Source: a virus
Lineage: Duplodnaviria; Caudoviricetes
Length of the DNA stretch: 50,390 nucleotides
Reading direction: 5' to 3' (one strand)
IMG/VR virus record: IMGVR_UViG_3300025296_000020
Span: 1-50,390 of that record
The position numbers were made by a program, and so were the translations under genes. Numbering within the stretch: position 1 is the first letter of the stretch; each line of letters begins with the position of its first letter. Positions 1-50,390 of this stretch are shown here, one piece after another. The notes beneath the pieces were generated by a model. That model saw only the letters and a list, made by a program, of their open reading frames with translations, was not told the DNA's origin and ran no database searches.

Positions 1-1
1 C

Positions 2-88
2 AAGCCGCGAGGCACTTACGGCTTCAAAAAGAAAAGCGGCGGCGTCGTCAAGAAGAAAAAGGGCGGCGCGGTGAAGAAGAAAAAGTAA
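2..88 (+). CDS. 3' end of a small Lys-rich protein (partial; ...YGFKKKSGGVVKKKKGGAVKKKK*)
   Basis: Open frame from the window edge to TAA at 86-88, translated by hand; basic, two GGxV motifs; below the ORF-track cutoff. Confidence 0.6.
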   Translation, partial: KPRGTYGFKKKSGGVVKKKKGGAVKKKK

Positions 89-97
89 CCGTCGCCC

Positions 98-247
98 ATG
101 ACCATTCGTAAAGTTTCCGGTGGACACCGGCTCGTTTCAAAGAGCGGCAAGAATCTGGGTACGTACTCGACCAGAGCGCAAGCGGTGAAGCGGGAGAAGC
201 AGGTCAACTACTTCAAGAGTAGGCCGAAGAAGCGAAGGAAATCGTGA
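98..247 (+). CDS. Small basic phage protein, 49 aa (MTIRKVSGGHRLVSKSGKNLGTYSTRAQAVKREKQVNYFKS...)
   Basis: ATG 98 to TGA 245-247, overlapping the start of the next gene; fills the gap; not in the ORF track. Confidence 0.65.
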   Translation: MTIRKVSGGHRLVSKSGKNLGTYSTRAQAVKREKQVNYFKSRPKKRRKS

Positions 248-2094
248 TGATTGGGGAAGGTGTAGCTGGTACATATGGTGGCGCTGGCGATTATGGTGGT
301 GGTGGCGGATGGGGACGTGAATTTGAAGAAGACATTATAACCGAAGACCCTACTTCATACGCACCTCAAGGTGGCATCCCCCCTTCTGTCGATGTTTCGC
401 GGGAAGGTCCCGGCGGCGGTTTTTGGGGTGGGCTGGGTAGTCTTATTAGTGGTGCCTGGGATGCAGTTAAACCGGTTTCTCTTCCCGGATGGGCCTCTCT
501 TTTGGCTGCACCCTTTACCATGGGAACCAGCCTTGTTGCTCCTAAAGTACTTTCTGGTATTGGGTCTCTTTACGACCTTTATAAGAAGGCGGAAGGAAGG
601 GGTCTTCTTCCAGAATGGACTGCTCAAGAAGGACCTTTACCAACGCAAGGTCCAGGATATACGGGACCACCTAACTTAGGCAGGCCCGACTACCAGCCTT
701 TTAGGGAGAACATACTTCAGACTCCGTTGCGAGCGCCACCGGGATATGAATCTCCGTATGATCAGGCTCCACAAGAAATGCGTGAACGAGACGTACCCTC
801 TAATATCAGAGCCACTGAAGGAGAAGGAGGGTATATCGGACGACCCGTATCACAGGCAATTCAACGACTGCGAGACAACAGGGCTACGACGAACACTCCG
901 ATTATGCCGGTCAACGTTGGTTATGGAGCAGCGTATCGGCCTCAATTACCGGCGCATACACCTAGTATGGATATAGAGGCACAAGCAAGACCCCAAGACA
1001 CTCTTCTACAAGCGGGAACTGACGTTGGTAATCCTTTGTTACAAAGGGCTGGTATGGAAGTTAAACCACCGGTTGGTTCTTGGGATTTTGGTGAGTCTCT
1101 GGGACCACTTCTGGGTCCTGAGATTCCTCTGGACCCTGGATATGAGGAACGCCACAGAGATTTAGAGCGCGACATAAAATCGTGGGACGATGAAAGAAGA
1201 TTGGACATCTTTGAAAATAAAAGCCGGAATACCATGATTTTGAAGTCCCTTTTAGATCAGCTAAAACGAGATGTGGACCCATCATATACTCCTGGTGGGG
1301 TTCTTTTTGAAGATGACCCCTATAGCGGTAGGCCAATTCGTAAGTACCAGGGTATTAATCAAGGTGGCCCCGTAGTTAAGCAGTATCAAGATGGAGGACC
1401 GGCAATGGCTGATCAAGGAATTCCTATGGAGGCCCCAGGTATTGTAGCAAGTCTCGTAGATGTGCAGCGGCACGGCAGTACGGAAGATATAGTGGGTTTC
1501 GTTCAAACGCATCGTGGGGATTTGGAGTATCTTGCTCAGATAAATGACCCCCGATTTGATATCGTCCGGTCAACTCTTATACAGTTTGGTGCGCCAGCAG
1601 TTCCTCCACCTTCTCCGCAAGGGTCCCTTTTGCCTAGCGAAAGGATCATGGAAGAAACGGTTTCTACGGTGCCTGGTTTTTTAGGAGTTGAGGACCCCGC
1701 CTTTACGCCCGGTGAGCGTATCAAAGGAGACGTTTTTCCTCCGCAAATGCAACGGGGTGGTCACGTGGGCCGTGGAACGATGGCCGGGGAGCTTGCACCG
1801 CGAGGCTCGCTTCCTGTTCGCGAAGCCGGTGAATCCATGTACGAACGGTTCAAGCGTCTGCACGGTTATGACCAGGGTGGTTACATTGGACGCGGGACGC
1901 AAGCGGGAGAAATCATGCCCCGTGGTTCGCGATCCGTGCGCGAGGAAGGTGAAACCATGTACGAACTTGCCAAGCGCCGGGAGGACGAACGGAATTATCA
2001 AGGTGGAGGACCCGTTCACCACGGCCCAAGCAGCGGGGTTCGTCGTTTGAGAGAAGCAACCCTGTCTCCGTCGATGCAGCGTAGGATATTTTGA
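244..2094 (+). CDS. Pro/Gly-rich, probably disordered virion-associated/internal protein with a 40-aa C-terminal tandem repeat
   Basis: 616-aa ORF directly upstream of the portal; repeated [YMI]xxGG motifs; no recognisable catalytic motif. Confidence 0.6.
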   Translation: MMIGEGVAGTYGGAGDYGGGGGWGREFEEDIITEDPTSYAPQGGIPPSVDVSREGPGGGFWGGLGSLISGAWDAVKPVSLPGWASLLAAPFTMGTSLVAPKVLSGIGSLYDLYKKAEGRGLLPEWTAQEGPLPTQGPGYTGPPNLGRPDYQPFRENILQTPLRAPPGYESPYDQAPQEMRERDVPSNIRATEGEGGYIGRPVSQAIQRLRDNRATTNTPIMPVNVGYGAAYRPQLPAHTPSMDIEAQARPQDTLLQAGTDVGNPLLQRAGMEVKPPVGSWDFGESLGPLLGPEIPLDPGYEERHRDLERDIKSWDDERRLDIFENKSRNTMILKSLLDQLKRDVDPSYTPGGVLFEDDPYSGRPIRKYQGINQGGPVVKQYQDGGPAMADQGIPMEAPGIVASLVDVQRHGSTEDIVGFVQTHRGDLEYLAQINDPRFDIVRSTLIQFGAPAVPPPSPQGSLLPSERIMEETVSTVPGFLGVEDPAFTPGERIKGDVFPPQMQRGGHVGRGTMAGELAPRGSLPVREAGESMYERFKRLHGYDQGGYIGRGTQAGEIMPRGSRSVREEGETMYELAKRREDERNYQGGGPVHHGPSSGVRRLREATLSPSMQRRIF

Positions 2095-2096
2095 TA

Positions 2097-4520
2097 ATGG
2101 CTGAGACCGGTCTTCCCAGAAGCAATCTTGGCGCAGCTGCGTTAATTGAACGCAGGGACGCCATTCCTCCGGTTGAATTGGAAATAGAGGACGGGGCCGA
2201 AGTCGAGGTGCAAGACAGGAGCCTCATCCAAACTCCGGACCTCAATATCGAACTGGAGGAAGACGGCGGCGTGGTGATCGACTTCGATCCCAGCGCGGTC
2301 GTTGGCGAGGAGGGCTTTTACGAGAATCTGGCCGAAACGGTGGACGACAGGGTTTTGTCGGCCATTTCTTCGACGCTGATGGACGAATACGAAAGCAACA
2401 AGAGCGGACGCAAGGATTGGGAGGAAGCCTACACTATCGGATTGGAGCTTCTTGGCTTCAAGTATGAAGACCGGGTTGAACCGTTTCGGGGAGCAACCGG
2501 CGTAACGCATCCGCTTTTGGCCGAAGCGGTGACGCAGTTTCAGGCCCAGGCTTTCGGGGAGATGCTTCCCGCAGGGGGGCCTGTTCACACCAAGATTATG
2601 GGTAAGATAGACCCGGCTGTCGAAGATCAGGCGGAACGGGTGCGTCATTACATGAACTATCAGCTTACCTGCGTGATGACGGAATACACGCCGGAAGTTG
2701 ACCAGATGTTGTTTTATCTGCCGCTGTCCGGATCTACCTTCAAGAAGGTCTATTACGACGAATTCCTGGGACGGGCAGTCAGCAAGTTCGTTCCGGCGGA
2801 AGAGTTGATCGTTCCGTACACGGCGACGGATTTGGAGACGGCTGAAAACGTGACGCACGTTATTCAGTTGTCGGAGAACGAATTACGCAAGAAGCAGGTG
2901 GCTGGTTTCTATAAAGACGTTCCGGTGACGCCTCACCAGAAAGACCAGTCCCAGGTACGGGACGAGATGGACGACATCAGCGGCATTGAGCCGACCTTTT
3001 TAGATAGGGACGCGACTTTGCTGGAGTGCCACGTCAATCTGGATATCGAAGGCTATGAAGACCGCGACGAGGCCGAAGAGCCTACGGGAATTAAGCTGCC
3101 TTATATCGTTACCGTGTCGGAGGACAATAGTACGGTTTTAAGCATTCGTCGCAACTGGAACCCCGACGATCCCAAAAAGACCAAGATCCAGTATTTTGCC
3201 CACTTTAAATTCCTGCCGGGGTTTGGCTTCTATGGCCTGGGACTGATTCACATGATTGGCGGTTTGAGCCGCACGGCGACGGCGGCACTTCGCCAGTTAA
3301 TCGACGCCGGTACGCTTTCAAACCTTCCCGCCGGGTTCAAGGCCAGAGGTCTACGCATCCGGAACGACGACGAACCGCTGGCTCCCGGCGAATTCAGGGA
3401 CATCGACGCACCGGGTGGCGCTATTCGCGATTCATTGATGCTGCTGCCTTACAAAGGGGCGGATCAGACGTTGTTCCAGTTGATGGGTTTTTGTGTCGAT
3501 GCGGGACGGCGGTTTGCAGCCGTTTCCGATATTCAGGTTGGTGACGGCAACCAACAGGCGGCGGTGGGAACGACGATTGCGCTTTTGGAACAGGGCGCGA
3601 AAGTCATGTCCGCTATTCACAAACGGTTGCATTATGCCCAGAAAGAGGAGTTCATGCTGCTGGCGCGGGTGTTTGGGGAGTCTCTTCCGCCCGAATATCC
3701 TTATAACGTGGTAGGTGCAGAACGCACCGTTAAAGCAAAGGACTTTGATGATCGTGTCGATATTATCCCGGTTTCGGACCCGAATATCTTCTCAATGTCG
3801 CAGCGTATCACACTGGCTCAAACGGAGCTTCAGCTGGCGCAATCTGCGCCGGATCTTCACAACATGTATGAAGCATACCGTCGCATGTATAAAGCGATTG
3901 GCGTCCCGGACGTGGACAACATTCTCAAGCCTGTGGACCAGGGTGATCCAAAGCCTAAAGATCCGGCGTTAGAGAATTCGGAATCCCTGGAAAATCTGCC
4001 TCTTATGGCCTTTGAGGGGCAAAACCATAACGCGCACATCATGGCTCATATGGTGTTCGGTTCCTCTTCCATGGTGGGTCAGTTACCCGGCGTAACGATG
4101 GCGTTGCAAAAGCACGTGATGGATCACGTTTCGTTGAAGGCGAAGGAGCAGGTTTATACTGAATTGTCGCCACAGCTTGGTGGCCGCGAGCCTACGCCGG
4201 AAGAAATGATGCAGATTGAATCCCAGGTCGCGCAATTAATTGCAGAAGGTATGCAGGAGCTAAAAGCATTGAGTAATCAGATAAGTGGAGAGACTTCACA
4301 AGATCCGTTGATTGCCTTGAAAGAGAAGGATCTGGAAATTAGGGCACGACGGGATGCCAACGAATCCGCTATGGACAAGGAGCGGTTGCAGCTGGAAGAG
4401 CAGAAAGCCGCCATTAATGCAGATCTTGGCGAGAAACGCATACAATCGGCAGAAGATATCGCAGACGCCCGCATTAACGCGGCTCGCGAACGTGAGTTGA
4501 TGAAACAGAGACAGCAGTAG
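2097..4520 (+). CDS. Portal protein (podovirus/P22-like type)
   Basis: ~807 aa; motifs HPLLAEAVTQFQAQAFGE, GSTFKKVYYD, FLPGFGFYGLGLIH, LRQLIDAGTLSNLPAGFK, coiled-coil C-terminus; head-module position. Confidence 0.9.
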   Translation: MAETGLPRSNLGAAALIERRDAIPPVELEIEDGAEVEVQDRSLIQTPDLNIELEEDGGVVIDFDPSAVVGEEGFYENLAETVDDRVLSAISSTLMDEYESNKSGRKDWEEAYTIGLELLGFKYEDRVEPFRGATGVTHPLLAEAVTQFQAQAFGEMLPAGGPVHTKIMGKIDPAVEDQAERVRHYMNYQLTCVMTEYTPEVDQMLFYLPLSGSTFKKVYYDEFLGRAVSKFVPAEELIVPYTATDLETAENVTHVIQLSENELRKKQVAGFYKDVPVTPHQKDQSQVRDEMDDISGIEPTFLDRDATLLECHVNLDIEGYEDRDEAEEPTGIKLPYIVTVSEDNSTVLSIRRNWNPDDPKKTKIQYFAHFKFLPGFGFYGLGLIHMIGGLSRTATAALRQLIDAGTLSNLPAGFKARGLRIRNDDEPLAPGEFRDIDAPGGAIRDSLMLLPYKGADQTLFQLMGFCVDAGRRFAAVSDIQVGDGNQQAAVGTTIALLEQGAKVMSAIHKRLHYAQKEEFMLLARVFGESLPPEYPYNVVGAERTVKAKDFDDRVDIIPVSDPNIFSMSQRITLAQTELQLAQSAPDLHNMYEAYRRMYKAIGVPDVDNILKPVDQGDPKPKDPALENSESLENLPLMAFEGQNHNAHIMAHMVFGSSSMVGQLPGVTMALQKHVMDHVSLKAKEQVYTELSPQLGGREPTPEEMMQIESQVAQLIAEGMQELKALSNQISGETSQDPLIALKEKDLEIRARRDANESAMDKERLQLEEQKAAINADLGEKRIQSAEDIADARINAARERELMKQRQQ

Positions 4521-4529
4521 GAGAAAGTT

Positions 4530-4721
4530 ATGGCTAAAGACAAAAAAGGCGACGGTGTTGGCGTCATTCGCAAGGGGCAAGTGATTAAGGGCCAGGGGTT
4601 TGTTCCTTATAACGGTCCTAAAGAAGTGTCCACTCCCGATGTTTCCAAGGGGGATATGCGGTATGTCAAAAAGCGTGGCATGGGCGCTGCATTAAGGGAC
4701 GATTATTTTTACGACTGTTAA
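4530..4721 (+). CDS. Small phage protein with RGMGAA motif
   Basis: 63-aa ORF with AGGAG SD upstream, directly after the portal. Confidence 0.65.
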   Translation: MAKDKKGDGVGVIRKGQVIKGQGFVPYNGPKEVSTPDVSKGDMRYVKKRGMGAALRDDYFYDC

Positions 4722-4725
4722 CCTT

Positions 4726-5043
4726 GTGGCCGCTGCGAAAACAACGCCTCGTTCCAAGCGATATGACGTGGATGGGGATGATATTGTCAGTGACGAGGAA
4801 CTAGCAACCGTTAAAGCTATTAACGAACACCAGACAGCGGAGGAAAAAGCCGACGCCCAACGCCATATGGCGTGGGTTGCAATGATTTCGATGATTGTGT
4901 TCACAGTGATGGTCTTTTTGCCGATATTCCCCGATACACGCATTAATGCGCTATCTGACCTGTTTGGCTTGTTTTATATCGGCCAAGCGGGGGTGGTAGG
5001 CGCATATATGGGTATGACGGCCTATATGAATGGCAAACGTTAA
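4726..5043 (+). CDS. Two-TM membrane protein with EF-hand-like loop (holin-like candidate)
   Basis: DVDGDDIVSDEE loop followed by two hydrophobic segments; adjacent to the 3TM holin-like gene. Confidence 0.55.
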   Translation: MAAAKTTPRSKRYDVDGDDIVSDEELATVKAINEHQTAEEKADAQRHMAWVAMISMIVFTVMVFLPIFPDTRINALSDLFGLFYIGQAGVVGAYMGMTAYMNGKR

Positions 5044-5522
5044 TGATCAGTTTGCTGGGCACGTTAATGGGCTTTGGAACCTCCATAATTCCGGAGATTC
5101 TTGGGTATTTTAAGCAAAAACAAGCTGATGCTCATCAATTGGAAATGCTCGCCGCACAGGCTCAATATGCAGAGCAACTTTCAAAGTTGAAAGTGCAGGA
5201 GCTTGACGCTCAAGCGGAAATTGAAGAAACCAAGGGACTTTACGCGCATGATAGAAGTATCGATTCTGGCAAATTTATCAATAGTTTGCGGGGTTCTGTG
5301 CGCCCTGTTGTTACTTACCTCTTCTTCTTGATGTTTTCAGCCACAAAAGGAACGCTGATCTATGCAATGATCGTCAACCAGAACCTGGATTGGACGATTG
5401 CCGTGGATATGGCGTGGGACCAGGAGACGGCGGCAATTTTTAGTGCAATTTTGGCATTTTGGTTTGGGAATCGGGCCATGTCGAAAGCCAGGGCGTGGCA
5501 GATTGAGAAAAAACGGGCATGA
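5043..5522 (+). CDS. Holin of 3TMs (GTA holin-like)
   Basis: N-terminal hydrophobic stretch, coiled coil, LRGSVRPVVTY and AFWFGNR motifs typical of the family. Confidence 0.7.
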   Translation: MISLLGTLMGFGTSIIPEILGYFKQKQADAHQLEMLAAQAQYAEQLSKLKVQELDAQAEIEETKGLYAHDRSIDSGKFINSLRGSVRPVVTYLFFLMFSATKGTLIYAMIVNQNLDWTIAVDMAWDQETAAIFSAILAFWFGNRAMSKARAWQIEKKRA

Positions 5523-5635
5523 GGACATGGTTGATCAGCCTTTTTTGGCTTTTTATGATTATAGGATTGATGTTTCTTCTTATGGCTTGTCAAGTAACGA
5601 TACCCGTTGATTTTGGGAAAATTGGAGGACTTTAG
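5519..5635 (+). CDS. 38-aa putative lipoprotein (MRTWLISLFWLFMIIGLMFLLMAC-QVTIPVDFGKIGGL)
   Basis: ATGA overlap with the holin stop, ends flush with the next start; signal-peptide shape with LMAC lipobox-like motif; not in the ORF track. Confidence 0.5.
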   Translation: MRTWLISLFWLFMIIGLMFLLMACQVTIPVDFGKIGGL

Positions 5636-5824
5636 GTGGACGGTATTTTACTGGCCCAGCATCTCAACAAGATGATAGACGAACGAAGGGCCAGGATTAG
5701 TGAAATGCTCTTGAGTGGCTCTATCAAAGATATCAGCGAATACAAACAATTGGTTGGTTCTATTGAAAGTTTAGATTATATAAGAGATGAAATAAGAGAA
5801 ATCCTGGACAAAACAGAGGAATAA
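5636..5824 (+). CDS. Small helical hypothetical protein upstream of GroES-like gene
   Basis: 62-aa ORF, GGAGG SD upstream. Confidence 0.7.
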   Translation: MDGILLAQHLNKMIDERRARISEMLLSGSIKDISEYKQLVGSIESLDYIRDEIREILDKTEE

Positions 5825-5825
5825 A

Positions 5826-6260
5826 ATGCCTGAAGCAACACAAGACGACACGGTCGTATCTTTAAAGGATGCTTATATAGCCGTCGAGGAGAAGATCCTT
5901 GATCCCGACAAAATAGAGGATTCCTCATTGGAGCGACTTCCCAAGCCTACGGGGTGGCGCTTGTTGATCCTGCCGTATCGTGGAAAAGGAAAAACAGAAG
6001 CTGGGATATTCTTGCCGGATACCGTGGTAGATCGTGAAGCGGTAGCCACGGTGTGTGGTTATGTTTTACGCACCGGACCTTTGGCGTATAAGGACGAGGA
6101 AAAATTTCCCAACGGCCCCTGGTGCAAGGAAAAGGATTGGATCATTTTTGGAAGATATGCTGGCGCTCGTTTTAGGATTGACGGTGGCGAGGTACGCATA
6201 TTGAACGACGACGAAGTCATAGCCGTCATACAGGACCCTGAAGATATCCTGCATATTTAA
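5826..6260 (+). CDS. groES: GroES/Cpn10-like co-chaperonin
   Basis: PTGWRLLILP...KTEAGIFLP...G.VLRTGP...IIFGRYAG...RILNDDEVIAV matches the Cpn10 pattern. Confidence 0.85.
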   Translation: MPEATQDDTVVSLKDAYIAVEEKILDPDKIEDSSLERLPKPTGWRLLILPYRGKGKTEAGIFLPDTVVDREAVATVCGYVLRTGPLAYKDEEKFPNGPWCKEKDWIIFGRYAGARFRIDGGEVRILNDDEVIAVIQDPEDILHI

Positions 6261-6274
6261 CATGGAGAAGTCCC

Positions 6275-7180
6275 ATGCCTGAATCTAAAGAGCCTTTAGT
6301 CGATCTTCCAAGTGAAGGAGATCCCGTATCCGTTGTAATAGACGAGGAACCCGTCCAGGTTGAAAGTAAAACCGTTGCTGTCTCCCAGGAAGACGATTCC
6401 GACGAGCATGTGGACTACAGCAAAAAAGTTCAGAAGCGCATCGACAAGTTGACCAAAAAGGTGCGTGAGGCTGAACGGCAGCAAGAAGCTGCAATCCATT
6501 ATGCCCGTAACGTTCAACAGGAAAACTCGCAGCTTAAAACCCGCGTCAACAGCTTGGACGAAGGGTATGTGAGCGAGTACGGGGATCGGATTGCCTCTCA
6601 GTCCGAAGCTATTTCCAAGGATCTGGAAACAGCCATAGCGACCAACGACACCACGGCTCAAGTCGATTTGAATAAGAAGCTGGCACAGTTGGCGGTTGAA
6701 GAAGAGCGTGTGCGAGCGGCGAAAGCGGAACAGGCCCGTTTGCAACAAATGGCCGCGCAAGCACCCGCCCAAGCGGCTCCCCAAATGCCGCAAGCTCCGG
6801 TTCGCCCTGATCCAAAGGCCGAAGCGTGGGCTTCTGATAACGATTGGTTCGGTGAAGATGAGGCTATGACGTTCGCAGCTTTCGGAATTCACAAGAAACT
6901 GATCGAAGAGGAAAACTTTGACACAAATTCTCCTGCATACTATGCTGAAATCGATAAACGGATTCGGGAAGCTTTTCCTCATAAGTTCAATGGAGGAGCA
7001 GATATTCCCATTTCAGAAGGACGCCGTCCTCAACAGGCCGTCGCCTCTGCCACTCGTTCTAGCAAAGCTGGACGCAAAACAGTGAGACTTTCTCCTAGCG
7101 AGGTAGCGATTGCTACAAAGCTGGGTGTTCCATTAGATGAGTACGCGAAACACAGTCTACGACTTAAAGAAGCAACGTGA
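6275..7180 (+). CDS. Putative capsid scaffolding protein
   Basis: Acidic N-terminus, long coiled coil (VQKRIDKLT), C-terminal LSPSEVAIATKLGVPLDEYAK; upstream of capsid genes. Confidence 0.7.
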   Translation: MPESKEPLVDLPSEGDPVSVVIDEEPVQVESKTVAVSQEDDSDEHVDYSKKVQKRIDKLTKKVREAERQQEAAIHYARNVQQENSQLKTRVNSLDEGYVSEYGDRIASQSEAISKDLETAIATNDTTAQVDLNKKLAQLAVEEERVRAAKAEQARLQQMAAQAPAQAAPQMPQAPVRPDPKAEAWASDNDWFGEDEAMTFAAFGIHKKLIEEENFDTNSPAYYAEIDKRIREAFPHKFNGGADIPISEGRRPQQAVASATRSSKAGRKTVRLSPSEVAIATKLGVPLDEYAKHSLRLKEAT

Positions 7181-7668
7181 TGGAGAATGGTATTATGACT
7201 GATACAACGACTGATCGGACTCCACGCGCTTCCAAGACTCGCGCTTCCAAGACGGAGCGTAAACCTTGGGCACCCCCGTCTTTATTAGACGCGCCTAATC
7301 CACCAGAAGGCTTTGTACACCGTTGGATAAGAGCCGAAGTTAGGGGTTTTGATGATCGTAAGAATATTTCCGCCAAAATGCGAGAAGGGTGGGAATTGGT
7401 GCGAAAAGACGAATACCCTGATTTTGAGGCTCCGACTATGGACAGCGGTAAGTATGAAGGTGTCTTTGGAGTGGGTGGGTTGTTGCTGGCTCGTATCCCG
7501 ATTGAGACTGCTGAAGAACGGAAGGAATATTTTCGGCAACAAAGCGCCGATGCTATGCAAGCCGTTGACAACGATCTTATGAAGGAAAGCCAGCATCATT
7601 CGATGGCTATTCAGAAACCTGAACGCCAATCGCGTGTATCATTTGGTGGTCCTAGTAAAAGTGAATAG
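7177..7668 (+). CDS. Head-module hypothetical protein (PPEGFVHRWIR motif)
   Basis: 163-aa ORF between scaffold and capsid genes. Confidence 0.65.
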   Translation: MMENGIMTDTTTDRTPRASKTRASKTERKPWAPPSLLDAPNPPEGFVHRWIRAEVRGFDDRKNISAKMREGWELVRKDEYPDFEAPTMDSGKYEGVFGVGGLLLARIPIETAEERKEYFRQQSADAMQAVDNDLMKESQHHSMAIQKPERQSRVSFGGPSKSE

Positions 7669-7712
7669 GATCTCTTTTTTGTAACCTCTGCTTTGTTTAA
7701 GGAGCAAATGGT

Positions 7713-8375
7713 ATGGCTAACACTCAAAAGGCGTTTGGAATGCGTCCCATTTCGATTGAGGGAACGGCTTCCAACACCACTGGGTTTTCCAACTATACCA
7801 TGTATGAAATTGCTAACGGAAACACTAATGCGATTTACCAGGGTATGCCCGTCATTCCTCTTGCTACCGGTTATATTGACCGGTGCGGAGCAGCGGCTGG
7901 CGGTTCGGTAAGTCAACTTGGTGTGTTCTGGGGCTGTGAATACGTGGATTCGACAACCGGAAAACCCACTTGGAAAAACTATTGGCCCGGTTCCGGTGCC
8001 GATAGTAATCACCCCATTAGAGCGCAAGTCTATGACAATCCTAGTCAAGTCTTTGTGATTTGTTCGGATGCGTCTCTAACAACGAAGGCTACTTTACGAG
8101 GGCATGTTTTCTCTAATGCGCCCTTTAGTTCAGAGTCTAACTATGGGGCACAAGATGGCTCGACAACGACAGGCCTATCTGCGGCACAGCTAGGCGTGGC
8201 AGGTATCAATACTACCAATACTCTTGCACTGAGAATTCTGGGTTGGAGTGAAGATCCCGACAATCAGGATTTCACGGCTTCGGGCATTGGAGTAATGGTG
8301 CGGTTTAATAATCATTTCAACGCTGGTGCCTCTTCAGTTAATGCCGGTACTACTATTTCGACAACCGGCTTGTAG
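7713..8375 (+). CDS. Putative capsid decoration/cement protein
   Basis: 220 aa, Gly/Thr/Ala-rich, directly upstream of the major capsid gene; AAGGAG SD. Confidence 0.6.
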   Translation: MANTQKAFGMRPISIEGTASNTTGFSNYTMYEIANGNTNAIYQGMPVIPLATGYIDRCGAAAGGSVSQLGVFWGCEYVDSTTGKPTWKNYWPGSGADSNHPIRAQVYDNPSQVFVICSDASLTTKATLRGHVFSNAPFSSESNYGAQDGSTTTGLSAAQLGVAGINTTNTLALRILGWSEDPDNQDFTASGIGVMVRFNNHFNAGASSVNAGTTISTTGL

Positions 8376-8387
8376 GAGGGCTGACAC

Positions 8388-9296
8388 ATGGCTATTTCAC
8401 GCGCACAACTTGTTAAAGAGCTAGAACCCGGCCTTAATGCTTTGTTTGGTCTTGAGTACGATCAGTATGACGACGAAAGCAGGATGATTTTCGATATGGA
8501 AACATCTGACCGTGCTTTTGAAGAAGAGGTCATGCTGAGTGGCTTTGGAGCCGCCCCGACGAAGAGCGAAGGCACTGCTGTTACTTATGACGATGCACAG
8601 GAAGTCTACACGGCTCGTTACACGATGGAGACGATTGCTTTGGCATTCTCCATTACGGAAGAAGCTGTGGAAGACAACCTGTATGATCGTTTGTCTGCAA
8701 GGTATACGAAAGCACTGGCTCGTAGCATGAGCCAAACCAAGCAGGTCAAAGCGGCGGCAGTTCTCAATAACGCTTTCGACAGCACCTACACAGGTGGTGA
8801 CGGTCTTGAGCTTTGCTCAACCGCTCATACTCTTCTTAACGGAAACACCTTCCGGAACGAGCTTTCAACAGCAGCGGATCTTAATGAGACTAGCCTTGAG
8901 CAAGCTCTCATTGATATTGCTGGTTTCGTTGATGAGCGCGGGCTGAAGGTTGCTGTTAAGGGGACGAGAATGATTGTTCCAAAGGAACTTCAGTTCACCT
9001 CTGATCGTCTGCTTGAATCGACCTTGCGTCCAGGTACGGCGGATAACGACATAAATGCTATTCGGAACATGGGTATGCTTCCGGAAGGTTATGCCGTTAA
9101 CCATTTCCTTACCGACACGGATGCGTGGTTTATTCGGACGGATGCTCCTAATGGCTTGAAGGGCTTTAATCGGACTGCCGTTAGGACTTCGATGGAAGGT
9201 GATTTTGACACCGGTAACGTTAGGTATAAGGCTCGCGAACGCTACGTGTTCGGTTGGTCTGATCCTCGCGGTGTCTTCGGATCACCTGGAGCATAA
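8388..9296 (+). CDS. Major capsid protein (Mu gpT-like, HK97 fold)
   Basis: MAISRAQLVKELEPGLNALFGLEY start, EDNLYDRLSARYTKALARSM, NHFLTDTDAWF, GDFDTGNVRYKARERY; strong AGGAGG SD; followed by a terminator. Confidence 0.9.
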   Translation: MAISRAQLVKELEPGLNALFGLEYDQYDDESRMIFDMETSDRAFEEEVMLSGFGAAPTKSEGTAVTYDDAQEVYTARYTMETIALAFSITEEAVEDNLYDRLSARYTKALARSMSQTKQVKAAAVLNNAFDSTYTGGDGLELCSTAHTLLNGNTFRNELSTAADLNETSLEQALIDIAGFVDERGLKVAVKGTRMIVPKELQFTSDRLLESTLRPGTADNDINAIRNMGMLPEGYAVNHFLTDTDAWFIRTDAPNGLKGFNRTAVRTSMEGDFDTGNVRYKARERYVFGWSDPRGVFGSPGA

Positions 9297-9304
9297 ACCG
9301 GGTT

Positions 9305-9331
9305 TGGAGGGGGTTCGTCCCCCTCCATTTC
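9305..9331 (+). terminator. Intrinsic terminator after the capsid gene
   Basis: TGGAGGGGG(9305-9313)-TTCGT-CCCCCTCCA(9319-9327) stem-loop followed by a short TTT tract. Confidence 0.7.
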
Positions 9332-9333
9332 CT

Positions 9334-9410
9334 CTGGGAGCATTTTAGCCCTAGCGACTGTCCCAGCAGACGCTTACGAAGACTCTAGGGCGAAACCTTT
9401 CGTAAGGAGG
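9334..9410 (+). ncRNA. Double-pseudoknot structured RNA downstream of gpT-like capsid (Mu-gpT-DE-like motif candidate)
   Basis: Three interleaved perfect helices: CTGGGA 9334-39/TCCCAG 9361-66; GCCCTAG 9348-54/CTAGGGC 9385-91; CTTACGAA 9373-80/TTCGTAAG 9399-9406; family name assigned from position and recall only. Confidence 0.65.
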
Positions 9411-9415
9411 TACTC

Positions 9416-10195
9416 ATGGGTACTACACGTTTTTCAGGACCAGTGGCATATAGCGGTGGGGCAACCCAATCCGCTGGCGGCACATGGTTCACTAATCTTC
9501 CAATCCAATCCAATCCTGATTACGTCTTCCAGTATGAAGATTTTATTGGGATTGCGGTGGATGGCACTAATGATTGGACCTATTCACAACTCACAAGTGG
9601 CACAGGCGCTATTCTCGCTGATGCCGTTGGTGGATGGTATGAGATTGCTGGTACGGGATCAGATGACACTGGTGCTGCTATTCAAGGCAATGAAATCTGG
9701 CAAGCCGAAGCCAACAAGAACATTTTCTTTGAAACTCGCATTGTTACGACGGATGCGGATCAAATGGATATTTTCGTTGGGCTTTGTATAAACGGCACAT
9801 TCAGCGCAACGGTGCCTTTTGCCACCAATGATCAGATTGGTTTCTTGGTCTCTGATGGTGATGCTTCTATTAATGCTGTTTGCGATAATGGGGGTACTGA
9901 AACTTCCACCGATACAGGTATTGATTTTGCTGATGGCTCGGTTTCCGGTGGCACAATCAGTGGTGATCGTCGGTTGGGCTTCATTGTGCGTGGAACGGGC
10001 ATCGTTGAGTTCTATGTTGATCGTAAATTGGTTACAACGACCGCTTCAACTACAACTATTCCAACTACCCAGATGACTACTTGGCTTGCTGCGGTAGCTG
10101 GTGAAGCTGCGGCCAATAAGGTTGATTGTGACTATATCTTGACGGTAGCACAACGCACCACGGATGGTATGACTCAATACGGCAAGCAGCCGTAA
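9416..10195 (+). CDS. Putative virion structural protein (minor capsid/fibre-like)
   Basis: 259 aa, MGTTRFSGPV N-terminus, beta-rich composition, AAGGAGG SD. Confidence 0.65.
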   Translation: MGTTRFSGPVAYSGGATQSAGGTWFTNLPIQSNPDYVFQYEDFIGIAVDGTNDWTYSQLTSGTGAILADAVGGWYEIAGTGSDDTGAAIQGNEIWQAEANKNIFFETRIVTTDADQMDIFVGLCINGTFSATVPFATNDQIGFLVSDGDASINAVCDNGGTETSTDTGIDFADGSVSGGTISGDRRLGFIVRGTGIVEFYVDRKLVTTTASTTTIPTTQMTTWLAAVAGEAAANKVDCDYILTVAQRTTDGMTQYGKQP

Positions 10196-10205
10196 TAGGT
10201 GAGAC

Positions 10206-10391
10206 ATGGCAAAAACCAGAACACGGACTACTTCAGGTAAGTTTGTGGGAGACGATCCAGCTACGCCTGAAAATGAGGCTTGGACGGAAAAGAAGAAGCC
10301 TGGACGAAAGAAAAAGGCTTCTTTGGAGATTCCGCCTCCCGGTAGTGCTAAACACAAGTCGATGGTGCTTTCCGGGTTGATTAAAGAATAG
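10206..10391 (+). CDS. Small basic hypothetical protein (GKFVGDDPATPENEAW motif)
   Basis: 61-aa ORF, AGGTGA SD. Confidence 0.65.
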   Translation: MAKTRTRTTSGKFVGDDPATPENEAWTEKKKPGRKKKASLEIPPPGSAKHKSMVLSGLIKE

Positions 10392-10401
10392 GAGATCTCC
10401 C

Positions 10402-10809
10402 ATGGCAGATGTAGTGACATCGACCACCATTCTTGATGGTCCTCGACAAGCGGTGATGAGCTTTACGTATCAGTATGTTGACGCAGGTAATGAAACTGCC
10501 GTTACGAAAGTGGATGTATCTGCGTTAGAATCTAGCGCGGATGGGGATGCTTGTACCGCTGTTCGTATTGCGGAGGTATGGTATTCTACACAAGGCTTGA
10601 CGGTAGAAATCCTTTCTGATGCAAGTACCGATATCTTTATGATGCATCTTCCAGCGGACTTCACAGATCACATCGACATGAGCGCCTTTGGCGGTATCTC
10701 TTCTAGTTTGGGAACGAGTCCTGTAGGAGATGTACTGTTTACAACAACAGGTGCCGGTACTACGGGAGATTCCTACAACGTGGTCTTGAGAATGATCAAA
10801 GATTATTGA
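10402..10809 (+). CDS. Putative virion structural protein
   Basis: 135-aa ORF, AGGAG SD, structural-module context. Confidence 0.65.
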   Translation: MADVVTSTTILDGPRQAVMSFTYQYVDAGNETAVTKVDVSALESSADGDACTAVRIAEVWYSTQGLTVEILSDASTDIFMMHLPADFTDHIDMSAFGGISSSLGTSPVGDVLFTTTGAGTTGDSYNVVLRMIKDY

Positions 10810-10829
10810 TATGAAAGGTTTCTTTTCTC

Positions 10830-11717
10830 ATGGCTGTGTCGGCATCTAAGGATTTTCAGCCTAATGTAGCAGAATACATAGAAGAGGCTTTTGAACGTTG
10901 CGGGTTGGAACTACGCACTGGTTACGATGCGAGAACCGCACGTCGATCCTTGAATTTTCTGTTTGCGGATTGGGCTAATCGTGGTCTTAATCAATGGACC
11001 ATTGAGCGGGTTACTCAAAACCTTATTGTTGGAATCCTTGAATATCCTGTGGGAACCATAACCCTTAGTGTAGCGGCCAGTGGTAGTTTCACTATAGGGG
11101 AAACGATCACCGGGGGTACTAGCGCGGCCACAGCGGCAATTATTACCGCGCCTACAGCCACCTCCATGACTATTACGGTGCCTTCCGGAACTTTTGTAGC
11201 CACAGAAACTATTACGGGTGGCACAAGTGGGGCTACCACTACGGTTTCTTCCGCTGTATCTCTTGAAAACGTTCAAGCTACAATTGATACCTTGTCTGCG
11301 GTGATTAGGCGTAGTGGACAGGATATTTCCATTAATAGCGTTAGTCGCGATACCTACCTGACGATTCCGGACAAAACTACAACGGGCCGACCTGTTCAAT
11401 ATTATGTAAATCGTCAAATTACGCCGGTTGTTTTAGTGTGGCCGTCTCCGGAAAATAGTACGGATCAATTAATCTATGATCGATTGGTTCGTATGGATGA
11501 TGCGGATACATCAGCCAATACGGTTGAGATGCCGTTCCGTTTTTACCCCTGCTTGGCTGCTGGATTGGCTTATTATCTGGCGCTCAAACGAGTGCCGGAT
11601 AAAGTTGCTCTTCTTAAAGGATTATATGAAGAAGAGTTTGAACGAGCGGCTCAAGAAGATCGTGACATTCCCTCTATTAGTCTGGTTCCAACATATACTT
11701 TTTTAAATGCCGGGTGA
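10830..11717 (+). CDS. Putative head-tail adaptor protein with a Thr/Gly-rich inserted domain
   Basis: IEEAFERCG...ARRSLNFLFADWANRGLN N-terminus, TGRPVQYY, PFRFYPCLAAGLAYYLA; internal GETITGGTS duplication. Confidence 0.6.
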   Translation: MAVSASKDFQPNVAEYIEEAFERCGLELRTGYDARTARRSLNFLFADWANRGLNQWTIERVTQNLIVGILEYPVGTITLSVAASGSFTIGETITGGTSAATAAIITAPTATSMTITVPSGTFVATETITGGTSGATTTVSSAVSLENVQATIDTLSAVIRRSGQDISINSVSRDTYLTIPDKTTTGRPVQYYVNRQITPVVLVWPSPENSTDQLIYDRLVRMDDADTSANTVEMPFRFYPCLAAGLAYYLALKRVPDKVALLKGLYEEEFERAAQEDRDIPSISLVPTYTFLNAG

Positions 11718-11719
11718 TC

Positions 11720-12229
11720 ATGGCGAAATATGCTTCTAATAAATATGCCTTGGGAATTTCAGATCGATCTGGAGCCGCATATAAATTAAGGCATATGCGG
11801 AAGGAATGGACTGGATTTTTAGTAGGTTATGATGAATGGGAAGCTAAACAACCTCAACTCAACCCTGTGCGTGTTGTAGGAGATCCACAAGCTTTGAGAG
11901 ATCCGCGTCCAGACCGCACTGAAAATCCTGTTTTAGTTCTTTTGCAGTTTAATCCTTTTACAACAGGGGATTCTGGAAGCAGTGTAATTACCGTATTTGA
12001 ACCAGGGCATGGGCGTTCGACAGGAGACACTGTACGTTTTAGAAATGTTGCAACTTTTGGGTTTACGGCGGCTACTGTAGAATATGCAAGTGGCTATTCC
12101 ATCACAAAAGTGAATGATGATCAGTATAGCTTTGACGTAAGCGATAGTGGCTCTTCAGAAACATCTGGAGGGGTGATAAAAGGGGGTGGAGGTGCGGCAT
12201 CTGCCGGTCCTGTCACTTTGAGCGCGTAG
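11720..12229 (+). CDS. Putative neck/structural protein
   Basis: ISDRSG...EWEAKQPQL N-terminus, then VITVFEPGHGRSTGDTVRF beta-domain. Confidence 0.6.
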   Translation: MAKYASNKYALGISDRSGAAYKLRHMRKEWTGFLVGYDEWEAKQPQLNPVRVVGDPQALRDPRPDRTENPVLVLLQFNPFTTGDSGSSVITVFEPGHGRSTGDTVRFRNVATFGFTAATVEYASGYSITKVNDDQYSFDVSDSGSSETSGGVIKGGGGAASAGPVTLSA

Positions 12230-12230
12230 C

Positions 12231-12875
12231 ATGGCTTTTACATTCACCACTCTTAAAACGGCTATTCAGGATTATACGGATAATGCTGAAAGTACCTTTG
12301 TTAGCCAATTATCCCGCTTCATTTTAAATGCGGAAGAACGAGTACTAAAGGAGTGTCAACTAGACGTTTTTCGTCAAAATTCAGTCGGAACATCCAGTAG
12401 TTCTAACAAGTTTTTAGGGAAACCCACAGATTATCTAGCCCCTTATTCTTTAAGCGTGGTTAAGGATTCTGCGAACGAATTTTTACTATATAAGCAGGTA
12501 ACTTTTTTACAGGATTTTACGCCTGACCCAACCACTACGGGGGCACCTGAGTATTATGCTGATTGGGATGACGCGACCTTTTTATTGGCTCCAACCCCGG
12601 ATTCCTCTTACACGATGGAATTGCATTATTTTTATCGCCCCACTTCTATTACAACCACTTCTGACGGAACGAGTTGGTTAGGCACCAATGCAGAATTGGC
12701 GCTTCTTTATGGGAGCTTGGTGGAAGCCTATACCTTTATGAAGGGCGAACAGGATCTGTTGACGTTGTATAACAACCGTTTCATGGAATCTTTGAATTGG
12801 CTGAAAAATCTTGGGGAAGCTAAACAGACCCATGATGAATACCGCTATGATGAGTTACGGAAACCGGTGCAATAA
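12231..12875 (+). CDS. Putative head-tail connector/adaptor protein
   Basis: LKTAIQDY...FILNAEERV, LAPTPDSSYTMELHYFYRP, LLYGSLVEAYTFMKGE. Confidence 0.65.
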   Translation: MAFTFTTLKTAIQDYTDNAESTFVSQLSRFILNAEERVLKECQLDVFRQNSVGTSSSSNKFLGKPTDYLAPYSLSVVKDSANEFLLYKQVTFLQDFTPDPTTTGAPEYYADWDDATFLLAPTPDSSYTMELHYFYRPTSITTTSDGTSWLGTNAELALLYGSLVEAYTFMKGEQDLLTLYNNRFMESLNWLKNLGEAKQTHDEYRYDELRKPVQ

Positions 12876-13165
12876 TGTTCGATGCGGACGCACAAAATGG
12901 TATAGGAGAAGTACAGATCTTCACCTCCACGGACGGAGGTCATAGCGTAGATCAACTGGCTGAAATGGCATTGAATAAAATCATTGGGATTTCCGATACG
13001 GCCCCACAGCCTCTTCAGGATCAGGCTCTTGAATACCGTGATAAAATAAAAGAGGTTTTGATGTTTTATTTTGATAAGATGGCCCAGAGTGAGAGGACGA
13101 CTATATGGGCTTTGATGAAAGAGCAAGGTCACGAAGACGTGGCTGAAATTATAAGGAGATTGTGA
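12875..13165 (+). CDS. Hypothetical protein
   Basis: 96-aa ORF translationally coupled (TAATG) to the upstream gene. Confidence 0.65.
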   Translation: MFDADAQNGIGEVQIFTSTDGGHSVDQLAEMALNKIIGISDTAPQPLQDQALEYRDKIKEVLMFYFDKMAQSERTTIWALMKEQGHEDVAEIIRRL

Positions 13166-13166
13166 G

Positions 13167-13661
13167 ATGAGTACCACAGCAATGTGTAATACCTTCAAGC
13201 AGGAAATCCTGTCTGGAATTCATTTTTGGACCCCGCACACTCGCACTGGTTCCAGCGCGATTGGGGCGGATACCTACAAAATTGCCATGTTCACTTCAAG
13301 CGCCACTACGGATAAAGACACTACGGGTTATGTTGCAACCAACGAAGTGACCGACAGTGATGGTGTTTATACTGCGGGTGGGGCGGCTTTAGCGAGCGTC
13401 ACTTCCACGTTAAGCTCTGATACGGCATTCCTTGATTTTGCGGATACGACCTGGGCTTCGTCAAGCATTTCCAATGCGCGTTCGGCAGTCATCTATAATT
13501 CGACTTTGAGTAGTGCGGGGACGGGTTCGACGGTTAATCACGCTGCGTATCCTAGTGTCTGTTCATTGGATTTTGGTGGTGATAAATCCTCCAGCAGTGG
13601 AGACTTCACCATTCAGTATCCTGCTAATGGGTCATCGACGGCCATCATTCGCATAACGTAG
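13167..13661 (+). CDS. Putative tail structural protein
   Basis: MCNTFKQEIL, YKIAMFT, AFLDFAD, LDFGGDK, AIIRI motifs. Confidence 0.65.
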   Translation: MSTTAMCNTFKQEILSGIHFWTPHTRTGSSAIGADTYKIAMFTSSATTDKDTTGYVATNEVTDSDGVYTAGGAALASVTSTLSSDTAFLDFADTTWASSSISNARSAVIYNSTLSSAGTGSTVNHAAYPSVCSLDFGGDKSSSSGDFTIQYPANGSSTAIIRIT

Positions 13662-13671
13662 GTAAGTCACC

Positions 13672-14316
13672 GTGGCTGAACTTACTGGTTGGGGACGAGA
13701 AACATGGGGCAGCGGAACTTGGGGAGAAGAAGCGCCGGTTCTGATTACAGCGCCTTCTGCGCTATCCAGTACGGCTGCTTCAGTTACGATCTCCACGGGG
13801 ATGACGGTCACTCCGACCGCGCCCTCTGCTCTGGCGAGTTCGGCAGGAACAGTTACCGTCGCCACAGATATGACGGTCACTCCTACCGCGCCCTCTGCTC
13901 TGGCGAGTTCACTAGGAACGATAACGGTACTGGGAGGGATAATAGTTACTGCAACGGCTCCTTCTGCATTAGCCAGTACAGCCGCCTCAGTTACCGTTTC
14001 AACAGGAGCCGTTGTAACTCCGAGCGCTCCTTCCGCGTTAGCAAGTTCAGCTGGAACGGCGACAGCTGTAACCGCAACCATTGTTATACCGACAGCTGTA
14101 ACCGCAGCCAGTTCAGTGGGAACAGCAACGGTACAAGGAGATCTCAATCTTATTGTAACGGCCCCGACAGCTTTAGCGGGGAGCATAGGATCAGTAGTCT
14201 TACCGAAAACCGTTGTTGTAACCGGAGTTTCGGCCACAGGATCTATAGCAACGACTTTGGTATGGAGTGCCATTGATACTTCTCAAACTCCTAATTGGAC
14301 GCAGATAGCGGCATAG
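13672..14316 (+). CDS. Thr/Ala/Ser-rich repeat protein (tail fibre-associated)
   Basis: GWGRETWGSGTWG N-terminus, ~7 copies of a ~23-aa unit, W-containing C-terminus. Confidence 0.7.
   Translation: MAELTGWGRETWGSGTWGEEAPVLITAPSALSSTAASVTISTGMTVTPTAPSALASSAGTVTVATDMTVTPTAPSALASSLGTITVLGGIIVTATAPSALASTAASVTVSTGAVVTPSAPSALASSAGTATAVTATIVIPTAVTAASSVGTATVQGDLNLIVTAPTALAGSIGSVVLPKTVVVTGVSATGSIATTLVWSAIDTSQTPNWTQIAA
13735..14250 (+). repeat. Coding tandem repeat, 69-nt/23-aa unit (MTVTPTAPSALASSAGTVTVATD)
   Basis: Near-identical DNA copies begin at 13801 and 13870; more diverged copies flank them. Confidence 0.8.
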
Positions 14317-14325
14317 AGGTGAATT

Positions 14326-15801
14326 ATGGTTTCAAGTTTTACGAGTAATTACGGCATTGAGGAGATGGCTACCGGCGAACAGTCCGGTGCTTGGGGAACT
14401 ACCTCCAATTACAACTGGGATATTGTTGATCGATTGGTGTCTTCTACTGCGGTTGCCTTGTCAGATGCTTCTACCGCAACGTTGCAAGTTGCTGCGTCTT
14501 CCCCAACGGATGGTGCCTCCAATGTTGAAAACGGCATGTATCGTGTTATCAAGTTTACAGGTGCTTTAAGTCAAGCATGTACCATCACGATAGCCCCCAA
14601 CGATACGAAAGCGTATTTCATTATTGACAATGCCACCACCGATGCTGGTTCCAGTGGGCCTTATAATCTCGTTATGAAGCAGGGGTCTTCTGGAGCTACC
14701 GTCACCATTCAGAATGGTAAAAACACAATTATTTACTGCGATGGCGCAGGTGCGACTAATGGGGCCGTTGCCAATGCTATTAGTGATCTTCAAATCACGA
14801 CCTTGGAATGCACAGGCGCTGCCGCGATTGATGGAGCGGTAACGGCTGGAAGTACGGTAGCGGCCACAGGTGCCGTAACGGCGTCGGCGGGGGTTACCAC
14901 AACGAAGGAAGATTCGGCAGCGGATACTGTTTTGAATTCCCTTACCGTTAAGCGCACCACTTCCAATGGGACTCCAGCCGCCGGTATCGGTGTGGGGGCA
15001 GAATTTATAACGGAGACTGCTGCTGGCAATAATGAAACGGGAAGCGTTATCGAATCCCTTACAACGAATGTTTCCTCTGGTGCCGAAGTTTTCGATCTTG
15101 TTTTCAAGAACATGACTGGAGGTTCGGCAGCGGCAGAGGTTGGCCGCATGACTGGCGCAGGAGCCTTTTCGGTTACTGGTGGAACAACGAGCGCCATTGA
15201 AGATAGTGGCACCACCACTGTAATTGATCCTCTTACGGTTAAGCGTACCAGTTCAGGTAGTCCTGCTGCGGGTATCGGTGCGGGTATTGCCTATGTTGTT
15301 GAAACATCGGCTGGCAATAATGAAACGGGCGTAACGATAGACGCAGTTACAACTGATGTGTCGTCTACAGCAGAGGATTTTGACCTTGTCTTCAACCTTA
15401 TGACGGCAGGTGCAACGGCTGCGGAGAAACTTCGTATCGTTTCAAGTGGCAAGGTAGCCTTTGCTAATTCTGCTTATGCGAGCGTCTATGCCAACGCAAC
15501 AAGTACGGGTGCTATGACGCTGGATTTCGATACCTACCAGAACTTCTATTTGACGGCCACCGGCAACGTGACGCTGTCTAACCCAACGACGGAAAGTATA
15601 GGGCAGTCTGGTGTAATCATATTTGAGCAAGACGGAACGGGATCGAGAACGCTTTCTATTGGTACTCAGTTTTATGCTCCCGGTGCAAGCCTGACGATCT
15701 CAACCGCCGCATCGGCAATCGATGTCATTCCATACTTCTGTTGGGCGGCTAACAAAATTGCTCTCGGCACTCCCCAGTTAGCCTTAGCTAATGTGACCTA
15801 A
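14326..15801 (+). CDS. Tail fibre protein with an internal ~95-aa duplication
   Basis: GEQSGAWGTT N-terminus; duplicated EDS...LTVKRT...PAAGIG...ETxAGNNETG...FDLVF; C-terminal QDGTGSRTL domain. Confidence 0.7.
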   Translation: MVSSFTSNYGIEEMATGEQSGAWGTTSNYNWDIVDRLVSSTAVALSDASTATLQVAASSPTDGASNVENGMYRVIKFTGALSQACTITIAPNDTKAYFIIDNATTDAGSSGPYNLVMKQGSSGATVTIQNGKNTIIYCDGAGATNGAVANAISDLQITTLECTGAAAIDGAVTAGSTVAATGAVTASAGVTTTKEDSAADTVLNSLTVKRTTSNGTPAAGIGVGAEFITETAAGNNETGSVIESLTTNVSSGAEVFDLVFKNMTGGSAAAEVGRMTGAGAFSVTGGTTSAIEDSGTTTVIDPLTVKRTSSGSPAAGIGAGIAYVVETSAGNNETGVTIDAVTTDVSSTAEDFDLVFNLMTAGATAAEKLRIVSSGKVAFANSAYASVYANATSTGAMTLDFDTYQNFYLTATGNVTLSNPTTESIGQSGVIIFEQDGTGSRTLSIGTQFYAPGASLTISTAASAIDVIPYFCWAANKIALGTPQLALANVT

Positions 15802-15802
15802 A

Positions 15803-18800
15803 ATGTCTGGACCCTTCGGATCAAACCAGTTTTTTGGTAAAGAGGCAGTTGCGGCTGCCTACACGATTGATAACTCATGTATGTTAGATGGGACAGCCGA
15901 TTATCTTACTTTTACTCCCAGTGGTACATCTACAACCCGTACTAAATGGACAATCTCAATCTGGTTTAAAACTTGTGCTAAATTATCTGATGGTGAAACT
16001 ATAATATGGGCTGGCGACAGTGGAAATGATTACGAACGAATCCGACTAGGCGATTATAATAGTAGTGGTTACGGTGCGATAATTTATGATTTCGGTGTGG
16101 GTGGTATAACACAATCTAATTACACAACTGATCGACTCTTGCGTGATCCTTCAGCTTGGTATCATCTGGTTGCATCTAGAGATGGTGCTACCATTAGCAT
16201 GTATCTGAACGGCGTTGAAATTACTTCATGGAATACGTCGTCTGCTCCTGATGCAAGTGATGATGGATTTTTTGGTCATACAGTTGCCCAGCGTCTTGGT
16301 CGAACTAATTATACTAATGCTGACTTTTTTAACGGCTATCAAGCTGAAGCTATTCTGATTCTTGAAACTATTTATACCGCTTCTGATTTCGGTGAGTTTA
16401 ATTCCGATGGAGTATGGATACCAGTAGATCCTTCCGCATTAACATTTGGCACGAATGGTTTCTGGCTGGATTTTGAAGATAGTTCCGATTTAGGTAAGGA
16501 CGTATCTGGTAATGCTAACGATTTTACTTCAGTTAGTATGTCTGCCTCAAACCAAACCACCGACAGTCCCACCGATAGCGGCACGACGATTGGGAATTAT
16601 TGCGTTATTAATCCTGTGGATAGTACTGATGCTAACTCATTGGTCTTAGCTAACGGAAACCTTGAATACGCTTATAATACCGCAATGAAAGAAAATGCCT
16701 GTACGATTGTCATGCCTGCCGGTACTGGTACATGGCGTTGGGAGTGGGACCCTGATGCTCCTTCAAATAGTTATGATCCTTTTGTTGCAATAATAACTAA
16801 GTCTGGATGGTTGGATAGAACGGCAGACGCAAGTCCACAGGCAAGGATTAATGTATACGCATGGGGTATGAATGTTCAAGCTACTAGCGGCATCCGAAAG
16901 GTGCATGATAACACGTTTGTGTTGACATCATTAGGAACTTATAGCACGGGAGGGATTATAGGTTTTTTTGTAGATGCTGTTAATGGAGAGTTATTTGCTA
17001 ATTACGATGGGGGTACTCCAGAAAGTCTATATTCAGGTCTCCAAACAACTGAAGATTGGTATATCCTAGTAAGTAATGGTGCTGGTGCGGCTGGACGGAC
17101 ACCCAGTGTTAATTTTGGACAGAAGGCTTATGCGTTTTCTGCACCTAGTGGGTATGAAGATTATATAAATGTTCTGACCTCTAACCTTCCAGCCCCAACC
17201 ATAACCAAACCCACAGATCAGTTCCTCCCCATACTCTATGAAGGCAACGGCGCTGGTCAGCGGGTGGGTGACTTCATACCCTTCACCGATACGTTTGCCG
17301 TTGGTGCTTCTTGTCGGTTTGATTTGGCTGATGCTGATAAAATGACTCAAACTTTTGGCACTCCAACCAGCACTAAAATCAAAAGCTGCTCCTGTTGGTT
17401 TAAGCGTGGTTCTGTAAGTGAGTCAGAAAATCCTTATCTGTTTCATTGGGATACTACTGCTTCTGGTCAAATGTATTTTGAAACGACAGGCAAATTGGTT
17501 ATTAGTGATCAGAATGTTGATGTTTTAAAAACCAACAGAGAATTTCAGAAGACAGATTCTTGGACTCATGTTCTGTTCCTAGTTGACACCTCTCAAGCGA
17601 CAGCGGCTGATATGTATACACTTTATATTAATGGCGTTGAGGAAACCAGTTTTGCTACCGATAACCGTTCTAGTATATCTCAAGATAGCACCACTAAATG
17701 GGGTGGAGCAGTTGCTGCCGTACTTGGCGGACGGAGTACTTCTGGAGCAACCTATGATGGTTATCTTTCTGAAGTCGTACTGCTTGACGGCACTGTCGGA
17801 GCTATTGGTGATTTCGGAGAAACCGATACTTCAACCAATCGTTGGATACCAAAAGATCCTAGTGGTTTGACATTCGGAGATAATGGATTTTATCTGGCGT
17901 TTGCTTCAGAAAATAACTTAGGTGATGATACATCCGGTAACGTTAATGACTGGACGGAAGTTAATCTGGACAGCACCAACGGCAGCAACCAGATGTACGA
18001 CACGCCGTCACATAACTTTAATGTAATGGATGGTGGTTGGGATAGTGCCGCCACATGGACACAACCTCTAGCAGCGGGATTAACGCAGGGAAACTTAACA
18101 TATACGTCACCATCGGGTGATCCTTCTGGCCCTTCTTTTATGGGTGCTTCTACAGGAAAATGGTATGTTGAAATTGGAATAGACACGATGGTGGTTGGCG
18201 GTAATACAATGGCATTTGGATTTATTGATCTTAACAATCTAATTGCGGGTCAAAATACTCCTTATGGCGAAAATGGATTTGGATACAGAAATTATGATAG
18301 TGCTGGCGGTACTTCATCAGGGTCAGCAGGGCAAAAAGTTGAAAGGGGTGTCTTTACAACTTTTGGAACGGGTTATGAATCTGGAGATGTGTTTCAAATC
18401 GCAATGGATTTAGATGCGGGATATATGTGGTTTGCAAAAAATGATACTTGGATGGGTAGCGGTGATCCTAGTGCTGGCACAAACCCTGCCATAACGGGAA
18501 TATTCGGAGGTCCAAATATATCGAAATGGGCTATAGCGTTGATTTTTAATGCTAGTCATTCCTGTACTTTTAATTTCGGTCAGTGGCGTTATTTCGATGG
18601 GGCGACAACGACACTAGATGCTACTGCCGGTGGGTATTTCAGATATACACCACCAACAGATTTTATAGCTTTCCAACAGGATAACCTACCAGCCAACACC
18701 GCTGGCATCACCGGCTTCTCTTGGATCAAGAACCGGGATGCTACTGATCCTCATATCCTTCAGAATAGTGTGGAGGGAATTTATAACTATATGAGTTCTA

Positions 18801-19663
18801 ACGATCACCTCCAACAAATAACTAATACCAACTCCGTCCAACGCTTCCTTCAGCAAGGTGTACAGATAGGAAACATGGATGCAGTTAATACGTCTGCCGA
18901 AAGTTTCGTTCTATGGCAATGGGCGAATGATGGTGGTGCAGGATCAGTTAATGGTGACGGTGATACGGATATAACTCTAGCTGTCAATTCGACAGCAGGA
19001 TTTTCTTATGGGTTAGCAACAAGTCCCTCAAGTGGCGGATTTACCGTAGGTCATGGCCTTGGTGTCCAGCCATCATTTGTGATTCAGAAAAATACAAACG
19101 CCGACAATGGGTGGAATTGTTGGCATAAAGATTTAACAAATGAAACAAGCTATTGGGTTGATTTATATGATGATGGTGCAGAAGATAGTTCCACTGTTAT
19201 TTGGAATAATACAGCCCCGACAACATCAGTAATGAGTGCAAATGCTGATTGGTATTCAGCCAGTAGAATTGGTTTGTGGATGTTTTTTGCACAAGTGGAG
19301 GGGTATAGTTCTTTCGGAAGCTATACCGGAAACGGCAGCGGTTCATATGCAGTAGATTACGATGGTCCATTTATATATACGGGGTTCAAACCTGCATTTG
19401 TTCTGATTAAAAGAATAGATTCAACAGGTAATTGGGTTATATTTGATGATAAGCGAAGCCCTATTAATCCACGAGCTTTGCAACTTCATCCTAATCTAAC
19501 AAACGTAGATGGGGCGGGAAATGATCAGGATTTTTTAGCTAATGGGTGGAAGGTTAGAAGTAACGGCAGCGATGTGAATGCTAGTGGTGGCGATTATATA
19601 TACGCTGCCTTCGCAGAGAATCCATTCGGAGGGTCAGGAGTTGCACAGGCAAAAGCGGTGTAG
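15803..19663 (+). CDS. Large receptor-binding/tail protein with two LamG/ConA-like + SPRY-like modules
   Basis: RDPSAWYHLV; WIPxDPSxLTFGxNGFxL twice; TGKWYVEI; C-terminal YTGNG...GPFIYTGFKPAFVLIK...YIYAAFAENPF. Confidence 0.8.
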   Translation: MSGPFGSNQFFGKEAVAAAYTIDNSCMLDGTADYLTFTPSGTSTTRTKWTISIWFKTCAKLSDGETIIWAGDSGNDYERIRLGDYNSSGYGAIIYDFGVGGITQSNYTTDRLLRDPSAWYHLVASRDGATISMYLNGVEITSWNTSSAPDASDDGFFGHTVAQRLGRTNYTNADFFNGYQAEAILILETIYTASDFGEFNSDGVWIPVDPSALTFGTNGFWLDFEDSSDLGKDVSGNANDFTSVSMSASNQTTDSPTDSGTTIGNYCVINPVDSTDANSLVLANGNLEYAYNTAMKENACTIVMPAGTGTWRWEWDPDAPSNSYDPFVAIITKSGWLDRTADASPQARINVYAWGMNVQATSGIRKVHDNTFVLTSLGTYSTGGIIGFFVDAVNGELFANYDGGTPESLYSGLQTTEDWYILVSNGAGAAGRTPSVNFGQKAYAFSAPSGYEDYINVLTSNLPAPTITKPTDQFLPILYEGNGAGQRVGDFIPFTDTFAVGASCRFDLADADKMTQTFGTPTSTKIKSCSCWFKRGSVSESENPYLFHWDTTASGQMYFETTGKLVISDQNVDVLKTNREFQKTDSWTHVLFLVDTSQATAADMYTLYINGVEETSFATDNRSSISQDSTTKWGGAVAAVLGGRSTSGATYDGYLSEVVLLDGTVGAIGDFGETDTSTNRWIPKDPSGLTFGDNGFYLAFASENNLGDDTSGNVNDWTEVNLDSTNGSNQMYDTPSHNFNVMDGGWDSAATWTQPLAAGLTQGNLTYTSPSGDPSGPSFMGASTGKWYVEIGIDTMVVGGNTMAFGFIDLNNLIAGQNTPYGENGFGYRNYDSAGGTSSGSAGQKVERGVFTTFGTGYESGDVFQIAMDLDAGYMWFAKNDTWMGSGDPSAGTNPAITGIFGGPNISKWAIALIFNASHSCTFNFGQWRYFDGATTTLDATAGGYFRYTPPTDFIAFQQDNLPANTAGITGFSWIKNRDATDPHILQNSVEGIYNYMSSNDHLQQITNTNSVQRFLQQGVQIGNMDAVNTSAESFVLWQWANDGGAGSVNGDGDTDITLAVNSTAGFSYGLATSPSSGGFTVGHGLGVQPSFVIQKNTNADNGWNCWHKDLTNETSYWVDLYDDGAEDSSTVIWNNTAPTTSVMSANADWYSASRIGLWMFFAQVEGYSSFGSYTGNGSGSYAVDYDGPFIYTGFKPAFVLIKRIDSTGNWVIFDDKRSPINPRALQLHPNLTNVDGAGNDQDFLANGWKVRSNGSDVNASGGDYIYAAFAENPFGGSGVAQAKAV

Positions 19664-19665
19664 AG

Positions 19666-19977
19666 ATGGAGCTTACAACTTCTAATCTCATATCTATCGC
19701 AGCGATGGTGGCGGCTATAATAGGATCGGCGGCTGTAGCTAAGTACAAGATCAATGGGTTGCTGGAGAGGGTGGAGTCTTTAATAAAAAGCAAGACCGAG
19801 ATGGATGGTCGTCTGGATTTAATAGAGCAGTCCAATGGATTGTTTAAGCACAGGCTGGATATAGTGAGCAGCATCCTCAGTCCTGAGAAGCTGGAGAAGG
19901 ATACCAGAGAACTAGCTACCATCAGAAGCGAGATGGATCATCTGAAGAAGGTAGTTGCAAAGGCAAACAAGACGTAG
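19666..19977 (+). CDS. Membrane-anchored coiled-coil protein
   Basis: N-terminal TM segment followed by heptad-like region. Confidence 0.6.
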   Translation: MELTTSNLISIAAMVAAIIGSAAVAKYKINGLLERVESLIKSKTEMDGRLDLIEQSNGLFKHRLDIVSSILSPEKLEKDTRELATIRSEMDHLKKVVAKANKT

Positions 19978-19995
19978 AGAAAGGCACGGTGAGTT

Positions 19996-20562
19996 ATGTG
20001 GGCATTAGTTAAGGCAGATCAGGTCATACGAATAATTAACGGACCCAAGGCCGTGACCATTGAGGATGTGAATCATCCGGCGACGATCTTTCGGTCCTGG
20101 ACGGCGGAAGAATTAAAGGCAATTGGGATTTACCCCTACTCTGAGCAATCCACCGACACTGCGTTTTATAAATACAGCAATTCCAGCTACGAGATTGGAG
20201 CGGATGCCGTGAAGCAGGTCTGGGGCAACGAAACGGCCAAGGACATGGATGATGTTACTATCGATGATGTCACCACACTTGGACTGAAAAGTATCTGGGT
20301 TAATTCCACCAAGTCCTCTTCTCATTCCAGGCTTTCTTCTACCGATTGGTATGTCACTCGTTTGTCAGAGGAAACCACCGCTGTTCCTTCGGACGTTTCG
20401 ACGTATCGCGATGCGGTACGGGCGGCTTGTAACACAATTGAGACTGCTATTAATGCTTGTGCCGACGTGGATGCGCTCAAAGCCATGTTTGTAACCCCCG
20501 TGGATGGTGATGGTAAAGCTACGGGAAATGCTCCCATGTACGATTGGCCGGATGAACTCTAA
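19996..20562 (+). CDS. Putative tail fibre assembly chaperone
   Basis: WTAEELKAIGIY, LSSTDWYVTR...YRDAVR, C-terminal DWPDEL. Confidence 0.7.
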   Translation: MWALVKADQVIRIINGPKAVTIEDVNHPATIFRSWTAEELKAIGIYPYSEQSTDTAFYKYSNSSYEIGADAVKQVWGNETAKDMDDVTIDDVTTLGLKSIWVNSTKSSSHSRLSSTDWYVTRLSEETTAVPSDVSTYRDAVRAACNTIETAINACADVDALKAMFVTPVDGDGKATGNAPMYDWPDEL

Positions 20563-20727
20563 ATGAGCGAATCGACGGATTTAGAAATGCACGTGACCCT
20601 GTGTGAGGAGCGGTATCGTCACATATCCTCTCGTTTGAAGAGGTTGGAACACGTGATGATGAGCGGTACGGCTCTTCTGCTGGGAGCGATGGGAACGATA
20701 ATCGCTTTACTGGTAACCAAGGTCTAA
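20563..20727 (+). CDS. 54-aa membrane protein (HVTLCEERY motif, C-terminal TM)
   Basis: ATG 20563 to TAA 20727, coupled to both neighbours; translated by hand; not in the ORF track. Confidence 0.65.
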   Translation: MSESTDLEMHVTLCEERYRHISSRLKRLEHVMMSGTALLLGAMGTIIALLVTKV

Positions 20728-22988
20728 TGCCCCTCACCAAAGTCACTTTCCGTCCAGGCATCAATAGAGAGTCCACCTCCTATGCAGCGGAAAACGGCTG
20801 GTTTGATTCCAATCTAATCCGCTTTCGCAAGGGACGCCCTGAAAAGATGGGCGGCTGGGTCAAGCTCAGTTCCAACACCATCATTGGTACGGGACGATCC
20901 ATGCACGTGTGGGCTGCGTTGGATGGTTCCAAGTACATGGGTCTTGGAACGGAATCCAAGTTCTACATCGAAGAGGGCGGTCTATATAACGATGTTACGC
21001 CTCTTCGGACCTCCGTCACTCTGGGGGCCAACCCCATTACGACAGGAAGCGTAGCCAGCGGCGTGGTTACGATCACTGCTCCAGGACATGGCGCGAGAAC
21101 CGGGGATTATGTAACGTTTTCAGGGGCGACCACGACAGACGGCATAACGGCTGCTCAATTAAACAAAGAGTTCCAGCTGACCCTGGTAAACGAAAACAGC
21201 TACACCGTCAGTACAGCCGGGAGCGCCTCTTCCGGCAGCGTGGCCGGTGGTGGATCTGCCGTGGTTGCGGCTTACCAGATCAGAATTGGTTTGACGATAG
21301 CGGTAGCCGGTACAGGCTGGGGCGCAGGGTTGTGGGGAGGCGTTGTCGAACCCTTTTCGGAAACCACGCTTAATGGTCTGATCAGCGATTCAGCGACCTC
21401 CATCATTTTAACTTCCGCCACGGACTTTGAAACGGCATCCACGACTATTAGCGCCAATCTAACGGATGTAAGCACATCTATACCTCTGGTTGATTCATCG
21501 TCTTATCCCGACAAGGGAACCGTATTGATCAACAGTGAGAAAATTCGATACGGAAACAATGTTTCAAACACGTTGAGCGACTTAGTGCGTGGTACTGACG
21601 GCACGACAGCTGCTGCTCATACGAGTAGTGATGCGGCTACTTTTGTCGGTTTGATCCAGATCGAAAACGAACTGATTCAATACACCGGCAAAAGCACAAA
21701 CACGTTGGATGCTGGGGTGGTGCGAGGAGTACGGGGAACAAGTGCCGCCGGTCATGCGGACGGCACGGCGGTCAAGGAAGCAAACGATTTCATAGGATGG
21801 GGCCAGGGAACAACTCCCCCATTGAGCGTCAGGCTATGGACGCAGGACAACTGGGGAGAAGACTTAGCTTTTAATGCTTATGACGGTACGCCCTATTATT
21901 GGGACAAAACGTTAGGACTGAATGCCAGGGCCACGTCCTTCGCTTCTCAAACGGGAGCTTCGGATGCACCTACCGTCACACGCCGTCTTATGATGTCGGG
22001 AGCCGACAGGCATATGGTCGCGTTTGCATGTAACGAATTAGGAGAAACAACGCAGGATTTGCTCTTGGTGCGGTGGTCCGACCAGGAAGCTCCTTTTGAT
22101 TGGACCCCAACTTCGACCAACACATCCGGAAGCACTCGCATTTCCAGTGGGTCAGAGATCCTATCGGCTCAAAAAACCAGACAGGAAATCTTAATCTGGA
22201 CGGACGCATCCCTCCATTCCATGCGGTTTACCGGTCCTCCGTTTACTTTCCAGTTCAGTCTGTTGTCCAACAACATTTCCATCATTGGACCCAACGCCGT
22301 TGTAACGATTGCCGACAAGATATTCTGGATGGATACGGAGAATTTCTTCGTTTATTCAGGGCGGGTACAGGTGGTCCCCTGCACGGTGGTGCGTTACGTA
22401 TTTGACGATATCAACCTGGACCAGAGCTTTAAGTTTTTTGCAGCCTCCAATCGGTTGTTTGACGAGGTGTTTTTCTTCTACGTCTCTTCAGGCGCTACAG
22501 AGATAGACCGCTACGCTAAATTCAACTACACGGAAAATACCTGGGATATCGGCACCTTGGCCCGTACTGCCTGGGTGGACTTCAGTCTTCACAACAATCC
22601 TCGCGCTTCCGGGTCAGCGAGTGACGTTGAGTACGTGTACGTGCAGGAGAGCGGTCAGAACGCGGACGGTACGGCGATGGTGTCGTTTATCGAATCCGGC
22701 GATTTTGATCTGGCGGATGGGAACAATTTCCTGTTCGTAAGCAAGATCATTCCGGATATCGCTTTATCGGGTACAGCGGCCAGTGTGGACTACGTGTTGA
22801 AAACACGGGACTATCCCAGCGATGCTCTGGTAACCGAGGCTACTGCGACGGTCACGTCCAGTACCCAGAAATCGGATGTACGCTGTCGTGGGCGCACGGC
22901 CATTTTGCGCCTGGACAACCCAGCCCTCAATACGGCGTGGACGCTGGGCGACACGCGGCTTGAAATCCGGCAGGACGGAAGACGCTAA
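20727..22988 (+). CDS. Tail nozzle / DNA-stabilisation protein (P22 gp10-like)
   Basis: 753 aa; FRPGINRE...RFRKGRPEKMGGW, LLVRWSDQE, ESGDFDL, C-terminal QDGRR. Confidence 0.7.
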   Translation: MPLTKVTFRPGINRESTSYAAENGWFDSNLIRFRKGRPEKMGGWVKLSSNTIIGTGRSMHVWAALDGSKYMGLGTESKFYIEEGGLYNDVTPLRTSVTLGANPITTGSVASGVVTITAPGHGARTGDYVTFSGATTTDGITAAQLNKEFQLTLVNENSYTVSTAGSASSGSVAGGGSAVVAAYQIRIGLTIAVAGTGWGAGLWGGVVEPFSETTLNGLISDSATSIILTSATDFETASTTISANLTDVSTSIPLVDSSSYPDKGTVLINSEKIRYGNNVSNTLSDLVRGTDGTTAAAHTSSDAATFVGLIQIENELIQYTGKSTNTLDAGVVRGVRGTSAAGHADGTAVKEANDFIGWGQGTTPPLSVRLWTQDNWGEDLAFNAYDGTPYYWDKTLGLNARATSFASQTGASDAPTVTRRLMMSGADRHMVAFACNELGETTQDLLLVRWSDQEAPFDWTPTSTNTSGSTRISSGSEILSAQKTRQEILIWTDASLHSMRFTGPPFTFQFSLLSNNISIIGPNAVVTIADKIFWMDTENFFVYSGRVQVVPCTVVRYVFDDINLDQSFKFFAASNRLFDEVFFFYVSSGATEIDRYAKFNYTENTWDIGTLARTAWVDFSLHNNPRASGSASDVEYVYVQESGQNADGTAMVSFIESGDFDLADGNNFLFVSKIIPDIALSGTAASVDYVLKTRDYPSDALVTEATATVTSSTQKSDVRCRGRTAILRLDNPALNTAWTLGDTRLEIRQDGRR

Positions 22989-23155
22989 TGGTTCAACTGC
23001 TTGATCATAGTATGCCTTTAGTTCCAGATACTTACAACGTGGAGGATTTCAACCGCATCATGCGGGATCTGGAAATGGCGTTGACCAAAATAGATTTCCC
23101 TGCGGTGGTGAGCGGAGAGGACGACACCCACGGGTTCACGTGGTTTATGATGTGA
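22988..23155 (+). CDS. 55-aa protein after the nozzle gene
   Basis: TAATG-coupled start, MVQLLDHSMPLVPDTY...FTWFMM*; not in the ORF track. Confidence 0.6.
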   Translation: MVQLLDHSMPLVPDTYNVEDFNRIMRDLEMALTKIDFPAVVSGEDDTHGFTWFMM

Positions 23156-23195
23156 TGAAAGAGTGGATTAGGAAACTTACCGAAAAACTATTGCG

Positions 23196-23516
23196 ATGGC
23201 TTCTGCGTACAAAAATATAGGTGCTTTGATAGGCGATACGGGAGACGTGACGATCTACACGTGTCCCACGGCTACAGAGGCTATCGTCCAGAATATCCAT
23301 TTGTATAATTCACATAGCGGGACTATAGTCGTTTATACGAAGGTAACGGATAGTTCCGCTTCGGTTACGATCACATTGGATAAGACCAGTATTGGCACCG
23401 ATGCAGACACGTCCCTCGCTGGCCCGTTTGTTCTTGAGGACAGTGATACGCTCCTATTAAATTGCGATGTGGCCTCAAAGATTTACGTCTTTGCAAGCGT
23501 ATTGGAGCTTTCATAA
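23196..23516 (+). CDS. Small beta-rich structural protein
   Basis: MASAYKN...IYTCPTATEAIV...FVLEDSDTL...SVLELS. Confidence 0.65.
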   Translation: MASAYKNIGALIGDTGDVTIYTCPTATEAIVQNIHLYNSHSGTIVVYTKVTDSSASVTITLDKTSIGTDADTSLAGPFVLEDSDTLLLNCDVASKIYVFASVLELS

Positions 23517-25042
23517 TGTTACAGGAAGTGCAGCATCGTCCTGCGACCGGCCTTCAATCTTATATTGACGCCTCTCCTGATTATGAACTGTATCCTGTTG
23601 GCATTGCTTCCATTCAGGATCAAGCCAAGAAGCTTGCCGAATATGGGCGCAACGGAGACATATACATCGTCCATGCGACGGAAGGCGAAACCGTCATCCC
23701 CATGGAGGTGTTGAACGCCAACCCCAAAGTCAAAAGCCTCCTCTTTACCCAGATGAAAGACATGGGCCTTGATCCGTCAGCCTATGTTGTCGGCAACGAA
23801 CTGAATAGCATCAACCCTGTAACCGGGGTTCCGGAATTCTTCTTCAGCAGCATATTCAAGGGCATCAAGAAGGCCGTTAAGTCGGTTCTAAAGTTCGCTA
23901 AGAAGGCTGCGCCCACTATTCTTCCTATTGCCGCCACCCTGTTTGGTATTCCTTTCTTAGGCGCACCTGGTGCTTTGCCTGGTATTTTTGGGGCGGGCAA
24001 AATAGGCGCTACGATGCTGGCCTCTGGGATAGGTTCTCTGGTAGGAGGGAGTAGCTTAAAGGATGCTTTTAAGTCTGCTGCTCTTTCCGGAGGAATTAGC
24101 GCGGGCATTGGTGGCTTGACAGGATTAATGACTGGTAAGGGATTTCTATCCGGTGTCCAGGGGACTTTACCGGGAGGAGCCGCACCACCTACCGCAGGTA
24201 AACAGTGGGACAGGTTGACGGACGTTTTCACAGGAGAAACCCCTGGAGCCTCGTTGAAAGATTTCTTGTTAGCCACGCCTCCGACTCAAGCAAAACTTCC
24301 GCCCCCTGCATATACGTCTAACTGGGATCCAAGTTACGCAGTTATGAGAGGTGAAGTCCCGCCACCGCCACCGCCACCGCCACTGGCACTGGCACCGGCA
24401 CCGGCACCGGCACCAGTAACGCAAACAGCAACCGGAGGAGGAGATTTTATGGACACTGTTTCAGATTGGATGTTTAGAGGGGGACAATCTGAAGCGGCGG
24501 TTGAGGCCGCAAAAACTGCCCGATATGCAGAGGTACTTAAAGCTACTGGTGGTAATAAGGCCCTAGCTACCGAAGCTTATAAGGCTGCGGGACCAGGACC
24601 CTTGGCTAGTTATGGCCCACTGTTAGCGGGGGGAGCGGGAGCGATGGCTTTAGGAGGAGGGTTTGAGGAAGCTAAAGAAGAAGATGTTGTCGAAGGAGAT
24701 CGTCCAGGATTTGTTGAAACTGAAACCGGAGTAGATCTTTTAGCTGAAGACCCGGAACGCTATGTTGTCCAGAACCTCACACCTTATTCTGATGCGTACA
24801 ACCGGCTTCTCGCAGAGCGTCTAGGAGGGGCCGGTGGCGTTGCATATGCAGCACGGGGTGGAGGCGTGAACCACTTCCCACGGCGCACGGGCCATATAAG
24901 AGGTCCCGGTACGCCCACTTCCGACGACGTTCCCGCCATGCTTTCAGACGGCGAATTCGTTATGACCAAGCGAGCGGTGGACGGCGCAGGTGGTCCCAAC
25001 AACATGTACAAGATGATGCGTAATTTTGAAATGAAGACGTAG
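23516..25042 (+). CDS. Putative ejection/internal virion protein
   Basis: Start moved to the TAATG-coupled ATG; GRNGDIYIVH, INPVTGVPEFF, Gly-rich hydrophobic segments, C-terminal GPGTPTSDDVPAMLSDGEFVM. Confidence 0.65.
   Translation: MLQEVQHRPATGLQSYIDASPDYELYPVGIASIQDQAKKLAEYGRNGDIYIVHATEGETVIPMEVLNANPKVKSLLFTQMKDMGLDPSAYVVGNELNSINPVTGVPEFFFSSIFKGIKKAVKSVLKFAKKAAPTILPIAATLFGIPFLGAPGALPGIFGAGKIGATMLASGIGSLVGGSSLKDAFKSAALSGGISAGIGGLTGLMTGKGFLSGVQGTLPGGAAPPTAGKQWDRLTDVFTGETPGASLKDFLLATPPTQAKLPPPAYTSNWDPSYAVMRGEVPPPPPPPPLALAPAPAPAPVTQTATGGGDFMDTVSDWMFRGGQSEAAVEAAKTARYAEVLKATGGNKALATEAYKAAGPGPLASYGPLLAGGAGAMALGGGFEEAKEEDVVEGDRPGFVETETGVDLLAEDPERYVVQNLTPYSDAYNRLLAERLGGAGGVAYAARGGGVNHFPRRTGHIRGPGTPTSDDVPAMLSDGEFVMTKRAVDGAGGPNNMYKMMRNFEMKT
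24358..24415 (+). repeat. In-frame hexamer microsatellite (CCGCCA)n-(CTGGCA)2-(CCGGCA)n encoding PPPPPPPPPLALAPAPAPAP
   Basis: Directly visible tandem 6-mers. Confidence 0.85.
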
Positions 25043-25044
25043 CC

Positions 25045-26007
25045 ATGCCCGAAACGACAATCTCAGAACAAGTAATACGCGAAGCCCCTGAAATAGAGGC
25101 TTTGAAACTTGGCTTGATGGAATCGGGCAAGACGCTCGCGGACATTCCTCTTACTCTTCCCACACAGCAAATCGCCGGTCTTGATCCTCTCTATGATGTA
25201 GCCAGAACCCGCGCCCAGGCCCCATCAGGAATTGGCGGTTATCAGGATTATCTGACGACGGGTTTCGGCACGTTGGGAACCGGTCTTGGTGCTTTAGATC
25301 CTGCACGTGCAGCCGCACAAGCGAGTACCGGCCTGTTTCAGCCTTCGGACCTTTCTCCTTACACCAACCCCTTCCAGCAGCAGGTAATTGAACAGACCCT
25401 GGCAGAGCTAGATCGTCAGGGGCAAATTCAGCAAAACCAACTCGCCGCACAAGGCGTGGGAGCCGGGGCATTCGGCGGAAGCCGCTTTGGCGTAGCGGAA
25501 GCGGAACTAGGGGGACGGCAACAAGAAGCGAGAGCCAGGATACTGGCGGATTTGAACGCTCAAAATTATGCCCAAGCTCTGCAATCGTCTCAGACAGCTT
25601 TTGAAAATCAGCAAGCGCGGCAACAGCAAGCGTCCCAACTTTTCACCGGCATTGGTGGACTAGCCGCTGGCATTGGCGGACAACAGCTGGGCGCGGCGGA
25701 ACTCGCGCAACGAACCGGTTTAGGGGACATCGACGCCTTACGTCTGCTGGGAACAGAAGCACGTGGCGTCGAACAAGAGCGGCTGGGGGCCGATTACGCC
25801 AACCAGCTGCGCCAACTCATGGAACCCCAAAGCCGGGTAGCGTTCCTGTCCGACATTTATCGTGGCGCACCGTCTAGCCAGACTATCCTTGGCTCGCAGG
25901 TTTCGCCAACTGCTCCGCAACCCAGTACCTTCCAGCAACTTGGCGGCTTGGGCGTAGGACTTTTGGGAACGGCAGCGGCAGCTAAACAGGTTGGAGGACT
26001 CTTCTAG
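25045..26007 (+). CDS. Putative DNA ejection/pilot protein
   Basis: YTNPFQQQVI, GAGAFGGSR, Gln-rich helices, Gly-rich hydrophobic C-terminus. Confidence 0.65.
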   Translation: MPETTISEQVIREAPEIEALKLGLMESGKTLADIPLTLPTQQIAGLDPLYDVARTRAQAPSGIGGYQDYLTTGFGTLGTGLGALDPARAAAQASTGLFQPSDLSPYTNPFQQQVIEQTLAELDRQGQIQQNQLAAQGVGAGAFGGSRFGVAEAELGGRQQEARARILADLNAQNYAQALQSSQTAFENQQARQQQASQLFTGIGGLAAGIGGQQLGAAELAQRTGLGDIDALRLLGTEARGVEQERLGADYANQLRQLMEPQSRVAFLSDIYRGAPSSQTILGSQVSPTAPQPSTFQQLGGLGVGLLGTAAAAKQVGGLF

Positions 26008-26690
26008 TGACCGGAAACGTCTATAACAGGCCCATGTTTCGTATGGCGAACGGTGGGATGGCACCCTCTCTTCCACCGGAAATGGTTATGGGGGGTCCTC
26101 CAATGCCTCCGGGCGGTATGCCGCCTATGGGACCCCAGCAACTTCCTCCGGAAGTCATGCAAGCGGCATCTCAAGCGGTGTCTGAAGGCACCAACGAAAT
26201 GCTGATGGAAGGCATCCAGCAAACCGCCGAAGCGGAAGCCGGTCAAAGCATGAGCCAGATAGACGCCGCCGAAGGCTACGACGAATTGATGAACATCGTC
26301 TGGGACGACAACCTTGGAATTGAAGACTACCGGACGAAGCTTGCACAGGTGGTTGGACGAGACGACGCTGACCGTACCCCTGATTCGGTCTTGGCGCTCG
26401 TCCAGCCTACCCTGGCTCTCGCACAACTGGACCAAGGCATTGGCGCGTTGATGCAAAAGGAGCTTGCCGAAGTCGGTATGGAAGAAGATATGGGCGGCGG
26501 CATAATGAATGTTGGTGCCAAAGCAGCAGTGGCCGACAACATGGCCCTGGAAACCGGCGCGATGGTCGATGCCATTGGCGGCATAGCCAATCCTCAAGGC
26601 GGCGGTATGGAAGAAATCGCCATGGCCGAAGTGGAAGAAACGCCACGCGGCATGGAAGAAATAATGATGGAAGCCGTAGGACAGGTCTAG
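26007..26690 (+). CDS. Acidic Met/Pro-rich putative internal virion protein
   Basis: YNRPMFRMANGG start, DADRTPDSVLALVQP motif. Confidence 0.6.
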   Translation: MTGNVYNRPMFRMANGGMAPSLPPEMVMGGPPMPPGGMPPMGPQQLPPEVMQAASQAVSEGTNEMLMEGIQQTAEAEAGQSMSQIDAAEGYDELMNIVWDDNLGIEDYRTKLAQVVGRDDADRTPDSVLALVQPTLALAQLDQGIGALMQKELAEVGMEEDMGGGIMNVGAKAAVADNMALETGAMVDAIGGIANPQGGGMEEIAMAEVEETPRGMEEIMMEAVGQV

Positions 26691-26694
26691 TTTT

Positions 26695-29223
26695 ATGGGT
26701 CACCGTATCAACCCTATCAGTGCTTCTTCTCCTGCGCCCACGATGTCGTCTCGTCTTTCAACGTTAAAACAAGATGTACCGGACATTCTTTCTATTTTAG
26801 AAGCATCCCGCGTGGGTGGTCCGCTTACCGCTAAAGAATTAGCAGCGGCTCGCACTCAACGCGCTCAATTAGCTGGTCTTCCCGGCATGGAACCTACCGA
26901 CTATGCCAAATATTTAGCGCAAACCCAGGAAACGAGTAAGCTTCAATTAGCCCTGGCTATGGCACAAGCAGGGTTTACAGCAGCAGGAACCCCGCCACGC
27001 GAAGGCGAATGGGCGTTGACGACGCTAGGACGCGGCTTGGCTCCCTTGGCTCCTCAAGTTGGAGAAGTTGCAGCTAATCTTCAAAAGCAGAAGATGGCCT
27101 TGGAACTCGCTAAAAAAGCAGAAGAAAAAGAAGTAACGCTTGCAGCGTACAGCGATATTTTAGCCGGTAAAAGAACTAGAGAAGGCCATGCCATGGACCT
27201 TGTCAAAGCCGAATTGGCAAGGAAAGCACAAGCGGGTTCAATTGTAAAAGTAGACGATATTGTTAGTTATGACTCGAAGACGAAGAAGTACGGAAAACCT
27301 CTTGTTAGCTTTTTCCATAAAGGAGACCAACAGCTAAGGGATGTAGGCGGTCGGGATTTGTATCTGAGAGACGTAAAAGATGCTGACGGCAACATTATTC
27401 ATCATCAAAATGCCGCTCCCGCTTTGGATACGGAGGGCTTAAAAGAAACCCTGCAAACCCAAGATTATAAGTTGTATCACACTAGAGGATCAGACGAAGG
27501 TTCTGTTTATAAAGTAGGCGGAGTAACCCCACTTTATAAAGTTATTAATAAAGGAGATGATATAGGCAAGTTCCGGGAGGTTGGTGCAGGGACTATACTT
27601 TCATCAAAAGAGTTAGCAGATAAGGGTCTGGAAGCGAGAAAGGTTACGGACACAACAGGTAAGGCTACAGGGGCGAAACTAGAAGAAGAAAAAGCAGCAG
27701 AAAGATATAATAATTTTATACGGAACCTTCCATTTCTCTTCGACAAACATCAATACAAAAGTGTAGCTGGCTTACGTATTAATCCCCGTATACATCCAGC
27801 AAGTCCAGGGCTTAAATATTTTGATATAATAGAACAAGAAGGGCCACGGGAGGGTAAGCCAAGAGAACTAACCAACAACGAACGTAAGGTCATAGATGCT
27901 AATCTTAGATCTACCCTGCGTCTCTCTGAGATAACCATTAAAGCCGGCAAAGACTACGCTGCATTAGCGCCTCAGTACGCTAAAATTTTTGCTGACAAAA
28001 CGTTATCAGACTTTGGAATTGGTCTTCCTGAAGCAAAACGTGTTACTTCTTATAACGCGCAATTATCACAATTAAACAAGGGTGAACAAGTGTTCACTGA
28101 CGAAGGTGCGGATATAAAAGAGGTGCCTCCTGCTGCTTTTATACCCAAGAATTGGACTCCTCGCAGTCAGGAAATGTTGAACAGCATTCGTGGAAGAGCA
28201 GCTTTAAGCGTCAATCTAGTCCGAGATCTTTTTGATAAAAATTCAATGAACCCTGAGTCGTGGGACAGACCTGCGTCTGGTCAAAAATTGGAAGGTTTTA
28301 ATTCCAACATTGTTCAACAACGTTTGGATTTGGAGGCCGCTGTTGCTGATCGAAGTATACATATTGATATAGGACAGTTTCCTAGTCCTGGGATGCAGTT
28401 AGGGAAAATACAAGATCGAAAAGCTGAAATACAAGCTGCGCGACGGAAGAGGCAAGACGATCCGAAGAGTCAAAAATTTGCCTCAGAGTTAGCGACAAAA
28501 TTACAAACTCTACGTATGTTAAAGGACTTCACTAAAACTGCTGTTGAAAGTGGTGCTTTAGGTTTTGTAACCGGGCCACTATCGAAATTTGCCGTAACGT
28601 CAATTCCTTTTTCGGAGTACGTTGAATCTTTGTCAACGGAAGAGTCGAGGAAGATGTTTGCTCAGTTAAATTACTTTGATAACATTCTCGGTCGCCAACT
28701 TGCTAAAGCTGCTGGAGAACAGCGTATTACAGAGCAAGACCTTAAAGGTATGAAGACACTCACACCAACAGCTGGGAAACCAGAATCATTTACGGCTGCT
28801 AAAATAAGATTATTAATGGACCATTTACAGAGAAATATTCAAAATGACTTACAGAGCTTAGGTTCTTTTGAATTTTCCGATGAAAATCTCCGGCTTGCCG
28901 TGGAGCTTGGTGTGAATTTGCCGGGCAAAACAAAGCACAACTATTTTACTCCGTGGGTAGGTCAAACTTATCCGGCGTTTAGGCAAGCACAGCCCCAATA
29001 CTCTCCGCAAGAAATGGAGCAGGTTCGACAAGAGGGAGTCTTGAAATTTTTTGAAGGCACAAAAACCGGTGCTAAAAAATATCCTGAACCGGTACATGAC
29101 GATGAGGGGAAGTTTCTTCGTAACATATGGGTAAAAAGGAAAGCGTTGCTGGCTGATAAGCCACGACTTAGGAAACTTGTTAAATATTATAAAGACATTC
29201 TTAGGTTTAAGCGACAAAACTGA
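26695..29223 (+). CDS. Large basic hypothetical protein (putative ejection protein)
   Basis: 842-aa ORF within the internal-protein block; no motif recognised. Confidence 0.6.
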   Translation: MGHRINPISASSPAPTMSSRLSTLKQDVPDILSILEASRVGGPLTAKELAAARTQRAQLAGLPGMEPTDYAKYLAQTQETSKLQLALAMAQAGFTAAGTPPREGEWALTTLGRGLAPLAPQVGEVAANLQKQKMALELAKKAEEKEVTLAAYSDILAGKRTREGHAMDLVKAELARKAQAGSIVKVDDIVSYDSKTKKYGKPLVSFFHKGDQQLRDVGGRDLYLRDVKDADGNIIHHQNAAPALDTEGLKETLQTQDYKLYHTRGSDEGSVYKVGGVTPLYKVINKGDDIGKFREVGAGTILSSKELADKGLEARKVTDTTGKATGAKLEEEKAAERYNNFIRNLPFLFDKHQYKSVAGLRINPRIHPASPGLKYFDIIEQEGPREGKPRELTNNERKVIDANLRSTLRLSEITIKAGKDYAALAPQYAKIFADKTLSDFGIGLPEAKRVTSYNAQLSQLNKGEQVFTDEGADIKEVPPAAFIPKNWTPRSQEMLNSIRGRAALSVNLVRDLFDKNSMNPESWDRPASGQKLEGFNSNIVQQRLDLEAAVADRSIHIDIGQFPSPGMQLGKIQDRKAEIQAARRKRQDDPKSQKFASELATKLQTLRMLKDFTKTAVESGALGFVTGPLSKFAVTSIPFSEYVESLSTEESRKMFAQLNYFDNILGRQLAKAAGEQRITEQDLKGMKTLTPTAGKPESFTAAKIRLLMDHLQRNIQNDLQSLGSFEFSDENLRLAVELGVNLPGKTKHNYFTPWVGQTYPAFRQAQPQYSPQEMEQVRQEGVLKFFEGTKTGAKKYPEPVHDDEGKFLRNIWVKRKALLADKPRLRKLVKYYKDILRFKRQN

Positions 29224-32200
29224 TGGTTGAACAAGTTCAAACTGCGTGGCCTGGAATTGTGGTGGAGTCGAAGCCGACCGATATTCCGGGATATTTCAAG
29301 CATACTTTTAGTCGGCTGCCGGGTAAAGACGAGCTAGATCCACATGAAACGAGCATAGAGACCGACGATACTCCGGATGACCTAAAAAAGATGTGGGTCA
29401 ATTTTGATAATGATGAAAAGTCGGATTTTTATACGAGGCATATTTTTGAGCAATTTGTCAGTGAAGACAAAAGACATTTTATACAACGGGTGATAGAACC
29501 GAACATCCGCGCTATCCCCGCTAACATTGCCGGTATCGTTCCTGACCTTATAAGTTTAGCTCTTATGGTTCCTTTACCTAAAGAACTTATTCAAAGGCAT
29601 TATGAAGAAGCTGGAGATCCTGTTCCCTGGCCGTGGCTTAGTTCTGCTGAAATGAAAAAAGAGAGGGAAGAAAAAAGTGCCGCTTTTGCCGAGTATGGAA
29701 CCGTCGCCCAAAGAAAACGGCTTCAACGGTTCATACGAATAGCGGATAAGCATCTAGAAGAACAGGATAAGCCTCCCTGGTTTTCAATTATATTTGGTGG
29801 CACCGATATCACTCCGGACCCCGAGGGTTATGTGGAGAAGGTGGTTTCGTCCGGAATGGAATTTGGCCTAAGTGGGGCGGCAGAAATGAAAGCGTTTTCG
29901 GAACTGGCTGGAGGAACCAGTGCGCTTGTACGTTTGATTAAAAATGTCGCGACACCAGGACGTTCTATCAAAGATCCCGTTCAGGTAAAAAATATACTGG
30001 ATAAATGGCGTGACTTCTATTCTTCCAAAACGCCGGAAGGTACTAAACGGATGAGGGAAGAGCTTGGAGCAGGATTTACAGCAGCAGGAGCATACGAAAC
30101 TATTAAACCTATACTGGAAGAAGTCGGTCCTGAAAGTCCCTTACTTCAAGAAATGTTTGCCATGGCAGGTGCTATTGCAGCACCGGGGCTTGTACGTTTT
30201 GGAAAAAATACCGCATTAAAATCTTGGGGCGCTATCCCTACTCCGTCAAGGGCGCTTAGGCGAGGAATTATTGAACCTATGTTTAAGCCGACAGCTACAG
30301 CTGCTCGCTTTCAGGCGACGATGGGCGCTGGTGCGTTGGCCGGGTCCTCATCCAAAACTACACAAGAGCGTTATGCAAGCACGATGCAGATTCTAGAGAA
30401 GGCTGTCGAAGAAAGGAGACATCTTGATGAAGCTTCCGGGTTGGCTTTTACAACTCCGGAACTGTCTAGAACAGAAGCAGCGCGGCTTGCAGCGGCAAGC
30501 AGGGATTTAAAGGCGCGGCTATCGGAGCTTGATCCAACTGCTAGAGAAGCCTCTCAAGTGGAGATTAATAAATTAGACGATCAAATTTTAGATCTTCGTC
30601 AATTTGCCAATTTCCAGGATGCCATAATACGTTCTGCTTACGAGCGCCCTGATTCGTCACGCTTCTGGGCCGATCAAACTCAAAAACTTCTGGAGCGCCG
30701 CGATCAGATTTTTGACGTGTTTGAACGCCAATTTAAACGTCCGGTTGAAGCCGAAGGTTTTCAACATATAGACCTTGAAAACATTGATTATGGAGGAATA
30801 CGGGGCGGCTCTGCTGACGAACTCAAGATTGACTATGACAAAGTAATTGATTCAGGAGACACACCGCAATTTTACGAAACCCGTCGCCGCTTGGTTATGG
30901 AGGCCAACCTACAAGGCCGTGCCCCCAGCGAATTGAAGTTTTTAAGTGAAGAGGCAAAAACCAAAGTAGCGGATGCGTTTGAAGATACTAACCGTACAAT
31001 GGACGACGCTCTATTAGCCGCGCAGGAGGCCGCCCAAGAACGTTTAAATATGTGGCACGACGGCATTAAAACTATGCTGGAGAAACGCGGTTTAAGCAGC
31101 GTTGATGATCTTCCTTCGGATGAACGACGTTTTGTCGGAAAACTAATCCGCGACACGTATGCAGATGCTCAAAGAGAATTTAGTCTTTTTGAAAAGGCTG
31201 CGTGGAAACGTATAAAAGGCTTAGACACAAAAGTAGAAGATAACATCGTCTTTCCTCAAGGGGCCGTTGATCATAAAGGAGCCGACATTAGCGGTCTTAC
31301 ACCGGAAGAGTTTGCCGTTGGATGGGTAGAAGCTCTTTCACCACAAACAAAATTTAAACTTGGAGATCTCCCTGTCCAACTTGCTCACTTGATGGGTGAA
31401 GGAACCCTTGCGAAGGCGATGCGTAAAGGAGATCCCGAAGCTGAAGCACGGGATCTCCAACTAAAAGACATACAAAAACAAATAAAGGCTATAAGTAAAG
31501 ACTACGCAAAGCAAAAAAGAACGGATGAGGTAGCTGTCACTACTGCCGAAGCCAGACCGACCCCTGTTGCCAAGCTTGGTCCTACTCTTCTTGAATTCAT
31601 TTCCGAACGCGGCGGTATTCGTTCTACCGGTGAGTTGAGAGACTTGGATTTAGGTGAGTGGCATAAGGGTAAGCCGGGTAAAAAGAAACTTTTAATAGAG
31701 GAAACTGATGTTGGTCCTGCGCTCCTGCCTGGAGAACCTGCAAAACCAAAAGCAGGTTCATGGGAAGAGATGTTTGAAGCAGCCCATGACGACGGTTATT
31801 TCCCTGAGTTAGCGGGTAAAGACATCCGACAAATAGATGGAGAGGCATACCTTCTTGAGAAAATTTCCAGTGAAGCGAAAGGAGACCCTGTACGCACGTT
31901 AGAAGATCAAGAAATTATCAGGGCGATGGAAGGCGATGCTGATTTCACACAGAATGTATGGAACCGCGCCGAGGACCTTGATATTACTGTATTTACACCG
32001 GCTGGTAAAAAACGCCCCCTCAATCGTATTCTTCAAGATGTAAAGGACGCCGAAGCAGGGCGTGGGGTGACGCTTGAGGAAGCCTTTGACTTTACAGAAG
32101 CCCCTCTTTCTGAGGCGGCTATTAGTCTTAGAAAGCAAGAAAATGCATTAAGGGCGGAACTTGGTCAAATGCGAGCAGCCTTAGAGGCCGGTATCCCTAT

Positions 32201-34289
32201 GTCGCCCGAAGATCTAGCAGAATTTCTTCCTGGCTTATCAAATAAAGGACGATTGGCTTCTAGGGATTTTTCAGGGGAGCTTATTGAAGGCATATCCGCC
32301 CAAGATGTGACGGATGTGATTTCGGACATTGCTGAACGATTAAGAGTGGAACAAGGTAAAAAGGTTCCTAATAAGCGGTTGATGGCAAATTTAACCGGTC
32401 TGCGCTCCACCCTGGAGCAACTATTAGACCCCCGTGTATTTAGTACTCTTGATCCTGCGGACCTTAGACTTGCCAAGGAGGCAAGTACGATAAGTCGGAG
32501 GGCAGAATCGGCACGGGGCGATGTCCTACGTAAAAAAGGCGCAGAACCTGTAATTGCAGAGGAAATGGTTCCAGAGAAGGTATTAGAAAGGGTAGATAGA
32601 GGAGGAAGACAAGCCGCTCAGATAAGAGCCATAGACACGGCTACTCAACAATTCAGCAATGATTTAATTAGCATAGAATATGTAAAGGATGCTGACACCG
32701 GGATGCCTGTATTAAACGATTTCGGCCAACCGGTACAAAGAGCCGTATTTAATGAAGACGCCCTTATCGGAGGGGAGTCGTTGTTTGAGTTAGAAGGCGT
32801 TCCCTTTACCAAGCAAAAAATTGGTGATTGGGAAACGGGAGCCTCTGAGAAAGACTTCACGGTAGTGGTTGATAAAGAATATGCGCCTACGCCACAGGCC
32901 TTGGAGGTTGTTGAAAGTATATTGTTGAATGAATTAGGTACGTGGCTTCCTAAAGGCTTGGAAATTAATACTAAAAACGTACAAAAATTCAAATCTCAAT
33001 ATCAAAACGCTTTAACGTGGTTAGACCAGAATGGTCGTAGTGATCTTATTGACATGATGACGGACACAGAAAATTTAACCGCTGCAATGGATGTGTATAA
33101 CCGCTCCCTTAATAATCAGACTTTGCGTCAATTTAAAATTTTAGAAGAAAAAGGTTTGTTGCATGAGGGGGTTAATGCCCAGGACATGGTGGACTATTTC
33201 ACCACTACTCGTAAACGAATAGCTGGTGACAAGGCACTTCAGAGTGTTTTCGGGGCTGATCCCGGATACGCTACAACAAGCTTAGTGGACCGAGTCCTAA
33301 AATCCAATCATCCAGACACAGAGATAGAAAATTTCCTGTCCGTTATAAGAGATAATGAAACAGCCACGGACGGGTTTAAAGCGGCATTAATAAGTGATCT
33401 TTGGGCGCGAGCTACAAGCAGCCCAGATCCTGTAGCCAAGCAGACAGGGGAACTTTTAGGAACGAATATTTTTGATCCTACTAAATTCAGAGAGCTTATA
33501 AGTGATCCCAACATTCGTAAGTTGCTTCAAAAAACGTTCCCGAATAATCCTGCGTTATTGCCGGGGCTAACTAAACTGGCATCAACGGCCACGGAAGTGG
33601 GACCATATGGTAGGATAACGCCCGAATCCCAACTTGCCGTTATTCCCACCGATTTTGTCAGTCAGGAATTGTGGTCTAACCTTGGCCGCGTTTCAATGTT
33701 AACGCTTGCAGCAAAAACAAAGATATTAAATGCTTTGTGGGCAGCGGGCCTTGGTGGAAGGCTCGGTAAACGTCTGGGTCAAAGTTTAACCTTGCATGAA
33801 ATTACCGATTTAGTCGTTGAAGCCGCACTCAATCCTCAAGAGGCTGTCAAGTTAGGTAAAATCAACAGCCCGGAAGTCTTCTCGGATCTTTATAAGCGTC
33901 TCATTCTCCCACGGGGGACTACGTTGGAAGTTCTTACGGAACCAGCAGAAGACCTACACAGAGAAGAAGATCCTGAGTTGGAACTACGCGGATTTCCTTA
34001 TGGGTGGTATCCACAACGCCCAGGGACCTGGGACCCCGGCGCTATTCTCCCCACAACCAGCGGTCTGCAACCACCTGCCGGGGCACCGGCTCCTCCCAGA
34101 CAATATGCCTCTTTAACAGAAGGGTCTCCTCCCGCCTTCTCCGCTTTAGAATCTTCGACATTAGGTCAGGTGAGTCCCATTAAAATGGCAGGGCGCGAAG
34201 TTTTCGGCCCCAACGATCCTGTTTTCGGTGCCCACGGGGGTTCCGTATCAGCTTGTCCCCCTAAAAAACCACGACAAATGGTTTCTTAA
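29223..34289 (+). CDS. Very large putative ejection/internal virion protein
   Basis: 1688-aa largely helical ORF at the end of the virion module; C-terminal FGPNDPVFGAHGGSV...KKPRQMVS. Confidence 0.65.
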   Translation: MVEQVQTAWPGIVVESKPTDIPGYFKHTFSRLPGKDELDPHETSIETDDTPDDLKKMWVNFDNDEKSDFYTRHIFEQFVSEDKRHFIQRVIEPNIRAIPANIAGIVPDLISLALMVPLPKELIQRHYEEAGDPVPWPWLSSAEMKKEREEKSAAFAEYGTVAQRKRLQRFIRIADKHLEEQDKPPWFSIIFGGTDITPDPEGYVEKVVSSGMEFGLSGAAEMKAFSELAGGTSALVRLIKNVATPGRSIKDPVQVKNILDKWRDFYSSKTPEGTKRMREELGAGFTAAGAYETIKPILEEVGPESPLLQEMFAMAGAIAAPGLVRFGKNTALKSWGAIPTPSRALRRGIIEPMFKPTATAARFQATMGAGALAGSSSKTTQERYASTMQILEKAVEERRHLDEASGLAFTTPELSRTEAARLAAASRDLKARLSELDPTAREASQVEINKLDDQILDLRQFANFQDAIIRSAYERPDSSRFWADQTQKLLERRDQIFDVFERQFKRPVEAEGFQHIDLENIDYGGIRGGSADELKIDYDKVIDSGDTPQFYETRRRLVMEANLQGRAPSELKFLSEEAKTKVADAFEDTNRTMDDALLAAQEAAQERLNMWHDGIKTMLEKRGLSSVDDLPSDERRFVGKLIRDTYADAQREFSLFEKAAWKRIKGLDTKVEDNIVFPQGAVDHKGADISGLTPEEFAVGWVEALSPQTKFKLGDLPVQLAHLMGEGTLAKAMRKGDPEAEARDLQLKDIQKQIKAISKDYAKQKRTDEVAVTTAEARPTPVAKLGPTLLEFISERGGIRSTGELRDLDLGEWHKGKPGKKKLLIEETDVGPALLPGEPAKPKAGSWEEMFEAAHDDGYFPELAGKDIRQIDGEAYLLEKISSEAKGDPVRTLEDQEIIRAMEGDADFTQNVWNRAEDLDITVFTPAGKKRPLNRILQDVKDAEAGRGVTLEEAFDFTEAPLSEAAISLRKQENALRAELGQMRAALEAGIPMSPEDLAEFLPGLSNKGRLASRDFSGELIEGISAQDVTDVISDIAERLRVEQGKKVPNKRLMANLTGLRSTLEQLLDPRVFSTLDPADLRLAKEASTISRRAESARGDVLRKKGAEPVIAEEMVPEKVLERVDRGGRQAAQIRAIDTATQQFSNDLISIEYVKDADTGMPVLNDFGQPVQRAVFNEDALIGGESLFELEGVPFTKQKIGDWETGASEKDFTVVVDKEYAPTPQALEVVESILLNELGTWLPKGLEINTKNVQKFKSQYQNALTWLDQNGRSDLIDMMTDTENLTAAMDVYNRSLNNQTLRQFKILEEKGLLHEGVNAQDMVDYFTTTRKRIAGDKALQSVFGADPGYATTSLVDRVLKSNHPDTEIENFLSVIRDNETATDGFKAALISDLWARATSSPDPVAKQTGELLGTNIFDPTKFRELISDPNIRKLLQKTFPNNPALLPGLTKLASTATEVGPYGRITPESQLAVIPTDFVSQELWSNLGRVSMLTLAAKTKILNALWAAGLGGRLGKRLGQSLTLHEITDLVVEAALNPQEAVKLGKINSPEVFSDLYKRLILPRGTTLEVLTEPAEDLHREEDPELELRGFPYGWYPQRPGTWDPGAILPTTSGLQPPAGAPAPPRQYASLTEGSPPAFSALESSTLGQVSPIKMAGREVFGPNDPVFGAHGGSVSACPPKKPRQMVS

Positions 34290-34294
34290 ATCCG

Positions 34295-35161
34295 ATGCCT
34301 CCTCCGGTATCCGCGTCAGTATTAAATGAGGTAAGTCCCTTAGACATTTTTTTAAGGGATTTTCCTAATATAGAGCGACATGGAGCTTCCCCTATTCAGG
34401 AGCAAGCAAGTGAAGTGATTATGAGAGAGGGGGAAACGTATCCTTTGATAGAATTCCAAAATATAGATAACCCGGTAAATCTACCCATAGTGGAAACTGA
34501 TATAGAACGTAGATGGAAACAGAATGGAAAGACTGTGGTATCGGACGGAACATTCTTTCGTAAAGGAATTACTGAAGAAAGTAATCCTATGCTAATGAGT
34601 AGATTAAAAGGGACCCCACAGGAACATTTTACAAAAGGGCCTTTTATCAATATCGTAGACCCCCTTCTTGCTGGTGTTACGGATAAAGACGAACAAAATT
34701 CACTTATTCTGCATGAGTTTCTGCATAAAACAATTCAAGAAATGGCAAAAGTCCATGGTCCGTTTATTCCTCCGGTAACTGTAGACACCCTTCGTGACGG
34801 TCGTAAAGGTACGTCTTCACTTAATGAAGAGGACTACGTTAGATTATTTGAAACGATTTTTAGTAGAGGAAATAAAAACGTCCAAAAAGATACTTCTGAT
34901 TATTTTGTTAGACGTGGGTTCGTACAGGATCAAGACGAACTCCTTACTAATCCTGCTATCTTAAAAAATATGTCCATGATTAAGAATCTGGCAGGAAGGT
35001 TAAATGTTAAACGACATAGAAGGCCCCCACCACAGACCCCAACCATTGGACTTATAAATGATCCAACGGGTAAATGGACGAAATCTAATAAATTAGAAAA
35101 TGTATTTGGCTCAATAAAAAAATATTTCAACGACTTAGGTCGTGATCTGAGAGAGCGATAA
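34295..35161 (+). CDS. Hypothetical protein with HExxH (zincin-like) motif
   Basis: 288 aa; LILHEFLHKTI with downstream NEEDYV; AT-rich. Confidence 0.5.
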   Translation: MPPPVSASVLNEVSPLDIFLRDFPNIERHGASPIQEQASEVIMREGETYPLIEFQNIDNPVNLPIVETDIERRWKQNGKTVVSDGTFFRKGITEESNPMLMSRLKGTPQEHFTKGPFINIVDPLLAGVTDKDEQNSLILHEFLHKTIQEMAKVHGPFIPPVTVDTLRDGRKGTSSLNEEDYVRLFETIFSRGNKNVQKDTSDYFVRRGFVQDQDELLTNPAILKNMSMIKNLAGRLNVKRHRRPPPQTPTIGLINDPTGKWTKSNKLENVFGSIKKYFNDLGRDLRER

Positions 35162-35611
35162 GTGAGGCTCTCTCCTCATTTTACATTGGCTGAACTGACG
35201 AAGTCCCAAACGGCGATTCGTCGTCGCATTCGTAATGAGCCGCATCCGCGCCAGATCGAAAACCTGAAAAAAGTGTGTGAGCATATTTTGGAACCGGTCA
35301 GGGTGGAATACGACATCCCCTTCAGTCCTTCCAGCGGTTTCCGGTCTTTGGACCTTAACCGGGAGTTAGGGTCCTCCGACACCTCTCAGCATATTCAGGG
35401 AAAAGCCGTGGACTTTGAGCTTCCCGGCATAGCCAATCCGGCAGTAGCTCGCTGGGTACTGAACAACTGCGAATTCGATCAGCTGATACTGGAATTTTTT
35501 ATCAAAGACGAACCCAACTCAGGTTGGATTCATGCCAGCTTCGATCACCTGGACACCAACCGCAAGGTAGCTAAACGCTTCGACGGTAAGATCTGGGAGC
35601 CGTTTAAGTAG
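35162..35611 (+). CDS. Peptidase M15A (D-Ala-D-Ala carboxypeptidase family) endolysin
   Basis: LSPHFTLAELTKS, SSGFRS, SQHIQGKAVD, DQLILEF, SGWIHASF zinc-ligand motifs. Confidence 0.9.
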   Translation: MRLSPHFTLAELTKSQTAIRRRIRNEPHPRQIENLKKVCEHILEPVRVEYDIPFSPSSGFRSLDLNRELGSSDTSQHIQGKAVDFELPGIANPAVARWVLNNCEFDQLILEFFIKDEPNSGWIHASFDHLDTNRKVAKRFDGKIWEPFK

Positions 35612-35830
35612 CTACTTCTTGAGCTTCCACAAGATGTACGGTTCCCCGCACGGTTCCTCGCTGTCCACGTCGATGCACTGAAACACAATGGACTCTGCAT
35701 CAGCGTCCGGTTTCTGGTGGCCCACGTATTCCCACGTGGCTCCATCGTGACGCTCGCTTCTGACTTGCTCAAAGAAAGTGAAATGCTGTTCGTAAAACAG
35801 TAACGATATCAACCCTATAACTATGGACAT
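35612..35830 (-). CDS. 72-aa hypothetical protein with short hydrophobic N-terminus (MSIVIGLISLLF...)
   Basis: Start placed at ATG 35830 after AAGGA; the longer 108-aa call merely reads through the repeat array. Confidence 0.55.
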   Translation of the reverse strand: MSIVIGLISLLFYEQHFTFFEQVRSERHDGATWEYVGHQKPDADAESIVFQCIDVDSEEPCGEPYILWKLKK

Positions 35831-35834
35831 GTTT

Positions 35835-36421
35835 TTTCCTTTCCAGTCCTTGTCTTTCCAGTCCCTATCAGACCGCGCCAAATCATAACCGTGTCTGCCA
35901 TGCCGCGCCAAATCAAACCCTGCCCGATCTCGCCTCATCTTTCCCCATCGCGCCGGTACACGCCTGTCATACCTGACCTTGCCGCGCCGTATCGGAACCT
36001 AACCCGACCTTGCCGCACCATATCCTGCCTTATCTGCGTTGTCTTGCCGCGCCGTGCCCACCCCATCGCGCCGGTACACGCCTGTCATACCTGATCTTGC
36101 CATGCCGCTCCGAATCGCGCCATATCTCACCATACCGGCGTTGCGTTGCAGCGCCAACCCATATCACACCTTACCGCACCTCGTCATACCTGCGTTGTCA
36201 GTCCGCACCAGTCCAAACCAGATCAAACCCGGCCCCATCAAACCGCATCCCGCCTAACCTGCCGTGCCGAGCCATATCAGACCCTACCGCTCCGAACCGC
36301 TCCCGACCTAACCATACCGCTCCCGACCGCACCTTGTCTGCCGTGCCGCTCCAAATCACATCAAACCCAACCGGACCCGTCCCGACCTCATCAAACCGCA
36401 CCCAACCGTGTCTGCCTTGCC
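35835..36421 (-). ncRNA. Period-5 (GGY/GAY/GGA)-NN repeat array; putative guide-RNA array (VIPR-like)
   Basis: Minus strand reads GGC AA GGC A GAC AC GGT TG GGT GC GGT TT GAT GA GGT CG GGA CG GGT CC...; roughly 115-120 pentamers; begins 1 nt after the upstream stop codon; ~9 segments delimited by single-nt spacers. Confidence 0.85.
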
Positions 36422-36422
36422 A

Positions 36423-36926
36423 CTACTCCGCTGCTTGTAGGACAGCGGGAGGAGATTCCAGAATAGAGATGATTCGGTCAAGAGGTTGTGTAGTCAGCCC
36501 TGCCGAAGATAGAGCAACTGAGTATCTTTCTATCCATGCTTTCAAATCGACAACACTTTGGCGGCGTAGTTCCTCAAGATGATCCGGATCGTCAGGATCG
36601 AACATGTAGTAGCCAGTCCCCTCTTGTCTCGTTGATGAGGGAGAGAGAAGAAGGGGAACCTCTCTTTCCTGCACTTTAATTTTTCCTGTGCGAGAAATAT
36701 GCTCTACCTCAAAAACCAACTTGAGTCCTTGGACGAACATCCGCGCTTCCCATGTTCTTTGTTGGTTAGCAGCTTTAGTATCGTCCCACGTAAAATATCC
36801 GTAAGCGGGGTGGTCAGGCCCCACGGACCTGACCTCCTCTACAAACGTTCCAGGACTATAAATCCCGTTATGATTAAGACAGAATTCTTTAACGATTTCC
36901 TGTCGTTTTTGGCGCGTCATTTTCAT
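36423..36926 (-). CDS. Accessory protein of the RAMP/array locus
   Basis: 167 aa, PDHPAYGYFTWDDTKAANQQRTWEARMFV; ATGA-coupled to the RAMP-like gene and abutting the array. Confidence 0.75.
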   Translation of the reverse strand: MKMTRQKRQEIVKEFCLNHNGIYSPGTFVEEVRSVGPDHPAYGYFTWDDTKAANQQRTWEARMFVQGLKLVFEVEHISRTGKIKVQEREVPLLLSPSSTRQEGTGYYMFDPDDPDHLEELRRQSVVDLKAWIERYSVALSSAGLTTQPLDRIISILESPPAVLQAAE

Positions 36927-37684
36927 GCGGCTTCCCTCCGTTCAACTTCCGAATTGAAGAAGTCCATTAGGTCTTCCGTATCACTGTCAGCGCACACCGG
37001 AAGCTTTAACGCTTTTTCCTGCGCTTTTCTCCCGTGATGCTTAACCAGTTCATCCCACTCGTCGTCTTGATCGTCAGCTGAAATGACGCGGAAGGAACCA
37101 AAGTTGCCTTTTCCCTTTTCCTGACGATAATCGCCTAATCCTATCAGTACCCCTGCATTGCAAAGGATGTTGAAAAGAGAAGTAAGATTAAGCTGGGGAA
37201 CGATGTAACGCATCTCAATTTCCGCCCCCCATTTAGGTATAAACGGGCGTGTCCGAATGTCAGGAGTTTTGTTAATGCCACCCTGGCGCACGATATCCAT
37301 TTTGAGATATGGAGTACCGTATAGAGGTGTCATATCTCCCGGCATGAACAAGAGGCGTTGAATTTCGGTTTTAAAAACACCCGCCGTTTCAAGAGCAGCA
37401 GTCGCCATAGCTGCCTTTACAGCGATGACCTTGAGACCCAAAGCTGTAGGACCGTCAAGAACCACTTCAGCTGCATCCCGATATTCCTGAAGAGGATCAT
37501 GTTTAATGTAGGCTTTATCCAGTTTGGATTTGCCTTTCCCGCTACCAACCAAAAATTCCTGTTTGGCCTTGGCGCTCATCCGGTTCTGATACATTGGAGT
37601 TGTTCCAATTAACCGAAGGTTACAAGCCTTTTGCGTAAGCTTGCTGACATTGATCGTCACACTTTCTTTTTTAGCTGTTGCCAT
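36923..37684 (-). CDS. Stand-alone RAMP/Cas7-like RNA-binding protein (Vipr-like)
   Basis: N-terminal strand LRLIGTTP, LGLKVIAVKAAM helix (cf. IPGSSLKGALR of Cas7-group RAMPs), thumb-like VRQGGINKTPDIRTRP, C-terminal G-loop GLGDYRQEKGKGNFGSFRV. Confidence 0.75.
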   Translation of the reverse strand: MATAKKESVTINVSKLTQKACNLRLIGTTPMYQNRMSAKAKQEFLVGSGKGKSKLDKAYIKHDPLQEYRDAAEVVLDGPTALGLKVIAVKAAMATAALETAGVFKTEIQRLLFMPGDMTPLYGTPYLKMDIVRQGGINKTPDIRTRPFIPKWGAEIEMRYIVPQLNLTSLFNILCNAGVLIGLGDYRQEKGKGNFGSFRVISADDQDDEWDELVKHHGRKAQEKALKLPVCADSDTEDLMDFFNSEVERREAA

Positions 37685-37699
37685 TTTCCTTAGTCCTTT

Positions 37700-39136
37700 T
37701 TATTGCAACCATTCGCGGGTTTGTTCCCCCAAAATCTGATCAGCAATGTTAATCTTGCTACGCAAAGCGCGAACGATTTTTTCGTCTACGGTGGAGGGGG
37801 AGATCAGATCGATGTATGTTACTTTGCTTGTCTGCCCAATCCGGTGGGCGCGGTCTTCCGACTGAAGCCGCAATTCCAAATCATAGCTGTTGGAATAATA
37901 AATGACCGTGTTGGCGGCAGTGAGCGTTAGCCCATAGCCGCCCGTTTTAGGGTGCCCCACAAGGAACCGCAGATCTGATTGCCGATCCTGGAAAGTTTCC
38001 ACGATCTCCTGGCGCTCAGAATCCGGCGTTTCCCCGTGGAGCTTTGCAACCGCCTGTACGCTGTAGCGGTCACGCAAGGCATCAGCAATCGAACGAATGT
38101 CCATGGTCCATGTCGCCCATATGATTGCCTTACCTTGTATCTCTTCGCATAAGTCCAGAAGCATATCTAAACGCTTGGAGGGTAGCTCATGCACGACGCC
38201 TTCGTCATCCGTCAGGTGACCACAGCAAATTTGCTGTAAGCGCATGATCTGGGTGAGAACGTTTTTGGTCGTGGACAACTCCCCACTGTCCAGATGCGCC
38301 AACGCCAAATGCGTCATCTGGTCGTAAGCCTTCTTCTGTTCCTTGGTCAGTTCGATGTCCCGTTTGACATAGACCTTGTCTGGAAGGTCCAGGCAGTCCT
38401 CTTTACGGACACGGAACGAGTGCTGCTCCAATTTAGCAGTGAGTTCGTCCAGCCGTCGAAATCCGACGATGTGGTTGAAAGAATGACTTCCCAGAGTACG
38501 GCGCTGAACAATCGCGTACCGTCCCTGGAATGCGTAGTAAGAGGTGAAGCCTAGAATGTCCGGGTCCAGGAAATTCAGCTGACTGAAAAGATCCAGCGGA
38601 GACTTGGTCACCGGGGACCCCGTCAAGATACGCCTGTACCGCGCACCACGGCCCAAGTCACACAGAGCTTTGGTCCGCTTGGCTTTCCGGTTCTTGATAG
38701 TGGTGCTTTCGTCTACCACCATGAAGACATTGAATTTCTTCACGAAGAGGGAAGCTACCTCCACTCCCTTGCGGGTACTGAACGCCTCGACATTCATCAA
38801 CAGGCATTTCAACCCGTCGCCGTCCTGGAAAAGGGTGTTCAGCGACTTTCGCATGGCCTTGGTCAGGGAGGGCTTCCACAGCAGGATCTTGTTTGGAAAC
38901 CTGTCTGGGAGGTGCTTGTGGATTTCCGGCACCCAGTTGGCAATGACGGTTTTGGGCGCTACAATGAGAACGAAGTCGATTTCTTTTTCCTCATACAAGT
39001 AAGCTGCCGTGTCTAACGCGACCTTTGTCTTACCGGTTCCCATGTCCATCAAGAGTGCATATGTCGAGCATTCGGCGCTCGCGTTGAAAGCATCTTCTTG
39101 GTGTTTATAGGGCTTTGTTAAAAATTTATAATCCAT
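37700..39136 (-). CDS. SNF2-like (SF2) helicase/ATPase
   Basis: Q-motif PYKHQ, DMGTGKT, VVDEST, LTGSP, GGYGLTL, QSEDRAHRIGQ; start placed at ATG 39136. Confidence 0.9.
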   Translation of the reverse strand: MDYKFLTKPYKHQEDAFNASAECSTYALLMDMGTGKTKVALDTAAYLYEEKEIDFVLIVAPKTVIANWVPEIHKHLPDRFPNKILLWKPSLTKAMRKSLNTLFQDGDGLKCLLMNVEAFSTRKGVEVASLFVKKFNVFMVVDESTTIKNRKAKRTKALCDLGRGARYRRILTGSPVTKSPLDLFSQLNFLDPDILGFTSYYAFQGRYAIVQRRTLGSHSFNHIVGFRRLDELTAKLEQHSFRVRKEDCLDLPDKVYVKRDIELTKEQKKAYDQMTHLALAHLDSGELSTTKNVLTQIMRLQQICCGHLTDDEGVVHELPSKRLDMLLDLCEEIQGKAIIWATWTMDIRSIADALRDRYSVQAVAKLHGETPDSERQEIVETFQDRQSDLRFLVGHPKTGGYGLTLTAANTVIYYSNSYDLELRLQSEDRAHRIGQTSKVTYIDLISPSTVDEKIVRALRSKINIADQILGEQTREWLQ

Positions 39137-39146
39137 CAGATTTATC

Positions 39147-39175
39147 TTGCTTTTTCCCAGAAGCTCACATATAAG
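39147..39175 (+). promoter_or_regulatory. Putative sigma70-type promoter for the replication operon, in the divergent intergenic region
   Basis: TTGCTT(39147-52)-17 nt-TATAAG(39170-75); adjacent inverted repeat TTGAC-GGCGTA-GTCAA at 39181-39196. Confidence 0.5.
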
Positions 39176-39223
39176 GGGTTTTGACGGCGTAGTCAACCGC
39201 CAATGAAGGAAAGAGGAAACAAG

Positions 39224-39799
39224 ATGAAAAACAAAGACATTTTAGAAGAGATGGCCGCTGACGCTGATACGGATCAGCTGGACCATCTGAGCGAAGGCAA
39301 GTTAGATGCCGTCGCCAAGCTGGCAAAGGAAGCCAGCAGCCTCGAATCGATTATTTTCGATTTGGAGGCGCAGACAAAAACAGCGAAGGCGGCTCTTTAC
39401 AAAATTACCGATGAGCAGCTTCCCGAAACCCTGGAAGAAATGGGCCTTCGGAAATTCACCTTGATGGATGGCAGCGAAATTGCCGTCAAACCTATTTACT
39501 CAACCTCCATCCCCAAAGACCGTAAAGACGAAGCCTTCGACTGGCTCCGTTCCCACGGCTTTGGTGATCTCGTTAAAAATAACGTTACCGTTACCTTTGG
39601 TCGTGGCGAAGACAAAGCTGCCACAGCTTTTATCGGTCTATGCGGTAGCGAGGGATTCGTTCCCAGCCAAAACGAAAAGGTCGAGTCGATGACCTTGAAG
39701 GCGTGGCTACGGGAACGGGTAGAAGCGGGTGACGCCGTCCCGCTTGATTTATTCGGCGCATACATCTCTCAACGAGCCACGATCAAGAGGAGCAAGTGA
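39224..39799 (+). CDS. Replication-module hypothetical protein
   Basis: LPETLEEMG...EAFDWLRSHGFGDLVKNNVTVTFGRGED...TLKAWLRE; GAGG SD before ATG 39224. Confidence 0.7.
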   Translation: MKNKDILEEMAADADTDQLDHLSEGKLDAVAKLAKEASSLESIIFDLEAQTKTAKAALYKITDEQLPETLEEMGLRKFTLMDGSEIAVKPIYSTSIPKDRKDEAFDWLRSHGFGDLVKNNVTVTFGRGEDKAATAFIGLCGSEGFVPSQNEKVESMTLKAWLRERVEAGDAVPLDLFGAYISQRATIKRSK

Positions 39800-39800
39800 T

Positions 39801-40580
39801 ATGGCAAAAGCAGTAGCGAAAAAAAATAAAACTGAGGTTGGGGAAGTCACGCCTGACCTGTTTGCAGCCGACGCTGGCGAAGGTGTTACCAACCTGGGCA
39901 GCGAAGACCTCGCCATCCCGTTTCTGAAAATCTTGCAGAAGATGTCTCCGGAACTGGATGAATTGGATAATGCCAAGGCCGGTGATATCTACAACACCGT
40001 GACGAAGGAAGTCGTCAAAGGCAAAGACGGCGTCCGGGTCATCAACTGTGCATACACTCTTCAGTACATAGAGTGGGAGCCGCGAGGCACCGGCACAGGC
40101 GCACCGCATCGTATCTATGCTGCGGACGAAGAGATTCCGGCAACGAAGCGTGGCGAAGACAACAAAGACTACGTTGTCGATGGGAGTGGTCGTTATCTTG
40201 AGCGCACCGCCCAACATTACGTTCTTATCATCGATGAGGACGATCTTACCCAACAGGCGCTGCTGCCAATGAAGGCTACGCAGTTCAAGAAGTCGAAGCA
40301 GTGGAACTCCTCCATCAAGTCCAGCAAGATGAAGGACGGAGATGGTAACTTGTTCATCCCTGCTCGTTATTCGCATGTCTGGCATCTGACTTCCGTGGGT
40401 GAAGAAAACAAAAACGGAAGCTGGCACGGATGGTTCATCGACAAGGAAGGACCGATAGAGGATGTGAACTTCTATCGGGAAGCAAAACTCTTCCACGATT
40501 CCATCGCTGCTGGGCAGGTGCAGGTTAAGCATGTCCGGGAAGAGGAAGCACCATCCTCCAACGAAGACACGCCCTTCTAG
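39801..40580 (+). CDS. Putative ssDNA-binding/annealing protein
   Basis: DLAIPFLKILQKMSP, MKATQFKKSKQWN, acidic tail ending EDTPF (SSB-like C-terminus). Confidence 0.65.
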   Translation: MAKAVAKKNKTEVGEVTPDLFAADAGEGVTNLGSEDLAIPFLKILQKMSPELDELDNAKAGDIYNTVTKEVVKGKDGVRVINCAYTLQYIEWEPRGTGTGAPHRIYAADEEIPATKRGEDNKDYVVDGSGRYLERTAQHYVLIIDEDDLTQQALLPMKATQFKKSKQWNSSIKSSKMKDGDGNLFIPARYSHVWHLTSVGEENKNGSWHGWFIDKEGPIEDVNFYREAKLFHDSIAAGQVQVKHVREEEAPSSNEDTPF

Positions 40581-40591
40581 AGTGGGGGGGA

Positions 40592-40623
40592 GGAGGGGCC
40601 GGGAGCCAAGTCCTGGTCCCTCC
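40592..40623 (+). promoter_or_regulatory. 13-bp GC-rich hairpin between the SSB-like and primase genes (attenuator/terminator candidate)
   Basis: GGAGGGGCCGGGA-GCCAAG-TCCTGGTCCCTCC with two G-U pairs, followed by AATTTCTT. Confidence 0.5.
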
Positions 40624-40631
40624 AATTTCTT

Positions 40632-42176
40632 GTGGAAAAGGAACTCACCAAACGATTCAGCCGTCTTTTCCGGGGCTTGAACAGAGCCTACGGCACGTTC
40701 GATATAACGGGTAAGGCAGCTAACGGCAAGCACAAGGGTAAGGCTCGTATCGTTCACGAACCACGGACCTTGAAGACTTTTGACGCCCATTTAAACGGCG
40801 AACAAGGTGTTGGCGTTGTTCCCATCAACGAGAACAACCAATGCTTGTGGGGGGCGATAGACATCGACACCTATCCCCTGGATCACACCAAGCTTATTAA
40901 CCACATCTCCCAATTGAAATTTCCCCTTGTCGTCTGCCGTAGCAAATCCGGAGGGGGACATCTTTATCTATTTCTCAAGGAAGCCGTCGCCGCCGAAAAG
41001 CTGCAAACCAAGCTGAAGGAAGTGACCTCTGAGCTAGGCTATGCATCCAATACGGAAGTATTCCCAAAACAGATCCAGCTGGTTTTGGAGCGGGGCGATA
41101 CCGGCAATTTCTTGAACCTTCCCTATTTCGATCAAGAACGTGGGTTACGATACGCCTTCAACGCTGACGGCAGTGCAGCCACTCTGGAAGAATTTCTCGA
41201 CATGGCGGAAGCGTCTGCCATTACAGAAGAAGAACTGGACAACCTCGCGTCTGAGGAAGCCGTCCAAATCGACAAGCGGCTACCGGACGGACCCCCATGC
41301 CTACAGGCTCTTTTTCGTCAGGGATTCCCGGAAGGCACCCGAAACAATGGCCTCTTTAACGTAGGCGTTTACCTACGCAAGGCGTTCCCCGATGAATGGG
41401 AAACCAAAATTCTTGAACATAATCAATTGATTATGGACCCTCCTCTGGATTTGAACGAAGTCAACATCGTAGCCGACCAATTGAAGAAGAAAGACTACCA
41501 GTATAAATGTACCGACCAGCCCATCTGTAATTTCTGCAACAAGGATTTGTGTCGCAGCCGCAAGCATGGCGTTGGAGGAGGAGCCAACACGCCCACCGTC
41601 GCCAACCTGCGTAAGTATGACAGCGAACCGCCGCTCTGGTTTCTCGACGTAAACGGCTCTCCTGTCGAACTGGATACGGAGGGTTTGCAAAAGCAGCCCC
41701 GGTTTCAAATCCTCTGCATGGAGCAAATTAATTTCATGCCCCGCACCGTGACGCGACAAGCGTGGGAAGCGCAGATGAATACGTTGCTTTCCGCCATGGT
41801 CGATACGGAAGGGGCCGTCATCACAACTTCGGACGATACCAGCATCCGGGGTCAGTTCTACGAGATGCTGGAAGATTTCGCCACGCATATGCAGACAGCC
41901 TTGGACAGAGAAGAGATCCTGCTCCGTCGCCCATGGACCAACGAAAAAGAGGACCGCACCTATTTCCGTCTCAAGGATCTGGAAGCGTTCCTCAAGCGAA
42001 ATAAATTTTTTGAGTACAAATCCAACAAGATTGCCCAGCGCCTACGGGACATGGACGGGAGGGCAGAGCAATTGAAAATCAAAGGCCGTACCGTGCGGTG
42101 TTGGTCCATTCCGGCTTACGATCAAATCGATGAGGAGTTCAATTCCAAGTTCGATGAGGAGGATGTGCCATTCTAA
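40632..42176 (+). CDS. AEP-family primase/primase-polymerase
   Basis: WGAIDID, RSKSGGGHLYL, NFLNLPY; PPCL...EGTRNNGLF and Cys cluster CTDQPICNFCNKDLC. Confidence 0.8.
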   Translation: MEKELTKRFSRLFRGLNRAYGTFDITGKAANGKHKGKARIVHEPRTLKTFDAHLNGEQGVGVVPINENNQCLWGAIDIDTYPLDHTKLINHISQLKFPLVVCRSKSGGGHLYLFLKEAVAAEKLQTKLKEVTSELGYASNTEVFPKQIQLVLERGDTGNFLNLPYFDQERGLRYAFNADGSAATLEEFLDMAEASAITEEELDNLASEEAVQIDKRLPDGPPCLQALFRQGFPEGTRNNGLFNVGVYLRKAFPDEWETKILEHNQLIMDPPLDLNEVNIVADQLKKKDYQYKCTDQPICNFCNKDLCRSRKHGVGGGANTPTVANLRKYDSEPPLWFLDVNGSPVELDTEGLQKQPRFQILCMEQINFMPRTVTRQAWEAQMNTLLSAMVDTEGAVITTSDDTSIRGQFYEMLEDFATHMQTALDREEILLRRPWTNEKEDRTYFRLKDLEAFLKRNKFFEYKSNKIAQRLRDMDGRAEQLKIKGRTVRCWSIPAYDQIDEEFNSKFDEEDVPF

Positions 42177-42193
42177 GAAATCACTGGAGCGTT

Positions 42194-42385
42194 TTGATCC
42201 GGCAAGCGAGAGAGGAATCTGGCCTATCCCAACGTGCGCTGGCTATCAAAGCCAAGATGCCGCAACGCACCGTGGGGGAATACGAAAAGCTGGATGTGCC
42301 ACGCGAGCTTTCCATCTACAAAGTCGAGCGTCTCCTCGACGCCTTGGGATATGACCTCGACGCGATCTGGAGAAAGGACGACTGA
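42194..42385 (+). CDS. XRE-family helix-turn-helix protein
   Basis: IRQAREESGLSQRALA...QRTVGEYE...SIYKVERLLDALG. Confidence 0.75.
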   Translation: MIRQAREESGLSQRALAIKAKMPQRTVGEYEKLDVPRELSIYKVERLLDALGYDLDAIWRKDD

Positions 42386-43902
42386 TGCTGCGCTACTTCG
42401 GTCCCCCCGGTACAGGGAAAACCACCACCCTCCTCAACGAGGTCGAACGCTTGCTTGGTTCCGGCTATAGCCCAAATGACATTGGCTACTTCGCCTTTAC
42501 CCGCAAGGCCAGCCATGAAGCGCGTGACCGCGCCGTTATGCGTTTTAACATGGACCCGGAAAAAGACTTCACCTACTTCCGCACCCTGCACAGCCTTGCG
42601 TTTCAGACGCTGGGCCTGACCGCTGCCGAAGTTCTGAAGGAAACGCACCTCAAAGAGTTTGGACATCTCATGGGTCTGGACCTAACCAGCGGTGTTGAAA
42701 AGGGAGAAGACGATGGCTTTATCCCGTTGCGCTCCAATCACCCCCTGATGCGGTGTATTGATTTGTCACGCAACATGCTCCAAGACCCCGCTCAAACTTA
42801 TAACTCCACCCAACTCAGTTATCCCTTCTACGAGGTGCAACACATCTTCCAGGAGTATGCCAAATTTAAGCAGTCACGCGGGTTAAAGGATTTCACCGAC
42901 ATGCTGGTCGAGCTTGCTGCAAACCCCGCGCACATCCCCACCTTGAAGGTTGTGTTCCTGGACGAAGCCCAGGATCTGACGCCTCTTCAATGGCAAATCG
43001 CGCACCTTCTCAACGATAAATGCGAGCGCATGTTCATTGCCGGGGACGACGACCAAGGGATCTACCGCTGGGCCGGGGCGGATGTAAACCACTTCATCTC
43101 TCTGGAGGGAGGTTCTGAAGTCCTGTCTCAATCGTACCGTGTTCCCAAGGCCGTGTTCCGGCTGGCGGATTCCGTTGCCAATCGAATACGCAACCGGCAA
43201 AAGAAAAAGTGGTTGCCCCGTGATGACGAAGGCACCGTGCAACGCGCCTACGACACCAGAGATATCGAATTCAACAACGCCAACTGGCTGGTACTGGCGC
43301 AAGCCAACTACATGCTCAACGATGTCGCGGCCCATCTCAAAGCGACCGGCGTCTTCTTTGAACGCTTCAACACGCCATCACTAAGCAAGTCGGTGCGCTC
43401 CGCCATCTCCTCCTGGGAATATCTCCACCTTGGCGATAACCGGGAGATTTCTCTGAATGAAGCCGTAAACCTATACGCTCACCTATCGTCTAGGGAAAAT
43501 GCCGTGGCCCGTGGGGCGAAAAAGCTGCTGAAAGCCGCCCATGAAAACGACACGTTCAGCCTGTCCGTTCTCCGTAAACACTACGGCCTGGAGGCTACCG
43601 GACGATGGGAAACGGCGCTCGACAAGATCCGCGACGAAGACAGAGCCTATGCCACGGCCATGATTAATCGCGGCGTCGATCTGAGCAAGAGGCCGTTGAT
43701 CAAGTTGTCCACGATCCACGGCGCTAAAGGCGGCGAAGCCACCAACGTCCTTCTCTACCTCGACCTGTCCGGTAAGGCCGTCGAGGAGATGGGCCGAAAT
43801 CCCGATGACGCGCACCGCGTTCTTTATGTCGGTATCACCCGCACCAAGCAGAACCTCGTTTTGAAAATGCCAGACGATGCACAGAAGGGATGGGCCTTAT
43901 GA
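42385..43902 (+). CDS. SF1 (UvrD/Rep-like) helicase
   Basis: GPPGTGKT, FLDEAQD, AGDDDQGIY, LSQSYR, STIHGAKGGEA, YVGITR. Confidence 0.9.
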   Translation: MLRYFGPPGTGKTTTLLNEVERLLGSGYSPNDIGYFAFTRKASHEARDRAVMRFNMDPEKDFTYFRTLHSLAFQTLGLTAAEVLKETHLKEFGHLMGLDLTSGVEKGEDDGFIPLRSNHPLMRCIDLSRNMLQDPAQTYNSTQLSYPFYEVQHIFQEYAKFKQSRGLKDFTDMLVELAANPAHIPTLKVVFLDEAQDLTPLQWQIAHLLNDKCERMFIAGDDDQGIYRWAGADVNHFISLEGGSEVLSQSYRVPKAVFRLADSVANRIRNRQKKKWLPRDDEGTVQRAYDTRDIEFNNANWLVLAQANYMLNDVAAHLKATGVFFERFNTPSLSKSVRSAISSWEYLHLGDNREISLNEAVNLYAHLSSRENAVARGAKKLLKAAHENDTFSLSVLRKHYGLEATGRWETALDKIRDEDRAYATAMINRGVDLSKRPLIKLSTIHGAKGGEATNVLLYLDLSGKAVEEMGRNPDDAHRVLYVGITRTKQNLVLKMPDDAQKGWAL

Positions 43903-44186
43903 AAGCACATGAAATTTTAGAAAAAGCTGCCAGACTCGTTAAACATGATCGTGCCTACAGCCACGGTTCCATGCTAGAAAATCACCAGAATATCGCCCAA
44001 CTATGGAATGGTTACCTTCATAACATTGACTTTGTTACTCCGGAGGATGTCGCCAACATGATGGAACTCCTCAAGATAGCGAGACGGAAAAGCGGCTTGT
44101 TTAATGTTGACGATTATGTTGACGGCGCAGGGTACGCGGCCATCGCCTACGGTTGCACGGGGGAAGCCAATGAAAACAAATCTTAA
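43899..44186 (+). CDS. DUF6378-like small helical protein
   Basis: DRAYSHG...NHQNIAQLW...DVANMMELLKIAR...DDYVDGAGYAA. Confidence 0.75.
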   Translation: MKAHEILEKAARLVKHDRAYSHGSMLENHQNIAQLWNGYLHNIDFVTPEDVANMMELLKIARRKSGLFNVDDYVDGAGYAAIAYGCTGEANENKS

Positions 44187-46065
44187 AAAGCCCAAGTTTG
44201 GCGTCAAAACGGAATGGGTGCCGGTGACGGAGTTGCCCGTCACGCCGTCCGACATTGAACAAATCGCCATTGACCTGGAAACCAAAGATCCACGGTTAAT
44301 GACCCACGGCCCAGGCTGGCCTACAGCCAACGGGGATGTGGTTGGAATTGCCGTAGCCTACGACGGCTTCAACGCCTACCTGCCGTTTGGGCATGAGGGC
44401 GGCGGCAACCTGGACCGTGGCCGCATCGTCCAGTGGTTCCAGAAAGAAGTTGCCGACTATGAGTGCGAGAAGGTCTTCTTCAACGCCGCCTACGACATTG
44501 GCTGGCTGCGTCACCTGGGCGTCCGTGTACACGGTTCGGTACGGGATGCCATGCTGGCTGCACCGTTGCTGAACGAAAACCGGCGCTCCTACAGCCTGAA
44601 CGCCCTCTCCTACGACTACCTTGGCGAGATGAAATCCGAAGCCGCCCTCCGTGAAGCGGCCACGGAATTCGGCGTCAATCCCAAAGCCGAACTGTATAAG
44701 CTCCCCGCTCCTTTTGTCGGGGAATATGCGGAAGCGGATGCGCGTCTGACCCTGTCTCTCTGGCAACACTTCCAGGCTCTCCTCACCAAGGAAGACCTGT
44801 GGAGCATCTTTGAACTGGAGAGCAGCGTCTTGCCCATCTGCATCGACATGACATGGCGCGGCATCCGCGTCGATTTGGAGGAAGCGGAACGGCTCAAGCA
44901 GTCCCTGATCAAAGACGTTAAAAAGATCCTGTCGGCCATTAAGAAAGAAACTGGTCACGATGTCGAGCTATGGGCGGCGGCGTCCGTCGCCGTCGTCTTC
45001 GACAAGTTGAGCATCCCCTACGCCCGTACTCCCACGGGAATGCCGTCCTTCACCAAAAATTTCCTCTCGACGCATGAGCATCCTATCGCCCAGCAAATCG
45101 CCCGTGCCAGAGAGGTAGACAAAATCGGTAACACCTTCCTCTCCAGCATTTCCCGCTACGCGCACAAAGGCCGCATCCACGGCCACATCAACCAATTGCG
45201 CTCTGAAGGCGGCGGTACGGTGTCGGGGAGAATTTCCATGGCGAACCCCAACCTCCAACAAATCCCGGCCAGGAACAAGGAAATGGCGGAAAAGATACGC
45301 GGCCTGTTCCTCCCGGAAGAAAACGAGCAGTGGGCGTCTCTTGACTTCGATCAGCAAGAGCCACGCATCCTGGTTCACTACGCCAGCATCACGGACCACG
45401 GCCTGACCGGGTCCGGTGCATTCGTCAAAGCCTACCGAAACGAAAGCAAAACCGACTTCCACCAAATGGTCGCGGATATCATCCAGCGCCCACGGACCCA
45501 GGCCAAGATGATCAATCTGGCGCTGATGTACGGCATGGGACAAACCAAAATGGCGGAACAGCTGGACATAACTCCAGCCGAAGCCAAGCAGCTAATCCGA
45601 CAGTACCACCAGGACGTTCCATTCGTGAAGGAGTTGATGGACGCCGTCCAACGCAAGGTATCGCATCGCGATAGAGGGGGGTTCGTCCGGTCTCTGTTGG
45701 GACGCAAATGCCGGTTTGATTTGTGGGAACCCAACCTGTTCGTTTCGTCAAAGGCGCTTCCCAAAGAAGAAGCCTCGCATGAGTACGGAGACAACATACG
45801 TCGCGCATATACCTATAAGGCATTGAACAGGCTCATCCAATCCAGTGCAGCCGACCAAACAAAAGCTGCAATGGTCAATGTTTACAAGGACTTAGATACA
45901 GTACCCCTGGTTCAAATCCACGACGAATTGGCGTTCAGCGTGAGTGATGAGAAGGAAGCCAGGAAGTTGTGCGAGGTCATGGAAAATGCAGTGGAACTAA
46001 GCGTCCCAAGTCCCTGCGACATCTCGCTAGGTGATAGCTGGGGGCAGTTGCAGAAACCGGATTAA
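44170..46065 (+). CDS. polA: Family A DNA polymerase with 3'-5' exonuclease domain
   Basis: Exo I DLET, FNAAYD, YAEAD; TVSGRIS..NPNLQQIP; motif A DFDQQEPR; motif B RTQAKMINLALMYG; motif C QIHDEL. Confidence 0.95.
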   Translation: MKTNLKKPKFGVKTEWVPVTELPVTPSDIEQIAIDLETKDPRLMTHGPGWPTANGDVVGIAVAYDGFNAYLPFGHEGGGNLDRGRIVQWFQKEVADYECEKVFFNAAYDIGWLRHLGVRVHGSVRDAMLAAPLLNENRRSYSLNALSYDYLGEMKSEAALREAATEFGVNPKAELYKLPAPFVGEYAEADARLTLSLWQHFQALLTKEDLWSIFELESSVLPICIDMTWRGIRVDLEEAERLKQSLIKDVKKILSAIKKETGHDVELWAAASVAVVFDKLSIPYARTPTGMPSFTKNFLSTHEHPIAQQIARAREVDKIGNTFLSSISRYAHKGRIHGHINQLRSEGGGTVSGRISMANPNLQQIPARNKEMAEKIRGLFLPEENEQWASLDFDQQEPRILVHYASITDHGLTGSGAFVKAYRNESKTDFHQMVADIIQRPRTQAKMINLALMYGMGQTKMAEQLDITPAEAKQLIRQYHQDVPFVKELMDAVQRKVSHRDRGGFVRSLLGRKCRFDLWEPNLFVSSKALPKEEASHEYGDNIRRAYTYKALNRLIQSSAADQTKAAMVNVYKDLDTVPLVQIHDELAFSVSDEKEARKLCEVMENAVELSVPSPCDISLGDSWGQLQKPD

Positions 46066-46099
46066 TTAGATATTATCCCACAACTATAGGGAGAACTAA

Positions 46100-46492
46100 A
46101 TGACTGACCCGCGCACATTACACCGGCAAGAAGGCCCAATAACCAGTATCGAAGCTGCTTACTCAATTGATGTAACGCGCTTAGAAAATTTGGTCTATAA
46201 AACTATTTTCCGCGCTGGGGACACGGGAATTATCAGCGACCAAGTCCGTGCCCAACATCCAACACTTTGTTATTCCAGCGTCACTGCTCGCTACCGCGCA
46301 CTACTCGACCAAGGCTTTATTTGGGATAGCGGTGATAAAGCGAAAGGGGATAGCGGCAGGAACCAACGGATCATGGTAGCTGCTCACTTTGCGCAGGACT
46401 ACCGCAACAACCGGGAACGTGAAAAAACTGCCGCGTTAAAATCTTCGCAGGGTTATTTGGATCTTCGCAGCCAACGGGCGCATACAGAATGA
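46100..46492 (+). CDS. Hypothetical protein, possible winged HTH
   Basis: TSIEAA...SSVTARYRALLDQGFI...SGRNQRIM; GGGAG SD. Confidence 0.65.
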   Translation: MTDPRTLHRQEGPITSIEAAYSIDVTRLENLVYKTIFRAGDTGIISDQVRAQHPTLCYSSVTARYRALLDQGFIWDSGDKAKGDSGRNQRIMVAAHFAQDYRNNREREKTAALKSSQGYLDLRSQRAHTE

Positions 46493-46653
46493 ACGCCAAA
46501 AAATGGAAATCGGTTGTCGTTTCCATCGACACCTATCGCAAGCTAAAGGCGCTTGCCGTCGCCAACCACAGAACGTTGAGCGGGCAATTCACGCATATCA
46601 TCGAAACCGCCTCTAATGAGAAGCCTGATGAGCGAGTTACCCAACAGACGTGA
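46489..46653 (+). CDS. Ribbon-helix-helix-like small DNA-binding protein, 54 aa
   Basis: ATGA-coupled; KWKSVVVSIDTYRKLKALAVANHRTLSGQFTHII; not in the ORF track. Confidence 0.65.
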   Translation: MNAKKWKSVVVSIDTYRKLKALAVANHRTLSGQFTHIIETASNEKPDERVTQQT

Positions 46654-46915
46654 TTCCGTAACGGAGGAAGTTAAAGGTGAGGGCTTCAGTCTGGCCGTGA
46701 CGGTAGGCTTCCACCCTACCTTCGGTCATCCCTGCGAAATCTTCATCACCAAGCGAACCAAGACCGGTACGGCGCTGGAGGAAGTGCTTTACGAAGTGGG
46801 TGTTGCCACGTCAAAAATTATGCAAGAATATGACCGTTCTGCGGATACGATTGTGGCCTTGAAATCGCAAGTCGCCAAGTTGTCCAAGGCGCTGGATTTG
46901 GAGACGACCTTATGA
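46628..46915 (+). CDS. Stand-alone TSCPD-like domain protein (related to class II RNR C-terminal region)
   Basis: LPNRR...AVTVGF...PCEIFI...ATSKIMQ. Confidence 0.6.
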   Translation: MSELPNRRDSVTEEVKGEGFSLAVTVGFHPTFGHPCEIFITKRTKTGTALEEVLYEVGVATSKIMQEYDRSADTIVALKSQVAKLSKALDLETTL

Positions 46916-47048
46916 CCACCGCACTCATTGCATTTGCCGCCTACCAGGGCTTGGTCCTGTTAATTGTGGCGCTTAATTCTTAAATGGCTGCGCCGCTTGC
47001 GTACACCTAAACGTAAGGGCGGAACGCACACGCCCAAGATTTAGTTGT

Positions 47049-47172
47049 CAGGGAGCCTCCTACCGTGCTAAAGAATGAGTCCATTTTACCTCCCTGTGAC
47101 CCGGCTGGTCTCGACTCCTCGTCCGGGTCATCACTCCCGGATGACGCTTCGGCGTCGTCCGGTCTTTTTTTC
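47049..47172 (+). ncRNA. Candidate small RNA: three consecutive hairpins with CCUCC/ACUCC loops
   Basis: CAGGGAG 47049-55/CTCCCTG 47090-96; TGACCCGG 47097-104/CCGGGTCA 47123-30; then a terminator. Confidence 0.4.
47137..47172 (+). terminator. Strong intrinsic terminator
   Basis: CCGGATGACGC-TTCG-GCGTCGTCCGG then TCTTTTTTTT. Confidence 0.85.
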
Positions 47173-47273
47173 AAAACCTGCAACTGGTGCGGGGACCGTG
47201 TAAACCCCAGCGACTGCTACGCTACCTTTATGGCGCAAAATTGGCTTTGTGACTTGTGCGGTAAGGCCGTCGC

Positions 47274-47432
47274 ATGACGCTTCAACAACGAATTGATCGT
47301 CTGCGCGAGGCTCTCAGAGAGATACGCGACATTGCCCAGGTCAGCGAAGGTGTAGATTTTTACGCCATGCTGGCCGACCGTGCGTTAACGTTTGACGAAC
47401 ATCATACCGAACACGACGAAAACAGTGGCTGA
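47274..47432 (+). CDS. 52-aa hypothetical protein (MTLQQRIDRLREALREIRDIAQVSEGVDFYAMLAD...)
   Basis: Hand-translated; AAGG upstream; fills the gap; not in the ORF track. Confidence 0.55.
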   Translation: MTLQQRIDRLREALREIRDIAQVSEGVDFYAMLADRALTFDEHHTEHDENSG

Positions 47433-47628
47433 AAAAAAAGAAGAGGGGCCAGAGGGAATAATTTGCTCCGTCTGCCGCTCCGAATTTGATCTTGATGAGG
47501 AGGGCGGCACCACCGGCCTGTTTGGTATCCTCCCCGTCGCCTTTTGCCCCTGGTGCCTCGCCAGTCTCATCGACATGGTGCAGCAGGGTTGTCCTACTTG
47601 CCAGGACGAATCGGAGTCTATTCACTAA
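47425..47628 (+). CDS. Small zinc-finger-like protein
   Basis: CSVC...CPWC...CPTC; start uncertain (GTG 47425 or TTG 47392). Confidence 0.55.
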   Translation: MAEKKEEGPEGIICSVCRSEFDLDEEGGTTGLFGILPVAFCPWCLASLIDMVQQGCPTCQDESESIH

Positions 47629-48155
47629 TGGGCAAAAGATCCGATTTTAAACGGCGGGAACGGGACTTTTATCCCACGCCATACGAGGCTGTATTCCCTC
47701 TGCTCCCCCACCTTGCGCCTAAAACCAAGTTCATCGAGCCTTGCGCCGGGGAACGGGACCTTGTGCGTCACCTCACCGAGCATGGGCATGAGTGCGTCAG
47801 TGCCAGCGACATCAGCGACAGCCCTGGAATCGATGCGCGTCACCTCACAGATGGTGAAGGAGCCGACGCTTTCATCACCAATCCTCCCTGGGGGCGGCCT
47901 GTCCTACACCCTATAATTGTAAATTTATCCAATACGCTGCCCACGTGGCTTCTTTTTGATGCCGACTGGATGCACACGAAACAGGCGGTTACCTATCTTG
48001 AGCGGTGTCTCAAGATCGTCTCCGTCGCCAGAGTTAAATGGATGGGTCCCGATTCCCCCCACACGGGAAAGGACAACTGTTGCTGGTATCTTTTTGACCG
48101 AAATCACCCAGAACCTCCCGTGACGCAATTTTTTGGTAAGCCGTGGAATATATAA
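47628..48155 (+). CDS. DNA amino-methyltransferase (m6A/m4C type)
   Basis: DFYPTP, SAM-binding EPCAG, catalytic ITNPPW; TAATG-coupled start. Confidence 0.85.
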   Translation: MGKRSDFKRRERDFYPTPYEAVFPLLPHLAPKTKFIEPCAGERDLVRHLTEHGHECVSASDISDSPGIDARHLTDGEGADAFITNPPWGRPVLHPIIVNLSNTLPTWLLFDADWMHTKQAVTYLERCLKIVSVARVKWMGPDSPHTGKDNCCWYLFDRNHPEPPVTQFFGKPWNI

Positions 48156-48961
48156 GCGTCAGCCTTGGGCTACTCCGTCTATTGTACGACCTCAACAGCC
48201 CTGCCGCCGTCCCTCCCAATCTCATCATCCAGCAGTGGCTCTATGGAAAGGGAACTTACGTCATCCACCAGGACATCACCGAAAGAGAAGCCTGTTCGCG
48301 AGCCGAATCCCGCGCCAAGCTGGACGCGCTGCGGCAATTCGGCGGCGAATACATGGGCGCACAGTCTCTTGTAGCCTGTGAGGAGACCAATGACGGCGTT
48401 AATTGCCCCATGCAGAATATCACCTGGACCACGGTCAACGGACTCATCAGCCGTATCCGCAACAAGACCGTGCGAGCCGGTGAAACGCTGGAAGGGCACC
48501 GCACGTGCCGCGTCGTCCTGGAAGCGCAAATTTCCCTGCGCCCAGAGGCCCCGGACCCCGGCTTCGACATCCAGATCAAGCTCTCCTCCGACATCTTCCG
48601 GGAGGGAGACCCCATCACCATCAGCCTGGACCCAAGCCAACCCATGTACGTTAATTTGTTGATGGAAGACGCCAATCACGACATTCATAAAGTCTTCCCT
48701 AACCAATACGATACAAACTTTTATATCGCATCACGGACCACGGTCCCAGCTACGAAGGGTTACAAAATCCTCGCGGCGTATGCACCCAACATTACATCCC
48801 CTACTTCCTACGAAATCCTGCACGTTCTCGCTACGCCGCAAAAGCTATTCTTATCAGACACTTACGACCCAGAGACCCTCGCCTTGAAGGTTCTGGAAAT
48901 TCCCAACGACCAACGACGTTATACCCGTCACACATACAAACTCATCAGGAGGACCCAATGA
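48143..48961 (+). CDS. Exported protein with DUF4384-like C-terminal domain
   Basis: EACSRAESRAKLDAL N-terminal part; FREGDPITI...PMYVNL...VFPNQY. Confidence 0.6.
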   Translation: MEYISVSLGLLRLLYDLNSPAAVPPNLIIQQWLYGKGTYVIHQDITEREACSRAESRAKLDALRQFGGEYMGAQSLVACEETNDGVNCPMQNITWTTVNGLISRIRNKTVRAGETLEGHRTCRVVLEAQISLRPEAPDPGFDIQIKLSSDIFREGDPITISLDPSQPMYVNLLMEDANHDIHKVFPNQYDTNFYIASRTTVPATKGYKILAAYAPNITSPTSYEILHVLATPQKLFLSDTYDPETLALKVLEIPNDQRRYTRHTYKLIRRTQ

Positions 48962-49572
48962 ATATAGCCCTAGCCATCGCGGCCTACTTACTCGTTAGCT
49001 TTTTACTCGCCGGTTGTTCGTCCCCGGCCCCTGGCTCTCCCGAATCGTTCATGCAGAAGCAACAAGCCAAGCACAACGCCCAACAGGCCATGATCCAGGA
49101 CACCATTGACGACCTCCCCAAGTGGTACAAGGATGTGCCAAAAAGCGACTATGCCATCCTGTCGGCTGGTGTCGCCACATCGCCTCACCTCCAGCTTGCC
49201 GTAGACAAGGCCATCTTGAACGCCAAGCGTATGCTCGCAGACCGGGTTGAGGGGCTGTTGTCATCCCAGGTAAAACAGTATGTGTCTGAAACGGGACGCG
49301 AAATCGCACCTATGGCTCTCATGGACTCAGAACACGTTACAAAAAATGTCCTAAGAGATGTCAACGTCTCCGGATACCGCGTCGAGGATATGGACATTAA
49401 ATCGCATGGGACCTATTTCCGAGTTTACGTTCTCCTTATGTACCCCCTCGGTGAAATGAACGACATCCTCACCTTACGACAGAGGCAGAGAGAGGCCAAG
49501 GAGCGTGTCTCCAGAACCGAAAAGGCGTATGATGAACTAGAGAAAGAACGCCGTGTTCCTGATTCGTACTAG
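48958..49572 (+). CDS. LPP20-like lipoprotein
   Basis: Signal peptide with LAGC lipobox; PKWY...SAGVATS..LQLAVDKAILNAKRMLA...FRVYVLL. Confidence 0.75.
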   Translation: MNIALAIAAYLLVSFLLAGCSSPAPGSPESFMQKQQAKHNAQQAMIQDTIDDLPKWYKDVPKSDYAILSAGVATSPHLQLAVDKAILNAKRMLADRVEGLLSSQVKQYVSETGREIAPMALMDSEHVTKNVLRDVNVSGYRVEDMDIKSHGTYFRVYVLLMYPLGEMNDILTLRQRQREAKERVSRTEKAYDELEKERRVPDSY

Positions 49573-49589
49573 CCCGATTCGTTCATCAT

Positions 49590-49775
49590 ATGTTCAAGCC
49601 TCAAGAACCACCGCACAGCAAGCCACAGTCGCTGGAAGCGACCAAGCTTCGACGTTGTCTTTTGTGTCTCCGGGATTTCCCGTCCAGTCATGCTGGCAAT
49701 CGCGTCTGCCGCCGCTGCAAAGACACCACAGATTATAACGACCTCTCCCACGCGGAACCCTACCCACGATTCTAG
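49590..49775 (+). CDS. Small zinc-ribbon protein
   Basis: RRCLLCLRDFPSSHAGNRVCRRCK. Confidence 0.6.
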   Translation: MFKPQEPPHSKPQSLEATKLRRCLLCLRDFPSSHAGNRVCRRCKDTTDYNDLSHAEPYPRF

Positions 49776-49811
49776 CTCTGTAACCCCTTGAAAACACGGG
49801 GTTATTAGAGC

Positions 49812-49840
49812 TTGACTTGTATTTTGGGCTATGGGACAAT
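49812..49840 (+). promoter_or_regulatory. Possible promoter
   Basis: TTGACT-17 nt-GACAAT in an AT-rich intergenic gap, preceded by an inverted repeat (TAACCCC...GGGGTTA). Confidence 0.35.
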
Positions 49841-49867
49841 TGGCATACACTATAAGAGTGAGGAAAG

Positions 49868-50065
49868 ATGATGGAACTTAAAGACAAAACGAAGCTGGTA
49901 GATTTCTTACGCAGTTGCGTAAGAAGCTTCACGGGCGATACCTCAGACTATGCCAGAGGCTATCGCCGCGCCAACCTGCTTTTCCGCAAGGCCATCGAAG
50001 CCGTCCACCGTGGTGAGTGCTGGGACGACCAATTGGAAGAGTGGGTAGCGGGAGAAGAGAAATGA
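49868..50065 (+). CDS. Hypothetical protein
   Basis: 65-aa ORF with GAGG SD. Confidence 0.55.
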   Translation: MMELKDKTKLVDFLRSCVRSFTGDTSDYARGYRRANLLFRKAIEAVHRGECWDDQLEEWVAGEEK

Positions 50066-50220
50066 CCCCCGACACATTTGATCACCTCGTAGGTGACGTG
50101 GAAGAAATCATGGGACACACAGTGAGTTTTTATCAGGTCTACCAGTTGGCTCAACTGTTCGTGCCCCTCCTGAACGTCCCCGCTAATTCCAACCAAAAGG
50201 AGACCAATAACGATGATTGA
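50062..50220 (+). CDS. Hypothetical protein, 52 aa
   Basis: ATGA-coupled start after GGAG. Confidence 0.5.
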   Translation: MTPDTFDHLVGDVEEIMGHTVSFYQVYQLAQLFVPLLNVPANSNQKETNNDD

Positions 50221-50390
50221 CAGAGAACTTTTGTTGCCAAGTCAGGCCCCGTGTACCTTACCGGAAGAGGCCATCGTGCCAGACGCAGGAGAGCCTCGCG
50301 CACGGGTATTCCCTCCCGACTATACGAAGGTGCCGGGTTCCGACCGCATGAGAACCAGTGTCCAGCACTACCTGGAACACGGTTACCATC
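50213..50390 (+). CDS. Hypothetical protein (partial, runs off the window)
   Basis: AAGGAG SD, ATG 50213, open to the window end. Confidence 0.5.
   Translation, partial: MIDRELLLPSQAPCTLPEEAIVPDAGEPRARVFPPDYTKVPGSDRMRTSVQHYLEHGYH

Follow-up and report, generated by a model that had tools for sequence, protein, structure and literature searches.

A staggered-array VIPR locus in a phage genome, with two guides matching primase-helicase and HGGxSTG genes of small islands

What kind of system arises when a phage gene for a RAMP-like protein is tightly coupled to a second gene and to a long run of pentamers, and which sequences could the variable letters of those pentamers address? The question is raised by the minus strand of IMG/VR record IMGVR_UViG_3300025296_000020, whose whole length of 50,390 nt was analysed and is called the window here. 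It is an entire 50-kb virus record, encoding portal and major head proteins, PolA, an AEP primase, two helicases and an M15 endolysin. A sequence-only reading had described the two-gene unit and its array, had noted that cas1/cas2, nucleases and conventional CRISPR repeats were absent, and had likened the unit to the recently reported VIPR loci of phages. In line with these absences, no integrase, Cas or nuclease family appeared among 49 ORFs searched with Pfam and 46 ORFs searched with PHROGs, no 20-mer occurs three times in the window, and Rfam returned no match. Because the ORF scans found no integrase, we infer from the sequence that the phage may follow a lytic lifestyle. Elsewhere in the window, a gene for a phage-encoded GroES co-chaperonin (5826-6260) adjoins the head genes, a 616-aa ORF without a family (244-2091) precedes the portal gene, DUF4384 and LPP20 lipoprotein-like genes lie close to the right end (48143-49569), and no terminase was recognised in any window ORF.

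The vipr-vap unit and its slipped pentamer array

The two-gene unit stood as first described when the ORF coordinates were re-confirmed: vipr and vap overlap by ATGA, and 1 nt separates the second stop codon from the array (Table 1). The SNF2-type helicase gene upstream probably shares a transcript with vipr and is a non-conserved partner of it; promoter and terminator scans gave chance-level results only. Among the 81 homologous viral loci examined, which are the best 80 of 575 plus one further and many of which are redundant, this helicase gene adjoins vipr in four, a Vap homologue is the first long ORF 3′ of vipr in 71, and a period-5 segment lies no more than about 800 nt from the vipr end in 76, so that the linkage between homologues and arrays proposed as a check was found. 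Two of the five loci without an array are cut by a contig end. In the more distant homologues (L052-L082; L numbers are our locus labels), part of the array sits between vipr and vap, representing a second architecture. L016 and L017 contain a second period-5 segment about 1.5-1.9 kb upstream of vipr, and a lone opposite-strand motif run may be this upstream segment.

Table 1. Position of the vipr-vap locus, its guides and its neighbouring genes in the window
Feature	Position	Strand	Remarks
SNF2-type helicase gene	37700..39136	-	stops 15 nt upstream of vipr
vipr	36923..37684	-	253-aa RAMP-fold protein
vap	36423..36926	-	167-aa accessory protein, phrog_15946
staggered vrRNA array	35835..36421	-	about nine units split by one-base register slips
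guide 1	36339..36412	-	14 pentamers; island HGGxSTG genes matched
guide 2	36260..36338	-	15 pentamers; no target found
guide 3	36191..36259	-	13 pentamers; no target found
guides 4 and 5	36083..36190	-	10 pentamers each; none above chance in fetched loci
guides 6 and 7	35965..36082	-	118-nt block flanked by 47-nt direct repeats
guide 8	35896..35964	-	13 pentamers; DUF5906 primase-helicase genes matched
last unit, degenerate	35835..35895	-	final pentamers also serve as ribosome-binding site for the ORF that follows
72-aa ORF	35612..35830	-	directly 3′ of the array; without a family

The search for Vipr relatives retained 1,307 at E<=0.001 among 1,818 candidates. An AF2 model of the 253-aa protein, built from 113 relatives, reached a pLDDT of 85, and a single-sequence AlphaFold model with a pLDDT of 32 was discarded. 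Type III-A Csm chains ranked first in the Foldseek search with the retained model (E 9e-6), and VIA-align gave Z 9.2 with an rmsd of 3.7 over 148 residues, the top 20 rows all being CRISPR complexes or subunits. The modelled Vipr folds like Csm3/Cas7, as a RAMP homologue with RRM core, thumb and G-loop, in agreement with the earlier placement of this product among the RAMP proteins. At the sequence level, its sole PDB match at E<=10 was the Vipr of Escherichia phage SUSP1 (36pp_D, E 0.035), which also came first of 8 when the Vipr profile was compared with the PDB (E 0.0066) and which HHalign aligned at 92.6% (E 4.6e-7) over residues 133-200. Vipr R146/D185/Y186/R187 align with SUSP1 R138/D177/W178/R179, the residues reported from cryo-EM to read the GGY bases (bioRxiv 10.64898/2026.04.26.720927), and R146, D185 and R187 are invariant across 113 Vipr homologues. 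By alignment, the guide-reading thumb and G-loop residues are kept in the window Vipr; its N-terminal half gave no sequence alignment to SUSP1 Vipr, whose N-terminal contacts are H17, K33, R39, E71, M72 and K82. Shorter Vipr homologues, 24-28% identical over residues 11-200 and annotated as hypothetical, were also seen in Mycobacterium and Gordonia phages (records H1-H30). Vap received no Pfam, NCBIfam or PDB assignment and matches unnamed families only; it carries residues invariant among its homologues, and its comparison with vap1 gave an HHalign probability of 1.8% over 17 columns (4.6 bits).

The array is periodic far above shuffled sequence. Its autocorrelation at lags 5 and 10 (35820-36422) was 0.46, whereas 500 shuffles that preserved dinucleotides gave 0.29 (z 9.8 and 10.3), and the best 200-nt period-5 score in the window was 0.21 within the array and 0.056 outside it. 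There are 106 in-phase pentamers, of which 100 begin with GGT (34), GGC (26), GAT (21), GGA (14) or GAC (5); GGY triplets are found in 60 of the 106 (57%) and GAT, GGA or GAC in 40, the clade-wide GGY share being 46% of 854 units (non-GGY 54%, against 43% in the window). The array had been described as about 590 nt of pentamers, and this held for the periodicity and not for a single continuous register. One-base slips, each located where GGCA, CGCA, GACA or CGCC meets a G, divide it into about nine units of about 10-15 pentamers each, with three additional slips within units 6, 7 and 9 and with internal 4- and 6-nt units. Junctions between guide-like units were 4-nt steps in 169 of 174 cases (GGCA 87, GGCG 50, CGCA 17), as counted with a parser that broke 9-nt steps into 5+4, and the close-clade junction A-x-S-G-C-A|G has A at -6 in 43/46 and G at 0 in 46/46. 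The units abut, and a structured 3′ tail is absent, the folds of guides 1, 2 and 8 scoring z 0.70, -0.31 and 0.26 against shuffles. Arrays appear to change by recombination, because the 118-nt guide 6/7 block is missing from L001, a locus that is otherwise identical, and because L006 has two tandem guides that resemble each other in their triplets and, when decoded, give two different forms of the HGGxSTG motif. The idea that the NN letters are better conserved than the triplets was not borne out by 27 homologous guide pairs, in which the differences per pentamer site over 377 units were 0.04, 0.10, 0.08, 0.10 and 0.10.

The RAMP fold, the kinship with SUSP1 Vipr, the arrays beside homologues and the non-contiguous NN code described below all bear out the earlier assignment to VIPR, a system present in the literature, and the locus is almost certainly a genuine VIPR locus of the staggered-array kind. 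It consists, like a minimal phage VIPR locus, of vipr and one vap without cas genes or a CRISPR array. VIPR tracts are defined by 9-16 GGY/NN pentamers or a related consensus, and the tracts here have this form with a relaxed consensus. Successive guides are offset by one overlapping base, and the legend of fig. S18 in the VIPR preprint likewise describes staggered vrRNA arrays as ones in which guides overlap by one base (bioRxiv 10.64898/2026.04.26.720920).

Genes matched by the decoded guides

Read as codon positions 1 and 2, the NN string of guide 8 gives VPAG[KN][DE][DE]R[RS][FL][FL]A, which reads as a primase-helicase motif and was then put to a search. The search pattern comprised 12 dinucleotides with a one-base skip, two positions being degenerate after the guides of relatives, and the collection-wide scans accepted exact matches only. 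It returned one match in viral contigs, five in genomes and nine in metagenomes; for the genome collection, chance alone would give about 0.02 if the four bases were equally frequent. All 15 matches lie in frame on one primase-helicase motif with the wobble base skipped (23-25/26); DUF5906 was confirmed in the scanned targets, and all 15 match the primase of L096. Guide 8 matches, in sense, the VPAG[KN][DE][DE]RRFF codons, at 22-25/26 across 16 loci. Because its exact 26-base form finds nothing in metagenome contigs, the matched genes are taken to be relatives of the true target.

Guide 1 provided an independent test, as it had no part in the search that fetched the loci. It matched L084, one of those loci, at 24/28, in antisense, on an HGGxSTG gene (NF041373) that converges on the primase gene, with a chance of about 9e-5 over the target bases then in the set, and it matched L099 at 24/28 and L105 at 26/28, the last with its first 22 positions perfect and the wobble base skipped. 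The match to island HGGxSTG genes is antisense and covers their C-terminal codons, and L105 additionally carries a guide-8 site (22/26). The decoded targets of guides 1 and 8 are new here.

The clade-wide test compared 47 distinct guides of at least 11 units with 244,510 bases in 27 target loci. Twelve of them reached 80% at skip 1 and none at skips 0, 2 or 3; none of 470 shuffled guides reached this level, and none of the 47 matched its own genome, which upholds the proposal that the NN letters spell a non-contiguous target. Five of the 12 matches are on HGGxSTG and three on a gene relic that immediately precedes HGGxSTG in L084. Three of the 12 are circular, because they fall on the motif used for fetching the loci, and one is short (19/22) and doubtful. 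Guide 8 is not in this list, apparently because the parser ran it together with the unit that follows, and 35 of the 47 guides stayed below 80%. A relative's guide matched L084 at 26/26. Guides of relatives also tile successive parts of the HGGxSTG protein (L003:1816; L006:873 and 962; L008:4866, 4955 and 5034; L010:5751), most of these extra guides remaining below 80% in the loci compared.

No target was found for seven of the roughly nine window guides (2-7 and 9). Viral contigs gave no match to guide 1, to guide 2 with two patterns, or to guide 3; guide 2 also had no match in 46 genomes at 3 mismatches, and the match of guide 3 in 401 genomes is attributable to chance, since one match stood against one control match. 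On its own genome guide 5 scored 16/20, a level that short strings also attain under wrong skips. Guide 2 matches L026:4888-4932 at 22/30, antisense and in frame, in the most conserved stretch of the vap of another VIPR phage, and judged by this alignment it may be an anti-VIPR guide. A second reading of guide 2 is as an integrase arm-binding motif; neither this nor the vap motif is proven.

Both target genes sit in the same small AlpA-primase islands. Within about 5 kb, L096 has the order tRNA-Ser, P4-like integrase, an unknown gene, AlpA, AEP-DUF5906 primase-helicase and a convergent HGGxSTG gene, and part of this order recurs in L088, L086, L094 and L105. Integrase, AlpA and primase are co-located in L096, L088 and L086, and no virion genes were recognised in these five islands. 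The exception among the guide-8 loci is L083, a prophage-like element with integrase and terminase. The bins bearing targets are labelled Rhodospirillaceae, Dehalococcoidia, Nitrospinota, Pseudomonadota and Burkholderiales; Vipr was not found when queried in five target-bearing genomes, and no solo pentamer arrays were seen in the 27 target loci. The phage's own primase is without the helicase motif that guide 8 targets. This AEP primase (window 40632-42176) is 36% identical to the island primase-helicase over the N-terminal part of the latter.

A query with HGGxSTG among 151 genomes of the G001 phylum returned its own genome only, and a search of viral contigs for relatives of the L084 HGGxSTG protein gave none that could be confirmed; HGGxSTG-like genes are present in five cultured phages. 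A role for HGGxSTG as a small terminase is unsupported by three annotated phage neighbourhoods, in one of which a pac site adjoins the gene. No mention of HGGxSTG was found in the literature searched, and none of a primase in the text of the VIPR paper with staggered arrays, the figures or data tables of which may list the clade or its targets. An 82-bp stretch occurs twice on one contig (G001:C29; L084:8680-8760 and L102:6987-7067, 85% identical), one copy on either side of a molybdopterin oxidoreductase operon and an Fnr-type regulator. The stretch looks like the remnant of a gene (ACLAALEQWS) and is absent from Rfam and from four other genomes. Its copy upstream of HGGxSTG is the one matched by three clade guides, again skipping the wobble base.

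Proposed role and rival explanations

We consider it likely that this VIPR locus, through guides 1 and 8 on small-island genes, silences the islands, which are predicted satellites of this phage, during infection. By analogy with SUSP1 VIPR, the array would be co-transcribed with vipr and vap; each pentamer would take up one Vipr protomer, with the triplet buried and NN presented, and the resulting filament would invade double-stranded DNA and block transcription without cutting. The anatomy of the array suggests that each one-base slip would end a filament and mark a processing point, so that the guides would measure about 55-80 nt and share a short 3′ end in place of a structured tail. Silencing of the primase-helicase would then stop island replication. 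In the preprints, transcription, RNA binding and one protomer per pentamer are shown for SUSP1 and P. fulva VIPR only. For SUSP1, these sources describe triplex-driven invasion and silencing without cutting (bioRxiv 10.64898/2026.04.26.720920, 10.64898/2026.04.26.720927), and the suppression of a satellite with wobble-skipping, for which vap1 is also required (bioRxiv 10.64898/2026.10.15.759431). A wider proposal is put forward only tentatively: the locus would represent a tail-less VIPR variant with an extended Vipr, relaxed triplets and slip-cut guides that are re-aimed by array duplication and recombination, and its targets would be undescribed tRNA-integrated integrase-AlpA-primase-HGGxSTG satellites, whose HGGxSTG could hijack the helper phage.

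The same machinery could act mainly against full prophages or co-infecting phages, VIPR phages included, with the islands as motif-sharing bystanders. The guide-8 motif in the prophage-like L083, the HGGxSTG-like genes of cultured phages and guide 2, which finds its best local match in frame within another VIPR phage's vap, all point that way, and prophage and VIPR targets are reported for the P. fulva clade (bioRxiv 10.64898/2026.04.26.720920). We nevertheless regard this as unlikely, since both decoded genes match best in the small islands L084, L096 and L105, where no virion gene was recognised, and viral contigs gave only one of the 15 guide-8 matches and none for guide 1. It is decidedly unlikely that the islands carry anti-phage cargo or abortive functions, are not capsid parasites and are merely curbed by VIPR in their amplification. 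Such a role would fit the GmrSD-HNH gene of the L106 element, the Schlafen-type helicase that adjoins the L105 element, and the fact that neither capsid nor packaging genes were recognised among the island genes; however, the guides aim at core replication and HGGxSTG genes and not at cargo, and L086 and L096 have little or no cargo.

Two further alternatives concern the locus itself. Some VIPR types have predicted nucleases (bioRxiv 10.64898/2026.04.26.720920), and Vap, which is not detectably vap1 and has invariant residues, might be a nuclease or recruit one, so that targets would be cut and not merely silenced; yet it matches no nuclease family in Pfam, NCBIfam, PDB or Atlas, and the nuclease VIPR types are reported to be enriched in host defence islands, which makes this very unlikely. 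That the array is a decaying relic from which guides are no longer produced is scarcely credible. Its degenerate triplets, its internal 4- and 6-nt units and the loss of units between near-identical phages are what decay would leave, whereas vipr and vap are intact and conserved, the junction motif is conserved, and guides rich in non-GGY triplets still match targets at 26/26 and 32/34.

VIPR is months old (2026 preprints), and the experiments concern mainly two type II systems. The present locus, predicted here to silence small islands, backs the one-base-skip, wobble-blind code with independent sequence evidence from a distant clade with staggered arrays and names putative natural targets of that clade. 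Several guides fall on HGGxSTG, and the gene is therefore apparently important to the phage. The guide-target pairs are ready for tests of tail-less processing, of tolerance to triplet drift and of how new guides arise without Cas1; the value of the locus lies in its decoded targets and its relaxed, tail-less guides.

Comparison with known systems

The locus resembles staggered VIPR in its phage-borne vipr and vap, its pentamer guides, its units with a one-base overlap and its wobble-aligned one-base-skip code. Of the VIPR types I-VII, the preprint text gives targets for two type II clades and for types III and V (bioRxiv 10.64898/2026.04.26.720920); DUF5906 and HGGxSTG genes are not among the targets named in that text, whereas both are matched here.

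The type II VIPR of SUSP1 (PDB 36pp) is similar in that the thumb and G-loop residues align and that its guides, too, address codon positions 1-2 in conserved genes carried by integrated elements. Vipr is longer here, with 253 aa against 195 aa, the three C-terminal helices of the model (208-252) extending past SUSP1 Vipr by about 50 aa. SUSP1 has a structured tail of about 40 nt between guides, which has no counterpart in the window, and its triplets are near-strict GGY, compared with 57% here. Substitutions of the SUSP1 GGY, including GAY and GGA, were tested and the perturbation is reported to abolish silencing, and the same preprint mentions internal degeneracy and NNNGG, YNNNG and NNNNG variants (bioRxiv 10.64898/2026.04.26.720920). 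The accessory gene of SUSP1 is vap1, and the window vap is not detectably vap1. The targets are an excision recombinase for SUSP1 and primase-helicase and HGGxSTG genes here; unlike the SUSP1 target element, the islands matched here show no tail genes.

With Csm3/Cas7 of class 1 CRISPR-Cas, Vipr shares the RAMP fold (Z 8-9), at 9-14% identity; the window is without cas genes and a repeat-spacer array, and the pairing is gapped and not contiguous. The target islands, being small and carrying integrase, AlpA and primase, resemble PICMI satellites, for which DUF5906 is part of the search model and prim is needed for replication (PMC10803314). PICMI are excised and packaged on induction by a helper phage. 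They integrate downstream of fis, whereas the L096 integrase follows tRNA-Ser (in L086 and L088 the sequence opens at a contig end), and L096 differs from PICMI further in carrying an HGGxSTG gene and in lying outside Vibrionaceae, its dependence on a helper being predicted.

Follow-up and report, generated by a model that had tools for sequence, protein, structure and literature searches.

The stretch of DNA analyzed here, which we call the window, is a 50,390 nucleotide (50 kb) virus record that carries portal, capsid, DNA polymerase, helicase, primase, and endolysin genes. All 20 of the listed holders of the window sequence are marine, aquatic, or brine metagenomes, 11 being marked as potential sources, and no RNA dataset is found among these 20. 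The genome is mostly plus-strand, and the locus considered here lies in a minus-strand block formed by a SNF2 helicase gene (37700–39196), the VIPR locus, and a 72-codon ORF (35612–35830). The SNF2 gene ends 15 nt before vipr (36923–37684), which encodes a RAMP-fold protein of 253 aa; the vipr stop is overlapped by an accessory (vap-like) gene of 167 aa (36423–36926). Both genes lie directly upstream of, and on the same strand as, an array of pentameric units (35835–36421), which is followed by the 72-codon ORF. The locus has the minimal VIPR layout, vipr and one accessory gene, in a viral genome. No Cas family was found among the scanned ORFs of the window.

The structural model of the 253-aa protein (pLDDT 85) has Csm3/Cas7 as its top folds (Foldseek E 9e-6; VIA Z 9.2, rmsd 3.7, 148 aligned). 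With a profile of 113 homologs, its best PDB sequence match is the Vipr protein of Escherichia phage SUSP1 (E 0.0066), and hhalign of the two proteins gives a probability of 92.6. Residues R138, D177, and R179, given as RNA-binding residues of SUSP1 Vipr in the available parts of its description (10.64898/2026.04.26.720927), align to R146, D185, and R187 here and are invariant in the 113 homologs. The 253-aa protein is a stand-alone RAMP protein, with RRM core, thumb, and G-loop, related to Vipr. Neither it nor its partner receives a family name from Pfam or NCBIfam. In 77 of the 82 related loci a partner homolog is located no more than 1.2 kb from vipr; among the five without one, four have less than 0.8 kb of sequence after vipr and one ends at vipr. 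The nearest Atlas neighbors of the partner are viral clusters without names, and its model (pLDDT 49) was too poor for a structure search. Distant homologs of vipr and partner also stand side by side in Mycobacterium and Gordonia phages (for example NC_051648.1:37391–38193).

Read on the minus strand from 36421 to 35835, the array parses into 119 units, each of a triplet and a two-base spacer (NN). GGY makes up 67 of the triplets, and the 52 others (44%) are mostly GGA, GAT, and GAC. The period-5 self-identity of the array, scored in 200-nt windows, is 0.53, the maximum of the whole stretch (mean 0.246, sd 0.039). The original prediction described an array punctuated into about nine segments by a one-base phase shift. 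Our parse reproduces its segment starts at 36412, 36338, 36259, 36190, 36136, 36082, 36034, 35964, and 35895, each at a one-base spacer, agrees with it on the lengths (74, 79, 69, 54, 54, 48, 70, 69, and 61 nt), and contains all six junction types that it had quoted.

A two-unit lead-in (36413–36421), of the sort that opens many related arrays, ends in the first junction and is followed by segments of 10–16 units. Segments 1 (36339–36412), 2 (36260–36338), 3 (36191–36259), 4 (36137–36190), 5 (36083–36136), and 8 (35896–35964) are predicted guides. Segment 6 (36035–36082) opens with a copy of units 1–4 of segment 8 and holds an additional one-base step, GGT-G, at 36059 (before 36058), which reads A, like the junction motif, in runs X12 and X13. 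There are two 3-base slips, at 35994 in segment 7 (35965–36034), whose 3′ end is approximately a copy of the end of segment 5, and at 35885 in the terminal segment 9 (35835–35895), which has a purine-rich end just before the start of the 72-codon ORF. Neighboring guides share 1 nt and have neither a spacer nor a tail between them, which is the layout called staggered. A search between the segments for tails, hairpins, and ribozymes found none (no inverted repeats and no Rfam matches), and the counts of promoters and terminators are at the level of shuffled sequence.

Related loci (n = 82) yielded 51 distinct arrays, 36 of them nearer (Vipr identity 50.5% or more) and 15 distant. The junction motif is conserved in the nearer arrays: they contain 302 register breaks, of which 214 are GGC/CGC-A, the rest being 60 one-base steps of other kinds and 28 breaks of other lengths. 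In a separate count the junction base is A in 139 of 163 cases. The 15 distant arrays have instead a 9-nt GGY-GGTY-NN junction (in place of 10 nt), which occurs 88 times and again produces a minus-one shift. The motif varies with the Vipr clade, being GGC-A|G where Vipr identity is at least 50% and GGY-GGTY-NN in distant arrays, and the minus-one shift is kept. This second dialect is found in L054, L061, L067, L072, L079, and other loci at 47–50% Vipr identity, in several of which the array sits between vipr and the partner gene.

VIPR guides read their targets with the NN positions and skip one base, mostly at the wobble position (10.64898/2026.04.26.720920), and candidate targets were sought with this rule. 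In the viral scan the first eight NN of segment 8 gave 73 exact matches. Of these, 52 fall within a motif of DUF5906 primase-helicases, WVVPAG..ERR, with the guide NNs in the sense of the gene. The other 8-NN cores gave 11 (segment 1), 7 and 9 (segment 2), and 18 (segment 3) viral matches, none with a convincing extension (best 23/28, 24/30, and 22/26, the 24/30 of segment 2 not being significant). A genome scan with segment 8 gave five matches, all in the primase motif and three of them at 24/26 (L216, L218, and L220), and 52 viral contigs match this motif at 20–23/26. No metagenome match was obtained with the exact pattern of the 12 NN that open segment 8, and versions of this guide in related phages reach 26/26 and 32/34, so the copy in the window may be drifting. 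Segment 8 is distal, is common to L008, L010, and L014, and retains its 24/26 match to the target. The phage has an AEP primase of its own (40653–41486), which shares 31–34% identity over about 290 aa with the N-terminal region of the targeted primase and is without the targeted motif. In run X20, five of the seven listed array differences fall at NN positions (35881, 35921, 36216, 36251, and 36279), and the change at 35921 brings segment 8 nearer to its target; the two others (35937–35938) are triplet positions near the contig end.

The segment 1 pattern, relaxed with two relatives, gave 24 metagenome matches, 23 of which lie in a single family of HGGxSTG genes (NF041373), with the guide NNs antisense to the gene. 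Segment 1 matches the gene at 27/28 in L196, L197, L201, and L207 and at 26/28 in G356. With at most three mismatches, the exact pattern was found in 1 genome among 401 from a single class and in 2 among 78 from a single order, the reversed control giving 0 in each, and a collection scan of the order of G002 gave 1 of 46. A viral scan for the HGGxSTG gene returned distant relatives only. The skipped base falls at codon position 3 in both window guides. The matches indicate that in these two of the nine segments DNA targets are specified by the NN positions, one base being skipped after each NN. Close to the HGGxSTG gene, on its upstream side, a conserved site (L216:6713–6751, also in L201) that lies outside any evident ORF is matched by guides of L010, L014, L015, and L057 and probably by one of L004.

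For the other seven segments (2–7 and 9, among which 2–5 were covered by collection scans) no target was found. In a set of 78 genomes, segment 2 had no match (control 1) and segment 3 had one, which was in an unrelated frame; in a set of 5, segment 4 had none (control 1) and segment 5 had one. Neither of the two matches is a convincing target. The best matches of the segments within the phage's own genome are 19/28, 19/30, 16/26, 14/20, 16/20, 11/14, 17/26, and 15/20. The VIPR preprint reports no self-target at 80% or more (10.64898/2026.04.26.720920); the self-match of segment 5 reaches 80%, a level that wrong skips reach too.

The two predicted targets lie near each other, as each guide search showed independently. 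In a locus found by segment 1, a site for segment 8 (22/26) is present at a distance of 3.7 kb, and in a locus found by segment 8, a site for segment 1 (24/28) is present at 0.9 kb; in controls, skips of 0, 2, and 3 scored 17, and none of 300 shuffles reached 22/26 or 24/28. Among nine close arrays, 16 of 50 segments (9–20 NN) exceed all 20 shuffles, at five sites in the island; in the window 2 of 7 segments do so. Over 16 distinct sites the read positions are 95% conserved and the skipped ones 72%, a difference partly forced by the search pattern. An all-against-all comparison gave nine matches of at least 85% with skip 0 and nine with skip 1, of 158, a separation appearing only at 90% (2, 0, 0). 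Another comparison of skips (14, 4, and 2 of 60 at 85%) was discarded as biased, because its loci had been found with skip-1 patterns.

The island comprises a tyrosine integrase, AlpA or HTH_17, the AEP-DUF5906 primase, and the HGGxSTG gene, as pieced together from stretches none of which holds all four genes. It occurs in MAGs labeled with several phyla, and no structural genes were seen in the fetched stretches of the best-matching chromosomal islands. The island is satellite-like and likely parasitizes the phage. In L218 and L220 int, alpA, and prim are co-located, a PICMI-like set; the PICMI search model is defined by these three genes in the available text of PMC10803314. The island further shares with PICMI satellites, as described there, the families integrase PF00589, AlpA/HTH_17 PF05930/PF12728, and DUF5906 primase PF19263 and the placing of cargo beside the primase. 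It differs from them in lying outside Vibrionaceae and in carrying the HGGxSTG gene. A literature search for HGGxSTG in satellites found none.

Several other loci deserve mention. A Schlafen group 3 helicase gene, possibly defense cargo, lies beside the island HGGxSTG gene at L304:6544–8520. At L309:1686–4470 an HGGxSTG gene (segment 1 match 25/28) adjoins a different primase (Prim-Pol, DUF5906), which is not matched by segment 8, and this indicates that island modules are shuffled. In L043, two guides (array 11362–11474) match the phage's own neighboring gene (11646–11692; gene start 11575) at adjacent sites with a one-base skip (17/20 and 16/18). The mismatches are mostly at Ser, Leu, or Arg codons for which the phage copy has the alternative codon family, and these guides may target a rival's homolog from which the phage escapes by non-wobble synonymous change.

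To see what the junction does, we took guide-target pairs selected on the guide core only, which gave 15 pairs from 37 segments, a few of them probably due to chance. In these pairs, NN 1 and 2 after the junction match at 83% and 80%, and the junction unit and the preceding segment at 10–22%; at the other end the last three NN before the 3′ junction match at 57–63% and the 3′ junction unit at 20%. Matching drops across motif junctions (24/80 after, 16/102 before) and continues across GGT-G or GGG-A steps (28/32 bases, in four arrays that represent one inherited event). In L057 there is one GAC-A step that looks canonical and does not stop the match. Since matches end at GGC/CGC-A|G junctions and cross other one-base slips, guides are likely delimited by the motif rather than by the shift alone; a shift without the motif may be insufficient, given that matches continue past GGT-G and GGG-A steps. 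The idea that the one-base shift is a boundary signal is thus supported indirectly: target matches start and stop at motif junctions, but the shift alone looks insufficient. As judged from these alignments, a segment bounded by the motif acts as a single unit in targeting.

It had also been proposed that the array degenerates with distance from the genes, with a polarity like that of leader-end turnover in CRISPR arrays. Such a polarity is not supported. The register slips are indeed distal (three of three), but a decay of the triplets was not confirmed. There are five off-consensus triplets in the proximal 59 units and three in the distal 60, and non-GGY triplets make up 41% of the former and 47% of the latter. 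TGC and GGG triplets fall in segment 4, in the middle of the array, and the GTA of segment 8 is common to L008, L010, and L014 and so is inherited rather than a recent decay. We counted polarity in 23 arrays of at least 55 units uncut by a contig end, which are not independent of one another. Off-consensus triplets are more frequent in the distal half in 7 of them and less frequent in 13, non-GGY triplets are more frequent there in 13 and less frequent in 9, and irregular steps number 7 proximal and 17 distal, 9 of them in one array.

Segments 1 and 8 are the two that are common to phages at 82–86% Vipr identity, and segments 2–5 were not found in related arrays. The close pairs L003/L006, L008/L010, and L016/L017 keep their gene order and differ internally, L017 having in addition one extra first guide relative to L016, a possible proximal gain. 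A homolog of segment 1 opens the row of guides in L014; in L057 it closes a row of four long ones. Comparison of close arrays shows guides gained and lost throughout the array. A 118-nt block (35943–36060) between 47-nt direct repeats (35943–35989 and 36061–36107, 94% alike) is present in X12, X13, X14, X18, and X19 and absent in X15, X17, X20, and L001; this indel is known from contigs alone, in which repeats may collapse. A 56-nt replacement in the phage's population is also distal. The variation of the 118-nt block explains much of the distal irregularity and indicates recombination rather than ordered addition. Divergence at NN and triplet positions (0.11–0.12 vs. 0.17–0.19 per site) was not used, as the pairs had been chosen on NN identity and the comparison is biased.

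We consider it probable that the locus is a staggered VIPR array in which the GGC/CGC-A|G overlap likely separates guides, and that at least two of these guides silence a competing satellite-like island. Transcription would proceed from the vipr-vap side, and single guides would be released through cleavage in the vicinity of the junction motif or at the motif itself, most simply by a host RNase acting at the gap where the filament loses register, with the motif helping. The guides would direct Vipr filaments with one protomer per pentamer, as in SUSP1, and the island primase and HGGxSTG gene would be silenced. Changes in the array would arise when short repeats recombine, and could occur anywhere along it. 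More speculatively, Vipr or its partner could itself cut the junction, recognizing its sequence, so that one ancestral RAMP protein would both mature its multi-guide array and carry the guides. We regard this version as rather doubtful; if it is true, junction cutting by Vipr would be a minimal forerunner of CRISPR repeat processing.

Could the transcript of such an array instead stay uncut, the shift only splitting the filament into modules on one multi-guide RNA? The absence of tails, hairpins, and ribozymes between segments fits this, as do matches that end at junctions, and sequencing in the VIPR preprint confirmed ribozyme and single-guide arrays and not staggered ones (10.64898/2026.04.26.720920). 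Pure geometry would not, however, need a junction of specific sequence (A in 139/163), matches cross one-base steps that lack the motif, and the legend of fig. S18 of that preprint, in the part available, describes staggered arrays as processed vrRNAs from positions that overlap by 1 nt. An uncut transcript therefore seems to us quite unlikely. Gene-proximal addition of segments as in CRISPR, with older ones decaying distally, would accommodate the distal position of all three irregular steps, the 118-nt indel, and the 56-nt replacement, together with the extra first guide of L017 and the 7 to 17 distribution of irregular steps. It sits poorly with the sharing of both segment 1 and segment 8 when the middle ones are not found in relatives, with the change of place of the segment-1 homolog between L014 and L057, with the three close pairs that differ internally, and with the lack of a distal excess of odd triplets in 23 arrays; and the distal segment 8 is still on target. 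We judge it very improbable.

A different question is the nature of the opponent. The guides might act on competing prophages or host-borne islands generally, and not on a satellite that parasitizes this phage: the primase motif is common in prophages (the 52 viral contigs noted above), and island and phage share no structural-gene homology. However, it is chromosomal islands carrying integrase, AlpA/HTH, and primase that give the best matches (24/26, and 26/26 for guides of relatives), and the island primase resembles the phage's own over about 290 aa, which makes this broader reading unlikely. Finally, T-run slips and non-motif steps exist in relatives and might suggest a low-complexity repeat or short coding region whose one-base steps are scars of slippage. 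This is almost certainly wrong, given stops in every frame of all eight arrays checked, a conserved junction motif, and gapped matches to conserved coding motifs far beyond those of shuffles.

The VIPR system and the stagger have already been described (10.64898/2026.04.26.720920), and the window locus shares several features with those published arrays: vipr with an accessory gene and a GGY/NN array in a phage, a 1-nt guide overlap, 10–16 units per guide, and a one-base skip at wobble. The tandem GGY/NN pentamers of the window agree with the approximately 9–16 per guide of VIPR. For staggered arrays the text and legends of the preprint report neither a junction motif nor sequencing nor any natural target, whereas here a junction motif and two predicted targets are identified. 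The Vipr of the type II system of SUSP1 is homologous to that of the window and has its G-loop and thumb residues in common with it. This system is further known from its descriptions: in the available parts of its descriptions (10.64898/2026.04.26.720927; 10.64898/2026.10.15.759431) it has one protomer per pentamer, with the triplet buried and the NN paired to DNA, silences transcription, and aims its guides at codons that are conserved in an essential gene carried by an integrated element. Perturbing GGY abolished silencing in SUSP1 (10.64898/2026.04.26.720920), and the 52 non-GGY triplets of the window count against our preferred reading, as do the seven segments for which no target was found. 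SUSP1 guides are, according to the same partial accounts, separate, with a structured 3′ tail, and target the recombinase of F5 satellites, whereas those of the window abut without tails and would target a primase and an HGGxSTG gene. There is also no detectable homology between SUSP1 vap1 and the window partner (hhalign E 0.29 with a shallow profile), and 44% of the window triplets are non-GGY. Class 1 CRISPR systems share with this locus the RAMP fold, a multi-guide array, one predicted transcript, and a short repeated boundary motif; the gapped code, the pentamer layout, and the lack of repeat-spacer structure and of leader-end polarity set the locus apart from them.

The locus gives staggered VIPR arrays natural predicted targets and a targeting unit that is bounded by the junction motif. 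The matched guide-target pairs and the two junction dialects allow a direct test of processing, and, if the predicted targets hold, the anti-satellite conflict of VIPR would extend to marine phages and a PICMI-like island.
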